Source of the DNA: a virus
Reading direction: 5' to 3' (one strand)
Length of the DNA stretch: 64,000 nt
IMG/VR virus record: IMGVR_UViG_3300031772_000002
Span: 64,001-128,000 of that record
The stretch's first letter is position 1; the number at the start of each line of letters is the position of its first letter. The position numbers and the translations under genes were made by a program. Under the pieces are notes generated by a model. It was not told the origin of the DNA, did not search any database, and saw nothing but the letters and a program-made list of their open reading frames with translations. Positions 1 through 64,000 of this stretch are shown piece after piece.

Positions 1-168
1 TATTACTGCATTATTTTTATTGCCATATTGTTCATTAACTATTGGCATATCATTAAAAATTTTTTCAAATTTGTTTATTTTATCTTTAATTTCTTTTTCT
101 TTTTCTCTTTTTTCTAATTCTTCAATTTGTTGTTTACAAACAAATTGATAAAAAATTTTTGGTATCAT
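1..168 (-). CDS. hypothetical protein (partial, runs off window start)
   Basis: Manual translation MIPKIFYQFVCKQQIEELEKREKEKEIKDK... open to position 1; AAGGA RBS upstream on minus strand. Confidence 0.55.
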   Translation of the reverse strand, partial: MIPKIFYQFVCKQQIEELEKREKEKEIKDKINKFEKIFNDMPIVNEQYGNKNNAVI

Positions 169-460
169 ATAATTTTCCTTATTCTTTTTTATTTTAAGAT
201 GCGCCGGTTCAGTAAGTATATTTTAATATGAATTTTTTGTAAATTATTATTTTTTTTTTACGAGATTTATTTTTTTTTACGATTTTTCTTACTAATTTTA
301 TTTATTTGGTTTATATCAAATGAATTTGAATTTTGATAATAAGAATCATTTCTAAATATTTCTTTCGACATAGATGTCATTGTCATTGTTAATAAAAATG
401 CTAAATTTTTTTTCATTCACTTTGTCCCTATTCTTATTATAACTAAAAATTTGTTAAAAA

Positions 461-613
461 TTATTTTAATTTTTTTGCCAATATAATAAGCAATATTATT
501 ATTATAATAATGCCTATTATTCCAATATAGCATGTTATTTCAACAGTTCCCCAAAGTAAGCGTTCCCAAGATATTATTTTAAATGGACTCCAGTCTAATG
601 TTATTATTATCAT
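461..613 (-). CDS. small predicted membrane peptide (50 aa)
   Basis: Manual translation MIIITLDWSPFKIISWERLLWGTVEITCYIGIIGIIIIIILLIILAKKLK*; AAGGA RBS. Confidence 0.45.
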   Translation of the reverse strand: MIIITLDWSPFKIISWERLLWGTVEITCYIGIIGIIIIIILLIILAKKLK

Positions 614-654
614 AATTTTTGTCCTTAAAAATTTTAATATTAATTAAAAAAAAA

Positions 655-797
655 GAAATTAATAATCCGAATTTGCCCTGTAACAATTGGCCTGTTATTA
701 ATTTCAAAAAAAACTACGCAAGAGTTTTTTTTAATTCAATATTGTAATAACAATATTTATTGTTATTACAATATAAGGAATGGCAAACGCCATTCCT
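655..797. other. cluster of four tandem inverted repeats/hairpins including a 36-bp near-perfect palindrome (739-774)
   Basis: Stems 655-665/695-705, 706-715/723-732, 739-755/758-774, 776-784/789-797. Confidence 0.75.
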
Positions 798-804
798 AAA
801 ATCC

Positions 805-960
805 TTAACATAACTCTTCAACAGAGGCCATTTCTTTGGCCTTAAAAGCCAAATAATTTGAAATCATTAAGGCAAATGAGTTGACAGTTTTCTCAAACTC
901 CTCAACCAGATCTTCCATTTCAGCCACTAACTCTCTTAACAAATCAATTTGATTTTTCAT
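805..960 (-). CDS. small acidic helical protein (51 aa)
   Basis: MKNQIDLLRELVAEMEDLVEEFEKTVNSFALMISNYLAFKAKEMASVEELC*; GGGGGA RBS; promoter motif at 1000-1027 upstream; not in ORF track. Confidence 0.7.
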   Translation of the reverse strand: MKNQIDLLRELVAEMEDLVEEFEKTVNSFALMISNYLAFKAKEMASVEELC

Positions 961-999
961 AAATCCCCCAAGTTTAGAGTTAATTTAGCATACACTGTA

Positions 1000-1027
1000 G
1001 TTATACCATGTTTTTGACAATAATAAC
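1000..1027 (-). promoter_or_regulatory. conserved phage promoter motif copy 1 (GTTATT-N13-TGGTATAAC)
   Basis: Same bipartite motif with 13-nt spacer at five sites upstream of minus-strand genes. Confidence 0.7.
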
Positions 1028-1084
1028 ATACAATGTTAACATTCTTAATATTATGAAAATCAAAATTTTAATTATAGTGATAGC

Positions 1085-1109
1085 AAAAAAAATGGGTATT
1101 AAACCCATT
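1085..1109 (-). terminator. intrinsic terminator after pilin-like operon
   Basis: AATGGGT/ACCCATT stem followed by T-tract on minus strand, just after stop of 1124..2551. Confidence 0.6.
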
Positions 1110-1123
1110 CTAAAACGATGTAC

Positions 1124-2551
1124 TTACATCATTTTATTGCTCCACGAACTCGCTCTGAACGAGTTCATGAATCTATCCGCTCCCGCACGAGCGGACATTT
1201 CCTTGTCCAGAACTCTCGCCACAGGGATTCCAGGGGCCGAGATGGTACCGTTAACCAACCTTGGATCGGCGTTGTATATTGGAATAAGGCCGCCATCTCC
1301 GGTGGCACTTCCATAAGTGCTCGCAGGAGCTCTCATGGAAGTACCACCGTACAAGGAGATGTTCCTTGTATAAGACCCAGAAACATTCCTATAATGACCC
1401 TGAAACATAACCCTGAGAGTGTCCTGTGCAAATAAATAGCCATACACACGATTGTCAGCACTATTATCTTTGAAGTCATAGTTGCTGACAAGAGACGAAT
1501 CGAGAATGGAAATGTCACCCCCTGACACTAATGCTAAGGCATCTCTTGATTTTGTAAGATCTAATTCTTTATATAAGATCTTCCCTATAATGACGATGTC
1601 CTTTCTTGTTGTCACTATAGTGAGTCTCCCCTCAAGAATTCCATACACCAATACTATTTGGTTAGTTTTTACAATGGGATTTTGTAAAATCGAAACATTA
1701 GAGACCCATGTCTGCCATGTTTTCCCAAGAATTGACTTTCTCCTTAGATCGAAAACCTTATTCTTTAATACTATCATGACGGAATCAAATCCGTCAGCGA
1801 TACTATAATTGTAAGTAGTACCGGAAAAAGACGCAGGAGTCACATTTTGTACATCGATTTTATTGACGAATTCATAGTTTGGAAACCTCTCTTCGAACCA
1901 ATTGGCTGGTGGCTTGTCTGAAGCAGACTTATCAAAACGTGTAATTCCGTTTTGATAAATGACAGGGTAATTAACCCTATCAACTTGAGTTAGTGAGGCT
2001 GGAGGTTTTAGGAACCTCCTTGCAGAAGTAAGAAGCCCAGTTACATGGGCGCCACCACCCATAAAACTAGCGACTCTTACATTGCCGTTTGTATGGTAAT
2101 CGCCATTAATTATTTTTGATACCCACAACGACGCTGCGGTTCCAGTATCGTTCTCAAACAAAGTCCAGTACTGCATGCTTTTAAAATTGGTTATAATTTC
2201 AGAAGAATTTATAATAGTAGAATTTGGAAGTAAACAAGTAGACAAAATGCTCTCTGAATAGAGAGGATCAGATATTTCTGTCCCCACTATACTCACAGAC
2301 GGAGTAAGTCCATTAACATCTCCTAAGCTTAGGATTGTACAGTCAATTGATCCACCCGTTTGAACCAATGATAAATAGCGGAATCCAACATTAACACCTG
2401 CTTCATTTGCCCAGAAACTTTTAATGGAATCTGCCGTTCTTTTATTTCTATCGCTATCGATAGAAATAAATTTCACGAACCCTGTGCAAAGTATCAAAAT
2501 CATTGCAGAAAAGACAGTAAAGAAAATTAAAGTACTTCCTTTATTATTCAT
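1124..2551 (-). CDS. PilX/GspK-like minor pilin (class III signal peptide, large C-terminal beta domain)
   Basis: MNNKG|STLIFFTVFSAMILIL: basic leader, G cleavage site, hydrophobic helix without E5, then FWANEAGV motif typical of PilX N-termini. Confidence 0.65.
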   Translation of the reverse strand: MNNKGSTLIFFTVFSAMILILCTGFVKFISIDSDRNKRTADSIKSFWANEAGVNVGFRYLSLVQTGGSIDCTILSLGDVNGLTPSVSIVGTEISDPLYSESILSTCLLPNSTIINSSEIITNFKSMQYWTLFENDTGTAASLWVSKIINGDYHTNGNVRVASFMGGGAHVTGLLTSARRFLKPPASLTQVDRVNYPVIYQNGITRFDKSASDKPPANWFEERFPNYEFVNKIDVQNVTPASFSGTTYNYSIADGFDSVMIVLKNKVFDLRRKSILGKTWQTWVSNVSILQNPIVKTNQIVLVYGILEGRLTIVTTRKDIVIIGKILYKELDLTKSRDALALVSGGDISILDSSLVSNYDFKDNSADNRVYGYLFAQDTLRVMFQGHYRNVSGSYTRNISLYGGTSMRAPASTYGSATGDGGLIPIYNADPRLVNGTISAPGIPVARVLDKEMSARAGADRFMNSFRASSWSNKMM

Positions 2552-2561
2552 AAATACTCCT

Positions 2562-2966
2562 TTAAATTTTGTATGTTATCACAGTTGTCAGATCAATCGA
2601 AGTCAACTGTGGTTGATTGTAGTCAATAGTCACTTTTATTTTCTTGCTAGGAACTATTATAGATCCCTCGACATAATCTATTGAAGTTACCTCTACTCTA
2701 ATAGAAGAACTCTTCAGATTTCTCCATATCTGTTTGTTTGGAATTATAACAACCCCTACGTTCAAATTAAGATATGCCGGTCCCGGAGCATACTTAGGCT
2801 GTTCCAAAATAGACTGGGCAAGTTTGTAGGCTTTCGCCTCAAACATCATCCTCTTGTTTACAAGAGACCCACCACCTACAATTGTAATTATTGCCATGCA
2901 TGTAATCATGGCAATGGTCAGAGAAACCATTAATTCAATTAAAGTAAAACCTTTATTGTTTTTCAT
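2562..2966 (-). CDS. prepilin-type N-terminal cleavage/methylation protein (PilV-like minor pilin)
   Basis: MKNNKG|FTLIELMVSLTI canonical GFTLIE motif; AGGAG RBS. Confidence 0.85.
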   Translation of the reverse strand: MKNNKGFTLIELMVSLTIAMITCMAIITIVGGGSLVNKRMMFEAKAYKLAQSILEQPKYAPGPAYLNLNVGVVIIPNKQIWRNLKSSSIRVEVTSIDYVEGSIIVPSKKIKVTIDYNQPQLTSIDLTTVITYKI

Positions 2967-3023
2967 AAAAACTCCTTAAATCTGTGAGGAAAATATTGAA
3001 CAATCATTCAATTGTTCATTATA

Positions 3024-3051
3024 GTTATACCAGATAATAACGGTTAATAAC
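3024..3051 (-). promoter_or_regulatory. conserved phage promoter motif copy 2
   Basis: GTTATT-AACCGTTATTATC-TGGTATAACTATAAT on minus strand. Confidence 0.7.
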
Positions 3052-3085
3052 TAAAAAAAAGCGTATTTGTTAATACGCTTTTAAA
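3034..3085 (-). repeat. 52-bp terminator+promoter module, copy A (copy B 4879-4930)
   Basis: One mismatch between copies; AAAAGCGTATT/AATACGCTTTT hairpin with T8 tract on minus strand. Confidence 0.85.
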
Positions 3086-3111
3086 CATAATTATTCGTTG
3101 TCAATAAAATT

Positions 3112-3339
3112 TTAATAAATTATAAATTTATACTTCTTTTTTTTCAATATTTTTGCTTTAACAATACATACAGAAAATTTACTAAATTTTTTTTTACTAC
3201 CTGTATATATAGGATCAGAAAAGATGCAATCTTCATAAGTTAAATTTAAAACATTAATACAAAAATATTCTACAACAGATTGTATTTCAGTAGTAAATCT
3301 AAAAATATTTTTATTTTTAGGTATTATTAAATCGATCAT
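3112..3339 (-). CDS. hypothetical protein
   Basis: 75-aa ORF with GGGGA RBS. Confidence 0.6.
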   Translation of the reverse strand: MIDLIIPKNKNIFRFTTEIQSVVEYFCINVLNLTYEDCIFSDPIYTGSKKKFSKFSVCIVKAKILKKKKYKFIIY

Positions 3340-3366
3340 AGCATCCCCTTAATTTAACTATTTTTA

Positions 3367-3582
3367 TTATACAACTTCAAACCAATGATATTTAGTTTTC
3401 ATTGGTATATAATTTTTAGGTGATTTTTTTCCACATGATTTACAAATCTTATTTGGAATAACATTGATATGAAAATTATCATCATCGTATCCATAACTTT
3501 CTTCTTTTTCACCACAATGTTCACATATATAAATTGCATTAAAATCTCTTCTCAGTATATTTATAATTTTTTCTATCTTCAT
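3367..3582 (-). CDS. small zinc-ribbon protein
   Basis: CEHC...CKSC cysteine pairs; AGGA RBS. Confidence 0.7.
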   Translation of the reverse strand: MKIEKIINILRRDFNAIYICEHCGEKEESYGYDDDNFHINVIPNKICKSCGKKSPKNYIPMKTKYHWFEVV

Positions 3583-3623
3583 TTAAAACATATTCCTTTG
3601 TTATAAATTAGTATATTAATAAT

Positions 3624-3899
3624 ATGATAATTATGATACTTGTTGTTATATTTTTATCTATTTTAATAATATTATTATTATTTAGTTATAATAATAGATC
3701 AATTAAAAAGGTAGAGAAATTTCTTATTTTATATAATATAAAATATAAAAAATGGTATGATATGAATAAAAAAGAACTTGTAATCACACCACTTGTAGAT
3801 CATTTTATTTTTGATTATTATGGAGAATTTAAACATGTTGAATTTAATGAAATTGATTTAGATGAAGAGTCTTTTAATAAAATTAAATTGATTAATTAA
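3624..3899 (+). CDS. hypothetical membrane-anchored protein
   Basis: N-terminal hydrophobic helix; fills gap between minus-strand genes. Confidence 0.45.
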   Translation: MIIMILVVIFLSILIILLLFSYNNRSIKKVEKFLILYNIKYKKWYDMNKKELVITPLVDHFIFDYYGEFKHVEFNEIDLDEESFNKIKLIN

Positions 3900-4419
3900 T
3901 ATTTCTAATTATTTCTTCAATTTTATATAATGTATTTTTTTCAATTATCATATTTTTTCTATTTTGATAATACCATGGTTTGATATCAAGTTTACCATTT
4001 ATTGAAAGGCCAGCCCCAATCCAATCTGCAATCATTTCCTTTATATATAATTTAGGAATTGGAATTGAATTTAATCCTCCACTGTCTTTTACTATTACCC
4101 AATAATTCCAATGATGTTTGTTATTTTTTTGATGATGCCACCATGCTTTATCAAACAGTAATATTTGTTTTTCCGAAAGACTTTGTGAATTTTTTCTTTG
4201 TAATCCGTTTGGATAATAAAATCTATTAGCATAAGGAAAAAATTCTGATGGAAGAAATTTACTCCAATCATGAATAATTCCTAGCCATAATGGGCATTTT
4301 GTAATTTTACACGCTTTAAGTACAAATAATTTATGTTTTATTAAATATATAAAATAGTTAATATATTGTTTCATTTTTTTTCCTTTGTTAATAGTTTTTA
4401 ATGTTATATATTGGTACAA
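3892..4419 (-). CDS. DUF5662-like HD-related protein (likely start 4374)
   Basis: HK..V, HDWSKF, WWHHQKNNKHHWNYW, EMIADW motifs. Confidence 0.75.
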   Translation of the reverse strand: MYQYITLKTINKGKKMKQYINYFIYLIKHKLFVLKACKITKCPLWLGIIHDWSKFLPSEFFPYANRFYYPNGLQRKNSQSLSEKQILLFDKAWWHHQKNNKHHWNYWVIVKDSGGLNSIPIPKLYIKEMIADWIGAGLSINGKLDIKPWYYQNRKNMIIEKNTLYKIEEIIRNIN

Positions 4420-4661
4420 TATGGCCCTTTATTGAATGTACTAAAATTAATATTTATAACATTTACATTCTTTATTACTTGTTCTAAACTTCCATTTGCT
4501 TGAAAATACTCTAATTCATTATCAATATAATCTTTAACATTTTTAGGATTAGTTTCAACATCACCATCTAATATCAATAATTCTAATTTAGAATCATTAA
4601 CATTTGAAATTGCACTTTGAATAATTCCATCCTTAATAAATAAAATCAATTTAATTTTCAT
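4404..4661 (-). CDS. hypothetical protein
   Basis: 85-aa ORF, AGGAG RBS. Confidence 0.65.
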   Translation of the reverse strand: MKIKLILFIKDGIIQSAISNVNDSKLELLILDGDVETNPKNVKDYIDNELEYFQANGSLEQVIKNVNVININFSTFNKGPYCTNI

Positions 4662-4689
4662 AAATCTCCTTTTATAAATAAAAAATAGA

Positions 4690-4785
4690 TTAGTGGAAGA
4701 GGTTTAATTTATCTGGCGGTCATTCACCCAGATATGCAATAGTTTAAATAATGACCACTATTGTTTTGCTATATACTTTCACTAA
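4690..4785. ncRNA. candidate structured RNA: three-way junction with 7-bp kissing loops
   Basis: P1 4690-4699/4776-4785, P2 4710-4716/4728-4734, P3 4736-4743/4757-4764; loops GGTCATT (4718-4724) and AATGACC (4750-4756) are complementary. Confidence 0.55.
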
Positions 4786-4867
4786 CCATTGATGGATATT
4801 AAGTAAACTATCCATAATTATTATTTCAGTTATTTATTAATAATAACAAATTAATTTAAAAAATCTT

Positions 4868-4896
4868 TATATAACCAAATAATAACTGTTAATAAC
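4868..4896 (-). promoter_or_regulatory. conserved phage promoter motif copy 3 (variant)
   Basis: GTTATT-N13-TGGTTATATA. Confidence 0.55.
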
Positions 4897-4930
4897 TAAA
4901 AAAAAGCGTATTTGTTAATACGCTTTTAAA
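4879..4930 (-). terminator. 52-bp terminator+promoter module, copy B
   Basis: Near-identical to 3034-3085; follows stop of 4955..5434. Confidence 0.8.
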
Positions 4931-4954
4931 TTTATTATTAATAAATAAACAATT

Positions 4955-5434
4955 TTATTTTATTTTAAATGGCGGTAAAATAAAATCATTCTTATTAAAT
5001 AATATTTTATCTAGTCTACTTTTTAATAATATAGAAGAATGGTCCTTATCATATTTATCTACAATTTTTTTAATTTGATAATTAAATATTAATACTTCTG
5101 TATTAACAGAACATATATAAGTAACTGGTTTTTTAATTTTAGGATTCCAAAATGAACTATAATTATCATATATTCCACCACCATCTTGATAATGCTGATA
5201 ACTCATTTTATTTTTTATACAAAATAAGCATAAATTATCACACATTGCATAGTTACTAACTCCACACCAATTTATTGGTTTATTATTTTTAATTAAATCA
5301 TAAAGTTCTTTTGAATTAACAGGTCCTGATTCAATATTTATAATATCAGATTTTAATGTATTAAGAAAATCATTAACTTTTATAGCTGATAATATTCCAC
5401 CAATTTTAATCGATAAATTTAAATGTTCACTCAT
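4955..5434 (-). CDS. hypothetical protein
   Basis: 159-aa ORF translationally coupled (ATGA overlap) to upstream gene. Confidence 0.7.
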   Translation of the reverse strand: MSEHLNLSIKIGGILSAIKVNDFLNTLKSDIINIESGPVNSKELYDLIKNNKPINWCGVSNYAMCDNLCLFCIKNKMSYQHYQDGGGIYDNYSSFWNPKIKKPVTYICSVNTEVLIFNYQIKKIVDKYDKDHSSILLKSRLDKILFNKNDFILPPFKIK

Positions 5435-5847
5435 ATAACTATGCCATCATTTTGATTTTCTTCTTCGCATTCTTTTTTTTCTTCTATTTCTTTTGGTAAG
5501 CCCAATTTATCCCATACCTCATCTTCAACAAAAGCTGCTCTTTTATCTTTAATAGAATCACCAAATATTTTTTCTGCAGCATCGACCTTTATAACTACTA
5601 TTTTTCCTGTTCTATATGGATTTTCTTGATCTGTTTTATTTTCTACTGAAATAAGCATAACGCCCATATTCATATATTCTTTACATTTATCACATGGCTC
5701 TTTATTCCAAACAGCTTTACGTGGAGCTTCAATATCTCCTTTTAACATTCCAGGAATAATGATTTCATTTTTATCACCCCCACATAGGAAACACACTGAC
5801 ATTGAAGGATTCAATCCATATTTTTTACTTATTCTAATTTTTTTCAT
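5431..5847 (-). CDS. phage protein with CxxC pairs
   Basis: GLNPSMSVCFLCG and EPCDKC; GGAGG RBS. Confidence 0.75.
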   Translation of the reverse strand: MKKIRISKKYGLNPSMSVCFLCGGDKNEIIIPGMLKGDIEAPRKAVWNKEPCDKCKEYMNMGVMLISVENKTDQENPYRTGKIVVIKVDAAEKIFGDSIKDKRAAFVEDEVWDKLGLPKEIEEKKECEEENQNDGIVI

Positions 5848-5883
5848 TAAACCTCCGTTTAAATTAAAAAAAACTAATGATTT

Positions 5884-6132
5884 TTATTTTTGATTTGAAA
5901 TTATTAAGTCTAACTTTTTGTTTATTACTTGTAATAATTCAAGATTTAGTTTTGAAATTTCAATAACAATTTCATTTTGTTTACCAATAAGTTTATTTTG
6001 TTTACTAAGCATTTCTATTATAAAATTTAAGTTTTTATTAATAAGATTTTCTATTTCTATCGACATAATTGTTTTATTATCCTTGGTTAAATTTTTAATT
6101 AAATTCCTGTACCTTGGCATGAAGGACAGCAT
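5884..6132 (-). CDS. hypothetical coiled-coil protein (likely start near 6066)
   Basis: ORF in minus-strand gene string. Confidence 0.45.
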   Translation of the reverse strand: MLSFMPRYRNLIKNLTKDNKTIMSIEIENLINKNLNFIIEMLSKQNKLIGKQNEIVIEISKLNLELLQVINKKLDLIISNQK

Positions 6133-6404
6133 ACATCCGCTCCTTGATTTGATAATATCCCAGATCCTTTACATCTAGGGCATACACTGTTAGGAAGTGG
6201 GCACTCTTTAGGTATTGATTTTGAAATTTTTAATTCTTTATTTTCTTTAAATAGTTTTCTCATTTTAACATGTCTACATAATTTTTGATCATTTGAAACA
6301 TGTCCACAATCAAAACAACTAGTAATTTTTTTTCCTTCATAAATTTTTACCATATTATTAAAATCCTTTCTTAAAAAAAATAAATTTAAATAGGAAGGCG
6401 CCAT
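6099..6404 (-). CDS. small Cys-rich zinc-binding protein (likely start 6353)
   Basis: CFDC, CPL, CPRCKGSG, CPSCQGTG (DnaJ-type CxxCxGxG). Confidence 0.65.
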   Translation of the reverse strand: MAPSYLNLFFLRKDFNNMVKIYEGKKITSCFDCGHVSNDQKLCRHVKMRKLFKENKELKISKSIPKECPLPNSVCPRCKGSGILSNQGADVCCPSCQGTGI

Positions 6405-6613
6405 TTAATATCATGAAAAACTATTTTTAAATAATTTTTTTTAGATAAAAATGGAATTTTGTATATATAACCTATTTCAATATCCCACCAATAATGCCAA
6501 GCTAATAGTTCTCCGCAATCGGAGCATTTTAACCATTTGCGTTGATTAAATAACAATTTTTTTATTTTTTGTTTAAATTGTACATATTTTATCATTCTTG
6601 CTACACCTTCCAT
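6386..6613 (-). CDS. hypothetical protein
   Basis: ORF with CSDCG in overlapping gene string. Confidence 0.5.
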   Translation of the reverse strand: MEGVARMIKYVQFKQKIKKLLFNQRKWLKCSDCGELLAWHYWWDIEIGYIYKIPFLSKKNYLKIVFHDIKWRLPI

Positions 6614-6767
6614 TTATCGTTTTTGATAAACAATCTTTTTGTTTATCACATGTAGGCATATTAATAGTTTCATTAATTAAAGAACAGTATTCGGCAGTGT
6701 CTTTATGGCGACATTTGTTGTATTGAATACATTTAACGTCAGTGCATTTCATAAAAACCTCCAACAT
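6573..6767 (-). CDS. small Cys-rich protein (likely start 6752)
   Basis: 8 Cys; GGAGG RBS before MKCTD. Confidence 0.55.
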   Translation of the reverse strand: MLEVFMKCTDVKCIQYNKCRHKDTAEYCSLINETINMPTCDKQKDCLSKTINGRCSKNDKICTI

Positions 6768-6776
6768 TAATTTTAT

Positions 6777-7112
6777 TTAAAAAGAATAATCATAATATTC
6801 ATTTCTATATCCTATTGAAAGATAGGAGCCACCTTTTGATTTCCAACCATTTTTAGTTAGTCTAAATATTTTTTTTTCATTATTTGTATTTACAAAATAT
6901 TTATATTCTTGAACTTCAGATATTCCGTTATTATCGGTACGAACAGAGTCATCGTATTGAAAAACAATTTTATTTTTTAAAACTTCAACTATAGTTCCGG
7001 CTCTTCTGTCCGTATAAAGACATTCGGTTGCCCCTGTATTGATTTCAATTTTTTTAGGAAATTTTTCAGTTAATATAACATTAACTAAAGATCCGGCATT
7101 TTTTAAATTCAT
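6777..7112 (-). CDS. phage hypothetical protein
   Basis: GATECLYTDRRAGTIVEV...IGYRNEYYDYSF; AGGAG RBS. Confidence 0.75.
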   Translation of the reverse strand: MNLKNAGSLVNVILTEKFPKKIEINTGATECLYTDRRAGTIVEVLKNKIVFQYDDSVRTDNNGISEVQEYKYFVNTNNEKKIFRLTKNGWKSKGGSYLSIGYRNEYYDYSF

Positions 7113-7148
7113 TACATCTCCTTTAAAAAGTAAATAATGTATATATTA

Positions 7149-7176
7149 ATTATGTCATATTTTTTAAAAGAATAAC
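7149..7176 (-). promoter_or_regulatory. conserved phage promoter motif copy 4 (variant)
   Basis: GTTATT-N13-TGACATAAT. Confidence 0.55.
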
Positions 7177-7192
7177 ATTATTATTAATATAA

Positions 7193-7221
7193 TTGCATTT
7201 TTAATAGAAATCAATTATATT
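7193..7221 (+). promoter_or_regulatory. sigma70-like promoter
   Basis: TTGCAT-17nt-TATATT upstream of 7251. Confidence 0.45.
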
Positions 7222-7250
7222 TCTATATAAAATCTATAAAAGGAGGAAGT

Positions 7251-8042
7251 GTGATTGAACAAAAACCAAAACCATCAGGTGTATTTTCAAAACCAAATAT
7301 TCAATTATCTAATTCTGAACAACCAAGTAATTTAAAATCAGAATCAGAAATAAAAAAAGTTGATTTTAAAGAACCGTCACTTAATAACGAAACAAGTAAA
7401 TCAATAATTAATAAAACCGATACGACATCTGAAGATAATAAAACTTATGACGATATCGAAAAAATAAATAAAAATTTCGATAAAGGTTTGGATGATTCGT
7501 TGTATGATGATATTGATGTTAATTCCGATGATCTTAAAATAGCGGAAAAAATTTTATTTGATGGATATGCCGAAACTGATGTTTCTATTGCTAATTTTCC
7601 TGATAATAAATTTACAATATGTTCTACAAGTGCAGAAGAGATAGATTTGATACAAGAAATAATATTTGATATTTGTAAAGAACATGAAACTAATGATGAT
7701 AGGATAGACATGCCTCAAACAAATATACGAGCTATGAATAATGCTTTATTTATAGCGATATCATATAGAGGAATGAATAAAAAAGAGTTATGTGAAAATC
7801 CTATAGAACATTTAAATACTATTAAAAAAGCTATTATTAAAGTTGATTCATTTATTAATGATGGCAATATAAAAGCTGCCAAAGAATTAAAAGATAGTTT
7901 AAAAAAATCATTACGAAATAGAGTTTCTAAAGTAAGAAGACTTTCTACCCCTGTCATTGATTTTATTTCTAATGAAAAAAATAAATTTGATAAAAAAATA
8001 TCTAAAATATTTTCAATGAAGAATATTATCCCAAAATCATAG
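7251..8042 (+). CDS. putative tail assembly chaperone (gpG-like short form)
   Basis: AGGAGG RBS; ends at slippery C CCA AAA just before TAG; upstream of tape-measure-like gene. Confidence 0.6.
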   Translation: MIEQKPKPSGVFSKPNIQLSNSEQPSNLKSESEIKKVDFKEPSLNNETSKSIINKTDTTSEDNKTYDDIEKINKNFDKGLDDSLYDDIDVNSDDLKIAEKILFDGYAETDVSIANFPDNKFTICSTSAEEIDLIQEIIFDICKEHETNDDRIDMPQTNIRAMNNALFIAISYRGMNKKELCENPIEHLNTIKKAIIKVDSFINDGNIKAAKELKDSLKKSLRNRVSKVRRLSTPVIDFISNEKNKFDKKISKIFSMKNIIPKS

Positions 8043-8332
8043 GGACCGGAACAGGCGCAGCTCGTGCATATTTTTTATTTAAAGGTTTAAAATTTGAATA
8101 TGATTCGATATTAGAAAGTATAGCTATATCAGTTTACTCAAGAGAAAAACAAATTCAATATATGGCTCCTTTATTTTCTATAGCCGGTCCAGATGATAAA
8201 ATGCGCCTAATGAATTCATATCATAGTTGTGTATTTCCTGAAGATAAATTTAACGATGAGTTGTATTTAAAGAAAGTCAAAAGCACAATGGAAAGATTGC
8301 GCAATATAGAATTTGTAGTTAAACCAATTTAA
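8030..8332 (+). CDS. -1 frameshift extension of 7251 gene (gpGT-like)
   Basis: 100-codon open frame without own start/RBS: PKIIGTGTGAARAYFLFKGLKFEYDS...EFVVKPI*, entered at XXXYYYZ heptamer 8030-8036. Confidence 0.7.
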   Translation, partial: PKIIGTGTGAARAYFLFKGLKFEYDSILESIAISVYSREKQIQYMAPLFSIAGPDDKMRLMNSYHSCVFPEDKFNDELYLKKVKSTMERLRNIEFVVKPI

Positions 8333-8341
8333 AGGAGGCAT

Positions 8342-8971
8342 ATGAAAGAAAAAATAGCGGCTTTTATGCATTACTTATGGATTGCACGGATGGAATATTT
8401 ATTATCAATGATTGAAGAAATTGATAAAATTTCAATACTTGATGAAAATGAAACTTCTTATACAATTATTAAACAAAATATAATTAATAATTGGAAAAAA
8501 TTAATGGAGACCGATTATAACGACCTTGATGAAGAACAAAAAGAATATAATCGTAATCAAGCCGATACATTATTTAAATATATTATTGAAATAGAAAAAG
8601 ATAGAGAAAATTCTGATGATAATATTGAAAGTGAAAATGGTAATCAAGAAAAAAACCAACTTCTTGAAAAAATTACATTTGGAGAAAAAATTAAAAGTTT
8701 AAGAATTAAAAATAATATAGACCAATCATCACTTGCTGAAATTATTGGCGTTACTCAAAGCGCCATATCACAATTTGAAAATAATATAAGAATACCATCA
8801 GAAGAAAATATTATGAAGTTATCTGAAATATTTAATAATGAATTAGAACTTGATGATATTCCTGAATCAAATTTTATTAAATGTATGAGATTTTTTAAAA
8901 CATTAAATCAAAAACAAATTTCATTATTATATGATGTTGCATGTCAATTTAAAATTTCTAATGGAAATTAG
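8342..8971 (+). CDS. XRE-family HTH regulator with N-terminal RyR-like domain
   Basis: FGEKIKSLRIKNNIDQSSLAEIIGVTQSAISQFENNIRIPS HTH; N-terminal H..W...YNDLDEEQKEYNR. Confidence 0.8.
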   Translation: MKEKIAAFMHYLWIARMEYLLSMIEEIDKISILDENETSYTIIKQNIINNWKKLMETDYNDLDEEQKEYNRNQADTLFKYIIEIEKDRENSDDNIESENGNQEKNQLLEKITFGEKIKSLRIKNNIDQSSLAEIIGVTQSAISQFENNIRIPSEENIMKLSEIFNNELELDDIPESNFIKCMRFFKTLNQKQISLLYDVACQFKISNGN

Positions 8972-8974
8972 TTT

Positions 8975-9184
8975 ATGGATAAATGCGATAAGTGTGGAGT
9001 TATTCTTATAGATAAAAGAAAAAGAAAATTAAGAAGCTGCGCTCATTATCCTATAATTATTGAACAAGATAATAGAAAATGTATAATTTCATTTGGTTCA
9101 GATAAAAATAGGATAAATATTAAAACATCTAATAATTTTAATACATGTTTTAATAGTTTAATTTTAAATAAGGAGGAATTGTGA
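8975..9184 (+). CDS. hypothetical protein
   Basis: 69-aa ORF, CDKCG. Confidence 0.5.
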   Translation: MDKCDKCGVILIDKRKRKLRSCAHYPIIIEQDNRKCIISFGSDKNRINIKTSNNFNTCFNSLILNKEEL

Positions 9185-9435
9185 TTGATATAATAATAAA
9201 TATTGATGAAACTAAAATTAAAAGATGGGGAGCTATTTATATTGATTCTTTTGTTGTAAATAAAGGAACGATGAATTTTGGAAATGTATTAACTCCTGGA
9301 TATGAATTTATAAATATTGAAAAATTTCCCGCTTTATCATTTAAAATTCAATCTAGTAACAAAAATAAGCAACCTAATCTTATTTTAAATTCAAATGCTA
9401 CTAAATTAAATAATAAAAAAAATAAAAAAAAATAA
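9181..9435 (+). CDS. hypothetical protein
   Basis: AGGAGG RBS, GTG start. Confidence 0.6.
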   Translation: MIDIIINIDETKIKRWGAIYIDSFVVNKGTMNFGNVLTPGYEFINIEKFPALSFKIQSSNKNKQPNLILNSNATKLNNKKNKKK

Positions 9436-9484
9436 AAAGACAATAACTTAAATTGTTTATAATTAAATAATTTATATTTATACA

Positions 9485-9763
9485 ATGTATAACAATTCAT
9501 TTAATGAATATTCAAATTTAAAAATTGTTCCATTCCCTGTATTTCAAGCCCATTGCGGGGAAAGGAAATTTATTTATTCCGGTAAGCCTGGAAATTTTCA
9601 TGTAAATTGTAGTATTGATGGTAGTCCTAATAAATGCAATGGATTGGTATGTCCTGTATGGAATTCCAATCGTGTTAGAGATATTATTGAAAGTCAATCT
9701 TTACGTGATATTAATATTGCCCTTAAATTAAAAGGTGAAAATGGTAATGAACTAAAAATATAA
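9485..9763 (+). CDS. hypothetical Cys-containing protein
   Basis: 92-aa ORF with 4 Cys. Confidence 0.6.
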   Translation: MYNNSFNEYSNLKIVPFPVFQAHCGERKFIYSGKPGNFHVNCSIDGSPNKCNGLVCPVWNSNRVRDIIESQSLRDINIALKLKGENGNELKI

Positions 9764-9790
9764 TTAAAATATTTAATAGCTAAAAAAAAT

Positions 9791-10017
9791 AATGCCATAT
9801 CAATAATATTAATTGAATATGGCATTTTTTCTTGAGCCAAGCCCTGAGACTCAAGAATTAAAAAAAAGATATATATGAGAGTAGCCATAGGAGTATGGAT
9901 GGCTTACTCTCACAATATATCAATATTAGGTACTCCTCACAAGTACCTAAAATGAATTTTGCTATATAAAATGTAGGATATAATTTTTGGACCATGCCAA
10001 TAAAATTATACCCTACA
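9791..10017. other. array of five consecutive hairpins (structured non-coding interval)
   Basis: Hairpins 9791-9826, 9829-9857, 9868-9921, 9926-9950, 9972-10017. Confidence 0.7.
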
Positions 10018-10021
10018 ACTG

Positions 10022-10351
10022 TTACGCAGCCTTTTCCTTCTTTTCCCTCAGCAAAGGAGCCACATGTTTCGCCAGTTCAGCGTACTGATCATTTAGCAGC
10101 TTATGCGAGTCGTCTACTGCTTTTTTTTCCAAATTTCTTTCTGCAATGTCCTCTTTTTCTACTGCGATTTTAAACTTCGCGATGGCTTTTGGGACATCGC
10201 TTCCTGCCTTATCAACAATATCTTTCAAGAATTTTTGTAAATTCTCTTCGTCAATAAGTGGTTTTGCAAAATTTTTACCAACTGCAACCCCTGCCATAAA
10301 TCCAACCGTTCCTGCTCCGACACCAACTGCAACATGCGTTAAGATACTCAT
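10022..10351 (-). CDS. small membrane-anchored protein
   Basis: Gly-rich N-terminal TM helix, charged helical body; AGGAG RBS; promoter motif upstream. Confidence 0.75.
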   Translation of the reverse strand: MSILTHVAVGVGAGTVGFMAGVAVGKNFAKPLIDEENLQKFLKDIVDKAGSDVPKAIAKFKIAVEKEDIAERNLEKKAVDDSHKLLNDQYAELAKHVAPLLREKKEKAA

Positions 10352-10427
10352 AACTACTCCTTTTAAAAAAAATTAAATAACTATCCTCCATTTAGAGGTT
10401 GGTTAACATTTTAAACTGTACATTATA

Positions 10428-10455
10428 GTTATACCAGTTTTTTTTCAAAAATAAC
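10428..10455 (-). promoter_or_regulatory. conserved phage promoter motif copy 5
   Basis: GTTATT-TTTGAAAAAAAAC-TGGTATAACTATAAT. Confidence 0.7.
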
Positions 10456-10491
10456 ATGTTTAATGATTGTTTCGACTGTATACTATAATTG

Positions 10492-10520
10492 TTGAGGAAG
10501 ATGTGTTTTTGTTGTATATT
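10492..10520 (+). promoter_or_regulatory. sigma70-like promoter for tail cluster
   Basis: TTGAGG-17nt-TATATT upstream of 10564. Confidence 0.35.
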
Positions 10521-10563
10521 ATCTATATATAATCATTTTAATAATTTACCAAGGTGAACATAA

Positions 10564-13500
10564 ATGCCAATACCTGAAGAAGGAATAGGTCCGGTAAATT
10601 ACGCCCGTCCTGAGATGAATCCCTTTGCAGCTCTTGATAACACTATTAGATATAACGATATGATTAAAAATCAAATCATATCTCAATATCAACAAAATGC
10701 TATTAGTCCTGCTTCATTATCTATGCAGCAACAAAGAATGGTTGCTACTGATCCTAAATATCAATATGGAGTTGAAGGTGGTCAAGATACCAGAACATAC
10801 CAAAGAAATGCAGAACTTGCTAAGATGTCATATAGCTCAATGGCTGCAAATGCTACTTTAGGAATGGCAACATATGGTATTGCATCTCCTTTTGGAGCCG
10901 TAGCGTCAACATTTTTAAAAACAACTGCTTTAAGATATGTTCCTTTTGCTCCAACCATTTTAGGCGGGATGGCGCTTCCAATGGCCGCTGCTGCAGCCCT
11001 TGCATATATTCCTGGAAAAGCTATTAACCAAGCGGTAGAGCGTCAAAGGTTTATTCATTCAACAGCTTCTGATATTGAACAATACAGAGAGGGTCTTGGA
11101 TTTAATTCTCCATTAGGGATTGGTTCAGCAACTAATCTTGCTGAAAGTTTACAAAGAACAATGTATCAAGGCGGTTTTTTTAATACTGAACAACAATCAA
11201 GAATTCATAAAATTGGTTTATCAAATAATATGATTTCATCCCGTGGAGGAAAGGCGGGAGGAACTATTCAACAGTATGAAAAGAATTTTATTGAATTGAG
11301 AGATACTACTGCTGAAGTTGTTAAATTGTTAAAAACTACTATAGAGGGCGGAATGTCTGTAATGAAAGAACTGCAACAGTCAGGCTTCTCTGTAGGGGCT
11401 ATTAAAGGCCAAATAAGACAGGCTAAAGCTTTTGGCAATCTAACAGGTCTTGGTTCACAAAACATGCTACAAATAGGCGCCGCCGGAGCCGCATCAGTAC
11501 AGGGAACTCCATGGTCAGCTTCAGTTGGAGCATCAATGTATCAATCAGGAGCAGCTCAAGCTGCCACTATTGCAAATGCCAATAGATCTGGAGCTTATGC
11601 AGTACAGAGAGTTGGAGGAACTGCCGCTGCAGGAGCAATGATAGCTACAGCACAAATGAATGTATTATCATCAGGTCTTGGAACTCGTGGGGTCGCGTAT
11701 GCGATGAATACAAATGGGACTATTGATAATTCTCGAATGGCTAGATTATTATCAGGAAAAGCAAGTGCTTATGAAATAGAATCAGGAGCAAGTCAACGAG
11801 GGTATGGAATGGGGATATCCGGTAGAGCATTGTTTGAACGTAATAAAGAAGATTTTTTAAATAATCTATCAGACGAAGGCCGGGTTGCAATGACCCAGCA
11901 ATTATTTCAAAAATGGGGAACCCAAAGATATGGTACTGAAGAAGCTAAAGCATGGGTTTTTGCAGGAAAATATACGAATGATATTCGGGAACAAAGGCTT
12001 TTATCAGAATCTTTATTAAGACCTAAAGGTTTTGATAGAATGATGGCTGAAAATGAAGCTGTTACGGCTGGATTGCAATTAAAAGGATCAAGAAGGGATT
12101 TTCTTCCAACCCCTTCAATAATGACAAGATTTGGAGAAAGAACATTATATGAATCTCAAAGAATTACTGCAGGTATTGGAAGTGTGTTTGCATTGCCTGA
12201 ACAGGCTTTTAATTATGTAAGAGATTTAACTCCATTTGCAAAAACTCCTTATGTAAATTTAGAAACTATTACCAGAAATAAATATGGACTTAATGTTAAT
12301 TTACAAGCAGGTATGGCAGAACGTTTATCAGGATTAACCACTAAGGATATCTCAGAAATACCAACCATTCCTCGTATAAAAAATCTTAAAGCTGAAACTG
12401 GAATGGATTTAGAAAAAATGTTATCTGTAGGGGTCATAAAAACTAAAGTAAACATTTATGGAAGGCAATCACAACAATATGGAGGAACAGGAGGGGCGTT
12501 ACCTATAATTGGACAAAAAGATGTTTATACAAATAAAGGATCAACCTCTGAAGAAATGCAAATTGTATTTGATGCTATAAATAATCAATTATATGGAGAT
12601 GGAACTAATTGGACAAAAAATCGTAAAGTTCGTAAAATAAGTGGAGTTAAAGAACTTTCTGATGAAGAGGCTCGTAAGGCTGGAGAAACTGCTTTATCTA
12701 CAGCAGGAGCAAGTCAACAAGCGACAAGTTATAAATTTAATAATGCTCAATCAATATTATCTACTGCTCTTGAAAAAGCCCCAGGATTAACTTTAAAAGC
12801 AGTTTCAGATTATGAAAGACAATTACGTTCAGCTTACAGAGAAGGCAAGCCGTTAGATAAAGGAATTATTGCGGAAGGATTAACTACAGATTTACAAAGA
12901 AAAGTTCTTACTAAATTTGAAGCAGAAATTGCAAATGTAAAAACTAAAGATCTTTCTACACTTCAAGGAAAAGTATTTGATGTAAAACGTATTAAAAAAG
13001 AAGCTACTGAACAAATATATAGTGAAGGTTTAGGGTTTAAAATGGAATTTGTAACATCACAAAGTCAGTTTGGTGGTGGTTCTATGCAAGAAACTAAAGA
13101 AACTACTAAATCTAAAAAATTGATGGAAAGAATTGTTGGTTCTAATTTAGATACTCCTCAAAAGCAAGAAGAGGGTTTAAAAAAATTATTAGCCATAACA
13201 GATATGGCCGAACAAAAACTTGATGGTGGAGTTGCATTTAGAAATCTTGCAAAAAAATTAGAAATGACTACTACAGAATTAGAAAAGAAACGTAATCAGT
13301 GGCAAAAAACAGTATCTACTGTTATTGATGCAAAAGATGTAAAACTTGCATATGCTGAAGTACAAGTACCTGGGGCTTTTCGTATTCAGGAACATATAAG
13401 AAAAAATCAACCTGAAGTTTCCAGGGCTTCAATTAATACGGCTGGTGCATTTGTTAGAGGAGCATTGTCATTTGCTGAATTAAAAAAATCACCTGATGCT

Positions 13501-13884
13501 CTTGAAGCTTTACTTTCTTCATCAATAATGGGAAGAGAAACCTTTATGGCTGCAGGAGTTGCTGGAACTTTACCTGTAGCTTTAGTGACAGGAGATACTG
13601 AAGTTGCTAAAAAAGTTACCAGAGATATGGAAAGAAGAAGATATATTGAAGAAACTCTTAAATGGACAGAGGCAGTAAAAACAGGAGGAAAAAGTCTTAA
13701 ATTAGAAAAGGGTGAAACAAAATTAACTACTCAAGAAATATTAATGAATAAAGAAATGGCAATATCACAACAACATGAATTTGAATCTAATCCTTCATAT
13801 TCTGAATCTAGTCGTGATAAAACTAATTATGCAAATGTACAACCTCCAATATTAAATTATTGGAATAATAAGTGGGTTTTATAA
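10564..13884 (+). CDS. putative tail tape measure protein
   Basis: 1106 aa, Ala/Gly/Gln-rich helical, hydrophobic segment; precedes hub/baseplate genes. Confidence 0.6.
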   Translation: MPIPEEGIGPVNYARPEMNPFAALDNTIRYNDMIKNQIISQYQQNAISPASLSMQQQRMVATDPKYQYGVEGGQDTRTYQRNAELAKMSYSSMAANATLGMATYGIASPFGAVASTFLKTTALRYVPFAPTILGGMALPMAAAAALAYIPGKAINQAVERQRFIHSTASDIEQYREGLGFNSPLGIGSATNLAESLQRTMYQGGFFNTEQQSRIHKIGLSNNMISSRGGKAGGTIQQYEKNFIELRDTTAEVVKLLKTTIEGGMSVMKELQQSGFSVGAIKGQIRQAKAFGNLTGLGSQNMLQIGAAGAASVQGTPWSASVGASMYQSGAAQAATIANANRSGAYAVQRVGGTAAAGAMIATAQMNVLSSGLGTRGVAYAMNTNGTIDNSRMARLLSGKASAYEIESGASQRGYGMGISGRALFERNKEDFLNNLSDEGRVAMTQQLFQKWGTQRYGTEEAKAWVFAGKYTNDIREQRLLSESLLRPKGFDRMMAENEAVTAGLQLKGSRRDFLPTPSIMTRFGERTLYESQRITAGIGSVFALPEQAFNYVRDLTPFAKTPYVNLETITRNKYGLNVNLQAGMAERLSGLTTKDISEIPTIPRIKNLKAETGMDLEKMLSVGVIKTKVNIYGRQSQQYGGTGGALPIIGQKDVYTNKGSTSEEMQIVFDAINNQLYGDGTNWTKNRKVRKISGVKELSDEEARKAGETALSTAGASQQATSYKFNNAQSILSTALEKAPGLTLKAVSDYERQLRSAYREGKPLDKGIIAEGLTTDLQRKVLTKFEAEIANVKTKDLSTLQGKVFDVKRIKKEATEQIYSEGLGFKMEFVTSQSQFGGGSMQETKETTKSKKLMERIVGSNLDTPQKQEEGLKKLLAITDMAEQKLDGGVAFRNLAKKLEMTTTELEKKRNQWQKTVSTVIDAKDVKLAYAEVQVPGAFRIQEHIRKNQPEVSRASINTAGAFVRGALSFAELKKSPDALEALLSSSIMGRETFMAAGVAGTLPVALVTGDTEVAKKVTRDMERRRYIEETLKWTEAVKTGGKSLKLEKGETKLTTQEILMNKEMAISQQHEFESNPSYSESSRDKTNYANVQPPILNYWNNKWVL

Positions 13885-14771
13885 TGAGTTTAAAATCAAT
13901 TCAATACGCATCTAATTTAGAAGAATTGTTACGTCCATATAATACAGGATTGGTTCCTCATAATCATAATCTTGCTTCAATTGTTTTATATACTAATGAA
14001 GAACAGGATTATGATCTTTTTAGAGATCACACTAAAGAATATGATTATTTTGATAATTTAAATGAATATGTTTCACAACTTGAAACTGCTGCTATTACAC
14101 AAGGAGGGAATATACAGCCTGATAATATTTCATCAGGTAAAGTTCCAATTATAAATCTTGATAATAATCCTAGTCATGTTAAAAATTCTCCTTCCCGTCC
14201 TTATTATGGAGTGTTTAATAATTTTTCTTTAATTAAAGTTACTGAGCAATTTGGAGAAATTGTTAAAGTGCAACAAAATTTTACAGAAGGATGGAATGCT
14301 TTTTTCTTTGGAGAAAAACCGATAATATTTAGTTTTAACGGAATATTTATTGATAGTAAAGACTATCCGTATTATCAGGAATTTATGATTGCATATGGAA
14401 AATATTTAGCAGGAAGAAAATGTGTTGAAAATAAAATGCAGATGAAAATTATATTTGATGGTAAAATAGTTGATGGATATATGATTAGTATAATGACCAG
14501 TTCTGATGCTCAAAATGAATTAATAAAATCTTTTGAATTTAGTGTTCTTGTTAGAAATGTAAAATGGGTAAGAATGAATTTAATTAAAGTAAAAAGTGGA
14601 AATGGAGATGATATTAGGTATCAGGAAGAGCTTAATGGATTGACAAATCAATATAGATATATAGATCCTTCATTTGTTGATAAACTTAATATGGTCGATC
14701 CTGTAGGAAATAAAAATATACAATATCCAGGTAATGTCAATACCATCAATGATACAGGATCAATAGCATAA
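13884..14771 (+). CDS. putative tail tube initiator/baseplate protein
   Basis: TAATG coupling with upstream gene; FFFGEKPIIFSFNG beta-rich pattern; position after tape measure. Confidence 0.45.
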   Translation: MSLKSIQYASNLEELLRPYNTGLVPHNHNLASIVLYTNEEQDYDLFRDHTKEYDYFDNLNEYVSQLETAAITQGGNIQPDNISSGKVPIINLDNNPSHVKNSPSRPYYGVFNNFSLIKVTEQFGEIVKVQQNFTEGWNAFFFGEKPIIFSFNGIFIDSKDYPYYQEFMIAYGKYLAGRKCVENKMQMKIIFDGKIVDGYMISIMTSSDAQNELIKSFEFSVLVRNVKWVRMNLIKVKSGNGDDIRYQEELNGLTNQYRYIDPSFVDKLNMVDPVGNKNIQYPGNVNTINDTGSIA

Positions 14772-14774
14772 ACT

Positions 14775-17528
14775 ATGGCTAGTAAAAAAGGTTATAATTA
14801 TCAATTTAGATTATACATGGAAGGTGTTCATATTCCTTTTCATGGAGCAGTTATTTCATGCACTCCAAATGGGGTAGAAGCTAATATTAATTTGTGGGCA
14901 AATAAAGAATTGTTAGATCTTAAGCCCAAAACAGCAGTTCAAATTATTTATCGTGAATGGCACAAAAAACCTTCAGAAGCAAAGTGGCTTATAGCTTTTG
15001 ATGGATTTTTATCAAGTTTTTATAAAGTAGATCAGGCGGGTGAAGGTAATAATATATCATTAGTATGTCGTGATTTCAGAATGGATATACGTAGAGCTCC
15101 TGCAGCAATAGCATGGGAAGCTGACGATCCACTTACCCCTAAAACTTTTTATAATGAGATGGGATTGTTTCAAACATTTGTTATTAAGGGGGTTACAAAA
15201 TCAGGACAACCAGGAACGGATATACGTATTTATGATAGTGGAGATCTGGCGCCATTAAGTTACACTCTTAGTTTAATTGCAGGAAGCGCTTTTGGAGGAT
15301 CGTATGCAACTAAACATAATACCCATGTAAAAGGAGAATCGACATATCAAAAACAATTTACCGATGTTACCCCAACAATTCAACAACCGGCAACTAAAAC
15401 GGAAACTAAAAAAGATACTTCTGATGGTGTTGCTAATTGTGGATTTTTTTTAGATGCTATTGTTCGTGGATTATGGGTTGAAGCTGTCGGAGGAACATCT
15501 GTTGGTTCGTTTTTAAATAAACGAATCCGTCTTGATAAAAGATTTTTAATACCTGTCAATGTATCTGGTTATAACTTCTGGAAACGTCAATCTGCGGCAG
15601 TTAATATAGGATCCCATCTAATGGGCAATGCAAGATTTACAAGTCTTGAAGCGGCTATAATGAATCTTGCAGGCGTATTTTCAACGCGGGTTTATTCGTG
15701 CAATACGCCTTCATTAATTTCAATTGATAATGATAGTCCTGCTGTTGATTATATAATGGATAGAAGAGTAAGAAATTTTATTTTAGGTAAAGGATCAAAA
15801 GAGTTTGGTGGTAAATATATTCTTAATGAATCTATGTTATTGCCTCCTCTTGAATTTACCGCTCCTCCTAACTGTAATTTTATATTTCCTCCAATGTGTA
15901 ATCGTGTTGAATGGCAATATGATACTGATGTTGATATTACACGAGGGGTATATGAACAGATTAGTTTATTATCAACTCCTGGAAGTGACGGTCTTGCTGC
16001 GGCTAGAATTCAAGTTCCTAATGCTTTATTTAATATTATGAATAAAAATCCTAAAGATGAATTTAAAAGAAGAAAACCTCCTCTTACATTAGAAGAAAGG
16101 TATAAAGGTATTAATGTAGAATTTGGAAGTGTTTCAGTAGAGCTTGCATGTAATGATGCTTCTTCTATAATTCAAAAAAGATATGTAAGTGATAAGGATG
16201 GAAAAAAAATTGATTTAAAAATAGATGAATTGAAAAAATTAAAAGATAAAGTGGAAAGTGGAACATGGATTCCTAAAGATAAATCAGCAGTTGATTATAG
16301 TAAAGAAATAGAACAAAAACAAAAAGAAAAAAAAGAAATTAAATTATTAAAAAGTAAAGGTTTTGAGCCTTTAATGACCAATGCTCTTAAACATCATGCC
16401 GTATTAAAATTTCTTAATTCTAAATATGCAGGTAGAGTTGTTGTTGTTGATATGGCTTTTAATCCTTTTATTATGAGTGGGTTTCCTGGAGTTATTGTGT
16501 CGGATAATAATGAGTATGGAAAAAATTCATCAAAAACTATTCTTGGTATGGTACAAGTAGTTCGGCATACCATATCTATATCGAGCGCGGGAGGAGACGC
16601 TAATACGTCGGTAACAATGAATAACGCTCGTTTTGAAGACGAGCCTACAGATGTCGATTTATATGGATACCCATTGTATATTAAAGAAACAAATCCTGAA
16701 GACGCTATGATTGACATTAAAACATTCAAACACATAAATAGTAAAGGAGAATATGTAAAGCATTATGTTACAGAACCTAAAACCCCTGTGGAAGATGTAA
16801 AGTTTGAAACTAAAGATATTCCTAAAAGTAAAGCTTATGATCTTATTGATAAGTCAATTAATTCTGAAGGTTATAAGTATGCTAAAGACTTACTAAGCCT
16901 TACGTTACAAGATTATTTAAGTGGAAAAGTAAATCAAATTTATATAGATGAAACATATGAACCTACTCGTATATGTAAATTTTATCAGGATGTATTTCAA
17001 CACACTGAATTGCATTTTATGATAGGGCGTACTACTATTAAAGATGACTCTGGAAAAGATAAGGAAATTTACTTTACTTATGATTCTATTCATGAAGGAT
17101 TGGAAAAATTACGAATAAACAGACCTGATTTACTTTCAGACTATTCTGCATGCATGAGTTTTACCGAAAGAAATATTTGTTCAGCAGATGCATTTTTTCA
17201 AGGAATTATCGGCCTTTCAATAGAATCTTCAAAAGATTACAAAGGTAATATTTTTAAAGATGCTAATGATAATATTATAACTAAATATTTTTGTAATCAA
17301 TCTGATTTTATTCATCAGGATGTATACGAAAGATATTATGGAGTGTCAACTGATGATTATAATAATAAGAATTTTAATTTAAAAAAAGAAAATGGAGGAG
17401 ATATGACTGGTCCAGGCCAATTTAGCAGTATTCGTGAAAATTCTCCTGTTACTGCTTATATTAAAGAAAGAAGAGACGCTGTTGAAATATATCTTACTGA
17501 AGTATTAAAACGAGTGAGTTCAATATGA
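14775..17528 (+). CDS. putative baseplate hub protein
   Basis: FRLYMEG N-terminus, AFDGF, LVCRD, FNPFIMSGFPG, VVRHTIS motifs; synteny. Confidence 0.5.
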   Translation: MASKKGYNYQFRLYMEGVHIPFHGAVISCTPNGVEANINLWANKELLDLKPKTAVQIIYREWHKKPSEAKWLIAFDGFLSSFYKVDQAGEGNNISLVCRDFRMDIRRAPAAIAWEADDPLTPKTFYNEMGLFQTFVIKGVTKSGQPGTDIRIYDSGDLAPLSYTLSLIAGSAFGGSYATKHNTHVKGESTYQKQFTDVTPTIQQPATKTETKKDTSDGVANCGFFLDAIVRGLWVEAVGGTSVGSFLNKRIRLDKRFLIPVNVSGYNFWKRQSAAVNIGSHLMGNARFTSLEAAIMNLAGVFSTRVYSCNTPSLISIDNDSPAVDYIMDRRVRNFILGKGSKEFGGKYILNESMLLPPLEFTAPPNCNFIFPPMCNRVEWQYDTDVDITRGVYEQISLLSTPGSDGLAAARIQVPNALFNIMNKNPKDEFKRRKPPLTLEERYKGINVEFGSVSVELACNDASSIIQKRYVSDKDGKKIDLKIDELKKLKDKVESGTWIPKDKSAVDYSKEIEQKQKEKKEIKLLKSKGFEPLMTNALKHHAVLKFLNSKYAGRVVVVDMAFNPFIMSGFPGVIVSDNNEYGKNSSKTILGMVQVVRHTISISSAGGDANTSVTMNNARFEDEPTDVDLYGYPLYIKETNPEDAMIDIKTFKHINSKGEYVKHYVTEPKTPVEDVKFETKDIPKSKAYDLIDKSINSEGYKYAKDLLSLTLQDYLSGKVNQIYIDETYEPTRICKFYQDVFQHTELHFMIGRTTIKDDSGKDKEIYFTYDSIHEGLEKLRINRPDLLSDYSACMSFTERNICSADAFFQGIIGLSIESSKDYKGNIFKDANDNIITKYFCNQSDFIHQDVYERYYGVSTDDYNNKNFNLKKENGGDMTGPGQFSSIRENSPVTAYIKERRDAVEIYLTEVLKRVSSI

Positions 17529-18247
17529 AAACAAACACTACTATTGATAAAATTTATTTTAATTCTTTTTATGATGAACTTCAAAATATTGAAAAGAATG
17601 CTGGATTTGCAAAAGCATTAGGCACTGGGGCATTAATATGGGGAGGTATAGTAGGACCAGTGGCAACTCCTCAAATTATTGCTATGAAACAAAATGCACC
17701 AATTGTACGTAGTTTTGTAAATACAATGCAATCTGGTACTGTAAATGCTAGAAATATTATTAATAAATATGATCCTGGAACTATTCCATTAACATCTAAA
17801 AGCCAACTTGATACTGCTCAAATTGATAAGGCATCGAAAGCTATTGCAGGTTCTCAAATTAATAAATCAAATAAATTTACTAATACATTTTTTGTACCAG
17901 GAATAAAAGGAAACAGATATATTGTTTCACCAGAATTAACAGACTCAGCTATTATTGGTCACGAATTAGGTCATAGCAAGCATTATCAACAACTTTCTAA
18001 AAATAAAGATTTAAAAACAGGTTTAAAATTATTTAAAAAATATCCTACAGTTAATAGAGAAATAATGGCTAATCAAATGGCTCCAATTAAATCAAGTAAT
18101 TATAATAAGATAATGAATCCAGCATTTAAAACATATAAAAATATTAATACTGCAAACAAATTTACAAAAGGTATAGCTGGATCAGAATTTAGTTTAGGTT
18201 TAATTGCTTTAGGAAAAATGTTAATTAAGCGTAGAAAATTTAAATAA
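17525..18247 (+). CDS. zincin-like metallopeptidase domain protein with ELEKIA-type leader
   Basis: IIGHELGHSKH (HExxH) plus downstream REIMAN; leader KIYFNSFYDELQNIEKNA. Confidence 0.6.
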   Translation: MKTNTTIDKIYFNSFYDELQNIEKNAGFAKALGTGALIWGGIVGPVATPQIIAMKQNAPIVRSFVNTMQSGTVNARNIINKYDPGTIPLTSKSQLDTAQIDKASKAIAGSQINKSNKFTNTFFVPGIKGNRYIVSPELTDSAIIGHELGHSKHYQQLSKNKDLKTGLKLFKKYPTVNREIMANQMAPIKSSNYNKIMNPAFKTYKNINTANKFTKGIAGSEFSLGLIALGKMLIKRRKFK

Positions 18248-18249
18248 AT

Positions 18250-18942
18250 ATGACTATTGAACAAGATCAAATAATGGAATGGCAAAAAACTAAAGATCCA
18301 AAGATCTTTACTGAATTAATTATTAAATACAGACCGGTTGTTAATAAAGTTGTAAATCAATACAGAACAGTTGGTGTATCTTCTGAAACATTAAGAACCG
18401 AAGCCACTGCGCAACTTATTAAATCATTTAAAACATATAAACCATCATATGAAACGCAACCAATAACACATATATGGAATAATTTAAAAAAAGTTCAAAG
18501 AGTTGCTTCTGTTAGTTTAATGTCAGGGCATATACCTGAAAATAGAGCGTTAAAAAAATCAACGTTTACTATTGTTAAAGATAATTTAATTGATAAACTT
18601 GGATACGAACCAAGTACTATAGAAATGGCTGACGAACTTGGATGGAGTAAAAAAGAAGTTGCTCGAATGACAAGTGAACTTGGAGGAGAGGCTTCTTATT
18701 CAAAAATGAAATATGATTACTATGGGTCTGTGGTAAATCCTGAAAATCCAGACAAAGCCCTTGCCGATTATTTATATCAAGAACTTACCGGTAAAGATAG
18801 AGTTATATTTGAACATACATTTGGATATGCCGGAAAACCTATATTAAATAATAAAGAAATTGCTGATAAATTAAATGTAAATGAAATGTGGATTCATCGT
18901 GCAAAAACAAGATTGGCAGAAAAAATAAAATCATATCGTTGA
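18250..18942 (+). CDS. phage-encoded sigma-70 family RNA polymerase sigma factor
   Basis: Region 2-like N-terminus, region 3 LGYEPSTIEMADELGWS, region 4 HTH EIADKLNVNEMWIHRAK. Confidence 0.85.
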   Translation: MTIEQDQIMEWQKTKDPKIFTELIIKYRPVVNKVVNQYRTVGVSSETLRTEATAQLIKSFKTYKPSYETQPITHIWNNLKKVQRVASVSLMSGHIPENRALKKSTFTIVKDNLIDKLGYEPSTIEMADELGWSKKEVARMTSELGGEASYSKMKYDYYGSVVNPENPDKALADYLYQELTGKDRVIFEHTFGYAGKPILNNKEIADKLNVNEMWIHRAKTRLAEKIKSYR

Positions 18943-18953
18943 AAGAATAAAAT

Positions 18954-19163
18954 ATGTTACAAGAAATTTATAATACTTCATTTATTAATGAACTTGAAAA
19001 AATTGCTGTATCACATGACATGAAGAGAATTATTTTACAAAGAAAATTAAATAGATATGTTGATGAACAGAAAAAAAATGTAAATGAACGTTTCTATAAA
19101 AAAGCAATTAGAAGATTTGTTATAAAAAGAATATTATCAGCATTGTCAAAAGTTAATTATTAG
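18954..19163 (+). CDS. small basic protein with ELEKIA leader
   Basis: MLQEIYNTSFINELEKIA followed by Arg/Lys-rich body. Confidence 0.75.
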   Translation: MLQEIYNTSFINELEKIAVSHDMKRIILQRKLNRYVDEQKKNVNERFYKKAIRRFVIKRILSALSKVNY

Positions 19164-19174
19164 GATAATTTATA

Positions 19175-20719
19175 ATGGCTAAAGAATTTGCATTAGGTCT
19201 TCCGTCAAAAACACGTTTTGATCCAATCGATCAGAAAGGTAAAACTCGTCTTGTTATTCAAGAACATGATGCAACTACCAAACATTACGATATGAGATTA
19301 AAAGATAAAGGGGTGGCTCATAGTTGGGTTATACGTTATCTTCCTGGAGAAAAGCAGAAAATTCTTGCAATACAACAACCAACACATTTGTCAAGATATA
19401 TGAATTTTGAAGGAACAATTCCTGAAGGATATGGAGCCGGAACTGTTAAAAAAATATACGATCAAAAAGTTAAAGTTCTTTCTGCTACAGATGATAAAAT
19501 TAAAATGACATTGCCTGAAGGCAATTTTACCATGATACGACCAAAAGGATTTAGTGGAAAACAATGGTTAATGATTAAAAATTCTAGTATAAAAAATCCT
19601 ATTACATCAAAACCTAAATATAAAGTTATTGCTGAACCTATTGATTATTCTGATGAAAATAAAATACTTCAGCCAAAGGTAGATGGGGCGCATAGTATTT
19701 TTGAATTAAAATCTAACGATGTAAATAATATTTACTCATATCGAATAAGTAAAAAAACTGGAAAGCCTATAGATCATACCGATCAACTTCCTCATTTAAG
19801 AGATTTAAAAATTCCTAAATCACTTGATGGAACTATATTGAGAGGTGATCTATACGGGAAAACAACAATCGGTCCATTGCCTGCCGAACAAATAAGTGGA
19901 ATTCTTAATTCAAGTGTTAATAAAAGTATTGAAAGGCAAAAACAACTCACTCGTCTTAAACCTTATATTTTTGATATTGTTAAATTTAAAGGCAAAGATG
20001 TTTCAAAAGAAGATTATTCAAATAAACTTAAAATGATGAAAGAAGTAGAATCTAAAATACCTGAAATGCGAGTTGCTGAAACTGCAACAACTCCACATGA
20101 AAAAAGAAGACTTTTTAATATGATAAAAACTCAAAGACATCCTGACACATCTGAAGGTGTAGTTGAATGGGATTTAAACGCTCCAGGAGGCTCACCAATG
20201 AAACAAAAATTCAGAGATACCCATGATGTCTATATTAAAAGTATATACCCTGCAATAGAACAGAAAAGCGGTAAAGAGAAAAAAGAAGCTGGTGGATTTG
20301 AATATAGTTTAACTCCTCGCGGTGAAATAGTTGGAAGTGTAGGAACAGGATTTACTCAAAAAAAAAGAAAAGATATGCTTGCACATCCTGAAAGTTATAT
20401 TGGAATGGTAGCACGAGTTAAATCTCCACATCAATATGAATCTGGTGCATTAAGAGCTCCGGCATTTTATACTATGGATATAGAAAAAAATTTAAATAAA
20501 GTTGCTAATATTAATAAAGGAGTTTTCATGAACAATTTATTTAATGAAAGTTTAGTTAAAGAATTTCAAAAAATAGCTATGTCTTCAAGATTCTATCAAG
20601 GCGTTTTAAAAAAAGTTAAATGGAATGATCCAAGAAGATCAACATTTGTTGGTGGATTATATAAATCTTTAGTTAAAGAAACTGGCGGATTGCCTAAAAA
20701 AGTTATTTTAAATAAATAA
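19175..20719 (+). CDS. ATP-dependent DNA ligase with N-terminal LigD-type 3'-phosphoesterase domain
   Basis: PE: VIQEHDATTKHYDMRL, SW, FEGTIPEGYGAGTV; ligase: PKVDG (motif I), YIFDI, EGVV, VGSVGTGF OB-fold. Confidence 0.85.
   Translation: MAKEFALGLPSKTRFDPIDQKGKTRLVIQEHDATTKHYDMRLKDKGVAHSWVIRYLPGEKQKILAIQQPTHLSRYMNFEGTIPEGYGAGTVKKIYDQKVKVLSATDDKIKMTLPEGNFTMIRPKGFSGKQWLMIKNSSIKNPITSKPKYKVIAEPIDYSDENKILQPKVDGAHSIFELKSNDVNNIYSYRISKKTGKPIDHTDQLPHLRDLKIPKSLDGTILRGDLYGKTTIGPLPAEQISGILNSSVNKSIERQKQLTRLKPYIFDIVKFKGKDVSKEDYSNKLKMMKEVESKIPEMRVAETATTPHEKRRLFNMIKTQRHPDTSEGVVEWDLNAPGGSPMKQKFRDTHDVYIKSIYPAIEQKSGKEKKEAGGFEYSLTPRGEIVGSVGTGFTQKKRKDMLAHPESYIGMVARVKSPHQYESGALRAPAFYTMDIEKNLNKVANINKGVFMNNLFNESLVKEFQKIAMSSRFYQGVLKKVKWNDPRRSTFVGGLYKSLVKETGGLPKKVILNK
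20528..20719 (+). CDS. possible nested in-frame small protein with ELEKIA-type leader
   Basis: Internal AAGGAG RBS then in-frame ATG: MNNLFNESLVKEFQKIAMSSRF... Confidence 0.5.
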   Translation: MNNLFNESLVKEFQKIAMSSRFYQGVLKKVKWNDPRRSTFVGGLYKSLVKETGGLPKKVILNK

Positions 20720-20725
20720 TTTATC

Positions 20726-20765
20726 ATATTATTAATTATATTTAATTAATAAACATTAGGAAGGA
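20726..20765 (+). repeat. 40-bp direct repeat (second copy 21286-21325; partial third about 21577-21595) containing RBS
   Basis: ATATTATTAATTATATTTAATTAATAAACATTAG(G/A)AAGGA, one mismatch. Confidence 0.85.
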
Positions 20766-20771
20766 GGTTGT

Positions 20772-21269
20772 ATGATGAAGATTGGCCAGGCATTAAAATT
20801 AGCAATGAGTAATACACAATATCTTGAAAAAATAGCTATGATTATGATTCCATTGACACAAGGACAGATTCGGGCTCCCTGGTTTAAAATAGATGATGAA
20901 ACCAGACAGAAGCTTGTAGATAGGGCAAAACCAATGCCGGTTAGACACAGTTTGATTGGTGGGGCTGTTGGTGTGGCTACCGGAGCTACGATTGGATCTC
21001 GGCTTGGTTGGCGTGGAGCCTTAATTGGTGGTACTAGTCTTGGATTGTTAGGCGGGGCTTTAGGATATGCAGGCGGCAAGCATCAGCAGGGTTTTGCATC
21101 AAAGTCGAAATATTATTCTCCATATCAAAGAACGCCCATAGGCGTTGGATTTGCGTCAAGCAAAGAATCTGTAAACAGGGCCGCTGCCAAATTGATTGAA
21201 AATATCAAAAGAAACGATTTAAAAGGATTTTCAGGAATTAGTTTTTCCAAGCAGATTAGCGACGAATAA
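20772..21269 (+). CDS. glycine-zipper protein with LEKIA motif
   Basis: QYLEKIAM; GGAVGVATGATIG...GGTSLGLLGGALG; visibly higher GC than neighbours. Confidence 0.75.
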   Translation: MMKIGQALKLAMSNTQYLEKIAMIMIPLTQGQIRAPWFKIDDETRQKLVDRAKPMPVRHSLIGGAVGVATGATIGSRLGWRGALIGGTSLGLLGGALGYAGGKHQQGFASKSKYYSPYQRTPIGVGFASSKESVNRAAAKLIENIKRNDLKGFSGISFSKQISDE

Positions 21270-21332
21270 TTTTTAGTGATTAATTATATTATTAATTATA
21301 TTTAATTAATAAACATTAGAAAGGATCTTATT

Positions 21333-21567
21333 ATGTTTCAAAAAATTTATAAAGATTCATTTAAAAATGAACTTGAAAAAATTGCTTTATCAACAGAAGG
21401 GGTTGAGGATAACCTTAGTACTGTATTAACCCCAGAACAACTAAATCAAACTGAAAAATTGGGGGTTAATACAGTACTGCTGCTGAAAAAAATCCATTTG
21501 GACCTTGTACGGCGGCATCCCTTGGATCTACAGCTTTATTAGCAGCTTCTATATTAGGTAGAAAATA
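21333..21567 (+). pseudogene. internally deleted, frameshifted duplicate of 21603..22016
   Basis: Shares 5' about 120 nt and 3' about 85 nt with downstream gene, middle missing; ORF stops at 21542. Confidence 0.7.
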
Positions 21568-21602
21568 AAATTTAAATAATAAACATTAGAAAGGATATCA
21601 TT

Positions 21603-22016
21603 ATGTTTCAAAAAATTTATGAAGATGCATTTAAAGATGAACTTGAAAAAATTGCTTTATCAACAGAAGGAGTTGAAGATAGACTTGGTGCTATATTAAC
21701 TCCAGAACAATTAATTCAAGCTGAAGAATTGATTGCAAGGGCTAAAGAAAAAAGTTTTATTTTAAGACATCCATGGCTTACTGGATTTGGAACTTTAGGC
21801 ATTGCTCCTGCAATTGCTAATGAAAACGCATATAATAAAATTAGTAGAACAATGATTAGAACAAATCCCGATATCAAAGAAATACAAAAAAACATAGTAG
21901 CCAAAGAGCATGAATTAGATCTTGCTGCTGAAAAAAATCCATTTGGACCTCGCACTGCGGCATCCCTTGGATCTACAGCTTTATTAGCAGCTTCTATTCT
22001 AGGCAATAGAAGATAA
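21603..22016 (+). CDS. ELEKIA-leader protein
   Basis: MFQKIYEDAFKDELEKIA; AAAGGA RBS. Confidence 0.8.
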   Translation: MFQKIYEDAFKDELEKIALSTEGVEDRLGAILTPEQLIQAEELIARAKEKSFILRHPWLTGFGTLGIAPAIANENAYNKISRTMIRTNPDIKEIQKNIVAKEHELDLAAEKNPFGPRTAASLGSTALLAASILGNRR

Positions 22017-22046
22017 AATTTAAATAAGGTAAGCAATAGGTATGTT

Positions 22047-22934
22047 ATGAATAAAAAAGCTTATAATATTGATCTTAAAGTAGGAGATGTGGTTCTTGGA
22101 GGTAAATTTAAGAATCAACGAATGATTGTTGAAAAATTTGGAACTAACGATATAGGACAGCCAACAATAAATGATAAAAGTTTGTTGGCTGTTCGTATTG
22201 AAAAAACTTTACCTAATAGTAAAAAAAGTTCTGAAACTTTAGCACAAGAATTAAATAATATAGCAGGAAATGAATCTGAAGTAAATAAAACTGCTTTTAT
22301 GAAATTTCCTAACTTTAAAAAATCTTTTCAAACTTTATATGGTTTAGGTCCTGAAGGATTTTCACGAAAAGCAATTGAATATGGAAAAACATTAGGAGAT
22401 ACACTAAATCAAAAAATTATTAAAAAAATAAAACCTGAAGCACATGCAAATTTAATAGAAGCTTTAAAAGGAATGAAAAATCCTGAGCTTGTTAAAATGT
22501 ATAAAGAGAATAAAATTTCACCTGATTTATTACGTAACTATTTAAATAAAAAAAGCATTGAATCTTCTGTATCAACATTTAAAGAATCAATTCCTGCATT
22601 GGCTATATCATTACCTGTTGGAGTTGGATCAATTTATGGTGGGAAAAAATTATTGGATAAATATCGTAAACAAAATCCTAAAATGGAAAAAATTTCATCA
22701 AATATTTTGTTTAAACCAAGTTTATGGAATGAATCTATTAAAAAAATACTTAAATCTACAGCAACAAATACTACATTAAATACTGAATCAACTTTAGATT
22801 TAGATAAATACTATAATAAAAATAAAAAACAAAATTTTAAAATTACAAAAACTTCGTCATTAAATTTAAATAATATTTATCGTAATTCATTATATGATGA
22901 ATTGACAAAAATGTCAAAATTAGGTAGAAAATAA
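22047..22934 (+). CDS. modular protein with multiple K-x-A/S motifs
   Basis: N-terminal LKVGDVVLGGKFKN...GQPTIN module; NKKA, NKTA, EKIS, TKTS and C-terminal IYRNSLYDELTKMS. Confidence 0.75.
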   Translation: MNKKAYNIDLKVGDVVLGGKFKNQRMIVEKFGTNDIGQPTINDKSLLAVRIEKTLPNSKKSSETLAQELNNIAGNESEVNKTAFMKFPNFKKSFQTLYGLGPEGFSRKAIEYGKTLGDTLNQKIIKKIKPEAHANLIEALKGMKNPELVKMYKENKISPDLLRNYLNKKSIESSVSTFKESIPALAISLPVGVGSIYGGKKLLDKYRKQNPKMEKISSNILFKPSLWNESIKKILKSTATNTTLNTESTLDLDKYYNKNKKQNFKITKTSSLNLNNIYRNSLYDELTKMSKLGRK

Positions 22935-22956
22935 AATTTAAAGAAAGGATGTTATT

Positions 22957-23372
22957 ATGTTTCAAAAAATTTATAAAGATGCATTTAAAGATGAGCTTGA
23001 AAAAATTGCTTTGTCAACTATTGGAGATATTAGTAGATCAATATTTGGTTATCATAATCTTAATGAAATATCTAAAAAAATTAATATTCCTAAAAAAATG
23101 TAGAATCTTATTATCATGGTTTACGCACTCCTAATAAATTATTATATTCCAATGAAGATGTAGAAAAAGATATTAAAGATATATGGCAAAAAAAAGAAAA
23201 ATATGATAAAATACGCAATGAGTCAGGATTATTTAATACTCAGCCTGGAAGCGATGAAGAATATAAAGTTATGAAAATGTATGGAAAGCAAATGGATAAT
23301 GATTTATCAGATTATGAGAATACTAAACAAAATTTATTAAAAAAATATGTAAATATTAAAAGTAAAAAGTAA
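22957..23372 (+). pseudogene. ELEKIA-leader gene interrupted by a frameshift in an A7 run
   Basis: MFQKIYKDAFKDELEKIA... stops at 23103; one extra A in 23092-23098 restores an open frame to TAA at 23370-23372. Confidence 0.65.
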
Positions 23373-23406
23373 AAAATAAAAAATAAAAATTATTATTGGA
23401 TATCAA

Positions 23407-25431
23407 ATGGCTCCTCCAAGAAAAGCTTGCGAAATTGTTTTAAACATAGAACTTGCGTATGCTAAATTATTAGATACTATACAAGATATTTTAAAAAAAA
23501 TACAAACCATTATTGATTTAAAATCAAAAATAAAATACGGATTTATAGATATTGCCGATGCAGTAGGAGCAGATATAGTAGCGGCTATTGGAAGCATAGC
23601 CGCATCTGTATCAAAATCTATATTAGGTTCTATTTCAGGAATGGCTGCTGCCATTCTTGAATCTATATTATCAAGTTTATTATCAATACTTTTATCTGCT
23701 CCAACCGCTATTTTCTCGTTTATTGCAATACCGCACAGCCAGGCAAGGCAGGCTGCTCATATTGAAAGAGAATGTATATTAAGAGCATTAGAGAATGTAC
23801 GGTTAATATTATCTATAATTTCAAAATGGACCGACGGATTTAGTGGTGGAAAATTTTATGAACAAATGAAAAATGCATTGCCTTACATATCTAAAGCTAT
23901 ACAAATTTCTGTTGAATTATTAATAGATCTTGATAAAGACGAAGCAATATTAAATGAATCCAAGTATAATGCTATGCTTGACAATATACAAATGGCTGAA
24001 GATATTACAAAACCAATGTCTATAATAGATTCAAAGTTCGGATTAACACGGGCAATGGAACAAAGAAGGGATGAAATTTATAATAAACTTACTATAGAGA
24101 TAAATAATACTTACAATAAAAAACGCAATAAACTTACTGAAGAATTTCAAAAACAGATGTTAGAGATTGGATCAGGTCCTGATTTAAATTACGCAATTAA
24201 AACAGAAAGCATTCGCAATAAATATTCATTTAATCGTTCTGTTATTGAAACGGAAAGAAAAGAAAAATTACAACTTGCTTCTTTACAAGCCACTACTCAG
24301 GCAAGTATAGATGGAAGCGCTTATGTTAAAGCAATTAAAGGATTAGGGGCTGAATTTGTATATGATATGGAAATATTACTTAAAACAATTAAAAGTTTAG
24401 CATCTAATATTTCTAAAGCATATGTTGAAAACAAAAGATGCCAACGTATGTGTCATGCGATATATACAATTAGAGAATTAATTTCTAATCTTATTAATGA
24501 ACTTATTTATTTAATAAGAAAAACAACTATTGGTTCGGTTAAAGTGGCTTCAAAATCAATAGACTCAGCTCAAACATTACTTGAGGTTGTTTATGATAAA
24601 TTTACTTCATGCATTGATAGATATGAAGATGTTACATCAAAAATAAGTGATATTGAAATGTCTTTAACTGTAGTGGCTGGAAATGAATTATTATTATCTT
24701 CAGAAGCAGTTCTTAACAGCACCATTACCAGGAGTTTAATAGATCATATTAATTCGGATGATGTATTAAAAGAGGCTAATAAAGATTTTGAAGAATTTTA
24801 TAAAAAACTTGAAGATATACCTGATTGGGATGGAAAGAAAAATGTATGGGCTGTACAAACTATTGGACTGGCAGCAAGCCCTTATGTTAAATTAACAACA
24901 GATTCGGCAACGTTAGTAATAAGAGTTCCGTCATTATCATTTTCTAATAGTCGTACTGATCGTCAGGAATTAATTCAATTCATGATGGATCTTCAAAGAA
25001 CATTCAATACTATTCTTGTTCATAATTTATATGTTACTGAAGTTCTTAATTCATATACTCCTTATATGTCCTCAGAAATTGGAAATTTAATGAGAATACT
25101 TTCTAACGCAGGACTACTTGAAACTTTTGCTAATGGATTAAGTATTGTGGCGACTATAAGTGATATAACTAAAAACATTATTAAAAGTGGTATAGATTCT
25201 TTTGCAGTTACATCTGAAAATTGTATGTCATCATATCCAGATTTATATAAAAGTCCTGATGCAGCAAGGGCTTCAGCTTTATTTAAATATAATATGCCTG
25301 CCAGAACAGCTGATTTAAGTTTTCTTAAAAAATGTGAAGATAGAGATTATGATCGAATTGGAGTTCAAACATATATTAAAAATATTAATTTTAATAATAT
25401 GATTAATGAAGAAGATTTGGTTGAAAGTTAA
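23407..25431 (+). CDS. large helical virion/baseplate-associated protein
   Basis: 674-aa helical ORF directly upstream of gp25-like gene. Confidence 0.5.
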   Translation: MAPPRKACEIVLNIELAYAKLLDTIQDILKKIQTIIDLKSKIKYGFIDIADAVGADIVAAIGSIAASVSKSILGSISGMAAAILESILSSLLSILLSAPTAIFSFIAIPHSQARQAAHIERECILRALENVRLILSIISKWTDGFSGGKFYEQMKNALPYISKAIQISVELLIDLDKDEAILNESKYNAMLDNIQMAEDITKPMSIIDSKFGLTRAMEQRRDEIYNKLTIEINNTYNKKRNKLTEEFQKQMLEIGSGPDLNYAIKTESIRNKYSFNRSVIETERKEKLQLASLQATTQASIDGSAYVKAIKGLGAEFVYDMEILLKTIKSLASNISKAYVENKRCQRMCHAIYTIRELISNLINELIYLIRKTTIGSVKVASKSIDSAQTLLEVVYDKFTSCIDRYEDVTSKISDIEMSLTVVAGNELLLSSEAVLNSTITRSLIDHINSDDVLKEANKDFEEFYKKLEDIPDWDGKKNVWAVQTIGLAASPYVKLTTDSATLVIRVPSLSFSNSRTDRQELIQFMMDLQRTFNTILVHNLYVTEVLNSYTPYMSSEIGNLMRILSNAGLLETFANGLSIVATISDITKNIIKSGIDSFAVTSENCMSSYPDLYKSPDAARASALFKYNMPARTADLSFLKKCEDRDYDRIGVQTYIKNINFNNMINEEDLVES

Positions 25432-25473
25432 AATAGAATGGATTTATTCATATTTTAGAACTATTTTATAATT

Positions 25474-25947
25474 ATGGATATTGACTTCTCTACTATTATA
25501 AATTCAAGTTCTTCTACAACACCATCTTCTGGTTTTGAAATTTCTATATTAGACAATCCTAAAGGTGTAGAAGGAAACAGGGCATTATTAAATAGATTTG
25601 AAATAACATTTTTAACTCAATTGAAAAGTTTTTTAATTAATGATAAAATTGTATTAGATACTTTTGGAGGAGATGCTGATAAATTTATTAATCGCCCCTC
25701 TGTTTTAAACAATATTCAAAGTATTGCTGCGGCTATATCAGTATCAATAGATCAAACTATTAAATCAATGAAAAGCGATGAGCCTGAAAAAATACCAGAT
25801 ACTGAAAAAATACTTAACGCAAATTTATTAAGTATTGATGTTGTAGAAGGAGTAGTAGTGGCACAAATTGAAGTCATTCCAGTTAATGTTGAACCGTATA
25901 GTAATTTAATATTTAATCTTCCGATTATTAATAGAACGGAATTTTAA
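25474..25947 (+). CDS. gp25-like baseplate wedge/sheath initiator
   Basis: VEGNRALLNRFEITFLT, FGG, IPDTEKI pattern; immediately before baseplate J. Confidence 0.55.
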   Translation: MDIDFSTIINSSSSTTPSSGFEISILDNPKGVEGNRALLNRFEITFLTQLKSFLINDKIVLDTFGGDADKFINRPSVLNNIQSIAAAISVSIDQTIKSMKSDEPEKIPDTEKILNANLLSIDVVEGVVVAQIEVIPVNVEPYSNLIFNLPIINRTEF

Positions 25948-25949
25948 TC

Positions 25950-28949
25950 ATGTTTAATTTTTGGTATTTCTTAAGAAAAAAATGGTCGGAATATTCAGAG
26001 GCTCGTGGTCAAAAGGGAACATTGATTGACGATCTTGCTATTAAACCAACCGGATTGGTAATGTCTGATTTTTATAATTTACTAGTTAATCAAAGAAAAA
26101 TAAATAATATAAGTCAATGGAAAGGAATGTCAGATTCGGATCTTGACGCTTTTGGTGGTAAGTTTTTTATTCCAAGAATTAATGGTGGGTTTGCGTTTGG
26201 TATAGCAAGAATATGGTTTAATTCAAAAATTGATATTATCATTACTGAAAATGCCAGGTTTGTATCCACCAATGGACTTCAATATGTTATTACTCAACCT
26301 GGGTATATTAGTAAAAATTCTTTCAAAATATCTACCGATAGAATAGCTTTATTTTATATAGATGTTCCTATTACCGCAGCCGCTAAAGGGGTTGGATATA
26401 ATATTAATTCTGGAGAAATTTCTCAACTTATCAATATTGATTTCGAATATCATTCAGTTACAAATTTAAATCCTTTAATTGATGGTTCTAAATATGAATC
26501 AAATCAAGAATATTATAATAGATTGTATTATTCAATTAATGATCGTGGAATGATGAATCAAAAAAGTTTAAATGTATTCCTTCCTCAATTTTTTCCAAAT
26601 ATAAAAGCTATGTATATATCCGGTTCCGGTGATAGATATATGAATAGAGATTTAATAGCAGGATTTGATAGCTCGGAACAATTTAATAAAGTTGATTATC
26701 TTGGAAAAACAAATGGTGACAATATTGTAAAACATATAGCTTTTTATGGTATATTTCCACCAAATGCAGGAAGTGTAATGCATGATAGATATTGGGGTCC
26801 CCACTCTGATATATCTGCCTATGAATATCCTTTAACTATAGACCAGGCGGTTAGTGATTTTAATCCTTCAGATAACAATGTTTTTAAAAGTGATCCTGCA
26901 TTTTTAGGTTTTCCATTAGATCAAGAGTTTACAGATGAAATGTATCGAGGGATTTATTTTAATGATTATAAACGTTTCTTTGAACATAAAACAGGATATC
27001 TTTTTAATATTGATGATGAAGAAATAAGTTATGATAAAATATTACCAGGTGACAATTGGATATATGGAGCCTGTGGACGAAGCAATAGATATGTTGGAAA
27101 TCTTCAAGAAGGTTTAGGGGCTATTGATGTTATAAATATGTCAACTAATATTATAAATTTATGTGGAGGGTCATCTGAATCATTATCAATAAGTAAAGAC
27201 ATTTTAAAAAGAACTGGAATTAAATTAACTGGCTTATTTACATTTCCAGAACCTGATGAAGAAGGAGTTCTTAATAGCAATCTGCAAATGATGGTTGGGG
27301 GTGTAAATGAAACAAGTATTGTTGACGGATACACTGGAATAGGCTTTGGAATCAGAATGATTGACGCTTATCAACCTGATGATATTAATGCTTTAAATGC
27401 AGTTATTTATTTTGCTCATTCTGAAAAGTACGGAACAACCCAAATATACGCCACTGATGATGATATTAATGATCATATATCAATATCTAATATGGGGGCA
27501 TTAGCTGAAAAACAATTTAAAATACAACCAGGAGTCGAATATAGTTTTGAATTTATTATATATGATGATCTTCATTTAACATTATTAATAAATAAAACCT
27601 CACAACTTGTTGGTTTAGATCCAGATGAGCATGAAAATATTTTACATTTTGAACTTCCTAAAAAGATTTTAAATATATTCTCTGATTCAAGTAAAGGTGG
27701 TATACTTAGTATTGACTCTACCCGTTATGGAACTATGATGAAAATTACTTTAGATACAAAATCTTTATTAGCTTCAAAAATGTGGTCAGTAATTAGTTTA
27801 AAAGCGTTTGATATTAATCCTGAACGAGCAATGGCATTATTTGCTATAAATGTTTTAAATATTGAATCTCCCATTACAATATATACGCGAGCGTATGGAA
27901 ATAGTGCTGTTGGGAATTCTCAATCAGATGGATATCGTGCATTAATATGGGATAAAGAATCACAAACTGTAACTTCAATCAATTCTGAATTAAATCGTGG
28001 AGGATGGATAGAGGCTAATGGAATTTCAGACGTTAGCAGTTCAAAAAAAACATTAACTGGATTATTAAGCCATACTATAAATAATATTGATAGATACGTT
28101 GTTGAAAATAGATTTGGTAAAAATATTTTCTTATTATTTATTACGTCAGGAGCATCGAAGCCTACTATTCGATATAATGGTGATTTACGAGATAATATTC
28201 AATCTTTATTAAGAGTTGATTATATAAAGATTGAAAGTGAAAATTTATCTATGTATCATGCAAACAATAAAGCGGATATATATGTAGCAACTTTAAGTAA
28301 TTTAGAAGAATACAAATCAGTAATTACTACATTAAGAAAAAATTCAAGTGATACATATTTTGAAATGAATTCAGAAAATTGTTCAATGCCTATATTAGAA
28401 ATAATATCAATAACTACAGGAGAAACTTTTGATTTAAATAATATTATTTCTGAAAGTGAATATACAATAGTCGATGCTGATTTAAATTTTATGGGGTCTT
28501 CATTGGAAGTAAAAAGAATATCATTAAATGAATCCAATTCCAATACAATTACTGTTGAATATAAATCTTATCCTGAAATTGAAAATATACAGAATTATTT
28601 TGATGATTCAATATATAAAAAAATATATGGTAATATTTTAGTTAAACATAAATATCCATGCGATTTAAATATATCATTATTTTTTACAGGAATAGGAACG
28701 GAAGATAATATTATTAGTGAAGTAAAAAGTTATGTTGATAACAATATTGATGGAATATTTATTATTAAAAATTTAATAAGTAATTTATATAATAAAGGTC
28801 TTGTTAATAATATTAAAGAACCTGTTACTATTTTATATAGTAAATTTGATGATGAATTAAATATTGAAACTGGTTCATTTACTGATCAATTAGAAATACG
28901 TTCTATTGATTTTTTTCGTATTATTAATATTTCAGCTCAAAGGTTGTAA
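25950..28949 (+). CDS. baseplate J/gp6-like wedge protein with large insertion
   Basis: LIDDLAIKP, LDAFGGKFFIPR..G..A.G, GVGYNINSGEI, VTN...DGSKYESNQEYYNR. Confidence 0.75.
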   Translation: MFNFWYFLRKKWSEYSEARGQKGTLIDDLAIKPTGLVMSDFYNLLVNQRKINNISQWKGMSDSDLDAFGGKFFIPRINGGFAFGIARIWFNSKIDIIITENARFVSTNGLQYVITQPGYISKNSFKISTDRIALFYIDVPITAAAKGVGYNINSGEISQLINIDFEYHSVTNLNPLIDGSKYESNQEYYNRLYYSINDRGMMNQKSLNVFLPQFFPNIKAMYISGSGDRYMNRDLIAGFDSSEQFNKVDYLGKTNGDNIVKHIAFYGIFPPNAGSVMHDRYWGPHSDISAYEYPLTIDQAVSDFNPSDNNVFKSDPAFLGFPLDQEFTDEMYRGIYFNDYKRFFEHKTGYLFNIDDEEISYDKILPGDNWIYGACGRSNRYVGNLQEGLGAIDVINMSTNIINLCGGSSESLSISKDILKRTGIKLTGLFTFPEPDEEGVLNSNLQMMVGGVNETSIVDGYTGIGFGIRMIDAYQPDDINALNAVIYFAHSEKYGTTQIYATDDDINDHISISNMGALAEKQFKIQPGVEYSFEFIIYDDLHLTLLINKTSQLVGLDPDEHENILHFELPKKILNIFSDSSKGGILSIDSTRYGTMMKITLDTKSLLASKMWSVISLKAFDINPERAMALFAINVLNIESPITIYTRAYGNSAVGNSQSDGYRALIWDKESQTVTSINSELNRGGWIEANGISDVSSSKKTLTGLLSHTINNIDRYVVENRFGKNIFLLFITSGASKPTIRYNGDLRDNIQSLLRVDYIKIESENLSMYHANNKADIYVATLSNLEEYKSVITTLRKNSSDTYFEMNSENCSMPILEIISITTGETFDLNNIISESEYTIVDADLNFMGSSLEVKRISLNESNSNTITVEYKSYPEIENIQNYFDDSIYKKIYGNILVKHKYPCDLNISLFFTGIGTEDNIISEVKSYVDNNIDGIFIIKNLISNLYNKGLVNNIKEPVTILYSKFDDELNIETGSFTDQLEIRSIDFFRIINISAQRL

Positions 28950-28966
28950 CATTAAAGAAGGTGAAA

Positions 28967-31861
28967 ATGGCTTGGAATAAAAGTACATGGCAAGACGTTA
29001 TAGGAACTGAAATTTCAAAATCTACTGTTACTTTTGGAAATTCTGTTACTGGAGTTATTAATACAAATTTAGCGTCTCCATTAAAATTTTTAAATTTATC
29101 AATACGATGTGAAGTTTTGTTTGGGGGATCTCCTGATGGGAATGCTGAAATAAAAGTATATGGACGAGACGTTCTTGGCGGAGATGAAAGTGATACAATA
29201 CCAATTTATAGACAAGACATTGAATTTGTTACATCAGATTCTCAAATAATTACCCTACCTAACATTGACACTTCAAGTATTGATAGTTTACAAATAGAAG
29301 TTTTAAATAAAGATACCACTGATAGTATTGATGTGTGGGTATCATTTATGTATGGATATATTGATGCAGTTGCCGGATCAAGTCCTGACGAAACTGTTAA
29401 AATATCATACAATGATACAACAAAAGATTATTTAGAAAATAAAATTGTAGGAGATACTGGAGTTATAGAAATTTCAGTTCTTGGTGAGTCTTTATATGAA
29501 ACTCTTAAAGTTTCATTAAACTCAACGAAATTATCTAATTGGGATAGTGCTTATGGATGGGGCGATCATTCTGTTGAGGGGTATTTGAAGTCATTTATAG
29601 AAACTGATCCTATTTTTTCTGCATGGCTTGCATACCCTCCTGCGCTGTCAGAATTTATTAATGATGTAGGGTATTTAACTGCCGAAACAGATCCTGATTT
29701 TAATTCATGGTTAAGTGGTGTAACTCCTGCTAATTGGGATTCTGCTTATGGATGGGGAGATCATTCAATTCAAGGATATTTAAAATCATTTATAGAGGTT
29801 GATCCTGTTTTCATGGCATGGTTAAGTTATCCTCCTGCAATATCAGAATTTATAAATGATTTAGGATATTTAACTGCAGAAACTGATCCTGATTTTAATT
29901 CATGGCTGTCAGGAGTAACTCCAGCTAATTGGGATTCCGCATATGGATGGGGAGATCATTCTATTCAAGGATATCTTAAATCCTTTACTGAAACTGATCC
30001 TATTTTTTCTGCATGGTTAAGTTACCCTCCTGCACTATCTGAATTTACAAATGATTTAGGATATTTAATTGCGGAAACAGATCCTGATTTTAATTCATGG
30101 TTAGGTACTGTTACTCCTGCTAATTGGGATTCTGCATATGGATGGGGCGATCATTCTATTCAAGGATATTTAAAATCTTTTATAGAATCAGATCCAGTAT
30201 TTATTGATTGGTTAAGTTACCCACCATCATTATCTGAATTTACAAATGATTTAGGATATTTAACTGCCGAAACAGACCCTGACTTTAATTCATGGTTAGG
30301 AGGAGTAACTCCAGCCAATTGGGACTCTGCTTATGGATGGGGAGATCACTCTATTCAAGGATATCTTAAATCATATATTGAAACAGATCCAGTTTTTACA
30401 GATTGGTTAAGTTATCCACCATCTTTATCTGAATTTACAAATGATTTAGGATATTTAACTGCAGAAACTGATCCAGATTTTAATTCATGGTTATCTGGAG
30501 TTACTCCTGCAAATTGGGATTCTGCATATGGATGGGGTGATCATTCTATTCAAGGATATCTTAAATCTTTTATAGAATCGGATCCAGTATTTATTGATTG
30601 GTTAAGTTACCCTCCTGCACTATCTGAATTTACAAATGATTTAGGATATTTAATTGCGGAAACAGATCCTGATTTTAATTCATGGTTAGGTACTGTTACT
30701 CCTGCTAATTGGGATTCTGCATATGGATGGGGAGATCACTCCGTTGAAGGATATCTTAAATCATATATTGAAACAGATCCAGTTTTTACAGATTGGTTAA
30801 ATTATCCTCCTGCACTATCAGAATTTACAAATGATGTAGGGTATCTTACTGCAGAAACCGATCCTGATTTTAATTCATGGCTAGGAGGGGTAACTCCTAC
30901 TAATTGGGATTCTGCTTACGGATGGGGAGATCATTCCATCCAAGGTTATCTTAAATCATATGTAGAGACTGATCCTATCTTTTCCGCATGGTTAAGCTAT
31001 CCTCCTGCATTATCTGAATTTACTAATGATATGTCATTCATTACTGCAGAAACCGATCCTGATTTTAATTCTTGGTTAGGAGGAGTAACTCCTGCTAATT
31101 GGGATTCTGCATATGGATGGGGAGATCATTCAATTCAAGGATATTTAAAATCTTTTACTGAAACAGATCCTATCTTTTCTGCATGGCTAAGCTACCCTCC
31201 GTCTTTGTCTGAATTTACTAACGATATGTCATTTATTACTGCAGAAACAGATCCTGATTTTAATTCTTGGTTAGGAGGAGTAACTCCTGCTAATTGGGAT
31301 TCCGCTTATGGATGGGGAGATCATTCTATTCAGGGATATATTAAATCATTTGATGATTATTATCAGGAGAGATTAATTTTAGCAGAAGAATTTCAAAATC
31401 CTAACAATGCAGATTGGGTAGTTAATGTTTTAGCTCCACTCTCTGCTGATGATAATAATAATGGACTTAATGTAAGATTATTTGATGATACTGCAAACGA
31501 AGGAATAGGATTTGATATTTTTATTCCTTCATTTGCAACTAATATTGTTTTAAAGTTTAAATCACGAGCAATAACTGCCCCTGCAGGAACTAAAAAAGTT
31601 GATTTAGGATTATATTTTAGATCAATTCCAGATAATGCAGCAGTTGATGCGTGGAGCGCTAAAAAAAATATTACTGGAATAATATCAATTCCAACAAATG
31701 AATATTTTCAATATGATACTACAACAATATCACTAGCAACATTAGGAATAACAAGTAATAGATATACTCAATTTGAAATAATTAGAGACGCAGCTGACGA
31801 AGCAAATGATGATTTAGTAGGAGACTGGGCTTTATTATCTATGATAGTTTCATTTACATAA
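28967..31861 (+). CDS. tail fibre-like protein with 65-aa tandem repeats
   Basis: NWDSAYGWGDH / ETDP / LSEFTND.GYLT repeats typical of phage fibres; follows baseplate J. Confidence 0.75.
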   Translation: MAWNKSTWQDVIGTEISKSTVTFGNSVTGVINTNLASPLKFLNLSIRCEVLFGGSPDGNAEIKVYGRDVLGGDESDTIPIYRQDIEFVTSDSQIITLPNIDTSSIDSLQIEVLNKDTTDSIDVWVSFMYGYIDAVAGSSPDETVKISYNDTTKDYLENKIVGDTGVIEISVLGESLYETLKVSLNSTKLSNWDSAYGWGDHSVEGYLKSFIETDPIFSAWLAYPPALSEFINDVGYLTAETDPDFNSWLSGVTPANWDSAYGWGDHSIQGYLKSFIEVDPVFMAWLSYPPAISEFINDLGYLTAETDPDFNSWLSGVTPANWDSAYGWGDHSIQGYLKSFTETDPIFSAWLSYPPALSEFTNDLGYLIAETDPDFNSWLGTVTPANWDSAYGWGDHSIQGYLKSFIESDPVFIDWLSYPPSLSEFTNDLGYLTAETDPDFNSWLGGVTPANWDSAYGWGDHSIQGYLKSYIETDPVFTDWLSYPPSLSEFTNDLGYLTAETDPDFNSWLSGVTPANWDSAYGWGDHSIQGYLKSFIESDPVFIDWLSYPPALSEFTNDLGYLIAETDPDFNSWLGTVTPANWDSAYGWGDHSVEGYLKSYIETDPVFTDWLNYPPALSEFTNDVGYLTAETDPDFNSWLGGVTPTNWDSAYGWGDHSIQGYLKSYVETDPIFSAWLSYPPALSEFTNDMSFITAETDPDFNSWLGGVTPANWDSAYGWGDHSIQGYLKSFTETDPIFSAWLSYPPSLSEFTNDMSFITAETDPDFNSWLGGVTPANWDSAYGWGDHSIQGYIKSFDDYYQERLILAEEFQNPNNADWVVNVLAPLSADDNNNGLNVRLFDDTANEGIGFDIFIPSFATNIVLKFKSRAITAPAGTKKVDLGLYFRSIPDNAAVDAWSAKKNITGIISIPTNEYFQYDTTTISLATLGITSNRYTQFEIIRDAADEANDDLVGDWALLSMIVSFT
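29537..31351 (+). repeat. coding tandem repeat, 195-bp unit, 9 full copies plus partial
   Basis: AATTGGGA(T/C) recurs every 195 nt from 29537 to 31292. Confidence 0.95.
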
Positions 31862-31877
31862 TTCTATAGTATTTTTT

Positions 31878-32480
31878 ATGAATATCGATGAATTAAAAGA
31901 ATATTGTGATCATTTTGATGAAATTAATTTTCTTTATGATAAAACGCTTGAAGTTATTAATTTGCTTCCTGAACAATATCCAATTTTAGAAATTGGAACA
32001 AGATGTGGAGGAACATCTCTCTTATTTTTAAAAGCAATACTTGATAGTAATAAAAAAGAAAGATTTTTAATTACAGTTGATCCATTTGGAGAGATGCCTT
32101 ATGAAAAAAGGCCAAATAATTATGGAGAAGATCTTTATAGAACATCAATGTATAAAATATCTGAATATTGTTTTAATAATAAATTAAATCACGCTCATTT
32201 CAGATTAACTAGTATTCAATTTTTTCATACCTGGAAATTATCTAAATTTTGGCATAATGGAAAATTAATGGAAAAGGAATTTAGTTTTATTTATTTTGAT
32301 GGTGATCATTCAGATAATGTAGTAAATAAAGAATTATATTTATATTATCAGTTTATAATAGAACAAGGGATATTTTGTATTGATGATCAACATGATATTG
32401 AAAAATACTCAAATATTATAATTGAGAAACCTATAATGAATTCAAATCGTTTATATTATTGCAAAAGTAGTGTTGAATGA
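31878..32480 (+). CDS. class I SAM-dependent methyltransferase (Methyltransf_24-like)
   Basis: ILEIGTRCGGTS, TVDPF, FIYFDGDHS, IDD motifs. Confidence 0.85.
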   Translation: MNIDELKEYCDHFDEINFLYDKTLEVINLLPEQYPILEIGTRCGGTSLLFLKAILDSNKKERFLITVDPFGEMPYEKRPNNYGEDLYRTSMYKISEYCFNNKLNHAHFRLTSIQFFHTWKLSKFWHNGKLMEKEFSFIYFDGDHSDNVVNKELYLYYQFIIEQGIFCIDDQHDIEKYSNIIIEKPIMNSNRLYYCKSSVE

Positions 32481-34093
32481 GAAAATTAATTCTTACTATT
32501 TCTTCAGGTGAATTTTATCAGAAAATGGCATTATTAACCCATCCGTTAATAAAATCATATGCTAATAAAATTGGCGCAGAATTTATATGCATTAATGAGA
32601 AAATAATTTCGGAAACTACTATACATTGGGAAAAGTTTCAAATTTATAATTTGTTAGATAAATATAACAGAATTATTTATCTTGATACAGATTTAATAAT
32701 TAGAAACGATTGTCCAGATTTATTTACAGAAGTTCCAGAAGATAAATTAGGCATGTTCGATGAAGCTAAATTTACAGATCGATCTAAAGAATTAATGATT
32801 GATATCTGTAATAAATATAAAGAAAAATTACCAGTATGGAATGGAAAATATTTTAATTCTGGAGTTATGGTAGTATCTGAAACTCATAAAAAACTATTTA
32901 AAAAACCAGATAAGGAAGAATTTAGTTTTTATGAGCAAAGCTATCTTAATATGATGATAGCTAAATTAAATATTGAAATGTATGAATTACATTATAAATT
33001 TAATAGGATGCCATGTTTAGATTCATTTACAGGAGAAGAAAGACATAATTCATATATAATACATTATGCCGGGTTCCCAGATCCAAATCTGGTTTTAAAT
33101 TTAATTGAAAAAGATATTGAAAAATGGCATATGGATAAAGAGTATATTTATAGAAAACATATTTATATTAGTGTGTCTGGTGGGCTGGGAGATCAAATTT
33201 GCGCAGAACCTGCTATTAGATATATGAAGGAAAAGCAGTATCCAAATGATGAGGTTGTTGTTGCTACACACTATCCAAGAATCTTTGAACATATAAGAGA
33301 TATAGATATTTGTATACATGGAAAAGCAAACTTACCATTTGATACACCTTATTATATAGCCCAAAGTTTACCAGGGCCTGATACAATTCAATGGATGATA
33401 GTTTCTCATCTGCTATGTCATACTGTGGATTATGCTTCGATAGCATTGATGAAGAGAATGCTACCGGTTACTGATAAAAGATTACATTTTGAGATTAAAG
33501 AAAAAGATTATTTTAATCTCAATCAATTAATTGATTGGGATACTATTAAAAATTACATAGTTGTCCATCCAGGAAAACACTGGCGCACAAAAACTTTACC
33601 CAAAGAATATTGGCAAAAAATAATTGATGGATTGATTATTAATAATCAAAAAGTATGCATTATTGGAAAGGATCAAGAAGGGGATCCTCCAGATTATAAT
33701 TCAGGGGCAAGGGGAACAGTTGATATAAATCCACAAAGAACAGTTGATTTAAGGAATAAGCTAAATCTAGGAGAATTAGGAGCGTTATTATCCAGAGCAC
33801 AAATATTAATAAGTAATGACTCGGCGCCAGTTCATTTGGCAGGTGCATTTGACAACTGGATAGTTTTGCTCCCTACTTGTAAACATCCAGATCACGTTCT
33901 ACCTTATCGTAATGGCAGTGTTAACTATAAAACATTGGCTATTTATAAAAAATTAATTATAGATGATGTTGAGTCCAGACCAACCCAGGTATATCCAACA
34001 ACAGTTGATATAGCAGTTGATGATTGGAATAAATATTTAGAAAGTCCAGATATTGTAATTGAAAATGTTTTAAAATTACAGGGTAAGGATTAA
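32477..34093 (+). CDS. bifunctional glycosyltransferase (GT8-like + GT9 heptosyltransferase-like)
   Basis: GT8: YLDTD, YFNSGV, EQSYLN, IIHYAG; GT9: GGLGD, VHPG...K...EYW, ISNDSAPVHLAGA. Confidence 0.85.
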   Translation: MRKLILTISSGEFYQKMALLTHPLIKSYANKIGAEFICINEKIISETTIHWEKFQIYNLLDKYNRIIYLDTDLIIRNDCPDLFTEVPEDKLGMFDEAKFTDRSKELMIDICNKYKEKLPVWNGKYFNSGVMVVSETHKKLFKKPDKEEFSFYEQSYLNMMIAKLNIEMYELHYKFNRMPCLDSFTGEERHNSYIIHYAGFPDPNLVLNLIEKDIEKWHMDKEYIYRKHIYISVSGGLGDQICAEPAIRYMKEKQYPNDEVVVATHYPRIFEHIRDIDICIHGKANLPFDTPYYIAQSLPGPDTIQWMIVSHLLCHTVDYASIALMKRMLPVTDKRLHFEIKEKDYFNLNQLIDWDTIKNYIVVHPGKHWRTKTLPKEYWQKIIDGLIINNQKVCIIGKDQEGDPPDYNSGARGTVDINPQRTVDLRNKLNLGELGALLSRAQILISNDSAPVHLAGAFDNWIVLLPTCKHPDHVLPYRNGSVNYKTLAIYKKLIIDDVESRPTQVYPTTVDIAVDDWNKYLESPDIVIENVLKLQGKD

Positions 34094-34095
34094 TC

Positions 34096-36642
34096 ATGTA
34101 TTTTGCGCATGCACTTAAACCAAATGGTGAATCCTGGGCTTGGGGAGTAAATGAAACTGGACAATTAGGACGTAATAACACTACAGTGTATTCATCTCCT
34201 GTTGCTGTAGTTGGAAACCATGCATTTACTGATATTGCTGCAAACAACTTTTCAAATCTTAACTATGGGTCTTGTCTGGGTTTAAAAATAGACGGATCTG
34301 TATGGGCATGGGGGTATAATCCTTATGGTCAATTAGGAACTAATAATAGAACTAATTATAGCTCACCTGTTTCCGTTGTAGGCTCACATGTTTTCATAAG
34401 AGTAAGATCAGGCTGCAATCATTCATTGTTTAACAAGCAAGATGGATCAATTTGGGCTTGTGGATACAATGCTACTGGACAATTAGGTGATAACAGTACA
34501 ACAAGTAGATCATCCCCTGTTTTAGTAGTTGGCAGCCATTCATTTATAAGAATGGCCGGATCAATTGGTGGATGGCATAGTTTAGCTTTAAAAGCGAATG
34601 GCCAGGCATGGGCTTGGGGATATAATTCCGATGGGCAGTTAGGCGATGGATCTCAAACTGATAGATCATCCCCTGTCTTGGTGGTAGGATCGCATTCATT
34701 TATTAAAATTGCTGCAGGATATCTTCATACTCTAGGATTAAAAGCTGATGGTACATTATGGGCATGGGGCGACAATAGTTATGGCGGATTAGGAGATGGA
34801 TCAAGAACTGACAGATCATCACCGGTATTAGTAGTAGGGTCGCATTCATTTATTGATATAAAAGCATCAAATAGATTTTCCTTAGCCCTAAAAGCAAATG
34901 GTCAAATATGGTCTTGGGGAAACAATGCAAATGCCGCATTAGGAACTAACAATTTAACATCATACTCATCACCTGTTCTTGTTGTTGGAGGCCATTCATT
35001 CATATTAATGTCAACAGGGAGAGAGCATTGTCAGGCTTTAAAAGCAAATGGGGAAGTATGGTCATGGGGTATAGGATCTTGGGGTGATATTGGAAACAAT
35101 ACTACATTTTCATATTCATCCCCTGTTTTAGTAGTTGGAAGTCATGTTTTTACAAATTTAATGAATAATAATATATATGATCTTGGAATACCTATAATTA
35201 CAGATATAGAAGATGAAAAATTTCTAACAACAGAAACTGATATTACTATATCAGGAATGCTATTTTTAGCATCTCAAGAAATTGGAAAAGTAGAAATAGG
35301 TGACAATATTGTATATGCAAGTGCAGTAAAAAATCAGTTAACAATAAATTCATGGTCTGATACATCAATTAATGTAGATATGAGTTTAGGTATTGTTCCT
35401 GAGGGAAGTTTATGGATATTTGTTACTAATAGCGATTCTGCCACTTCTATAGGATTTCCAGTTTTTGTATCAAATGTATTAACATGGGGTAAAGAAACAA
35501 TTGGTGCAACTAATACTGCATTCACTGATTCAGTGCGTGTTATGGGCGGAACATCTCCTGATCTTGATAATATGATATTAAGAGGTGTAGCTTATCATTT
35601 TGGAACGAATCATGTAACACAATTAAGACTGGCAGTTTATTCAGGCGGTGATCTTGCTGCTGGTCCTGCTGGAGCAAATTTATTAAATGATTTTGGTCTA
35701 ACCACAGGAAGTGCTACGAACGCATGGTTTATAAAAGAATATTTGGGCCCAGATATAGTTATACCTAAAAATACATCTTTATGGATTTCAATGAAAGCTA
35801 ATGAAGCCACTTCAAATATAACTCTTTCATCTACAGCAGGTGTAGAATTTCAATCTGCCAGAGGTAGATGGAATTCTGTTTCAGTTAGCACAGATGAAAC
35901 AGTTGCTTATCCAGCCACTTGGCCTGATGATGCCGGATCTTTCCAAAATTATTGGTATGATGTTTATTTACTTTATAGTATAAAACAAACATTTTTTGGA
36001 ATAAGATTAAAGGCTGATTCAAGTCAATCATTAGCATCAGTTAGTAACTTTACACCATCAGCAAATTGTTCTGTATCATTTTGGATTAATAATTTTGATG
36101 CAAGAGCGGTTGGAGGGTATATATTAGGACATAGCGCTAATTGGAAAATATATATGACTACTGGTAGAAAAATAGTAAATTTATTAAATGGAGGAACTGC
36201 TTTTTTATCAGTCAGATCAATGAATGTCGGAACATTATATCATGTAGTTATGACAAGAGCTTCAAATAATAGTAGAAAAATTTATATAAACTCAGTTTTA
36301 GACAATAGTGATAGCGCAGGAAATGGAGCAACCGGCGCAGCTGTACTCTATATTGGAATGAAAGAAGATTCAACACTTTATTTTGATGGATTTCTTGAAG
36401 ATATTAGAATTTACAACAGAGTATTAACATTGTCTGAAATACAAACTATGTATGCATGCCCAGGAATGGATAACATAGTTTATGGTTTACTTAATAGATA
36501 TTTATTAAATGAATCTCATCAAGGAGCAACTGCAAGTGGAGCAAGTTTCATAAAAGATTGTGGACCTTCACAAATTAATATGACACCGGCAAATTCTCCT
36601 GAATATACAGGTAGTCGAATAAGAACAAGAAAATTTTTATAA
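34096..36642 (+). CDS. RCC1-repeat propeller + Ig-like + LamG domain virion protein
   Basis: Seven WAWGxNxxGQLG...SSPVLVVG repeats; C-terminal FDGFLEDIRIYNRVL (LamG). Confidence 0.85.
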   Translation: MYFAHALKPNGESWAWGVNETGQLGRNNTTVYSSPVAVVGNHAFTDIAANNFSNLNYGSCLGLKIDGSVWAWGYNPYGQLGTNNRTNYSSPVSVVGSHVFIRVRSGCNHSLFNKQDGSIWACGYNATGQLGDNSTTSRSSPVLVVGSHSFIRMAGSIGGWHSLALKANGQAWAWGYNSDGQLGDGSQTDRSSPVLVVGSHSFIKIAAGYLHTLGLKADGTLWAWGDNSYGGLGDGSRTDRSSPVLVVGSHSFIDIKASNRFSLALKANGQIWSWGNNANAALGTNNLTSYSSPVLVVGGHSFILMSTGREHCQALKANGEVWSWGIGSWGDIGNNTTFSYSSPVLVVGSHVFTNLMNNNIYDLGIPIITDIEDEKFLTTETDITISGMLFLASQEIGKVEIGDNIVYASAVKNQLTINSWSDTSINVDMSLGIVPEGSLWIFVTNSDSATSIGFPVFVSNVLTWGKETIGATNTAFTDSVRVMGGTSPDLDNMILRGVAYHFGTNHVTQLRLAVYSGGDLAAGPAGANLLNDFGLTTGSATNAWFIKEYLGPDIVIPKNTSLWISMKANEATSNITLSSTAGVEFQSARGRWNSVSVSTDETVAYPATWPDDAGSFQNYWYDVYLLYSIKQTFFGIRLKADSSQSLASVSNFTPSANCSVSFWINNFDARAVGGYILGHSANWKIYMTTGRKIVNLLNGGTAFLSVRSMNVGTLYHVVMTRASNNSRKIYINSVLDNSDSAGNGATGAAVLYIGMKEDSTLYFDGFLEDIRIYNRVLTLSEIQTMYACPGMDNIVYGLLNRYLLNESHQGATASGASFIKDCGPSQINMTPANSPEYTGSRIRTRKFL

Positions 36643-36657
36643 GAAAAGGAATTAAAA

Positions 36658-38490
36658 ATGGCGACAGTATTGCATCGAACTAATAAAGAAGTTTTGTATA
36701 GTGTAAACACTCCTGATTATTCAGACGTTGATTGGATAATTAATCCTGATTTAGTATATGTTTTAGGTGTTCCAAAAAAATATTGGAAAATCACAGGAGA
36801 CGTTGTATCAGAAATGAACCAATCTGAAAAAGATATTGTCGATGCAGCGTTGCTTCCACAAACAAAAATTGACAGGAAAAACTTTTTACGAACTTCAGCT
36901 GATAATTTAATTATTAATCAAGGTTATACAATTGAAAAACAATTAACATTAAATACTCTATATGCAAATAGTACTCAAATTAAAAGTAATAGATATAAGT
37001 ATATTAATGATTGGGCACTCTGGATTGAACTAATTAATCAGGAAGTTAAAACTAAACAGGATCTTGTTGATGCTCAAACAACAATTGATGATGTAAATTC
37101 AATAATACTTGATTCTTCAACATTAATAGCAGCAGATCCAGGGGTTACCTTAAAAGAAACTATTGAAACTACAGATGATATGGATTTAGCTTCATTCTTG
37201 GATTCCAATGCAATAGTTGAAGATACACCAACAGGTATTATTGGGCCTTTTTATTTAATGCAAATTTTAATGAATAGAAGAGAATTATTCAATGATACAG
37301 AAAATCCCTTATATCACTCAAGTGTAACTCCTATACTTGGAGACGATGGTTACTTAGTAGACCATGCCAATAGAATAAATAATGTTGAAATAATACATGG
37401 AAAATTAGGTTGGCATAATCAACAACTGCAACAAGCATTATACAAACAACCTAAAGATTTACTTATTTATTATGGATGGTTGAATTCATTTAATTCAGCC
37501 ACAAATGGTTGGAATAACGAATTAGTTGCTCAGGAAATGGCTAAATATCAAATTATTGTTATGGGTGATGGTATAGAAAATCCTACTCACGGAGATTATG
37601 CAAATTCACAAATAATAATCGCAAGAATAAAAGTCCTAAATCCATCCACGCTAATTTTTGGTTATGTTGCTGCAGCTCAAACATTCGTGAGTTTTGAAGC
37701 AAAGGTAGATCAATGGAACACTCTTGCAGTTCATGGAATTTTTATTGATGAAGCAGGGTATGATTATGGTAAAACAAGAGCAGAATTTAATACAATGGTA
37801 GATTATGTTCATAGTAAAACAAATTCAAAAATATGTTTTGCCAATTCTTGGAATACTGATCACATACTAGGAATAGCTAATGATGTTAGTTTTCCAAACT
37901 CAACATTTAATAATCCTATAGTTGAATCAAAACTTAATAATACCGATTGGATATTATTGGAAAGTTTTCCAATAAATACCACAGCTTATTCAGGAAATAA
38001 TGGATATGAATCTAAAGGTGATTGGATTATTAGAGGAAATAAAGCTGTAGCTTTAAGATATACTTATGGCGTGAACTTCGCAGCCTGTGGAATTATTAAT
38101 GATGGCAATGCCTCTGAAGTTAATCTTTTTAAATTTGGATTTATATCATTGTTAATGTTTTCTTTGGAGTCGTTTGGAACATCAGATGTAGGGTATGGTG
38201 CAGGATCAGCTAAAACTAAATTAATAACCAGACCTGATGTTTCTAATATTGGTATTGTATGGTATATATATCCATCAGTAGTTAATAATACAGCGGATAC
38301 AGATAAATATTATAGGTATCTTGAAAGTGCAAGATTGGAATTGGATTTTTCAACAGGAGCACAAACAAGTTTAATAAGAACAACAAGTAAATTAAGCACT
38401 ATAGTGGATGCAGATGGAACATTGGCAGATGCTACTATTAAAATAAATATTATTATAGATAAATTACAGGAATTAGGATTAATTGAATAA
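36658..38490 (+). CDS. virion protein with TIM-barrel glycoside hydrolase-like domain
   Basis: LLIYYGW, IFGYV, HGIFIDEAGYDYG, LLESF; C-terminal INIIIDKLQELGLI. Confidence 0.6.
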   Translation: MATVLHRTNKEVLYSVNTPDYSDVDWIINPDLVYVLGVPKKYWKITGDVVSEMNQSEKDIVDAALLPQTKIDRKNFLRTSADNLIINQGYTIEKQLTLNTLYANSTQIKSNRYKYINDWALWIELINQEVKTKQDLVDAQTTIDDVNSIILDSSTLIAADPGVTLKETIETTDDMDLASFLDSNAIVEDTPTGIIGPFYLMQILMNRRELFNDTENPLYHSSVTPILGDDGYLVDHANRINNVEIIHGKLGWHNQQLQQALYKQPKDLLIYYGWLNSFNSATNGWNNELVAQEMAKYQIIVMGDGIENPTHGDYANSQIIIARIKVLNPSTLIFGYVAAAQTFVSFEAKVDQWNTLAVHGIFIDEAGYDYGKTRAEFNTMVDYVHSKTNSKICFANSWNTDHILGIANDVSFPNSTFNNPIVESKLNNTDWILLESFPINTTAYSGNNGYESKGDWIIRGNKAVALRYTYGVNFAACGIINDGNASEVNLFKFGFISLLMFSLESFGTSDVGYGAGSAKTKLITRPDVSNIGIVWYIYPSVVNNTADTDKYYRYLESARLELDFSTGAQTSLIRTTSKLSTIVDADGTLADATIKINIIIDKLQELGLIE

Positions 38491-38499
38491 AGAATAATT

Positions 38500-38919
38500 A
38501 TGTCAACATTATATTCAAATTTTGTTTGGGAAGGATTATCAGCTGAAACAAAACCAACCTATGTACAAGGCGCAAGAGATGGTCATTTATTTAAAGAATT
38601 AGATAAAGGATTAACTTATATAAGACGATTGGGTATATGGGAATCAATGGGTGTAGGTTTGTCTTTTATTATGGCTACTAAATCTGGAAAAATAACAACA
38701 AATTCAAGCGGATACTTTGATGTAATATTCAATACTCCATTTTCTGATAATCAATATATAGTTAATCTTACTTGTGAATATTCTACAACTAAAACATCAA
38801 TTACTACATTTGGTAGTATCACTGCAAATGGTTTTAGAATTTGGACTAAAAAAACTAATGGAAGTATAGAATCAGGTGTAGTAGTTTCATGGCTTGTAAC
38901 TAGAAATTATAATCCTTAA
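38500..38919 (+). CDS. fibre tip/H-type-lectin-like small domain protein
   Basis: VIFNTPFS..Y.V.LT...ITANGF...VSWL pattern. Confidence 0.55.
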   Translation: MSTLYSNFVWEGLSAETKPTYVQGARDGHLFKELDKGLTYIRRLGIWESMGVGLSFIMATKSGKITTNSSGYFDVIFNTPFSDNQYIVNLTCEYSTTKTSITTFGSITANGFRIWTKKTNGSIESGVVVSWLVTRNYNP

Positions 38920-38942
38920 TTAATTTACAGAATGGAGTATGA

Positions 38943-39332
38943 ATGGGTTGGATTAAAACTGGATGGATTGATGTAATAGGAACTGAACTTTTAAAAGTTA
39001 TAGTAGGACCATCAAGTTCAGATTCAGAAGATGTATCAACATATAACGAAATTACTATTAGAGCAAGCATTACTTTTGGTGGAAGTTCACCTAAAGGAAA
39101 TGCTATAATTAATGTATACAATATAAATACATCAAGCGGTGGGTCGGATACTCCTGATACAGAGCCAATATTAAGTAGAATTATTAAAAAAGAATTATCA
39201 TCAGAAGTAATAATTACTATTCCAAATATTAAAACAACAACATTAGATAGTTTAAAAATTGAAATTGTTAATGAAGATGTTAATGACAATATATCCGTAT
39301 GGATATCAATTATGCATTCTTATGCTGAATAA
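38943..39332 (+). CDS. stand-alone paralogue of the fibre N-terminal domain
   Basis: W.K..W.DVIGTE...FGG.P.GNA...DSL.IE..N.D..D.I.VW.S.M shared with 28967 protein. Confidence 0.75.
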   Translation: MGWIKTGWIDVIGTELLKVIVGPSSSDSEDVSTYNEITIRASITFGGSSPKGNAIINVYNINTSSGGSDTPDTEPILSRIIKKELSSEVIITIPNIKTTTLDSLKIEIVNEDVNDNISVWISIMHSYAE

Positions 39333-39334
39333 TT

Positions 39335-40129
39335 ATGAAAATTAATAGATCAAATGAAATTAATTTTGCTAAGTCAATTACACAATTTATAATTGGCGCC
39401 TGGGTATGTATTGAAAACTCTGGTAAAATTTTATTTGATTATTCTAAAAATTCAGTTGATGGAATTCTTGATGGAAATACATTATTTGATTCAGATATAT
39501 TCGGTTCTGTTTTAAAATTTTCGGGAAACTCAAGTGTTATTATTGATAGTTCTAAATTTGTATTTCCTCAAGAAGTTTTTTCATTATTAACAAGAGTTAA
39601 ATTTAATAATATTGGAAATATAGAAACAATTTGGTCTGCTTATGATGGCGCCGCTGATATTCATAGCCATTTATATAAAGACGATTTTGAAATTATTCAC
39701 ATATCTTTAGGAGACGGCGCATCGGTTGTTGATAAAACATTTTCTACAATTGTTAATGCAAATGAATGGATTGATATAGGAATTGCATGGAATTCTGAAT
39801 CTAATATAATTAAAGGTTATATTAATGGTATTGAAGATTTTTCAGATACTATAAATTTAACATTAAAAAGTTCATTAATAGAAAATATATTAATTGGAAA
39901 AAAACCTGGATTAGTAGATAATCAATTTGATGGAAATATTACTTTTTTTTATGTATGGAATAGATGTGTTAATAATACTGAATTTAAAATATTAAATATT
40001 GATCCGTATTTTATATTTAAAAATGATCAATTAATTAATATTTTACTTTCAGATTTAAAAGAAGAAATATTATTATCTCGTGCTATTTGTAGAGGCGTTG
40101 GAGAAGGTGTTATGGTTGGAATCGGATAA
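39335..40129 (+). CDS. LamG/concanavalin-like domain protein
   Basis: SGKILFDYS, NEWIDIGIAW, YING, FDGNI...VWNR. Confidence 0.75.
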   Translation: MKINRSNEINFAKSITQFIIGAWVCIENSGKILFDYSKNSVDGILDGNTLFDSDIFGSVLKFSGNSSVIIDSSKFVFPQEVFSLLTRVKFNNIGNIETIWSAYDGAADIHSHLYKDDFEIIHISLGDGASVVDKTFSTIVNANEWIDIGIAWNSESNIIKGYINGIEDFSDTINLTLKSSLIENILIGKKPGLVDNQFDGNITFFYVWNRCVNNTEFKILNIDPYFIFKNDQLINILLSDLKEEILLSRAICRGVGEGVMVGIG

Positions 40130-40143
40130 TTTAAGGAGAAAAT

Positions 40144-41976
40144 ATGGAAATTTTTAGAGAATCTGAAGTTGCATCAATATTTACTGTTCCATTAATTGAT
40201 GCATCAAAAAGACCTAGTTATAAAGCAAATCCAACTCTTGAAGCTGGTGATGTAAAAGTAATAAGACATACCGGTGGGGCATGGGATGTTTCAAATATTG
40301 CATCATTGCCATCAGCAATTGTTGGCGCGACATCAAATGTTTTAGTGTCTTTAACTGATACTGAATTAACATCTGATGATTTAAAATATCCAATTATTGT
40401 ACAGTTTATAGATCAAACCGCCATAAACGAATGGGACAATCAAACTGTTATAATATGGACTCAAGTTTTAAATGTTGATCTTCTTAAAATTAATCATGAA
40501 TCTATTAGTGGAAATGATGCAATATTAAATTTAAAACAATTAAATATTGTATGCGATTCAGGAAAAGCGGTTAATATTGAATCTTTAGATAATATAGGAA
40601 TTGATATTAAGGGCGGAGAAACGTATGAAGGAGTAAAAATAGAAGGTGGCGATGATGGGAATGGTTTAACAATATCAGCAGGTGAATCAGCTCATGGTAT
40701 AGAAATAAATGCAGGTACTAACGGGGGCTATGCAGTTAAAATTCGTAATGATTATAGTGGGCCTGCTGTTTCAATACAAGCTATTGATGGGGCAGGGTTA
40801 GATTGTTCTGGTAAAACTGCTGGAATAAAAACAATAGCAACTGAAGGGGCTGGAATATTAATAGAAGGTGGTGGCGGACCTGGTATTGAAGTTATTGGTG
40901 ATGATGGATTTTCTGGAATCTTAGCAAAAACTGTTGATAATGGATGCGGGATTGAAGTTATAGGCTCTTCTGACCAGCCAGGAATTAAAGTAACTGGTGG
41001 TCTTACTGGAGATGGTATGCGCATAGAAGCTGGTCCTAATGGCAATGGAAACGGTTTAGCCGTACAAGGACAATCTGATGGAATATATGCGTATAGTCAG
41101 GACGGAGCTAATGGCATGTATTTACAAGGTGACGGGGAAGGGTCAGGTTTGTATATAGCAGGAGGAATTGAAGGAAATGGTATAGATGTTGATTCCGGTC
41201 CTACTACAGGAAATGGTATAAATATTTTAAGCGATGTTGGAATTGGAATAAATGTACAAGGTGGATTGGATAAGCCTGGAATTAAAGTGTCAGGAGGAAT
41301 TACAGGAAATGCCATAGAAATTGTTGGTGGGGCTACATCTGGAAATGGAATTGATATATCTACCATTGAAGGTTTAGGGATTAAAATTATTGCTGGTGGT
41401 ACTGAAAAAGATGGAATATCAATTCAAGGATCTCCTGATGGCAATGGTATTAAAATTGATGGATTCGGAATAGGGCATGGTATTAAAATTGCTGCAGGAA
41501 TTGAAGGGAGTGGTATTGTAGTGTATGGAGGATCTGATCTTGAACTTGGAGGACCTGCTATAGATTTAATTGGATCAAATACAAATACATATGCTGTTCA
41601 AATTCATGGAGGCATGTCAATGGTATCAAATACTGCTCTTCCTGGATTGTTAATTACAGGAGATAGTGAATCTCCTGGAGTGTCTATTGCGGGTGGTTCA
41701 TCTGGAAATGGCATTGATATTGTTGGGGCAGTTGGGCCTTCATTCTATGATATTAACGCTAAAGAAGTAATAGGGCTTACACATTTAGATAGTGAAATTG
41801 ATACTGTTCCTATATCTGAAGTTCTTGAACTTGTTATGGCTATGGTGAATGGTCGATTTGTAAAAGACGATCCTGAACCTGGACAAATTACATTTTATAA
41901 ACGCGACGATGTGACTCCATTATTTACTGTAGCAGTAACTGAAACAGAACGTGAGCGTACTGATATTCCTGAGTAA
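40144..41976 (+). CDS. Gly-rich beta-solenoid virion (spike/fibre) protein
   Basis: Many G.GI.I.GG short repeats. Confidence 0.7.
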   Translation: MEIFRESEVASIFTVPLIDASKRPSYKANPTLEAGDVKVIRHTGGAWDVSNIASLPSAIVGATSNVLVSLTDTELTSDDLKYPIIVQFIDQTAINEWDNQTVIIWTQVLNVDLLKINHESISGNDAILNLKQLNIVCDSGKAVNIESLDNIGIDIKGGETYEGVKIEGGDDGNGLTISAGESAHGIEINAGTNGGYAVKIRNDYSGPAVSIQAIDGAGLDCSGKTAGIKTIATEGAGILIEGGGGPGIEVIGDDGFSGILAKTVDNGCGIEVIGSSDQPGIKVTGGLTGDGMRIEAGPNGNGNGLAVQGQSDGIYAYSQDGANGMYLQGDGEGSGLYIAGGIEGNGIDVDSGPTTGNGINILSDVGIGINVQGGLDKPGIKVSGGITGNAIEIVGGATSGNGIDISTIEGLGIKIIAGGTEKDGISIQGSPDGNGIKIDGFGIGHGIKIAAGIEGSGIVVYGGSDLELGGPAIDLIGSNTNTYAVQIHGGMSMVSNTALPGLLITGDSESPGVSIAGGSSGNGIDIVGAVGPSFYDINAKEVIGLTHLDSEIDTVPISEVLELVMAMVNGRFVKDDPEPGQITFYKRDDVTPLFTVAVTETERERTDIPE

Positions 41977-41990
41977 TACGAAAGATTGAA

Positions 41991-44042
41991 ATGGAAACAA
42001 TTTTAACAACTGTAGATAATATATCCGTATATGGATTCAAATATCAAGGATCTAATATATTATTAGCAACATATGGATATCTTGATATTGATGATGCAAG
42101 ACCTATTCCAAGTTTACCAGCAAGAATTGATGAATCTCCTTCTGAATATGTTAATATTGAAGAAATGACAGGTCTTGTTTTTTGGAATTATATTTCTACT
42201 TTTTGGAATTATTTAACAGAAAAAGATCGTGATATTTTTGAAAATTTTTGGGATGGATTAACAAAAGCTAGTTATAGTTTATATGATAAATCTAAACGTT
42301 TTTTTAATTTAACAAATCCTGAAAATACAAATATTAACATTAGTGAATATTATTATGATGTTTTAATCGGACCACTTAATTCTATACCTACTAATCTCGA
42401 TCCAACTTCAAAAAATCCTAATTATATAATTCGTCCTATTAATAAAATACTTATTGAACCTGAATATGATTCAAATGAAAATCCAATATATAATGATTTA
42501 ATAGAAATAGAACGTAACGATTATTATAAAATAAGAGATATTGGAATAGGGCAATATATTATTATTAAATTAAATGATGAAAATATTAATAATAAATATT
42601 TTAAAATTATAGACTTACTTTCATCAGAAGAAATTGACAATCGTTACTATCCAGCATCAAGTAAAATTATAGTTAATGATGAATTGGTTGATGCCAAACC
42701 ATCATTTAAATATATAATTAAAATAGATGGAGATTTATCATATATTAAAGACAACACATTTACTATATATTTAACTACTGGATTGTCTTATCAAATTGAC
42801 AATTATATAACAGATCTTCCTGTATTGAAAAGTTTTATAAGTCAACAATATGGAACTTCATTTTATGAAAATGTAGATTATTTATTTTATAATCATACTG
42901 TTGAATTTATTAATAATATTTTTAGTAATGGAAATCTTGAATTCGATACTTATTTATATTGTCCTAATTCAAAATCAATTGAATACATGTTATATGAAAC
43001 ATATGGAACTCTTGTTGATTTGAGTGATTGGGAGTCTTATGGACATGATGTTATTTCCGGCAAGGCGTCAATAAATTCACTATTATTATCTATCCAAAAT
43101 TCTAACACTCTTTCATATTATAATAGGGCTTTAAATATCTATTATGGAATGCCTGTTGCTCCTGAAGATGCTACAGTAATAGGATTGTATGAATCGTATG
43201 CGTATGAAGTTTTATCAAAATCAGAATCTTATATTACTATTAAACTTAAATCAGGATCTTCAATGCATCCATTTATCCAGAATGGAACAGTTTTACTTGT
43301 TGAAGGAAAATCTGAAATAATGGTATATTCTGTTATTAACAGATTAACTGGAGAATTAAGATTGTACGAAAGTAATAATGTAGCTGTTGGGGATTTTGTA
43401 TATGTAAAACTTAATAATAAATATGGTATTAATGGTTTTAGAAAAGAAGTTGGTGAATTGCCAGGATCAATAGATATTCAAACTGAGTATGATGCAGATA
43501 AAATACAACATATTATTGATATTATTCAATATTTAACAGATAATAAACAATATCCTGAAATTTTAGTATATGGAACAGAATTATTAGAGTATAATTATAA
43601 TGGTATCTACCATATAACTAAATCTGAAAAAGTATTTTATGATACTAGATTAAAAATTTATCTTAAATCAAATAATGATAGTACTATATATAATGATTTT
43701 ATTGTAAAAGGAGACTCTCGATTACATGGAGGATTTGTTCATATTCCATGGCCAACTCATAAATTTTTATATTTATATCTTAAATCAAAAAGATACTATA
43801 AGGTGTATATAGATACATCCCTTGATACTATATATGATACCGGAGATGAAGTTAAAAAATATGACGTTATCACTCGAAACGTTTCTGCTGTTGATAATGA
43901 AATGTTTAAAGGTTGGGTTGAATTTGATCAATTTAGAAGATATAATGGATTAAATATAGAATCTAATCATATTGAGTTAACAAGTACAATGCCAATGGCA
44001 AAATTTGGAGAATATTTTCCTGGAAGCGTTTTGTTAAAATAA
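41991..44042 (+). CDS. putative baseplate wedge protein
   Basis: FWNYISTFW...FENFWDG and ALNIYYGMPVA motifs; structural cluster. Confidence 0.45.
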   Translation: METILTTVDNISVYGFKYQGSNILLATYGYLDIDDARPIPSLPARIDESPSEYVNIEEMTGLVFWNYISTFWNYLTEKDRDIFENFWDGLTKASYSLYDKSKRFFNLTNPENTNINISEYYYDVLIGPLNSIPTNLDPTSKNPNYIIRPINKILIEPEYDSNENPIYNDLIEIERNDYYKIRDIGIGQYIIIKLNDENINNKYFKIIDLLSSEEIDNRYYPASSKIIVNDELVDAKPSFKYIIKIDGDLSYIKDNTFTIYLTTGLSYQIDNYITDLPVLKSFISQQYGTSFYENVDYLFYNHTVEFINNIFSNGNLEFDTYLYCPNSKSIEYMLYETYGTLVDLSDWESYGHDVISGKASINSLLLSIQNSNTLSYYNRALNIYYGMPVAPEDATVIGLYESYAYEVLSKSESYITIKLKSGSSMHPFIQNGTVLLVEGKSEIMVYSVINRLTGELRLYESNNVAVGDFVYVKLNNKYGINGFRKEVGELPGSIDIQTEYDADKIQHIIDIIQYLTDNKQYPEILVYGTELLEYNYNGIYHITKSEKVFYDTRLKIYLKSNNDSTIYNDFIVKGDSRLHGGFVHIPWPTHKFLYLYLKSKRYYKVYIDTSLDTIYDTGDEVKKYDVITRNVSAVDNEMFKGWVEFDQFRRYNGLNIESNHIELTSTMPMAKFGEYFPGSVLLK

Positions 44043-44058
44043 TTTAAAAGGATTTTCA

Positions 44059-44463
44059 ATGAATATTATTCCATTAGTTAGAAATAAAATGCTTACTATT
44101 GCTAAAGATGCAATTCTTCATGAAGATATAATAATTAAACAAATTACATTTTTAGATAATTCATCGCTTGTTTTAGCTAATATGCCATTTTATGATTTAG
44201 TATATCTTGGAAGTCAAACTCAATTAAAATTTTATTCTATAGGAGGAGGAACTGTACTGCGAACATCAATTATATTATCAGGAACTCCTGTAAGATTTGA
44301 AATTTTAGGAAAACCGGAAGGTGAAGACGATCCATTAATAGTATTATCAGGAACTGTTGGATCTATTAATACTAAATCAGATATAAAGTTTAATAGAATA
44401 AATTGGATTAGTGGAGGAATATTAACTTTAAATAATCTTGTATTGATTTTACCTAATTCTTAA
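44059..44463 (+). CDS. putative virion structural protein
   Basis: GTVG...SDIKFN...ISGG.LTL pattern; AAGGA RBS. Confidence 0.55.
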   Translation: MNIIPLVRNKMLTIAKDAILHEDIIIKQITFLDNSSLVLANMPFYDLVYLGSQTQLKFYSIGGGTVLRTSIILSGTPVRFEILGKPEGEDDPLIVLSGTVGSINTKSDIKFNRINWISGGILTLNNLVLILPNS

Positions 44464-44482
44464 TTTACAAAAGGTAATATTT

Positions 44483-45811
44483 ATGAATACGTATGTATAT
44501 CGTGAAATTTTAGATAAGTCAATTGTCGGTGAAAAAATTTATCTTGGAACAATAGATTATATTTTAGGTTTATATACCGATAAATTAATTGTTCCTCACA
44601 ATCCATTTGGTGACGATCCTCATGGGACAGGATCAATTGATGGATCAACATTTAAAATTGGACAAGTTGAAGCTATAGAATTAGTTAAATCTGAAGAAAT
44701 TATTGCTAAAAAGAAATTCAGATTATTAGGAGATTCATTAAGTGAAACAGTAATATTAACAGGAACTTCAACATTAAATGATGCTGGACAATTGGAATTA
44801 TATAATAAAGTTAATTTAGAAAATAAATTAGTTATAAAATTAACTGCTCATGATAATGTTGCTCAATATAGTTATATTAATAAAAAACTAGTTATTGGTA
44901 GTGGTTATGAAAAAGCATCTAAATACATTTTTGAAATAGACTCTCCAAATTTATCGTATATTGATAACTGTTCAGGAGATAGTTTAAATTATGTTGATGC
45001 ATTTATACAAAATATTTCTTTTTTAGATGGTTTAGGAGATACAAGAAGATTAATAGATATAACAGATACCGTTGATAATTTAACAGATTTATTTTTTGAC
45101 CATCCAATAATGACTAAACATATGGCTGCTGAATTAATGAATATTGGAAGTTCTCATGTATCATCTTCAGCGTGGGGTTATCTTAATTCAATAAATCAAT
45201 CTCTTGGAAAAACAAGTAATGTTGAATTTAATAATGTTACAATAGTAAATGATTTAATTGTTAATGGAAGTTTATCATTAGATAGTATATCAATAGCTAA
45301 TGAATGTTTATCTGGATATTATAAAGAAAATCAATATAGTGTTTACATGGGATATCCAGAAGATGTTAAATTAAAATTTACAATTAAATTATGGAAAAGT
45401 TTAATATCTTCCAGAACATTGGTATACACCACAGATTATTCATTATATTGTAGAGCTGAATATAGTGGTATTAGAACAACTTTATTTGGACATTTAGATA
45501 TAATACTTAAAGCTGGAGATACTCCTACTTTAAAAGTAACAATGGAAGTTACAGATCCTGGAAATGATAAAAGATTATGTCCTGATGGAAACGTTGCTGG
45601 AGAAATTGGATGTGGAACTGTATTTTTTGAAGGTTCAGGAAATAAATATACAGGAATAGCATTATTAGCTTATAATACTGAAACTATTGAGTTTTATGCA
45701 AATGGTATAAATTCTCTTCCAGCATGGCCAAATACAAATATAAAATTATATTTTAATGTAAGTTATTTTAATAATATTGAATTTTCAGCTCCGGCCCCAG
45801 GAGAGTCTTAA
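44483..45811 (+). CDS. putative fibre/structural protein
   Basis: WGYLNSINQSLGKTSNVEFNNV fibre-like segment. Confidence 0.55.
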   Translation: MNTYVYREILDKSIVGEKIYLGTIDYILGLYTDKLIVPHNPFGDDPHGTGSIDGSTFKIGQVEAIELVKSEEIIAKKKFRLLGDSLSETVILTGTSTLNDAGQLELYNKVNLENKLVIKLTAHDNVAQYSYINKKLVIGSGYEKASKYIFEIDSPNLSYIDNCSGDSLNYVDAFIQNISFLDGLGDTRRLIDITDTVDNLTDLFFDHPIMTKHMAAELMNIGSSHVSSSAWGYLNSINQSLGKTSNVEFNNVTIVNDLIVNGSLSLDSISIANECLSGYYKENQYSVYMGYPEDVKLKFTIKLWKSLISSRTLVYTTDYSLYCRAEYSGIRTTLFGHLDIILKAGDTPTLKVTMEVTDPGNDKRLCPDGNVAGEIGCGTVFFEGSGNKYTGIALLAYNTETIEFYANGINSLPAWPNTNIKLYFNVSYFNNIEFSAPAPGES

Positions 45812-45837
45812 TTAAAAATTTAACCTAAAGGTGTTTT

Positions 45838-46386
45838 ATGATTAGTCCTCAAGTAATAAATATGAATAGAGATAGCGTTATGGCTTTCATTGGATATGAT
45901 GTTATTAATAATACTACACAAATTCCTATTAGTGAAGAGTCTGTAATATCTTTATTTGTTGATATAAGATTGTATAACTTAATAACTGGTTCAAATGATG
46001 TTATAGAAAAAATTACTATGTCGTTTCAAGATGTGGGCTTTTGGACTATTAATATTAACGATATTATTAGCATATTAAGTGATCGTAATAAATATGTTGG
46101 AAAAATTTCTAAAAATTCTGATGAAACCGTAGATCTAAGAACATTTTATATTCCAGAATTTGCCGTTGATAATGATTCGTTTGAAAATGTCCTTATGAGA
46201 ATGCCTTATGAAATAATTATTGCAGAAGGAAGTGCATATTTTTATTGGTATGATATTGGACATCAAGGGGAGCCATCATATATAAGATATGTAGCTTCTG
46301 CATATGAAGGAGGATCAGGAACTAATTATGCTACGGATCCAAGTAGAGTAACTCACCGTGGTGAAATAACTGAATACTTAGTTTAA
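45838..46386 (+). CDS. hypothetical structural protein
   Basis: 182-aa ORF, AAGGTG RBS. Confidence 0.6.
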   Translation: MISPQVINMNRDSVMAFIGYDVINNTTQIPISEESVISLFVDIRLYNLITGSNDVIEKITMSFQDVGFWTININDIISILSDRNKYVGKISKNSDETVDLRTFYIPEFAVDNDSFENVLMRMPYEIIIAEGSAYFYWYDIGHQGEPSYIRYVASAYEGGSGTNYATDPSRVTHRGEITEYLV

Positions 46387-46407
46387 CTATAAGGATTGTG
46401 TTAAGCA

Positions 46408-47343
46408 ATGCATCCATTTACTTCAAGTCTTTTTGCGAATCCTAATCTTAATTCTGCATTTTCAAGTTATGGATCCAAACCATATATTTCAAAAATTGTA
46501 TTTTCTGTAGGAACTAAAGCTTTATCAGACGATCAATATGTTATTAAAAATAAAGATGGATCAATGCCATCCGCTTCAATTAATAATGGATTATTAACAT
46601 TTTCTACACAACAATATCATCCTTATGTTGGAATTGGAGATGAGGTGTCTTTAAGTAATGACATAACAGTATATTTAAATGAAAAAATATCTTTATATCA
46701 ATGGAGAGTACTTGATGCGTATGGAAATCTTCCTCTTAGTTTTACAAATGCTACTGTTGTAAAAATAGATAAAACATTTAATAGTTTATATGATGCAATA
46801 TCAGGAAATACTCCTGAAATATATTCAAAACTTGGAAACAATTTCGATCTTATATCAAAAAGAGCTCAGTTATGTATAGCATGTTATAAAATGACTGAGG
46901 ATATGGCGGGAAATAGCATTACATTTAGTGAAAGTTGGATTCTTGATGAAGAATGTAATATTAAAATATTTTCTCCTATAGATATAAGTCATGAATGCAA
47001 TTCAATACAAAGAAGTAAAATAAGAGGATCATCAACAGATGGATTTGTATTATATTCATCAGATGGATCAGGCTCTGTTCCTACAATACATATGTCCCCT
47101 TATATTTCAGTAAGCGGATTAATAATAGGAGATGACGATGGTATTGTTGGAAATATGGCTAGATATGGCTTTTTATATGATTCAATTTATACAGAGGCAG
47201 AACTTACTATGGAAATATTTGATAATGTTATAGTAAACGTATACAATGCAATAGATTTAAGAACACAACCTATAAATAGCAATATCTATAATAATATTAT
47301 AAAAAGATGCGTTTTTGGAATAGTTGTTGAAAACCTTACTTAA
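46408..47343 (+). CDS. adhesin fragment: repeat module 1 plus start of beta-helix
   Basis: IVFSVG..NG.LTFS..GIGD..EKIS..W module shared with next gene; ends in mid beta-helix. Confidence 0.7.
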   Translation: MHPFTSSLFANPNLNSAFSSYGSKPYISKIVFSVGTKALSDDQYVIKNKDGSMPSASINNGLLTFSTQQYHPYVGIGDEVSLSNDITVYLNEKISLYQWRVLDAYGNLPLSFTNATVVKIDKTFNSLYDAISGNTPEIYSKLGNNFDLISKRAQLCIACYKMTEDMAGNSITFSESWILDEECNIKIFSPIDISHECNSIQRSKIRGSSTDGFVLYSSDGSGSVPTIHMSPYISVSGLIIGDDDGIVGNMARYGFLYDSIYTEAELTMEIFDNVIVNVYNAIDLRTQPINSNIYNNIIKRCVFGIVVENLT

Positions 47344-47349
47344 AAAATT

Positions 47350-50300
47350 ATGAATAACATTTTTAATAATCTAATAATTAACTGCTCAACTGTCGGAATT
47401 TATTACGGAAGTCCGATTGGTTTTGAGTATGATAATAATATTATTCAGGATTGTGGGTCAGGATGTGTAAATAGTAGTAGTTCAGAAACTAATTGTTTTC
47501 ATAATTGTATTACTGATGATGCAACGATTCCTGGTGGAATAAATTGTCATCAAAATACAGAATTAATTTTTGAAGATAAAGTTAATGAAGATTATCGTTT
47601 GCATATAAGTGATATAGTTGCATATAGAAATAATGCAGGTATTGACAAATCAGAATTATATAATTATGATATAAATGGAGATATCATTGATAACTCATGG
47701 TGCATAGGTCCATTTCATAAAACTCCTGAAATTACATTTAGTGTTGGAGACGATGTTAGTACAGATTTAAAAACAGGAAGTCCTACATATTCAATTACTA
47801 ATTCAATTTTAACATTTAGTGTGCCACAAACTAATGAATTTTTATGTGCTGGATGCATTATAAACAGAGTTGGTCCTGATCCATATGTTTTACTTAAAAG
47901 AAAGATTGACAATAGTAATTGGGAAGTTGTCAATTCAGATGGAACAATAGTTGCAAATAATTCAGGTCCTGTTACTATTAATACAATAAACTTTTTTACT
48001 AATGATGTAAATAATTTAGTATATAATGTTGCACATTCAGATCATATCACTCAATATTTAGATTCAGACAATTTAACTTCCATGGATATTAAAATTAAAA
48101 TAGCTTGTGCGAATGGAAGTTCTCCTGATGGATTTTATATAAGAGATTTTACATGTGATAGATATAGAAATATTGAAATATTTGTTCCTGATATGTCTGA
48201 TGATGATTATATTGAATCAAATTCAAATAGAAAGCATAATGGTGTTTGGGATTTACTTGATCATGTTCCAGATAAAGACAATTATCCAAATCAAACAGTT
48301 GGAGGAAATGTTAATTATACACCATATGTAGTATATGGAGGAGAATTTGATGAGTCTAATTGTATTAATATAGCAGTTGATTGGTGTGTAATTAATGGAT
48401 TACAAATAAGCGGTGGACAGTATGGAATATATGTTATAAATTCAAATAATCCAGTTATTAAAAATAATATTATTAAAGATTGTATTGTTGATGCTGTTCA
48501 TTTTGTCGATAAATGTTTAGATGGAATAGATTATTACGAATCCATAATTACTAAAAATTTAATTTATAATTGTGGAGAAAATGGAATTAGATTAAATTAT
48601 GGAAGATTTATTTCATATGATATAACAGCAGATTTTATTACTTTTTCTATTAACAATATAGAAAATTTTGATATTGACATTCATGAATTATTTAATAAAT
48701 ATACAGTTGAACTTAAACAATCAAGTTATGACACTATAATATGGTCTCCAGGAAAATTAACAATTAATTTTCAAGATGGAAATACAATGAGTGATGTATT
48801 ATTATCTGATAAAATTTATGGAGAACCATGGGGAGTTATAACTGCAGGATCTGGAGTTTTAAGTGAACTAGAAACAACTAAAATGGATGAAGCTGATTCT
48901 TATGTAACAAATACTTCTGGAGATTTTAGAAAAAATCAAATTAAAATTTATCATAACACAATTATTAAATGCAATCATGGAATTTATATAGAAACAGTTG
49001 ACGATAGCAATACTAATGTTATAGCTTTGCTAAAAAATAATTTAATAACTCAATGTATTAAAGAATGTTACTACACTTCTTTTGTAAATCCATCTTCAGT
49101 TTTAATAAATCATTGCGCGTCCGACGATTCATCTCTTGATAATTTTGTCGGAATGAATAATATTAACGATATAAATATTCAATTTGTAAATATATCAAAT
49201 CATGATTATCGATTAACTTTAAATGATACTATTGATATGTATGGATACCATACATTATCAGACGAATGTTATCAAGTTGAATATGATAATGTATTTACTG
49301 AATATGAATCTATAAACAATTTAGTATTTGGATCAAATACATGGAAATCAAGAAATAAAGAAATAAATTTTTCAATTGGAGCTAATACTGAAAATCTTGA
49401 TGAAAATCCTGATGATAGAAAATTAACTATTACTAATGGAATTCTTACTTTTACCGGAGATGGGATTAGTGATAATATAGGAATTGGAGATAAGATAACT
49501 TACGAAAACGGAGGAACAAAATATTGTTACCTAGCTGAACGAGGAAATAATTATAATTGGCATGTTTTAGATGTTGATGGAAATGAAATATCCGATACAT
49601 TAGAATCTGAAGTAACAAGTATTAAAAGAGTGTTTAACTCGTTAGCCTTTGCAATTTCAGATAGTGGTATAATAGTAGAATTTCCATATATAAGTGATAA
49701 AGATATTAATTCTAAAGAATTAAATCTATATGGTTGGTGTTATAATGATAACGATACAGTAGATACTGGGGATATTATTATAAATGGATGGCTAACCCAT
49801 CCTTTGTATAAATTTTATATTCAATCACCCGATAATATCAAAACCCAGTGCTCTACAATTCAATCTCATTCAGGAGTATGGGGAGGATATCGAATATCCT
49901 CATCTGATGCTGGAGGGTCTCCCAAGTGTCTTACAATTGATAACAACTTCATTGTCATTAAAAGATTATCTTTAGAACGATACGATAATACCGGAGACGT
50001 TATTAATGCAGTTGGGAATGGTATTATTTTAGAAAATAATATTATTAGAAACGGAGATCGTGGAATTCTTTTAAATGGAAGTGATGTTGATAATTTAAAT
50101 ATTGCTTTTGGAAATATAGTGTATGATTCCGAATCTGTTGGCATTGATTTAATATATACAAAATCTATTAATAATACAATAGTTAACTGTGGTATTGGAG
50201 TAAGATTAAATGATGTTGCCTGCAAAGCTATAAATAATATATCACATGAAGATGACGGGGTTTGTTATAGCGGAAAACTTGATGGTGTAGAATCATGCTT

Positions 50301-53300
50301 AAGTAATGATGATACTGCAGGAACTTCTAATAATAATATGTCCAATGTAACTATTGAGTTTAATGATAAAAATTTAAAAGATTTTCATATTAAAAGAAAA
50401 GATTGGTACGCAATAAACAATGGAGTTAATTTTGGATCTCTATGTTCACTTATTGTAAAAGATGGATACTTATATGAACAACCATTTTATTATAATATTG
50501 ATGGTGAATTAATTAGTGATAATACGTGGTGCAGAGGGGCCGATACAATTGAAGACATAGAAACTATTAATTTATATTTTTCTGCAAATAACGATACTTC
50601 TAATTTTATAACATTGGATCATGGAACAAATGGATATGTATCAATAGATCAAAGCATAGCAACATTTTCAACATCACAAATTGATGATCGTATTGGAGTT
50701 GGAGATAAATTAATATATACTGACGATGACGGTGAGCATATTTGCTATTTATATGAAAAAATTTCAGATTTACAATGGATAGTAAAAGATTTATTTGGAT
50801 TAGAAGTTACAAATTCCAGTAATGCAAATCTTAATAGTATAACAAGAGCATTTGTATCATCATGGTCAAATTTATTTTTAGCGTCATCAAATGAAAGTGT
50901 GCAGCAATTACTTGGAACAAGTGATAATCCTTTTATTTATTTAACAAAAGCAATGTATTGTATAAATATAGCTTTATATAAATATGACATAATTAATAGT
51001 TCAATTGTAATTTCTGGATTTATAACTGATATTAATCATTATATAAAATTATTTACTCCAGTTGATTTAAGAAAGCATTGTAATGCAAGTCAATCCCATC
51101 GAGGGTCAATAAAATACGAAAATCCTGCCAGAATACATTCAGAAGATTCTAATGGAATATCCATTGAATGCAATTATACTATTATTGATGGAATAATTTG
51201 TTCAGCTATAGGATATGATGCGATATCTTTAATAGGTGTAACCGGATGTGTTATTATAAATAATATATTATTCAATAGTAATAATGGCATAACATCTGAT
51301 GAAAGTTGTATTCAAAATATTATTATTAATAACACTATATATAATATTGTTTTTGATGGAATTAAAAGTGGAGTAAATGATATTATATTTAATAACACAG
51401 TAGATTCATGTGGATCTAAATGTTTTAATAATTATCCAAGAGATTTATTAATTAATAATATAGGACAAAGGGCGGGAGATGTATGTTTTAATTATGGATA
51501 TACTGAAAATTGTATAGCTTCAGATTTATCTTTAGTTAATTTTAACAATAACATAAATGAACTTGAAGTATTATTTATTGGACGATATGGAGAAAGTGAT
51601 CCTAATGAAGAAGATTATCATTTAACTCAAGATAATTATTTAGTAAAATGTGCCGGAAAAAGACTTGATGGCAATTCTTATTATAAATTTAATATAGATG
51701 GATCTTATAATTCAAGATCAACATGGTGGGACATAGGATCTCTTGAATTTCAATCTAAACGTATTGTTTATTCGATTGGAATATCAACAGAAGATTTACA
51801 AACTAAATATTTAGGAAATAATACCCATTACACTATTACAGTAAAAAATGAAATAAGTTTTATAGAGTTTTCTAATCCACAAATAAATATTCATTTAGGT
51901 ATAGGAGATAGAGTTTTTGACGATCATGGAACTTTTGAAAATGGATGTTTCCTGATAGAAAAAATAACTGAATCAAAATGGATAGTGTATGATATTTTTG
52001 GAAATTCATTATCAGAATCATCAGGGATAATTGAAAAAATCAATAGAGTCTTTCCAACAATACGTGATGCATGTAATAATGAAACTGGATTTCCTTCAAA
52101 CGAATTTTTAAATTCGTTAAGTTTATATGATTTGAATGTTAACGTTACTCTCGCATGTTACAATGATGAAGGTGATTTCTTTTCATACCCTGGTGCATAT
52201 ATATACGATATAATTACTGAAGCGCACAATAACCTTAGAATAATTGTTCCTAATAATATAATAACTCAATGTAATAAAACACAAAGACATGATGGGGTAT
52301 ACGGGTATGGCAACAAAGGATTTAAAACTGAATTAACTATAATTGATGGATCGTCAGATTCTGTTATACAAGCGTTCGGAATTAAATATTTAGAAATTGA
52401 AGGTTTACAAATAAAAGGACTTCATCAACTTTCTCATGGAATACATATTACTCAATGTAAACCATTTTATATTGGATACAATATAATACAAGGAATTTAT
52501 GGAAATGGAATATTATGCCAAGATAGCGATAAAAAAAATATTATCGTCAACAATTTAATATATGATTGTAATGATGATGGAATAGGAATAGAATTTCTTA
52601 ATACAGGTAATGGCTTAGACATTGATATTAATAACAATACAATAGTTAATTGCAGGCGAGGAGTTTACTTAAATAAAATAAATGATCCTTATATTACCGG
52701 ATTGTCAGTTCGTCTAAAAAATAACTTATGTCAAGATTCAGAATATAAAGATTATGTCGCTGAATATGAAAATCATTTTGGACATTTCTCTCTTAGTAAA
52801 TGCATAAGCGGAGATGAAACAGCTTCAAATTTTGCCGGAACAATGAATATAAGAAATAGATTTATTAATTTTATTGATCGAGATGGAAAAAATTTTAATC
52901 TTAATAATTTACTTGATGGTATAGCTGTTAATAATGCTCTGGATTTAAGCGGCGATAATGTTTTTCCATTCACAGACGATATTACCGGAACTATTAGAGA
53001 TGTTGGAGAATATGATATAGGCGCGTTTGAAGTGGTTTTAATTTTTGGTTATGGAGAACTAATAGTAGGTCCAACTATTATTAGTGGAATAGGAATCATT
53101 GGAGAAGGATTTCCTGTTATTGATTTATACTTAAGAGGATTAGATGAATTTGATGAACCAGATTATATACCTTATATTGATCCAAAATATCAATTTATAA
53201 ACATTGAAGGGTCAGACCCTGTATACGATTTAAATGCTTTTATTGATAGGCTTGAATCGATTTATAGTTTAGTTATTCATGCCCAAGGCGGTGAAAAATT

Positions 53301-53766
53301 TCCAGGAATGTTTTCGTTTAATGTAAGGCCGGAAAATACTATTGTTGTTAAAACATATGAACCAGAATTAATACCACACGGACCAGCATCATTTGTTTAT
53401 ATTAATAATATAATTGATGATGAAAGTTCTCATTCTTTATTAACATTTAAAAATTTAAAAATATACAGCAATGATAGTGGTGATACTTATAGTTTATTTA
53501 GTCCGTTTTGTCCAGTCACAGGAATTAGATTTGAAAACTGTATAATTCAGGTAAATAATGATTGTATATCTCAGGCGCCTCATTCAACAATACAATCAAT
53601 AAATAGTATTTTAATATTTAGAAATGATTCACAAGAAAATATATTTTGTTTAGTAAAAGATGGACCTGTAATACCAGTCGATGTTGAAAATTTAATAGCA
53701 AATTCAATTATATTAACAGGTTGTACTGATTTCGATGTAACGTTTGTAATAAACAAACTATCTTAA
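47350..53766 (+). CDS. giant right-handed beta-helix repeat adhesin/depolymerase-like protein
   Basis: Four repeat modules, NNIIxNC..GI rungs, DYRL...D..G..R...DIGAFE ends. Confidence 0.8.
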   Translation: MNNIFNNLIINCSTVGIYYGSPIGFEYDNNIIQDCGSGCVNSSSSETNCFHNCITDDATIPGGINCHQNTELIFEDKVNEDYRLHISDIVAYRNNAGIDKSELYNYDINGDIIDNSWCIGPFHKTPEITFSVGDDVSTDLKTGSPTYSITNSILTFSVPQTNEFLCAGCIINRVGPDPYVLLKRKIDNSNWEVVNSDGTIVANNSGPVTINTINFFTNDVNNLVYNVAHSDHITQYLDSDNLTSMDIKIKIACANGSSPDGFYIRDFTCDRYRNIEIFVPDMSDDDYIESNSNRKHNGVWDLLDHVPDKDNYPNQTVGGNVNYTPYVVYGGEFDESNCINIAVDWCVINGLQISGGQYGIYVINSNNPVIKNNIIKDCIVDAVHFVDKCLDGIDYYESIITKNLIYNCGENGIRLNYGRFISYDITADFITFSINNIENFDIDIHELFNKYTVELKQSSYDTIIWSPGKLTINFQDGNTMSDVLLSDKIYGEPWGVITAGSGVLSELETTKMDEADSYVTNTSGDFRKNQIKIYHNTIIKCNHGIYIETVDDSNTNVIALLKNNLITQCIKECYYTSFVNPSSVLINHCASDDSSLDNFVGMNNINDINIQFVNISNHDYRLTLNDTIDMYGYHTLSDECYQVEYDNVFTEYESINNLVFGSNTWKSRNKEINFSIGANTENLDENPDDRKLTITNGILTFTGDGISDNIGIGDKITYENGGTKYCYLAERGNNYNWHVLDVDGNEISDTLESEVTSIKRVFNSLAFAISDSGIIVEFPYISDKDINSKELNLYGWCYNDNDTVDTGDIIINGWLTHPLYKFYIQSPDNIKTQCSTIQSHSGVWGGYRISSSDAGGSPKCLTIDNNFIVIKRLSLERYDNTGDVINAVGNGIILENNIIRNGDRGILLNGSDVDNLNIAFGNIVYDSESVGIDLIYTKSINNTIVNCGIGVRLNDVACKAINNISHEDDGVCYSGKLDGVESCLSNDDTAGTSNNNMSNVTIEFNDKNLKDFHIKRKDWYAINNGVNFGSLCSLIVKDGYLYEQPFYYNIDGELISDNTWCRGADTIEDIETINLYFSANNDTSNFITLDHGTNGYVSIDQSIATFSTSQIDDRIGVGDKLIYTDDDGEHICYLYEKISDLQWIVKDLFGLEVTNSSNANLNSITRAFVSSWSNLFLASSNESVQQLLGTSDNPFIYLTKAMYCINIALYKYDIINSSIVISGFITDINHYIKLFTPVDLRKHCNASQSHRGSIKYENPARIHSEDSNGISIECNYTIIDGIICSAIGYDAISLIGVTGCVIINNILFNSNNGITSDESCIQNIIINNTIYNIVFDGIKSGVNDIIFNNTVDSCGSKCFNNYPRDLLINNIGQRAGDVCFNYGYTENCIASDLSLVNFNNNINELEVLFIGRYGESDPNEEDYHLTQDNYLVKCAGKRLDGNSYYKFNIDGSYNSRSTWWDIGSLEFQSKRIVYSIGISTEDLQTKYLGNNTHYTITVKNEISFIEFSNPQINIHLGIGDRVFDDHGTFENGCFLIEKITESKWIVYDIFGNSLSESSGIIEKINRVFPTIRDACNNETGFPSNEFLNSLSLYDLNVNVTLACYNDEGDFFSYPGAYIYDIITEAHNNLRIIVPNNIITQCNKTQRHDGVYGYGNKGFKTELTIIDGSSDSVIQAFGIKYLEIEGLQIKGLHQLSHGIHITQCKPFYIGYNIIQGIYGNGILCQDSDKKNIIVNNLIYDCNDDGIGIEFLNTGNGLDIDINNNTIVNCRRGVYLNKINDPYITGLSVRLKNNLCQDSEYKDYVAEYENHFGHFSLSKCISGDETASNFAGTMNIRNRFINFIDRDGKNFNLNNLLDGIAVNNALDLSGDNVFPFTDDITGTIRDVGEYDIGAFEVVLIFGYGELIVGPTIISGIGIIGEGFPVIDLYLRGLDEFDEPDYIPYIDPKYQFINIEGSDPVYDLNAFIDRLESIYSLVIHAQGGEKFPGMFSFNVRPENTIVVKTYEPELIPHGPASFVYINNIIDDESSHSLLTFKNLKIYSNDSGDTYSLFSPFCPVTGIRFENCIIQVNNDCISQAPHSTIQSINSILIFRNDSQENIFCLVKDGPVIPVDVENLIANSIILTGCTDFDVTFVINKLS

Positions 53767-53782
53767 AATTAGGATACTTTAA

Positions 53783-56700
53783 ATGACTGCACGATGGGAT
53801 TTATTAAATTCTGTTCCATACGCTTCAGATATATCAAATTTTTATTTTACATGTTATTGTGAATTTGAAGGTGAAATTTATTTTGGATCATATTTTTGGA
53901 ATAATAATTTTGCTACTGGAGATTATGGAACATTATATAAATTTAATATTGGTACAGAAATTATATCTGCAGTTTGTACTTTACCAATTGTAGAATTAAG
54001 TCCAGGAGATGGGGTTGGTCAATATTTAATAACATCATTAGTGGTTTTTAATAACAGATTATATTTAATGTCTGGAAGTGCAATTTATGGTAACGATCCT
54101 CAAGAATCAAAAATTCTTGGCACAAGATTATATATACTAAATTCAACTAAAGATGGAATAACAGAAGTTACAGATACTCCTCATGAAGTAGGAGAAAGAA
54201 AATTAATAGTTTTTGATGGAAATCTTTATTCAATTGATGTTTGGAGAAATTTGCCTGGAATGATTCCAGCCCCAGGAAGATTATATAAACTTGATGGATT
54301 TATATGGAATGTTGTAGCAACTTGGCCAGATTCTATTTGCTGGCCTGAAGATATAATTGTATTTGAAGATGAATTATATGTAATTGATAGCGCTAATTTA
54401 TATAAATGGAATGGAGTTGATGCTTTTATTTTTGTAGCAAACGCACCGTCATTTACTCCATTTGACGACTCAACTATATCTTATTTTAATATCTTACATT
54501 ATCCTAGAACAACTTTATCAATTAATAATTCAAGATTGTATGCCGGAGGAAATATACAAGATGAAGAAAATCCATTATATTTTTGGGGATCAATTGTAAA
54601 ATTAAATCTTGCTAAAGATTCTTTTGATATTGTTGGAATATATCCACTAACAAGTTCTTATAAAGAAGGATTTATATCAAGTGTTTTATATAGAAATGAA
54701 TTATTATTAGCAGGAACAGGGCAAGTAGGAACATATCCAGTTCCTGGTATTATTTATAAAGTTAATAATTTAGAAACTGGAATAGATTTTTCTTGTGATT
54801 TTAATAAATATAAATATGGAAATGTATTTGATCCTAATGATGAATGTAGAGATTGTTTTCCATTTATAAGAATAAACAAACTTGAATTTTTATATAAAAT
54901 AATATCTTCTCCAAGTGATGCAATTAAAAATATTCAATGTCTTAATAATACTATTTACATTGTTAATTTATATTCAGGACTAATGGCATATAGTTTTACT
55001 GAAGGTGCTGTAACTCCATTTACATTATTATACAATTCAACTAAACCAACCTATACTATAACTTATGATGGTAATGGCAATACTGGAGGAACTGTTCCAG
55101 TTGATTCAACCATTTATAAAGAAAAAGATATAGAAACTGTAACTGTTTTAGGAAATACAGGAAGTCTTGTTAAAGTTGGATATACTTTTATAGGTTGGAA
55201 CACAGCAGCGAATGGAAGTGGTACAAGTTATACTGGAGGAACTTTTTTTATAATTAGTTCAGCAAGTATAATACTTTATGCTCAATGGACTCTCAATGCT
55301 ACATATACTATAACTTACAACGGAAATCTTAATACAGGTGGATCTATACCAGTAGATTCAAATAATTATATATCAGGGGCCACGGCAACTGTTTTAGATA
55401 ATGTTAATGATTTAATCAGAACCGGTAGAAGTTTTGTTGGATGGAATACTGCGGCAAATGGAAGTGGAACAAATTATGCTCCCAGATCAACGTTTACTAT
55501 TTCAGCAAATTTATTACTTTACGCTAAATGGACATCCAGTACAACTTATACAGTAACCTATGTAGCTTATGTTCCAACCGGACCTATTACAGGATCAGTA
55601 CCAGTTGACAAAGTAAAATACACTTCTGGATCTACTGTAACGGTAATGAAAAATGTTGGAAATTTAGTTATATCAAATTCATCAATATTTATTGGATGGA
55701 GTAAAACTCCCACAGCATCTACTATTTATGCACCTGGAACAACTTTTGCTATAAGTTCCTCTAATGTTACACTTTATTCCCGTTTTATTACTAATGAAAA
55801 TTGGAATTCCTGGAGTGATGGAACTTATGTTTATGTAGCTGCTGGTTATCAAGGGTTGTATGCATTTGATGCCATTACAGGTGTAATGGTTGGATACGTA
55901 AATGCTGGTTATCCTAAAATTTATACAGTTTTTCATACTAATAGATGCACAGGAGTATGGAGTGATGGTGTAAATGTATTTACAGCAGATACTATATCAG
56001 GTGGATTTTCTGGAATAAGAGCTTGGTCAATAAATCCTCTTAACCCACCTTCTACATTTTTCAGTGTAGCTGGAAGTATCAATATATTAACAGGAGGCGG
56101 TGCAAATAATATAAGACCTTATGGATCTTATATTATCGCTTGTTGCTATACCGGATTATATGCTTATTCGTACAGTGCTGGAGTCTTTACTCCATTAGGA
56201 AGTATTGATCCTGGTGGAGAATCTTTAGATATATTTATATCACATCCTTATATTTTTGTTGCTAACGGTGCTGATGGAACAAGAGTGTATACTTTTAATG
56301 GAACTACTTTTATTCAAGTTGGATATCAGGCAAATGAAATTGGAGGCAATGCTTATAAAATATATTCAGATGGAACTAATGTTTTTGTTGCTGAAGGAAA
56401 TTCTTTAAGAGTATTTGAATTGGATTTTGTAGGCCCCAACTTAATCACTCCTATTGAAAGAATTTCAAATCCAGTAACTTATTATTCAGTAGCAGGTGAT
56501 GGAAATTGTATTTTTACAGGCAATGGAACTTTTTATATACCAGATCTATTAACTTATAAATTTATACCTGAAGAAAGAGTAATATTTCCTAATGTTGAAT
56601 CAGATCCTGAAAATGCAATGGTTGGAAGTCCAACATTTTCAATTTTATATAATCATCCATATTATTCTATTTTAACATTTAGTATACCTCAACCAATTTT

Positions 56701-57835
56701 AGAACCAAATTCATTAGTATTTGTACCTGAAGGAATTAATCCTGAAATTTATGAAGATGGTATTATATTACTTATGAAAATAGATGATTCAAATTGGTAT
56801 GTTAAGACTGAAAATATTACTTTTTTACCAACTGATATTGGGCCTGTTGAAATATATTCAATATGGCAATTTCCTACAAATCCTAAAAATAGAGCAGTAA
56901 TTTCTGAATTATTTTTATCTTTAGGTATTGATTATATAGAAAATTATTCTGGAAGAATTTTTAATGTTTATGGTACAGAATTTAGTACTATAGATTTAAC
57001 TGCAACATATTTAGATTCTGATACTATTTTACATTCCTGTTCAATTGAAACAGGATATTCAAATGTTCTAGCAACAATAACAATTCCTCCTGAAGCTTCA
57101 TTTGGAATTGGAACTTTAACATTAACAAATAGATTTAGTTCAAGTGATAACATTGAATTAACACTTTCCCCACTTATTATTGATTTCGTATTTTTATATT
57201 ATGATAGAATTTATGACATTTATGGATCTAAATTTGGAACTTCAGGATTAGTAGCAACTTATTTAGATTCAAATTCAATTTTACATTCATGTCAAATAAC
57301 TCCAGATTATTATGATTCTTATGCTCAAATAACTATTCCTCCTGAAGCATATATTGGAATTGGAACTTTAACATTAACAAATTCAGAAAACTCAAGCGAT
57401 AGTGAACCATTAGAACTTCCTAAATTTTTACATATAGAATCTGCAGATGTTGTTTCCGGTAGAACTTATGATATTGAAGGTGAATGGTTTGGAACTCACG
57501 ATCTGGTAGCACTATTTACAGATTCAAACAATGATGAATATCCATGTAGTATAAAGTCTGGATATATTGAAACTTATGCACAAATTACCATTCCATTAGA
57601 AGCTAAACATGGAGTTGGTTCTCTTAAATTAATAAACTCAGATTTAAGTGAAGATTCAATAGAAATTGAAATTATACCAATAATTTCTGGTAAAACTGTT
57701 TATAATACATTAACATATAATTATGGAACTGGTAATTTAAATTTTCATGAAACAGAAATTACTCAAGTTAATTGTAAAGAAAATACTAATCCAGAATTTA
57801 AAGATGAATCAATTGGAAGAAATCTTTTAGAATAG
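53783..57835 (+). CDS. multidomain adhesin: propeller + 3 InlB B-repeats + propeller + 3 IPT-like repeats
   Basis: YTITYDGNG...F.GWNTAANGSG...LYAQW x3 (about 55050-55790); three G..F...ATY.DS...ITIP.EA..G.G.L.L.N repeats (about 56950-57670). Confidence 0.8.
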   Translation: MTARWDLLNSVPYASDISNFYFTCYCEFEGEIYFGSYFWNNNFATGDYGTLYKFNIGTEIISAVCTLPIVELSPGDGVGQYLITSLVVFNNRLYLMSGSAIYGNDPQESKILGTRLYILNSTKDGITEVTDTPHEVGERKLIVFDGNLYSIDVWRNLPGMIPAPGRLYKLDGFIWNVVATWPDSICWPEDIIVFEDELYVIDSANLYKWNGVDAFIFVANAPSFTPFDDSTISYFNILHYPRTTLSINNSRLYAGGNIQDEENPLYFWGSIVKLNLAKDSFDIVGIYPLTSSYKEGFISSVLYRNELLLAGTGQVGTYPVPGIIYKVNNLETGIDFSCDFNKYKYGNVFDPNDECRDCFPFIRINKLEFLYKIISSPSDAIKNIQCLNNTIYIVNLYSGLMAYSFTEGAVTPFTLLYNSTKPTYTITYDGNGNTGGTVPVDSTIYKEKDIETVTVLGNTGSLVKVGYTFIGWNTAANGSGTSYTGGTFFIISSASIILYAQWTLNATYTITYNGNLNTGGSIPVDSNNYISGATATVLDNVNDLIRTGRSFVGWNTAANGSGTNYAPRSTFTISANLLLYAKWTSSTTYTVTYVAYVPTGPITGSVPVDKVKYTSGSTVTVMKNVGNLVISNSSIFIGWSKTPTASTIYAPGTTFAISSSNVTLYSRFITNENWNSWSDGTYVYVAAGYQGLYAFDAITGVMVGYVNAGYPKIYTVFHTNRCTGVWSDGVNVFTADTISGGFSGIRAWSINPLNPPSTFFSVAGSINILTGGGANNIRPYGSYIIACCYTGLYAYSYSAGVFTPLGSIDPGGESLDIFISHPYIFVANGADGTRVYTFNGTTFIQVGYQANEIGGNAYKIYSDGTNVFVAEGNSLRVFELDFVGPNLITPIERISNPVTYYSVAGDGNCIFTGNGTFYIPDLLTYKFIPEERVIFPNVESDPENAMVGSPTFSILYNHPYYSILTFSIPQPILEPNSLVFVPEGINPEIYEDGIILLMKIDDSNWYVKTENITFLPTDIGPVEIYSIWQFPTNPKNRAVISELFLSLGIDYIENYSGRIFNVYGTEFSTIDLTATYLDSDTILHSCSIETGYSNVLATITIPPEASFGIGTLTLTNRFSSSDNIELTLSPLIIDFVFLYYDRIYDIYGSKFGTSGLVATYLDSNSILHSCQITPDYYDSYAQITIPPEAYIGIGTLTLTNSENSSDSEPLELPKFLHIESADVVSGRTYDIEGEWFGTHDLVALFTDSNNDEYPCSIKSGYIETYAQITIPLEAKHGVGSLKLINSDLSEDSIEIEIIPIISGKTVYNTLTYNYGTGNLNFHETEITQVNCKENTNPEFKDESIGRNLLE

Positions 57836-57846
57836 TAAACTAAATT

Positions 57847-58284
57847 ATGGCAAAATTAACAAAATTATATACAACAAAAGATCATCTTACTTTAGGTGTA
57901 TGGGATGGTGCTGCTGAGTCATGCATGTGGTGTAATAATGATTTTTTAGTAATAGGTTGTGGTTGGAATATTGCTACTGAAAATTATGATTTAGGTATAT
58001 CAGTTTTTGCTATAAATTCAAATGGCTCATTAACTCTTAAATATCAAGACACTTCTTTACTTAAGGTAACAGCTTTATGCCATGATGGAAGATTTCTTTA
58101 TGTAGGTATTATAGATCCAAATTATTCTACATTCAATGAAGTTAAAATTTATAAATTAGAAGTAGATGGCTCATTAACTCTTAAAGATACTATTTTAATA
58201 ACTGATGGTTATGTTACAGGAATTAAAAGCGATGGAAGGTTTATTTATATAAGTACTACTTATGGAACTCCATGGGAAACTTAA
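57847..58284 (+). CDS. beta-propeller fragment 1
   Basis: DGRFLYV...GSLTLK blades. Confidence 0.7.
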   Translation: MAKLTKLYTTKDHLTLGVWDGAAESCMWCNNDFLVIGCGWNIATENYDLGISVFAINSNGSLTLKYQDTSLLKVTALCHDGRFLYVGIIDPNYSTFNEVKIYKLEVDGSLTLKDTILITDGYVTGIKSDGRFIYISTTYGTPWET

Positions 58285-58296
58285 TATAGGATTTTT

Positions 58297-58749
58297 ATGT
58301 CATTATTTTCATATGAAGTAGACGTCAATGGTACTCCAACTTATAAAGATAGTTTTACAATTGGAGGGAATGAGATAGGAACACAAAGTAATATAGCTTG
58401 TGATGAAAATTTTGTATATTTCATAGACGATCCTGATTTTTATCATAATGAAGGAACTCTTCGCGTTTTATCTGTAGATGAAAATGGATTGCCGACTCAA
58501 GTATATGAATTGTCAAGTATGTGGAATATTTGTTATAAAGTTTTTCGATTGGGAGATTTTCTTTATACATCTAACTATCTACAACATCCTACTTATAGAG
58601 AAGGTAGATTGTATAGATATAGTATATCAGTAGAAGGAGTATTAACATTACTTGACTATGTTGAAACTGGATTCGTTGTTAACGATATGTCTATTGATGA
58701 TGAAGGTGTAATTTATACAGCTCTTGATGGCGCTGCATCTTTTACTTAA
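58297..58749 (+). CDS. beta-propeller fragment 2
   Basis: Blades continuing the previous ORF pattern. Confidence 0.7.
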   Translation: MSLFSYEVDVNGTPTYKDSFTIGGNEIGTQSNIACDENFVYFIDDPDFYHNEGTLRVLSVDENGLPTQVYELSSMWNICYKVFRLGDFLYTSNYLQHPTYREGRLYRYSISVEGVLTLLDYVETGFVVNDMSIDDEGVIYTALDGAASFT

Positions 58750-58765
58750 TTATTGGTAATAAATT

Positions 58766-59620
58766 ATGTCAGCTGGAATGAACTCTTTTCATATAGTTGA
58801 TGGTGTACTAACACTTCTTGATGAATATACAGAAGCCACTTCTCAATGGGGAACTTCTATTTGCGGGAATTCTAATTATGTATTTTTATCAGAATACGGT
58901 TATCCAGCTTATGACCCTGCTTATTATACTCAAGGATTGATTACTTATGGAGAATATAATATTTCATGCCTATGTTTTAATGAAGTTACTATGGAAAAAT
59001 CATTTCTTCCTAAACTAACTTCACCATTAGTAAATAATGGAGATAATAGTTTTGTTGAAAATATTGATTTGGATATAGTTGGTAATCCACGTATATTTAT
59101 GGGAGAAACTGTAGATATAGGTCCTTATGAAGTTCCATTACATATTTTTACATTAACTTCAGATAAATTACAATCAGTACATCAAAATATTTTAACTTTA
59201 GATGAAACTAATGAATTATTTATTTCACAAAATCCTATTATTATTTATAAAGATTTATGGAATCAATTCGACAATTTAACAGATAGAAAAGAATTTATTC
59301 GTGGAGCTAAAATAATATTAAAATTCAAAATTATAGATCCTCCTATAAAATTATTTAATGATAAAGAAGATATTTATTTAACTGAATTTGAAGCATATTT
59401 AGATGCAAAGAATTTATCTATTATATTTACTAAAACACAACAAAATTTAGGTTATTTTCTTAGTACAATATTTGATGACGGTCGTTATATTTTTAAGTTT
59501 GATGAATCAATACATAAATTGTATGTTTATATAAATTATACATATAACAAAGGTAAGTCAGGAAAAAACAATATTGTAAATGAAGTAAGAATTGGTGGAT
59601 CTTCAATTATTAATTGGTGA
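58766..59620 (+). CDS. beta-propeller fragment 3 + choice-of-anchor-Q-like tail + C-terminal domain
   Basis: DGVLTLLD blade; SPLVNNGDN...DIVGNPRI...VDIGPYE. Confidence 0.7.
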   Translation: MSAGMNSFHIVDGVLTLLDEYTEATSQWGTSICGNSNYVFLSEYGYPAYDPAYYTQGLITYGEYNISCLCFNEVTMEKSFLPKLTSPLVNNGDNSFVENIDLDIVGNPRIFMGETVDIGPYEVPLHIFTLTSDKLQSVHQNILTLDETNELFISQNPIIIYKDLWNQFDNLTDRKEFIRGAKIILKFKIIDPPIKLFNDKEDIYLTEFEAYLDAKNLSIIFTKTQQNLGYFLSTIFDDGRYIFKFDESIHKLYVYINYTYNKGKSGKNNIVNEVRIGGSSIINW

Positions 59621-59624
59621 AAAA

Positions 59625-62600
59625 ATGAAAAGATTTATTAATCCAAAGCGTCAAACTATACATAATAAAGCAATTACTGACTTTACTAAAAATACTCATG
59701 TAATTACTTCTGGATTTGTCAAAGGATACTCATCAAATAAATTTTCATGGATTGCCGATTATTTGTTCAAACATAAAGGCAATGTTTCTATAAAACCTCA
59801 TACCTGTTATACGGGATTTTTTAGTGAACGTGATATCTTACAAAACGAATATGGAAATGTATTTGATTTATATAATCGATATCCTTTTTTAAGTGATTAT
59901 AATTATTCCATTTTTCCTAAAAATTATTTTGAATTATCTACAAAACAATATTTTAAAATAGGTCAAAAACTATCAGAATATGATACTATTGAATTTATAA
60001 ATTTTTCAAATATAGATGATCCAATTCCTGATGATTTAATTGTTGACTATTTACCAACTTATAACATATCGCATAACTATTACAGAGTTCCGGCTTTTTA
60101 TGCTCAAGGATATAAATTAGATCTCGATCAAGCTATTGAAGGAAATGATTTTAAAGATTGGACTTACTATTATCGTTATGTATTTACAAATAAATCTTTT
60201 ATAACTAATTACACCGTAAACGTTAATAATTTCATTATTACATTACTTGAATCTGAAGAAGATATTTATAAAATTTATAATGGTATGATTAATGAAACAA
60301 TGCAAGCAATATTTGAAGATCAAGATCCTGAAAGAATATTTAACTATAATGGATCACTTGATTCTGAATTTTTTTATTTTAACGAATCTTTAATGCATTG
60401 GTCAATTAACAATAATAATATAATGGCTGGAACGGAAAAATATTATCCATATTTTGGATTTGTACAAAAGTTTAATGAAAATATGGAATATATAATTGAT
60501 CCTTATGAATCACCATCTTTAGATTTATTCTTTCCAGAAGTTTGTAAAAATGGAGCCATTGAACCTTCTAAAATTATAATAAATTGGAATAACGAACAAA
60601 AAGGATCTCTGGCATATAATCCATGCATACATATGGGATTATTTAATGATCAATCTCGTATGGTATATAATGTATGTAAACATATGTTAAGAAGGATTGG
60701 CCCAGAAGATCCTGTAACATTAAAATCATTATTTGAACTTAAAAAGAATGGAGAATATACAACCGATATAATACTTTATGGCATTGACACTGAAACTGAA
60801 AGAAATAGAAGAAATTCTGCAGTTGTTACTACCGAACCTTATATGATAGCAAAGCCAATAGCAGATGGGCAATTTGTAAATATATCATTTATAAATTATA
60901 ACGGAACTCCTATTTGTAGAACTGAGGATATGGAATTTTTAAGAGATCCAGCTATTTACTTAAAAATAAAAGCATCTTCATCATTTTTTAAAGATTTAAA
61001 TTATTATTTATCTCTCAATGATTATAATACAGATATTATAAATACTATTTTTATAAAAAATCCACGAGCACATAGTTCAAATTTTAACTCTGCAGATGAA
61101 CATCATTCTTATGAAGACTTCGGATCTGATCCTTATTCACTCCTTATGCGTCAAGAATATTGTCTTGATGATTTTGTTTATGGATATATAGGAACAGAAT
61201 CTGAAGATAATGATAAAGGAATACATATTGAATTTTGGATTGATCCCGTTGGAAATCAAATATATAATTATAGCAATTCTAAAATAAAAGTAAATGGAGC
61301 AGGATTCTATTGCAATACAATTATTGATGGTGATAAAAAAATATTGCCTGAACATAACGAATATCTTGTTTTGTATTGTTCCAATTATTCTCCAACAAGT
61401 TCTCCTCATAAAAATGATAATACTCAAACTCCTATTCCAAATACATTAATTAAATTATTTACAGATTCTGAAACATCAATAATTTCAAAAATTTCTGAAA
61501 ATGAAAAATTTAAACCAATGATTAAACTTCCTGGAATCAACGGTTATATTAAAATATTAGAACAAAATAATCATTTTAAAATATCAAGAGCGTCGGACGG
61601 GGACTATGAAATAATTTATAATGTAGAATTTCCATTTTGTCCAGGATCGTATATTGAACGCCTTACTATGCGTTTCAATGATGATCATCCATATATACCA
61701 TTACAAGTATTATATAAAGCAAATTATATTAATGCAGGATCATGCAAATCAACGGTAGAAGAGGGAAGCACATACGATTCAACAAATGAACGATATGCTC
61801 CAATTGCTGATGATTGTTTTGTTCCTCATCAAATTTTTAGAAACCATCAATTTTCAATATACGGAAAAGATATTGATTTGGATAGTAATATAATAAGCAA
61901 TTCTTATTTCCCAGATTTAAGCGATATTGAAACATTCATACATCATGACGAAGATGCTTCTTATGTATTTCCATATGGAAAGCCCGAACCATCATATACA
62001 AATGATTCTATTGTATATATCAACGAAAAGGTATTATATCCCGAACATGCTATATTAAAATCTATTGATGAAGAATTAATGACAATAGTAAAACCTGATT
62101 ATGAAAATTATAAACATCATGGAATGTATACATTAATTCTTTCTGAGAATGGAAATAATGAAAAATTTACTCTTCCATTCTTTTCAAGTGATATAAAAAT
62201 ATTATTACAAGTAAGTAATGCTGTATGGAAATTTAATAATAATTATATTTCTTATATTGGAAATGAATATCCAGCTAATATTTTTAAAATTAATGTTTCA
62301 ACTATTTTTAAAGATTTCACTACATACCAAAAGGACCATGGAGCAATCCCTGATGCCAAAAGGTGGCTATATTCCTATTTCAAAGGATTTGCTTACATGG
62401 CCTCTATTGTTGATAACCCTCAATCAAATCAAAATTATACCAATATTAATAATGAAAATTTATTAGCAACATATGATTCAAATTCAAATATAGTTATTGA
62501 AATATGGGATTCAAAATCAAATATAGGCAATGATAAAAAAGGAAATTGGAGACCATTATCTATTGTTATTACCGATAATAAGAAAAAATTTGGAGAATTA

Positions 62601-63323
62601 ATTATTGACAATTTAATAATACTAAATAATATTACTCCTGCATTAGTTGAAGGGGCTTTAGATGTATGGAAGGTTTATGCAACATATTGTAACAATCCTA
62701 TATGGTTTATACCATCGGATATTAATAACTATATAAATGGAAAAAATAATTTAGTACTATATAATCCAATTTCTAATGTAAATGAAACTAATTTTCATAT
62801 AGCTTATGTTGAAAGTAGCATTGTTTCAGATGTTAATACAATTACTTTATATGTACGATACGATGGAGATTTAATAACAGATTGGGCTGATGTAATTTAT
62901 TCAATAGAAAATATTCCAAGCTATGGAAGTCTTTCTATTTATAAACCATTAACAAATATTAGTAAAAATCCTGACTTTATTATAAAATCAAATAAAATGT
63001 TTAATGCTGAAAATGTTATTCGATATCTTGATATGAGATCATTAATAGGATTAAATGGATTTTCAGATTTTGATAGATATGTTCAGGATGATTTTATATT
63101 TTTTAGAACTAGAATCCGTAGAACTAACGATTACCCAGCAAGTTATATTGATGAAGATTATAGTGAAATACAATATATTGGTAATCCCAATCCTCCAAAT
63201 ACAAGATATAGTCCATGGTATAAAGATGGTGATTTCGATAATGTTTTTACATGGAGTAAATTAAAATTTAGTGAATATATTAATAAATTTGGAATGTCTT
63301 ATTTTAAATGTGCATCAAAATAG
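59625..63323 (+). CDS. large hypothetical structural protein
   Basis: About 1230-aa ORF; ATG at 59625 with GGTGA RBS preferred over TTG at 59592. Confidence 0.7.
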   Translation: MKRFINPKRQTIHNKAITDFTKNTHVITSGFVKGYSSNKFSWIADYLFKHKGNVSIKPHTCYTGFFSERDILQNEYGNVFDLYNRYPFLSDYNYSIFPKNYFELSTKQYFKIGQKLSEYDTIEFINFSNIDDPIPDDLIVDYLPTYNISHNYYRVPAFYAQGYKLDLDQAIEGNDFKDWTYYYRYVFTNKSFITNYTVNVNNFIITLLESEEDIYKIYNGMINETMQAIFEDQDPERIFNYNGSLDSEFFYFNESLMHWSINNNNIMAGTEKYYPYFGFVQKFNENMEYIIDPYESPSLDLFFPEVCKNGAIEPSKIIINWNNEQKGSLAYNPCIHMGLFNDQSRMVYNVCKHMLRRIGPEDPVTLKSLFELKKNGEYTTDIILYGIDTETERNRRNSAVVTTEPYMIAKPIADGQFVNISFINYNGTPICRTEDMEFLRDPAIYLKIKASSSFFKDLNYYLSLNDYNTDIINTIFIKNPRAHSSNFNSADEHHSYEDFGSDPYSLLMRQEYCLDDFVYGYIGTESEDNDKGIHIEFWIDPVGNQIYNYSNSKIKVNGAGFYCNTIIDGDKKILPEHNEYLVLYCSNYSPTSSPHKNDNTQTPIPNTLIKLFTDSETSIISKISENEKFKPMIKLPGINGYIKILEQNNHFKISRASDGDYEIIYNVEFPFCPGSYIERLTMRFNDDHPYIPLQVLYKANYINAGSCKSTVEEGSTYDSTNERYAPIADDCFVPHQIFRNHQFSIYGKDIDLDSNIISNSYFPDLSDIETFIHHDEDASYVFPYGKPEPSYTNDSIVYINEKVLYPEHAILKSIDEELMTIVKPDYENYKHHGMYTLILSENGNNEKFTLPFFSSDIKILLQVSNAVWKFNNNYISYIGNEYPANIFKINVSTIFKDFTTYQKDHGAIPDAKRWLYSYFKGFAYMASIVDNPQSNQNYTNINNENLLATYDSNSNIVIEIWDSKSNIGNDKKGNWRPLSIVITDNKKKFGELIIDNLIILNNITPALVEGALDVWKVYATYCNNPIWFIPSDINNYINGKNNLVLYNPISNVNETNFHIAYVESSIVSDVNTITLYVRYDGDLITDWADVIYSIENIPSYGSLSIYKPLTNISKNPDFIIKSNKMFNAENVIRYLDMRSLIGLNGFSDFDRYVQDDFIFFRTRIRRTNDYPASYIDEDYSEIQYIGNPNPPNTRYSPWYKDGDFDNVFTWSKLKFSEYINKFGMSYFKCASK

Positions 63324-63325
63324 AA

Positions 63326-63354
63326 TTGTTAAAATGAAATAAATATTGTATATT
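63326..63354 (+). promoter_or_regulatory. sigma70-like promoter upstream of omegaRNA
   Basis: TTGTTA-17nt-TATATT. Confidence 0.45.
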
Positions 63355-63360
63355 TGTTAA

Positions 63361-63580
63361 TGGAGCCTATATCAGATAGTTGACAAGCTATAAGAATTTA
63401 TAAAATCTTTATAAGTTCAAGGCTTCGAGGATCAGTTGGCGAGTAAGCCCGTCTGCTTCGGGTGAAGTCCAACTACGTTAGCCAACACAAAGAACGTCAG
63501 GATGTGTTCAGTCCTGAATAATTCGTTGGCGACATTTCCGAGGACACCAATGACAGGGAAACCTGTTTAAACCTTAAATG
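63361..63580 (+). ncRNA. omegaRNA (HEARO-like) of IscB
   Basis: GC-enriched structured leader: AGTTGG/CCAACT followed by ACGTT, GCCAAC/GTTGGC, TCAGGAT/GTCCTGA, GACATT..CGAGG, ACAGG-GAAA-CCTGT; directly 5' of iscB. Confidence 0.75.
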
Positions 63581-63588
63581 GGAGTTTT

Positions 63589-64000
63589 ATGAAAGTATTT
63601 GTAATCGATCACGAAGGAAGTCCATGCCTTCCAACCAAGCCTCGAAGAGCAAGGCAGTTACTTGATCAGGGAAAGGCGAGAGTTAAGCAGGTAGTACCAT
63701 TTGTTATTCAACTCACTCGAAAGATTGATAATCCTATTGGATCTTTTGAAATGGGTGTAGACGATGGATCTAAACATGTGGGAATTGCCATCAAGAATAC
63801 AAAAACTGATGAAATTGTTTTCAGAGCACAACTTGACCATAGGCAAGATGTAAGTAGAAAAATTGAACAAAAGAAGAATTATCGCAAGGCTCGAAGATTC
63901 AGACTGAGGTGCAGAAAACCAAGATTTGATAATCGGACGGCAAAAGACAAGTTGGCACCAAGTATAAGGCAGAAGAAAGAAACTGTTATTCGAGTTATTA
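63589..64000 (+). CDS. iscB: IscB RNA-guided endonuclease (IS200/IS605 OMEGA), partial
   Basis: MKVFVIDHEGSPCLPTKPRRARQLLDQGKA...PFVIQL (PLMP domain), GVDDGSKHVGIAI (RuvC-I), NYRKARRFRLRCRKPRFDNR (bridge helix), LAPSI; GGAG RBS; missing from ORF track because truncated. Confidence 0.92.
   Translation, partial: MKVFVIDHEGSPCLPTKPRRARQLLDQGKARVKQVVPFVIQLTRKIDNPIGSFEMGVDDGSKHVGIAIKNTKTDEIVFRAQLDHRQDVSRKIEQKKNYRKARRFRLRCRKPRFDNRTAKDKLAPSIRQKKETVIRVI

Follow-up and report, generated by a model that had tools for sequence, protein, structure and literature searches.

A gap of 293 nt between two small minus-strand genes of a large phage genome contains a set of inverted repeats that a preliminary description had put forward as a candidate structured RNA, and it raises the question of whether these repeats act as an RNA, on which strand, and on which genes. 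The source is a 164,446-bp IMG/VR virus record with direct terminal repeats, of which bases 64,001–128,000 (hereafter the window, 64,000 nt) were analyzed; the G+C content of the window is ~28%. Small minus-strand ORFs fill its first 7 kb, and from ~10.5 kb on the plus strand encodes a baseplate-J-like protein (Baseplate_J) and very large structural proteins. The gap separates ORFs 4955–5434 (159 aa) and 4404–4661 (85 aa). On the sequence evidence set out below, and with confidence that is about evenly balanced, we read the junction element housed there as a structured part of the 85-aa/DUF5662 transcript leader, specific to one lineage and acting in cis, carried on the minus strand and belonging to no known family. 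Read 5′ to 3′ on that strand, the order is terminator, cassette box, second promoter-like site, hairpin H0, junction, U-rich tract, AAGGAG and ATG, and the individual features are as follows.

4902..4927, minus strand: 11-bp hairpin with a T8 tail, the intrinsic terminator belonging to the 159-aa gene upstream; makes up the first half of the terminator–promoter cassette that recurs in the genome
4869..4896, minus strand: putative promoter-like box of the cassette, GTTATT (4896–4891), N13, TGG, TTATAT (4874–4869)
4816..4849, minus strand: second promoter-like site, TTGTTA (4849–4844), 18 nt, TG-extended AATAAT (4825–4820), from a motif scan and conservation
4792..4815, minus strand: hairpin H0, ATGGATA-N10-TATCCAT; stem kept in all lineages, loop variable
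4688..4787, minus strand: three-way-junction element (P1, P2 and P3), defined by folds, pair counts, permutation and a covariance model
4776–4787 with 4688–4699, minus strand: P1, the closing stem, 11–12 bp
4757–4763 with 4737–4743, minus strand: P2, 7 bp, with loop L2 at 4744–4756
4728–4734 with 4710–4716, minus strand: P3, 7 bp, with loop L3 at 4717–4727
4750–4756 and 4718–4724: complementary heptamers, in L2 and L3
4672..4687, minus strand: U-rich tract UAUUUUUUAUUUAUAA, which adjoins P1 on its 3′ side and shortly precedes the Shine–Dalgarno sequence
4672..4780, no strand assigned: 109-nt segment, present in the window and in the related contigs L012, L014, L021 and L023, absent from the related contigs L013 and L022
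4404..4671, minus strand: Shine–Dalgarno sequence AAGGAG (4671–4666) and 85-aa ORF (4404–4661, ATG at 4661), first gene of the presumed regulated unit
3892..4374, minus strand: DUF5662 gene, second and final gene of the presumed unit

The pairing described earlier for the junction itself is present in full. Written on the plus strand, the closing stem TTAGTGGAAG (4690–4699) pairs with CTTTCACTAA (4776–4785) through nine Watson–Crick pairs and one G·T. It encloses a first inner hairpin, TATCTGG/CCAGATA (4710–4716/4728–4734), with an 11-nt loop and a second, CAATAGT/ACTATTG (4737–4743/4757–4763), with a 13-nt loop, and the loop heptamers GGTCATT (4718–4724) and AATGACC (4750–4756) are exact complements. 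Two flanking hairpins had also been proposed. The one at 4792–4815 is real and kept in every relative, whereas the “hairpin” at 4818–4846 consists of A/T only, overlaps a promoter-like box, and has a 5′ arm that is not conserved in L013 and L022. The G+C content of the element is 34%, compared with 24% in its surroundings. P1 encloses a 76-nt branched interior and abuts UAUUUUUUAUUU, and a T6 run is found before just 11% of the Shine–Dalgarno-led genes in the genome. The U-rich tract at 4672–4687 is itself part of the 109-nt segment that is missing in L013 and L022. A small-protein gene was considered for this region and rejected. The sole ORF, of 23 aa (4815–4744), has no Shine–Dalgarno sequence or ribosome-binding site, its three substitutions each alter the amino acid (K to E, I to T and H to Y), and a frameshift in L013 and L022 shortens it to 10 aa.

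In agreement with the preliminary description, which could not match it by sequence to purine riboswitches, the SRP Alu domain or phi29 pRNA, the element has no match among known RNA families. A scan with Rfam 15, whose families include the purine, lysine and guanidine-II riboswitches, pRNA, SRP and ribozymes, gave 0 matches at gathering thresholds in the 64-kb window, and a permissive search (E ≤ 10) of positions 4600–4960 returned only chance-level matches with E ≥ 0.98, none of them structured over the junction core. ARAGORN found 0 tRNA or tmRNA genes in the window. An attC-like site, a hammerhead or other ribozyme, a tRNA-like element and a mimic of a CRISPR repeat were likewise considered and rejected. 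When the genome was searched with a covariance model of the element, a single copy emerged. BLAST of positions 4400–5100 against GenBank phages gave no match, and IMG/VR, from which near relatives may have been withheld, gave 0 hits to exact and gapped patterns for hairpin 1, for the conserved promoter/hairpin block and for both loops. The metagenome scan for the H0 block recovered L014 only, a contig identical to the window over the element. A 19-mer scan of 185,579 prokaryote genomes produced six hits in GC-rich, unrelated contexts, a number in line with the chance expectation.

Two promoter-like boxes precede the junction, and a strong Shine–Dalgarno sequence follows it at a distance of 17 nt, all on the same strand as the gene. 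The leader here is ~200 nt long, as compared with ~40–80 nt for the other four cassette promoters in the window. The promoter-like box of the cassette was defined by aligning five copies (leftward units); it is absent from L013 and L022 and incomplete in L021 and L023. The second site contains a block, 4816–4831, that is unchanged across all five lineages examined, and transcription from it would start at H0. Promoter-like matches in such A/T-rich DNA occur at chance level, with 14 found in our scan vs 10.5 expected.

Several further features of these leaders and cassettes were observed. The block at 4792–4831, which comprises the TG-extended −10-like AATAAT and H0, occurs once in the genome and is nearly invariant in lineages that are ~80% identical elsewhere, with the loop alone varying; it is probably the true promoter with a 5′-terminal stabilizing hairpin, or else an operator. 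Hairpins soon after the predicted start are also found in other cassette-promoter leaders, at 2966–3024 (GAACAAT-TGAATG-ATTGTTC, before a pilin gene) and at 10351–10428 (CCTC-TAAAT-GGAGG, before the gene at 10351). The terminator and promoter-like cassette itself (window 4869–4939) is repeated at window 3029–3095 and at genome positions 134938–135440 and 163133–163858, and it coincides with indel and gene-swap boundaries among the relatives. L013 and L022 have no cassette here, and at this site L021 carries three additional genes and L023 a single one. In Logan contigs that carry the 85-aa gene, independent short-read assemblies from several runs end at one point, 256 nt upstream of the gene; this break point falls within the repeated terminator–promoter cassette and fits a repeat-induced assembly break. 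Samples that contain this phage include JGI 3300031707, 3300032053, 3300037137 and 3300032931, ENA ERZ27247880/916/989, and SRR9617925, SRR9651337 and SRR11714508.

Five informative contigs were reached via neighboring proteins. L012 and L014 are 96–99% identical to the window overall and identical to it over 4464–6250. They are uninformative on the element because mosaic divergence leaves this stretch unchanged, and we rejected a conservation argument drawn from these near-identical relatives, in which 4464–6250 is wholly identical. When window positions 1–8233 are compared with L014, there are zero differences over 4464–6250 and 14–72 per 250 nt over 750–2500 and 3500–4460, a mosaic that points to recent recombination among the near relatives.

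L013 and L022 stand at ~81% nucleotide identity and encode an 85-aa protein that is 71% identical. Both keep the block 4781–4831 with hardly a change (none in the TG-extended −10 or the H0 stems, some in the H0 loop), and it runs straight into AAGGAG-ATG, without the 109 nt of 4672–4780 and without the terminator–promoter cassette. As these lineages have the gene without the element, the element is dispensable for expression of the gene and lineage-specific. L021 and L023, reached through a 91%-identical homologue of the 159-aa protein and a cluster-mate 85-aa protein, have this leader too, before the same gene and with diverged copies of the element in the same position; their upstream genes differ. 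Distinct copies thus number just three (the window, L021 and L023), which are closely related to one another; they differ at 12–13 positions over ~100 nt, and the flanking leader is identical.

More distant relatives contribute no further copies. A search seeded with DUF5662 returned only relatives at 33–40%, none with the element. In L026, from a lineage whose DUF5662 protein is 58% identical, the operon is compact and has neither leader nor element. Locus searches seeded with the 85-aa, 159-aa and 442-aa proteins yielded nothing, and an exhaustive HMMER search with the 85-aa protein found no true distant homologues. Pfam, PHROGs, PADLOC, PDB and the ESM Atlas gave no function for the downstream proteins. 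In L026 (1128–2676), an AcrVA2-like gene (PF26125) directly follows the DUF5662 gene, which hints that the DUF5662 neighborhood may be an early anti-defense region.

The diverged copies allow the stems to be compared position by position, here on the mRNA-sense strand. P2 has one fully compensatory change, from U–A to C–G (window 4760/4740). In P3, C–G becomes U·G at 4731 in L021, and in H0, G–C becomes G·U at 4794 in L023 through a single C-to-T change that pairs as G·U on the minus strand only. Within P1, A·C becomes A–U (4696) and G·U becomes G–C (4689), and the innermost pair (4699) is lost. Over the three sequences, this comes to a single compensatory pair plus three or four single changes that are compatible with pairing. 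The loops are unchanged except for one base beside P3, with both heptamers invariant in all copies, and the junction strand J3/1 is changed at 6 of its 10 positions. Paired cells amount to 97.5%, vs 30–44% with slid partners, and RNAalifold returns the same three-way junction. When the same substitutions were re-placed at random, at least 25 of the 26 pairs were kept in 1.7–4.2% of trials (p = 0.017–0.042; n = 3 sequences). A shuffle control is uninformative at n = 3, with 160 of 500 shuffles reaching the observed value. The substitutions are clustered, 8 of them within 12 nt, and may stand for few events. Templated (quasi-palindrome) mutation at the DNA level can also yield perfecting or compensatory changes in inverted repeats without selection on an RNA. 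The retention of the stems in three sequences is suggestive, not conclusive.

The strand was also reconsidered. The preliminary description had favored the plus strand on account of two G–U pairs, an argument that falls away once P1 is extended to 12 pairs, as each strand then has one wobble and one mismatch. In the window, the folding energies of the element are −24.8 kcal/mol on the plus strand vs −22.9 kcal/mol on the minus strand, and the z-scores of the 106-nt core are −3.1 and −2.1, respectively. On the plus strand, the second hairpin (4737–4763) has a probability of only 0.32, and the minimum-energy fold puts a competing G·U-containing hairpin in its place; on the minus strand, each of the three helices has a predicted probability of ~0.8–0.95. 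The sense-strand folds of the two variants have z-scores of −3.5 and −4.1, and variant z-scores reach −3.5 to −5.1. Three states pair on the minus strand only, namely the wobble-type changes at 4731 and 4794 and the G·U at 4689, and one state, that of the window at 4696, pairs on the plus strand only. Predicted energies are alike on both strands, and L023 folds better on the antisense strand. Assignment to the minus strand comes mainly from context, that is, from the promoter-like boxes, the terminator, the ribosome-binding site and the movement of the element with the leader of the gene, which together weakly suggest this orientation.

The complementarity of the two loops is central to the original finding. 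In the 164-kb genome, it is the single adjacent hairpin pair with loop complementarity of at least 7 nt. Composition-matched simulated genomes contain 0.37 such pairs each, so the kiss alone is not beyond chance. For the loop complement together with the enclosing 10-bp stem, a rough estimate of the expectation is ~0.01 per genome; the full arrangement is improbable per genome, yet a large scan would still meet such cases. Because both heptamers are invariant in all copies, covariation neither supports nor refutes the kiss. The 7-nt heptamer duplex is predicted at about −7.4 kcal/mol. One heptamer follows the 5′ strand of P2 with 0 nt between them, the other precedes the 3′ strand of P3 by 1 nt, and the joint between P2 and P3 is 2 nt long. 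With linkers and a joint this short, a full 7-bp kiss in the presence of both complete 7-bp stems looks strained, and by established pseudoknot stereochemistry such an intramolecular interaction appears sterically doubtful. More plausible would be loops that touch only in part, a kiss between two molecules, or folds that exclude each other. As regards the last of these, nested pairing of the heptamers extends to a ~14-bp helix, a rod that in the window lies within ~2.6 kcal/mol of the junction fold, and in L021, with its weakened P3, the rod is predicted to dominate (helix probability of 0.58 vs 0.11–0.31 for the hairpins). In the most far-reaching reading, the two long and exactly complementary loops would be the working part of a new class of phage leader RNA and might switch it between junction and rod as a two-state sensor, or pair between molecules into dimers or multimers, and so control the early genes. 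We regard this more specific version as unlikely.

The preliminary description had offered three possibilities for the function of the element: a riboswitch-like leader, an antisense RNA or an oligomerizing RNA. The leader part of this proposal fits best, since the element travels with the leader of the gene where the upstream genes differ, and since three stems survive 12–13 substitutions that include one compensatory pair. A riboswitch in the strict sense is not supported, as no Rfam family matches, one strand of the junction is hypervariable (6 of 10 nt) and J2/3 is only 2 nt long. The antisense and phi29-pRNA-like readings are taken up below. As a leader, the RNA would start at one of the two promoter-like boxes, most likely at the conserved TG-extended −10 at 4820–4828, which would place H0 at its 5′ end. 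The RNA would then fold into the three-way junction, with a P1 of 11–12 bp and a P2 and P3 of 7 bp each, followed directly by the U-rich tract and then by the Shine–Dalgarno sequence, and the element would act in cis on the 85-aa/DUF5662 operon. How it might do so can be only proposed. One option is an attenuator in which P1 and the U-rich tract bring about premature termination and release an RNA of ~140 nt; a consensus terminator scan did not call this combination, and a closing stem that is branched is atypical for an intrinsic terminator. Another option is control of mRNA stability or translation. The conserved loops could serve as a recognition surface, possibly with partial loop–loop contact. 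Alternatively, the RNA might toggle between the junction and the nearly isoenergetic rod, with the heptamers as the core of the ~14-bp helix.

The repeats might also have no function. They could be interleaved inverted repeats left over from insertion or recombination in a hyperplastic early region, in copies that are young, with quasi-palindromes homogenized by templated mutation and loop complementarity that arose by chance. This explanation, which we consider possible though doubtful, is in keeping with the 0.37 hairpin pairs with a loop complement of at least 7 nt per simulated genome, with a locus where indels and gene swaps are concentrated between repeated terminator–promoter cassettes, with the retention of the gene in L013 and L022 where the element is absent, with the three variants and their clustered substitutions being all there are, and with the failure to find a relative anywhere else. 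It is harder to reconcile with a permutation p of ~0.02–0.04 for stem retention, with the clean compensatory pair in P2 and the wobble-type changes in two helices of two genomes, with loops that are invariant next to a J3/1 strand changed at 6 of 10 positions, and with variant fold z-scores of −3.5 to −5.1. A protein-binding or structure-forming site that acts at the level of DNA, for recombination, replication, packaging or operators, would be recognized either in double-stranded form, as inverted repeats, or as single-stranded DNA that has folded. Genes for a recombinase, a replication initiator or a terminase are lacking next to the element, the repeat half-sites lie 11–25 bp or more apart, unlike those of simple dimer operators, and the sister lineage without the element keeps the neighboring genes, all of which makes such a site decidedly unlikely, even though the helices are inverted repeats equally present in DNA, folded single-stranded DNA also tolerates G·T wobbles, the element has a G+C content of 34% vs 24% around it, and a gene for an HTH regulator lies nearby (8342–8971).

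An antisense RNA had been among the original suggestions; it would be a small RNA from the plus strand, directed against the leader of the 85-aa gene and its ribosome-binding site. The slightly better plus-strand fold in the window (−24.8 vs −22.9 kcal/mol; z of −3.1 vs −2.1), the G·U of P1 on the plus strand where the minus strand has A·C, and a sigma-70-like match at 4617–4646 on the plus strand all speak for it. Set against these are the probability of just 0.32 for hairpin 2 on that strand, the absence of a convincing plus-strand terminator after the element, and the chance-level frequency of promoter-like matches (14 found vs 10.5 expected). The two wobble-type changes, in P3 of L021 and in H0 of L023, break the pairing on the plus strand, where they become C·A mismatches. 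With the plus strand lacking specific support, we judge an antisense RNA to be very unlikely. An insertion of a MITE-like miniature inverted-repeat transposable element into the leader would account for terminal inverted repeats of 10–12 bp, a size of ~100 nt and presence/absence polymorphism between lineages. However, the borders show no target-site duplication and no direct repeat, and 7 nt at the start of the “terminal repeat” (GGTTAGT) survive in L013 and L022, as would be expected of a deletion more than of an empty site. Both BLAST and the covariance model find a single copy in the genome, phage, viral-contig and prokaryote collections hold no others, and the six bacterial 19-mer hits have unrelated flanks, so that a mobile element of this kind is highly improbable.

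The reading as a structured leader also bears comparison with well-characterized RNAs. Like the purine riboswitch aptamer (RF00167), the element is a predicted three-way junction in a putative 5′ leader, with a P2 and P3 of 7 bp and terminal loops proposed to contact one another. It differs from the riboswitch in that the riboswitch model does not match it even at E ≤ 10, in that J2/3 is 2 nt long instead of ~8, and in that its loops of 13 and 11 nt contain a 7-nt Watson–Crick complement, whereas the 7-nt loops of the riboswitch share two G–C pairs. Moreover, J3/1 is hypervariable here (6 of 10), in contrast to the conserved ligand pocket of the riboswitch. In the lysine riboswitch, L2 and L3 form an intramolecular loop–loop helix of ~6 bp between two hairpins of one junction, and a helix between two hairpins of one junction is what the present element may form as well. 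The lysine riboswitch, however, is a five-way junction in which long helices and a bend let the loops meet, whereas here the stems are 7 bp long, the joint is 2 nt and the linkers are 0 and 1 nt; nor does the element match any Rfam family.

The oligomerizing pRNA of phi29 (RF00044) resembles the element as a phage-encoded RNA with two complementary loops, which in the present case could conceivably pair between molecules hand in hand. The comparison does not extend further: there is no model match, the complement is 7 nt long vs 4 in pRNA, the phage has a 164-kb genome with baseplate genes and is not a phi29-like podovirus, and the element would lie in the mRNA leader of an early region and not beside the packaging motor at the genome end. 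With both phage type and genomic position wrong, the pRNA-like reading was set aside. With attenuators and 5′-UTR-derived small RNAs, the locus shares the proposed order of promoter, structured leader, stem abutting a U-tract and ribosome-binding site, as well as a 5′-terminal hairpin, but in place of a simple hairpin rich in G+C, the stem at the U-tract here closes a branched junction. An alternative antiterminator structure was not identified. PeSL are modular-shuffling promoter/terminator cassettes of T4-type phages (PMC2839356, PMC4122927). The flanking cassette at 4869–4939 is similar to these in being repeated and in lying at indel and gene-swap boundaries. The likeness covers the flank only, as the junction element is single-copy and lies outside the repeated cassette, and the phage is not shown to be T4-like.

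The practical value of the element is limited for now, as it is found in one narrow phage lineage, is dispensable in the sister lineage and has no cultured host. Its possible target is of some interest in that a DUF5662 homologue in a distant relative adjoins an AcrVA2-like (anti-CRISPR-like) gene. Beyond model phages, regulatory leaders are known for few phage early genes. If real, the element would be an unclassified cis-acting RNA fold of an uncultured large phage that controls two early genes, and a design that combines a junction carrying a 7-nt loop–loop complement with a rod fold competing at nearly equal energy would be unusual.

Follow-up and report, generated by a model that had tools for sequence, protein, structure and literature searches.

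The leader-gene island

The window analysed here, a 64-kb stretch of the 164,446-bp genome of an uncultured phage, contains an island of genes (17525-23103; Table 1), most of whose products share a short peptide, the leader. The island is located in the baseplate gene cluster and not the head cluster, between a hub-like gene at 14775 and baseplate genes at 23407-28949. Its first gene, the start of which overlaps the stop of the 917-aa hub-like gene, encodes a basic body (pI 10.3) with Gly-rich hydrophobic segments and an H-E-L-G-H string. A preliminary description of this DNA called the protein an HExxH peptidase; the string is present, but Pfam and PHROGs assign the protein to no family, and the Atlas comparison gave weak metallopeptidase leads only. 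The sigma-factor-like protein encoded next is 26% identical to Arash gp10, and in this phage possesses neither a leader nor an N-terminal K-x-A site.

In the phosphoesterase-ligase, the leader is followed by a 46-aa basic tail and flanked by predicted cleavage sites after aa 444 (L-N-K-V-A) and aa 468 (F-Q-K-I-A), and a ribosome-binding site (A-A-A-G-G-A-G) lies 7 nt 5' of an in-frame ATG at nt 20529. The same order of domain, leader and tail is found in the related phage L042, where the gene is split in two; the C-terminal copy recognized earlier in the ligase is a conserved internal or C-terminal leader and not an accidental fusion. The Gly-zipper protein has weak PHROG matches to Gly-rich families, and the leader of the 295-aa protein is flanked by predicted sites after aa 270 (I-T-K-T-S) and aa 290 (L-T-K-M-S). 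A tblastn search placed homologues of the 137-aa protein within relatives' head modules, in one case immediately ahead of the protease gene (L008:4949) and in another following the capsid gene (L007:12163). The genes at 21333 and 21603 had rightly been described as a duplicate pair, the former being an internally deleted and frame-shifted copy of the latter.

Repetition is also evident in the DNA. Three 77-nt repeats that include the ribosome-binding site (21318, 21588 and 22942) are 94% identical, whereas more divergent leader copies have only 71-75% of their DNA in common, and the 47-nt intergenic module recurs at 21279-21325 and 21549-21595, ahead of leader genes. A promoter and terminator scan of the island performed no better than shuffles, and a DNA similarity search of the island against 50,697 cultured phage records returned no match.

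Table 1. Genes and features of the island and of the head-protease region. Positions refer to the window unless marked genome (whole record); leader positions are those of the 17-column profile.
Feature	Position	Strand	Details
240-aa ORF	17525-18247	+	Leader aa 8-24 (nt 17546-17596); predicted cut after I-E-K-N-A (aa 26)
Sigma-factor-like gene	18250-18942	+	phrog_351, E 6.6e-8; Sigma70_r3
69-aa ORF	18954-19163	+	N-terminal leader (nt 18960-19010), then very basic 51-aa peptide, pI 10.8
514-aa LigD-type 3'-phosphoesterase and ATP-dependent ligase	19175-20719	+	Pfam LigD_N, 1.2e-14; DNA_ligase_A_M; internal leader aa 453-469 (nt 20531-20581)
47-nt intergenic module	20719-20765	+	AT-rich box and ribosome-binding site; direct repeat families D4, D6, D7
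165-aa Gly-zipper protein	20772-21269	+	Shortened leader Y-L-E-K-I-A; predicted cut after aa 22
69-aa ORF	21333-21542	+	Leader from nt 21339; decayed duplicate of the ORF at 21603, with internal deletion and 3' part out of frame (direct repeats D1, D3, D5)
137-aa ORF	21603-22016	+	N-terminal leader (nt 21609-21659)
295-aa basic protein	22047-22934	+	C-terminal leader (nt 22869-22919)
48-aa ORF	22957-23103	+	Leader (nt 22963-23013); third copy of the 77-nt RBS-plus-leader DNA module
Leader within 345-aa protein	genome 20410	-	
Leaders of three small ORFs	genome 29398, 29692, 29946		N-terminal; ORFs directly upstream of, and abutting, the head-protease gene
Head-maturation protease gene, probably of gp21/herpesvirus type	genome 30323-32167		phrog_18299, E 1.5e-9

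A conserved peptide on unrelated proteins

A 17-column profile of the leader, run against the six-frame translation of the whole genome, identified 11 full copies. Seven of these lie in the window between 17.5 and 23.1 kb, with independent E-values of 3e-8 to 1e-3, and several shortened copies exist besides, such as the partial match at 20823 consisting of Y-L-E-K-I-A only. The eight copies named in the preliminary description are all present, in frame and at the places it gave, but its list was incomplete and the tag is not confined to a 6-kb island, as four more full copies lie outside the window (Table 1). Beyond the leaders, the next best six-frame match genome-wide has an E-value above 2, and the leader is therefore not an effect of composition.

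In this genome the leader has the consensus I-Y-x-x-S-F-x-D-E-L-E-K-I-A and spans about 17 residues, of which about 14-17 are conserved; the clade-wide core is [A/S]-F-x-D-E-L-E-K-I-A, and the terminus is of the form hydrophobic-x-Lys-x-Ala. Similarity ends after K-I-A, as previously suggested, with a mean identity among non-paralogous pairs of 48% in the 15-residue leader versus 6.2% in the next 30 residues. Thus the same short N-terminal peptide is found on otherwise unrelated bodies, namely the ligase, Gly-zipper proteins and basic peptides, and in a relative on a helicase. The predicted mature bodies have a pI of at least 9.6 in 10 of 11 cases, versus 18-20% of all genes. Searches of the tagged proteins against Pfam and PHROGs found almost nothing except the ligase, a helicase, Gly-zipper families and DUF5661, and the label of membrane-active peptide once given to part of the cargo is unproven. 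Genome-wide, K-I-A by itself shows only slight enrichment (31 versus 20.9); the informative unit is the five-residue motif, not the tripeptide. An amphipathic helix was considered as a description of the leader and rejected, as its hydrophobic moment equals that of shuffled sequences.

The terminal motif in head genes

Occurrences of [LIMF]-x-K-x-[AS] were counted and compared with within-protein shuffles. Head-core genes contain 37 against 9.2 expected, an excess of about 4-fold, and the island contains 17 against 6.4 (6 against 1.4 in the 295-aa protein), with no excess in tail and baseplate genes (4 against 5.2, and 16 against 20.7) and no enrichment in the polymerase (6 against 8.0). In alignments of scaffold, protease and capsid protein orthologues that are 35-80% identical, the sites persist while P4 and P2 vary. 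Five of the seven sites of a 301-aa scaffold-like protein are kept in 15-16 of 16 sequences, as are four sites of a 167-aa protein in 16-18 of 18, and the site logo reads L/I/M at P5, E at P4, K at P3, A at P1 (84%) and S/A at P1'. A 225-aa protein adjoining a tail assembly chaperone has eight motif sites, which fall outside what a capsid-leader model explains.

The capsid protein, which is 27% identical to the Arash major capsid protein gp226 (E 3e-29), begins with a short form of the tag that is kept in 27 relatives. PHROGs did not recognize the capsid protein, scaffold, sheath-like or hub-like genes, and the capsid structure model resembled HK97-fold capsid proteins and an encapsulin only weakly (Z 4-4.9), a result that is consistent with the capsid assignment but no proof of it. 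Structural head proteins carry the short site only, the long leader being confined to non-structural bodies. The SNF2 helicase aligns to Arash gp217 over aa 107-563 only, and the cuts predicted in it, following residues 101 and 568/578, lie on either side of exactly this aligned body. Every internal leader has a second site upstream, namely those of the ligase, the 295-aa protein, the protein at genome 19622 and the helicase C-terminus.

The head-maturation protease

The best structural match of the protease model (pLDDT 55) is T4 gp21 (5jbl_A; Z 6.4, rmsd 3.5 A, 130 of 165 residues), with the next unrelated entry in the same comparison at Z 3.1 and the VZV and HCMV proteases listed at Z 2.9 and 2.8. 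Both structure models, with pLDDT values of 55 and 52, are of low confidence; a Foldseek search with the structure models, including that of the protease, found nothing significant, and phmmer found no match to the protease among PDB sequences. His109 and Ser160, putative catalytic residues, are invariant in 11 protease sequences, and all 11 retain L-G-K-A-A followed by S where the catalytic domain ends. A homologue in Rhodococcus phage E3 is annotated as a prohead protease, and all five of the large leader-bearing contigs tested encode this protease family. A protease specificity of the hydrophobic-x-Lys-x-Ala/Ser type was not found in the literature searched.

Collectively, these comparative results partly support the earlier proposal of a portable leader ending in a K-x-A protease site that marks proteins for the head. 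The link to the head holds in the position of the motif at the capsid N-terminus, at conserved scaffold-like sites and at the end of the protease domain, and in an enrichment restricted to head genes; the link to the protease holds in the co-occurrence with one gp21-like family and in the three tagged genes that abut its gene. A reading of the motif as a cut site is in turn favored by the coincidence of predicted cuts with a domain boundary in the helicase.

Distribution among related phages

Salmonella phage Arash and Vibrio phages D69, D148 and D181 (PMC10585845; OQ632216, OZ195729) encode a homologous protease (30-34% identity) as well as a homologous capsid protein, helicase, fused or split polymerase and sigma, and have the same hub-sigma-baseplate gene order. 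Lys-x-Ala is likewise enriched in their head modules: in D69 the enrichment is head-only (for example 10 versus 1.8 and 9 versus 1.2, with 0 in tail genes), and that of Arash head proteins is similar. Our phage therefore has in common with Arash and D69 a homologous protease, a homologous capsid protein and head-restricted motif enrichment, but the Arash/D69 group is without the long D-E-L-x-K-x-A leader and without a leader-gene island. The virion proteome of Arash includes gp217, with 1148 spectra, and a virion-associated polymerase, among 116 'virion' proteins reported with implausible coverage values and no cleavage analysis (PMC10585845). Because of these features the proteome is weak evidence for packaging, and a search of the paper for evidence of cleavage found none there. 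As the polymerase is without site enrichment and sigma in our phage is without the tag, the tag would not be the sole route into the particle.

IMG/VR relatives were recovered with capsid protein and sigma queries; single-protein scans with the protease and with the hub-like protein found none, because of the peptide patterns chosen. At least 117 IMG/VR stretches contain the exact leader core, for the most part 3-12 residues downstream of a start Met. The nine-residue core also occurs by chance within cellular proteins, and N-terminal-like instances make up 46 of the 76 read in IMG/VR versus 9 of 83 in cellular genomes, a control that suggests roughly 15-20 chance matches among the 117 stretches. 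Relatives retain the leader in their head modules and sigma islands, and the complete genome of L042 contains 13 leader copies. The 11 exact D-E-L-x-K-I matches of L042 all lie within 14 kb and use varied codons. Indeed, the peptide is encoded by differing codons both within and between genomes, high-GC phages included, and phages that differ greatly in GC content conserve at least 12 residues ahead of the predicted cut. None of the 50,697 cultured phage records matched a 26-aa leader in a tblastn search at E <= 10, and a full-text literature search for the leader string found no relevant match.

A proposed removable address tag

The motif is conserved, and its distribution links it to head genes and to one protease family. 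On this sequence evidence, the leader is on balance probably a capsid-targeting propeptide that resembles those of T4 but is recognized by a protease of new specificity; it would be an address tag that can be removed. Tagged proteins would be taken into the assembling prohead along with scaffold and core proteins, and there the gp21/herpesvirus-type protease would cut after the Ala/Ser of hydrophobic-x-Lys-x-Ala. The same protease would trim the major capsid protein, fragment the scaffold and cut itself at the same motif. N-terminal leaders would simply be removed, and internal or C-terminal leaders would be excised by means of the second site some 20 residues upstream. Once released, the bodies (for the most part small and strongly basic proteins, together with the phosphoesterase-ligase and, as encoded in the head module and in relatives, an SNF2 helicase) would remain associated with the DNA and pass into the host during infection. 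We have good confidence in cleavage at the motif, and processing of the tagged proteins inside the prohead is quite probable. The chances are even that the leader itself is the targeting signal, and delivery of the cargo into the host is a more tentative suggestion.

It is rather unlikely that the leader is a propeptide only, whether an extended substrate or an inhibitory pro-segment that keeps membrane- or DNA-active proteins inert, with no address and with head entry, if any, depending on the bodies or on other partners. Such a role would agree with the short cleavage motif being the sole part in common with bona fide head proteins, with the Gly-zipper or hydrophobic segments of many bodies, which might need masking, and with the Arash polymerase and sigma, which appear to reach virions untagged. 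However, we know of no gp21-type or herpesvirus protease that needs the 12 or more residues conserved upstream of the cut in phages of such different GC content, and the long form is restricted to proteins without a structural role. Moreover, the usual site of action of a prohead protease is the prohead interior, which its substrates must reach first. A different possibility is that the motif is no cleavage site but a recurrent helix cap or protein-protein contact of scaffold-type proteins, the leader then being a docking helix that is retained. The motif is indeed located in helical, Lys/Glu-rich proteins, and Arash scaffold-like proteins are still detected in particles (PMC10585845). Yet a motif that is fixed at P5, P3 and P1 but variable at P4 and P2, with small residues at P1 and P1', has the pattern of an extended substrate strand, and P1 Ala with P1' Ser is as in herpesvirus assemblin sites; given that the motif also marks the capsid N-terminus, the limit of the protease domain and the boundaries of the helicase body, and that internal leaders carry paired sites, a docking helix is improbable.

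The location of the island between hub-like and baseplate genes, and of a sigma gene at the same locus in Arash, could indicate that the tag addresses another part of the particle or another machine, such as the tail tube or baseplate lumen or the phage polymerase-sigma complex. We regard this as quite unlikely, given that other tagged genes abut the protease gene, that homologues of the 137-aa protein lie in relatives' head modules, and that the tag terminates in the motif marking head-assembly proteins, which is not enriched in tail genes. Least credible is a sequence kept mainly as a DNA recombination module of promoter box, ribosome-binding site and first codons for duplicating or swapping small genes, in which the peptide is without a role. 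The three near-identical 77-nt copies, the repeated 47-nt upstream box and the decayed duplicate are what such a module might leave, but the peptide is kept with different codons even in high-GC phages, leaders also occur internally and at C-termini, away from start signals, and the more divergent copies are poorly alike in DNA.

Comparison with known systems

The address-tag reading invites comparison with T4, where the internal proteins IPI-III and Alt carry a capsid targeting sequence that is removed by the prohead protease gp21 (PMC9026906, PMC9958956). In both phages a short N-terminal peptide is common to unrelated, mostly basic proteins and ends in the cutting motif, here a predicted one, that also marks capsid and core proteins, and the tagged genes adjoin the gene of a protease whose fold, here as modeled with low confidence, is gp21-like. 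The tags nevertheless differ in length (about 14-17 conserved residues against about 10) and are unrelated in sequence; the tag here can also be internal or terminal, between two sites, and its cargo includes a ligase and a helicase. Because the motif is hydrophobic-x-Lys-x-Ala/Ser and not the Leu/Ile-x-Glu of T4, the system would be T4-like in its working but is not a member by sequence or specificity.

In the giant phages SPN3US (protease gp245), phiKZ and 201phi2-1, head proteolysis occurs after A-x-E (PMC10052503, PMC5694885). There too, a single prohead protease removes the propeptides of many head and ejection proteins, cuts scaffold-like propeptides at several positions and cleaves itself on its C-terminal side, but the motif is different and the substrates are without a single conserved leader in common. 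Herpesvirus assemblin sites follow the consensus (V/L/I)-x-Ala, with the cut before Ser. The predicted sites here resemble them in the small P1 Ala and P1' Ser, and the modeled protease may be of the same fold class; its invariant site right after the protease domain, and the long C-terminal extension with further sites, may correspond to the assemblin release site and fused scaffold (release and maturation sites: PMC4498786). Here, however, Lys at P3 and a hydrophobic P5 appear to be required, and the substrates include tagged non-structural cargo. By analogy only, encapsulins also use a short conserved peptide to direct unrelated cargo into an HK97-fold shell. Encapsulin cargo-loading tags are usually C-terminal and uncleaved, and their shells are without DNA, whereas the tags here are mostly N-terminal and end in a protease motif, in a tailed phage with terminase and tail genes; the two kinds of tag have no sequence similarity.

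To our knowledge, T4 is the only phage in which capsid-targeting tags have been described in detail, and T4-like and phiKZ-like phages are the only ones known to carry head cargo trimmed by a protease. The tag described here is distinguished by being longer and far better conserved, by its occurrence at either end of a protein or internally, and by its tie to a predicted hydrophobic-x-Lys-x-Ala/Ser specificity resembling assemblin sites. The Lys-x-Ala rule is already testable in the cultured phages Arash and D69. In a broader view, which we put forward with some doubt, one transferable peptide may serve as a universal capsid ticket throughout a large, almost entirely uncultured clade of 130-210-kb phages, read by a conserved prohead receptor and removed by a herpesvirus-like protease cutting between Ala and Ser; exchangeable cargo (ligase, helicase, basic DNA-binding peptides and membrane-active proteins) would be recruited by recombination at the leader and delivered with the genome. 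If the address-tag reading is true, the compact tag could be used to load foreign proteins into phage capsids, a sequence rule would predict the particle-borne proteins of hundreds of uncultured large phages, and the genome would seem to be accompanied on delivery by DNA-end repair enzymes and a helicase.

Distribution of the leader in the phage genome

The window (bases 64001-128000) belongs to a single contig of 164,446 bp and 28% GC, whose genes include those for a large terminase, tail fibres and a baseplate wedge. The shared leader is a peptide of about 17 residues with the consensus I-Y-x-x-S-F-x-D-E-L-E-K-I-A. When a profile of its copies is run against all six reading frames of the genome, 11 full matches result (independent E-values 3e-8 to 1e-3); the best hit beyond these has E > 2. 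All eight copies named in the preliminary description from sequence alone are present, and the full-genome scan that it proposed places four of the 11 full-length matches outside the window. Its claim that similarity ends after K-I-A is also borne out, as identity in non-paralogous pairs is 48% in the leader and 6.2% over the next 30 residues. At the DNA level, three of the copies are recent duplicates of a 77-nt module of ribosome-binding site plus leader, and a 47-nt box upstream occurs three times; w21333 is a duplicate of w21603 that has decayed. The group of genes carrying the copies within the window (the island) had been placed in a late structural cluster; the cluster in which it lies is that of the baseplate, not of the head. 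The stop codon of the preceding 917-aa hub-like gene, whose N-terminus resembles that of the cell wall hydrolase and structural protein gp8 of Salmonella phage Arash, overlaps the first leader gene's start codon (A-T-G-A), which suggests that the island is translationally coupled to the baseplate operon. On the strand opposite the leader at the C-terminus of w22047 lies a perfect sigma-70 consensus (T-T-G-A-C-A, 17 nt, T-A-T-A-A-T; 12/12), which may be chance in AT-rich DNA.

Leader copies, paired predicted cuts and other located features (w, window position; genome, whole-contig position)
Feature	Position	Remark
N-terminal leaders (n = 5)	w17525, w18954, w21333, w21603, w22957	in window; profile match
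Internal leader	ligase ORF, aa 453-469	in window; profile match
C-terminal leader	w22047	in window; profile match
Three small ORFs starting with leader	genome 29383, 29680, 29931	profile match
Leader inside 345-aa protein	genome 19622-20659	minus strand; profile match
Shortened leader	w20772	
Shortened leaders, several head-module proteins	genome 25954, 28235, 28485	
Shortened leaders, both ends of SNF2 helicase	genome 23502	
Shortened leader, capsid protein	N-terminus	
Paired predicted sites, ligase	after aa 444 and 468	
Paired predicted sites, w22047	after aa 270 and 290	
Paired predicted sites, others	genome 19622 protein; helicase C-terminus	
Hub-like gene, 917 aa	window 14775-17528	
First leader gene	window 17525-18247	
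Sigma-70 consensus	window 22889-22917	minus strand
Capsid protein gene, 341 aa	genome 39856	
Protein beside tail assembly chaperone homologue, 225 aa	genome 130882-131559	L170:2882-3559
RNA polymerase ORF, 2641 aa	genome 2332-10257	L003 (this phage's genome); outside window
Transposase, 531 aa	genome 12051-13646	L003

The short motif and the head protease

Every leader closes with hydrophobic-x-K-x-A/S. Counts of this motif, as [LIMF]-x-K-x-[AS], were compared with those in shuffled versions of each protein. The head-core genes (genome 25.9-33.8 kb) have 37 sites where 9.2 are expected and the island has 17 (6.4 expected), with no excess in tail and baseplate genes (4 against 5.2 and 16 against 20.7) or in a sugar/methyl transferase block within the head region (2 against 3.9). 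Among the site-richest proteins are scaffold-like products of 301 aa (7 against 0.6), 279 aa (8 against 1.1) and 167 aa (4 against 0.7), as well as the protease (7 against 1.9). In orthologue alignments at 35-55% identity the sites are fixed in place while P4 and P2 are free to vary, and most aligned sites are kept in 13-18 of 13-18 sequences; the protease orthologues have an invariant L-G-K-A-A|S directly after the catalytic domain, and residues 14-19 of the capsid protein read F-[L/M]-[E/D]-K-[I/V/L]-[A/S/G] in all 27 relatives read. Across 244 site contexts, P5 is L, I, M, V or F, E is frequent at P4, K occupies P3 and an aliphatic or small residue P2; P1 is A (84%), S (13%) or G (3%), and P1' most often S (34%) or A (23%). 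The small P1 Ala and P1' Ser can be set beside the consensus of herpesvirus assemblin. Head-module proteins of the cultured Vibrio phage D69 are likewise rich in sites (10 against 1.8, 9 against 1.2 and 5 against 0.7), its capsid protein has one, after residue 28, and the five tail-region proteins counted have none; head proteins of Arash, judged by eye, give the same picture. Such a pattern is what would be expected of the recognition site of a head protease. That reading does not explain a 225-aa protein with 8 sites against 0.9 expected, whose gene immediately precedes that of a tail assembly chaperone homologue (phrog_1158).

A candidate for this protease is the product of a 614-aa gene, up to whose start run three leader ORFs (genome 29.4-30.3 kb). 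Its matches are the PHROG family 'head maturation protease' (E 1.5e-9) and, in Rhodococcus phage E3, a protein annotated as prohead protease; the protease domain lies at genome 30323-31060, and His109 and Ser160 are invariant across 11 orthologues. A structure model of residues 1-266, of low confidence (pLDDT 55), has a single clear structural neighbour, T4 gp21 (Z 6.4, rmsd 3.5 A, 130/165 residues; next row Z 3.1), with two herpesvirus proteases lower in the list. In several relatives some 370 aa are inserted into the protease between residues ~163 and ~159-207 of this phage's numbering, and in others the gene is split at the same place, with open frames of 708-1341 aa (L017:4749 and L037:4190, 1005-1006 aa; L035:4946 and 6279; G001, G003, G004); the insertion looks like an intein or homing element. 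The capsid protein matches the annotated major capsid protein of Arash (27% identity, E 3e-29), and its poor model (pLDDT 52) has weak matches to many HK97-fold capsid proteins.

Leader-bearing proteins and their predicted cuts

Ten of 11 predicted mature bodies have a pI of at least 9.6, compared with 18-20% of all genes, a likeness to the basic internal proteins of T4. Many contain Gly-zipper-like hydrophobic segments, and the recognisable enzymes are a LigD-type phosphoesterase-ligase and helicases; the description of w17525 as a peptidase is unproven. The long leader is confined to non-structural bodies, and capsid, scaffold and protease have the short site only, which argues that the extra 10-12 conserved residues would serve more than guiding the predicted cut; most simply, they would dock to a prohead component.

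The SNF2 helicase aligns with Arash gp217 only over residues 107-563 (34% identity, E 3e-85), and its predicted cuts, after residues 43, 101, 568 and 578, would take off exactly the two extensions absent from gp217. A second site lies about 20 residues upstream of every internal or C-terminal leader, so that the leader could be excised as a peptide. An accidental loss of a stop codon does not account for the ligase leader: in the relative L042 the phosphoesterase and the ligase are encoded as two ORFs, each followed by leader and short tail, with similarity to the ligase ORF of this phage continuing through the leader. Within that ORF an internal ribosome-binding site and ATG occur at w20529, from which the tagged tail may be translated separately.

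The Arash virion proteome (116 proteins, not stringent and uninformative on processing; PMC10585845) supports particle association of helicase, sigma factor and polymerase. In the present phage the polymerase has no site enrichment (6 against 8.0) and the sigma factor no tag. In more distant relatives sigma begins with a short K-x-A peptide: homologues at 27-28% identity in L045 and L046 (nt ~9960-10040) start with 13 residues ending L-A-K-A-A, from which it may be that sigma is protease-trimmed in those phages, though not in this one.

Leader context in related phages and other genomes

No relative of the contig was found among the cultured phage records compared at the DNA level. By protein comparison the nearest in culture are Vibrio phages D69, D148 and D181 and Arash, which share its protease, capsid protein, SNF2 helicase, sigma factor and multisubunit-type RNA polymerase. 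The polymerase ORF here corresponds to two separate polymerase genes of D69 (1527 and 609 aa) fused into one, its C-terminal part also matching Arash gp216 (606 aa); between the polymerase region and a reverse-transcriptase operon lies a transposase gene (phrog_506, E 1.4e-37). The long leader is absent from both Arash and D69, and in Arash the hub, sigma and baseplate genes follow in the same order, with no island. At least 33 IMG/VR loci have a capsid protein 70-100% identical, some of them on complete genomes of 175-208 kb. In relatives, leader ORFs adjoin protease genes and surround sigma genes, and homologues of w21603 occur inside head modules; one relative has 13 copies in 14 kb, one of them at the N-terminus of an SNF2 helicase. 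In the complete relative G006 the pattern D-E-L-x-K-I has 11 exact matches, which lie on a single strand within 16-30 kb and use varied codons; the reversed pattern, as control, has none.

The exact core F-x-D-E-L-E-K-I-A occurs in at least 117 IMG/VR stretches, and in 46 of the 76 instances read it sits 3-12 residues after a Met near an upstream stop, many of these on contigs of 100-200 kb with high GC; of the large contigs that bear the leader, all five tested encode the same protease family (~40% identity). Applied to 596 Gb of cellular genomes, the same search gave at least 120 matches; among the matches listed, 9 of the 83 read look N-terminal, and most lie within ordinary proteins. The nine-residue peptide as such can thus arise by chance, and it is the N-terminal leader context that, from the instances read, is viral. 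Eleven Nostoc/Nostocales contigs (L178, L182, L183, L187, L195, L198, L208, L242, L245, L251, L252) share a very short open frame, F-[F/V]-D-E-L-E-K-I-A-V-D-K-D-I-L-S. It has the look of a repeated element, or of what is left of a gene, conserved among them and unconnected with the leader context in phages.

Relationship to known systems

Neither the leader nor the Lys-x-Ala rule turned up in the papers searched. In its proposed function the system comes nearest to the capsid targeting sequence of T4 together with gp21, and to the propeptide systems found in phiKZ-like phages (PMC10052503). In predicted specificity, with the small P1 Ala and the P1' Ser, it is closer to herpesvirus assemblin; a site right after the protease domain is a further likeness to assemblin (PMC4498786). 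On the predicted cleavage motif itself it falls outside the T4 system; it would therefore be a variant of the known T4- and phiKZ-type head-cargo systems, with a motif of its own.
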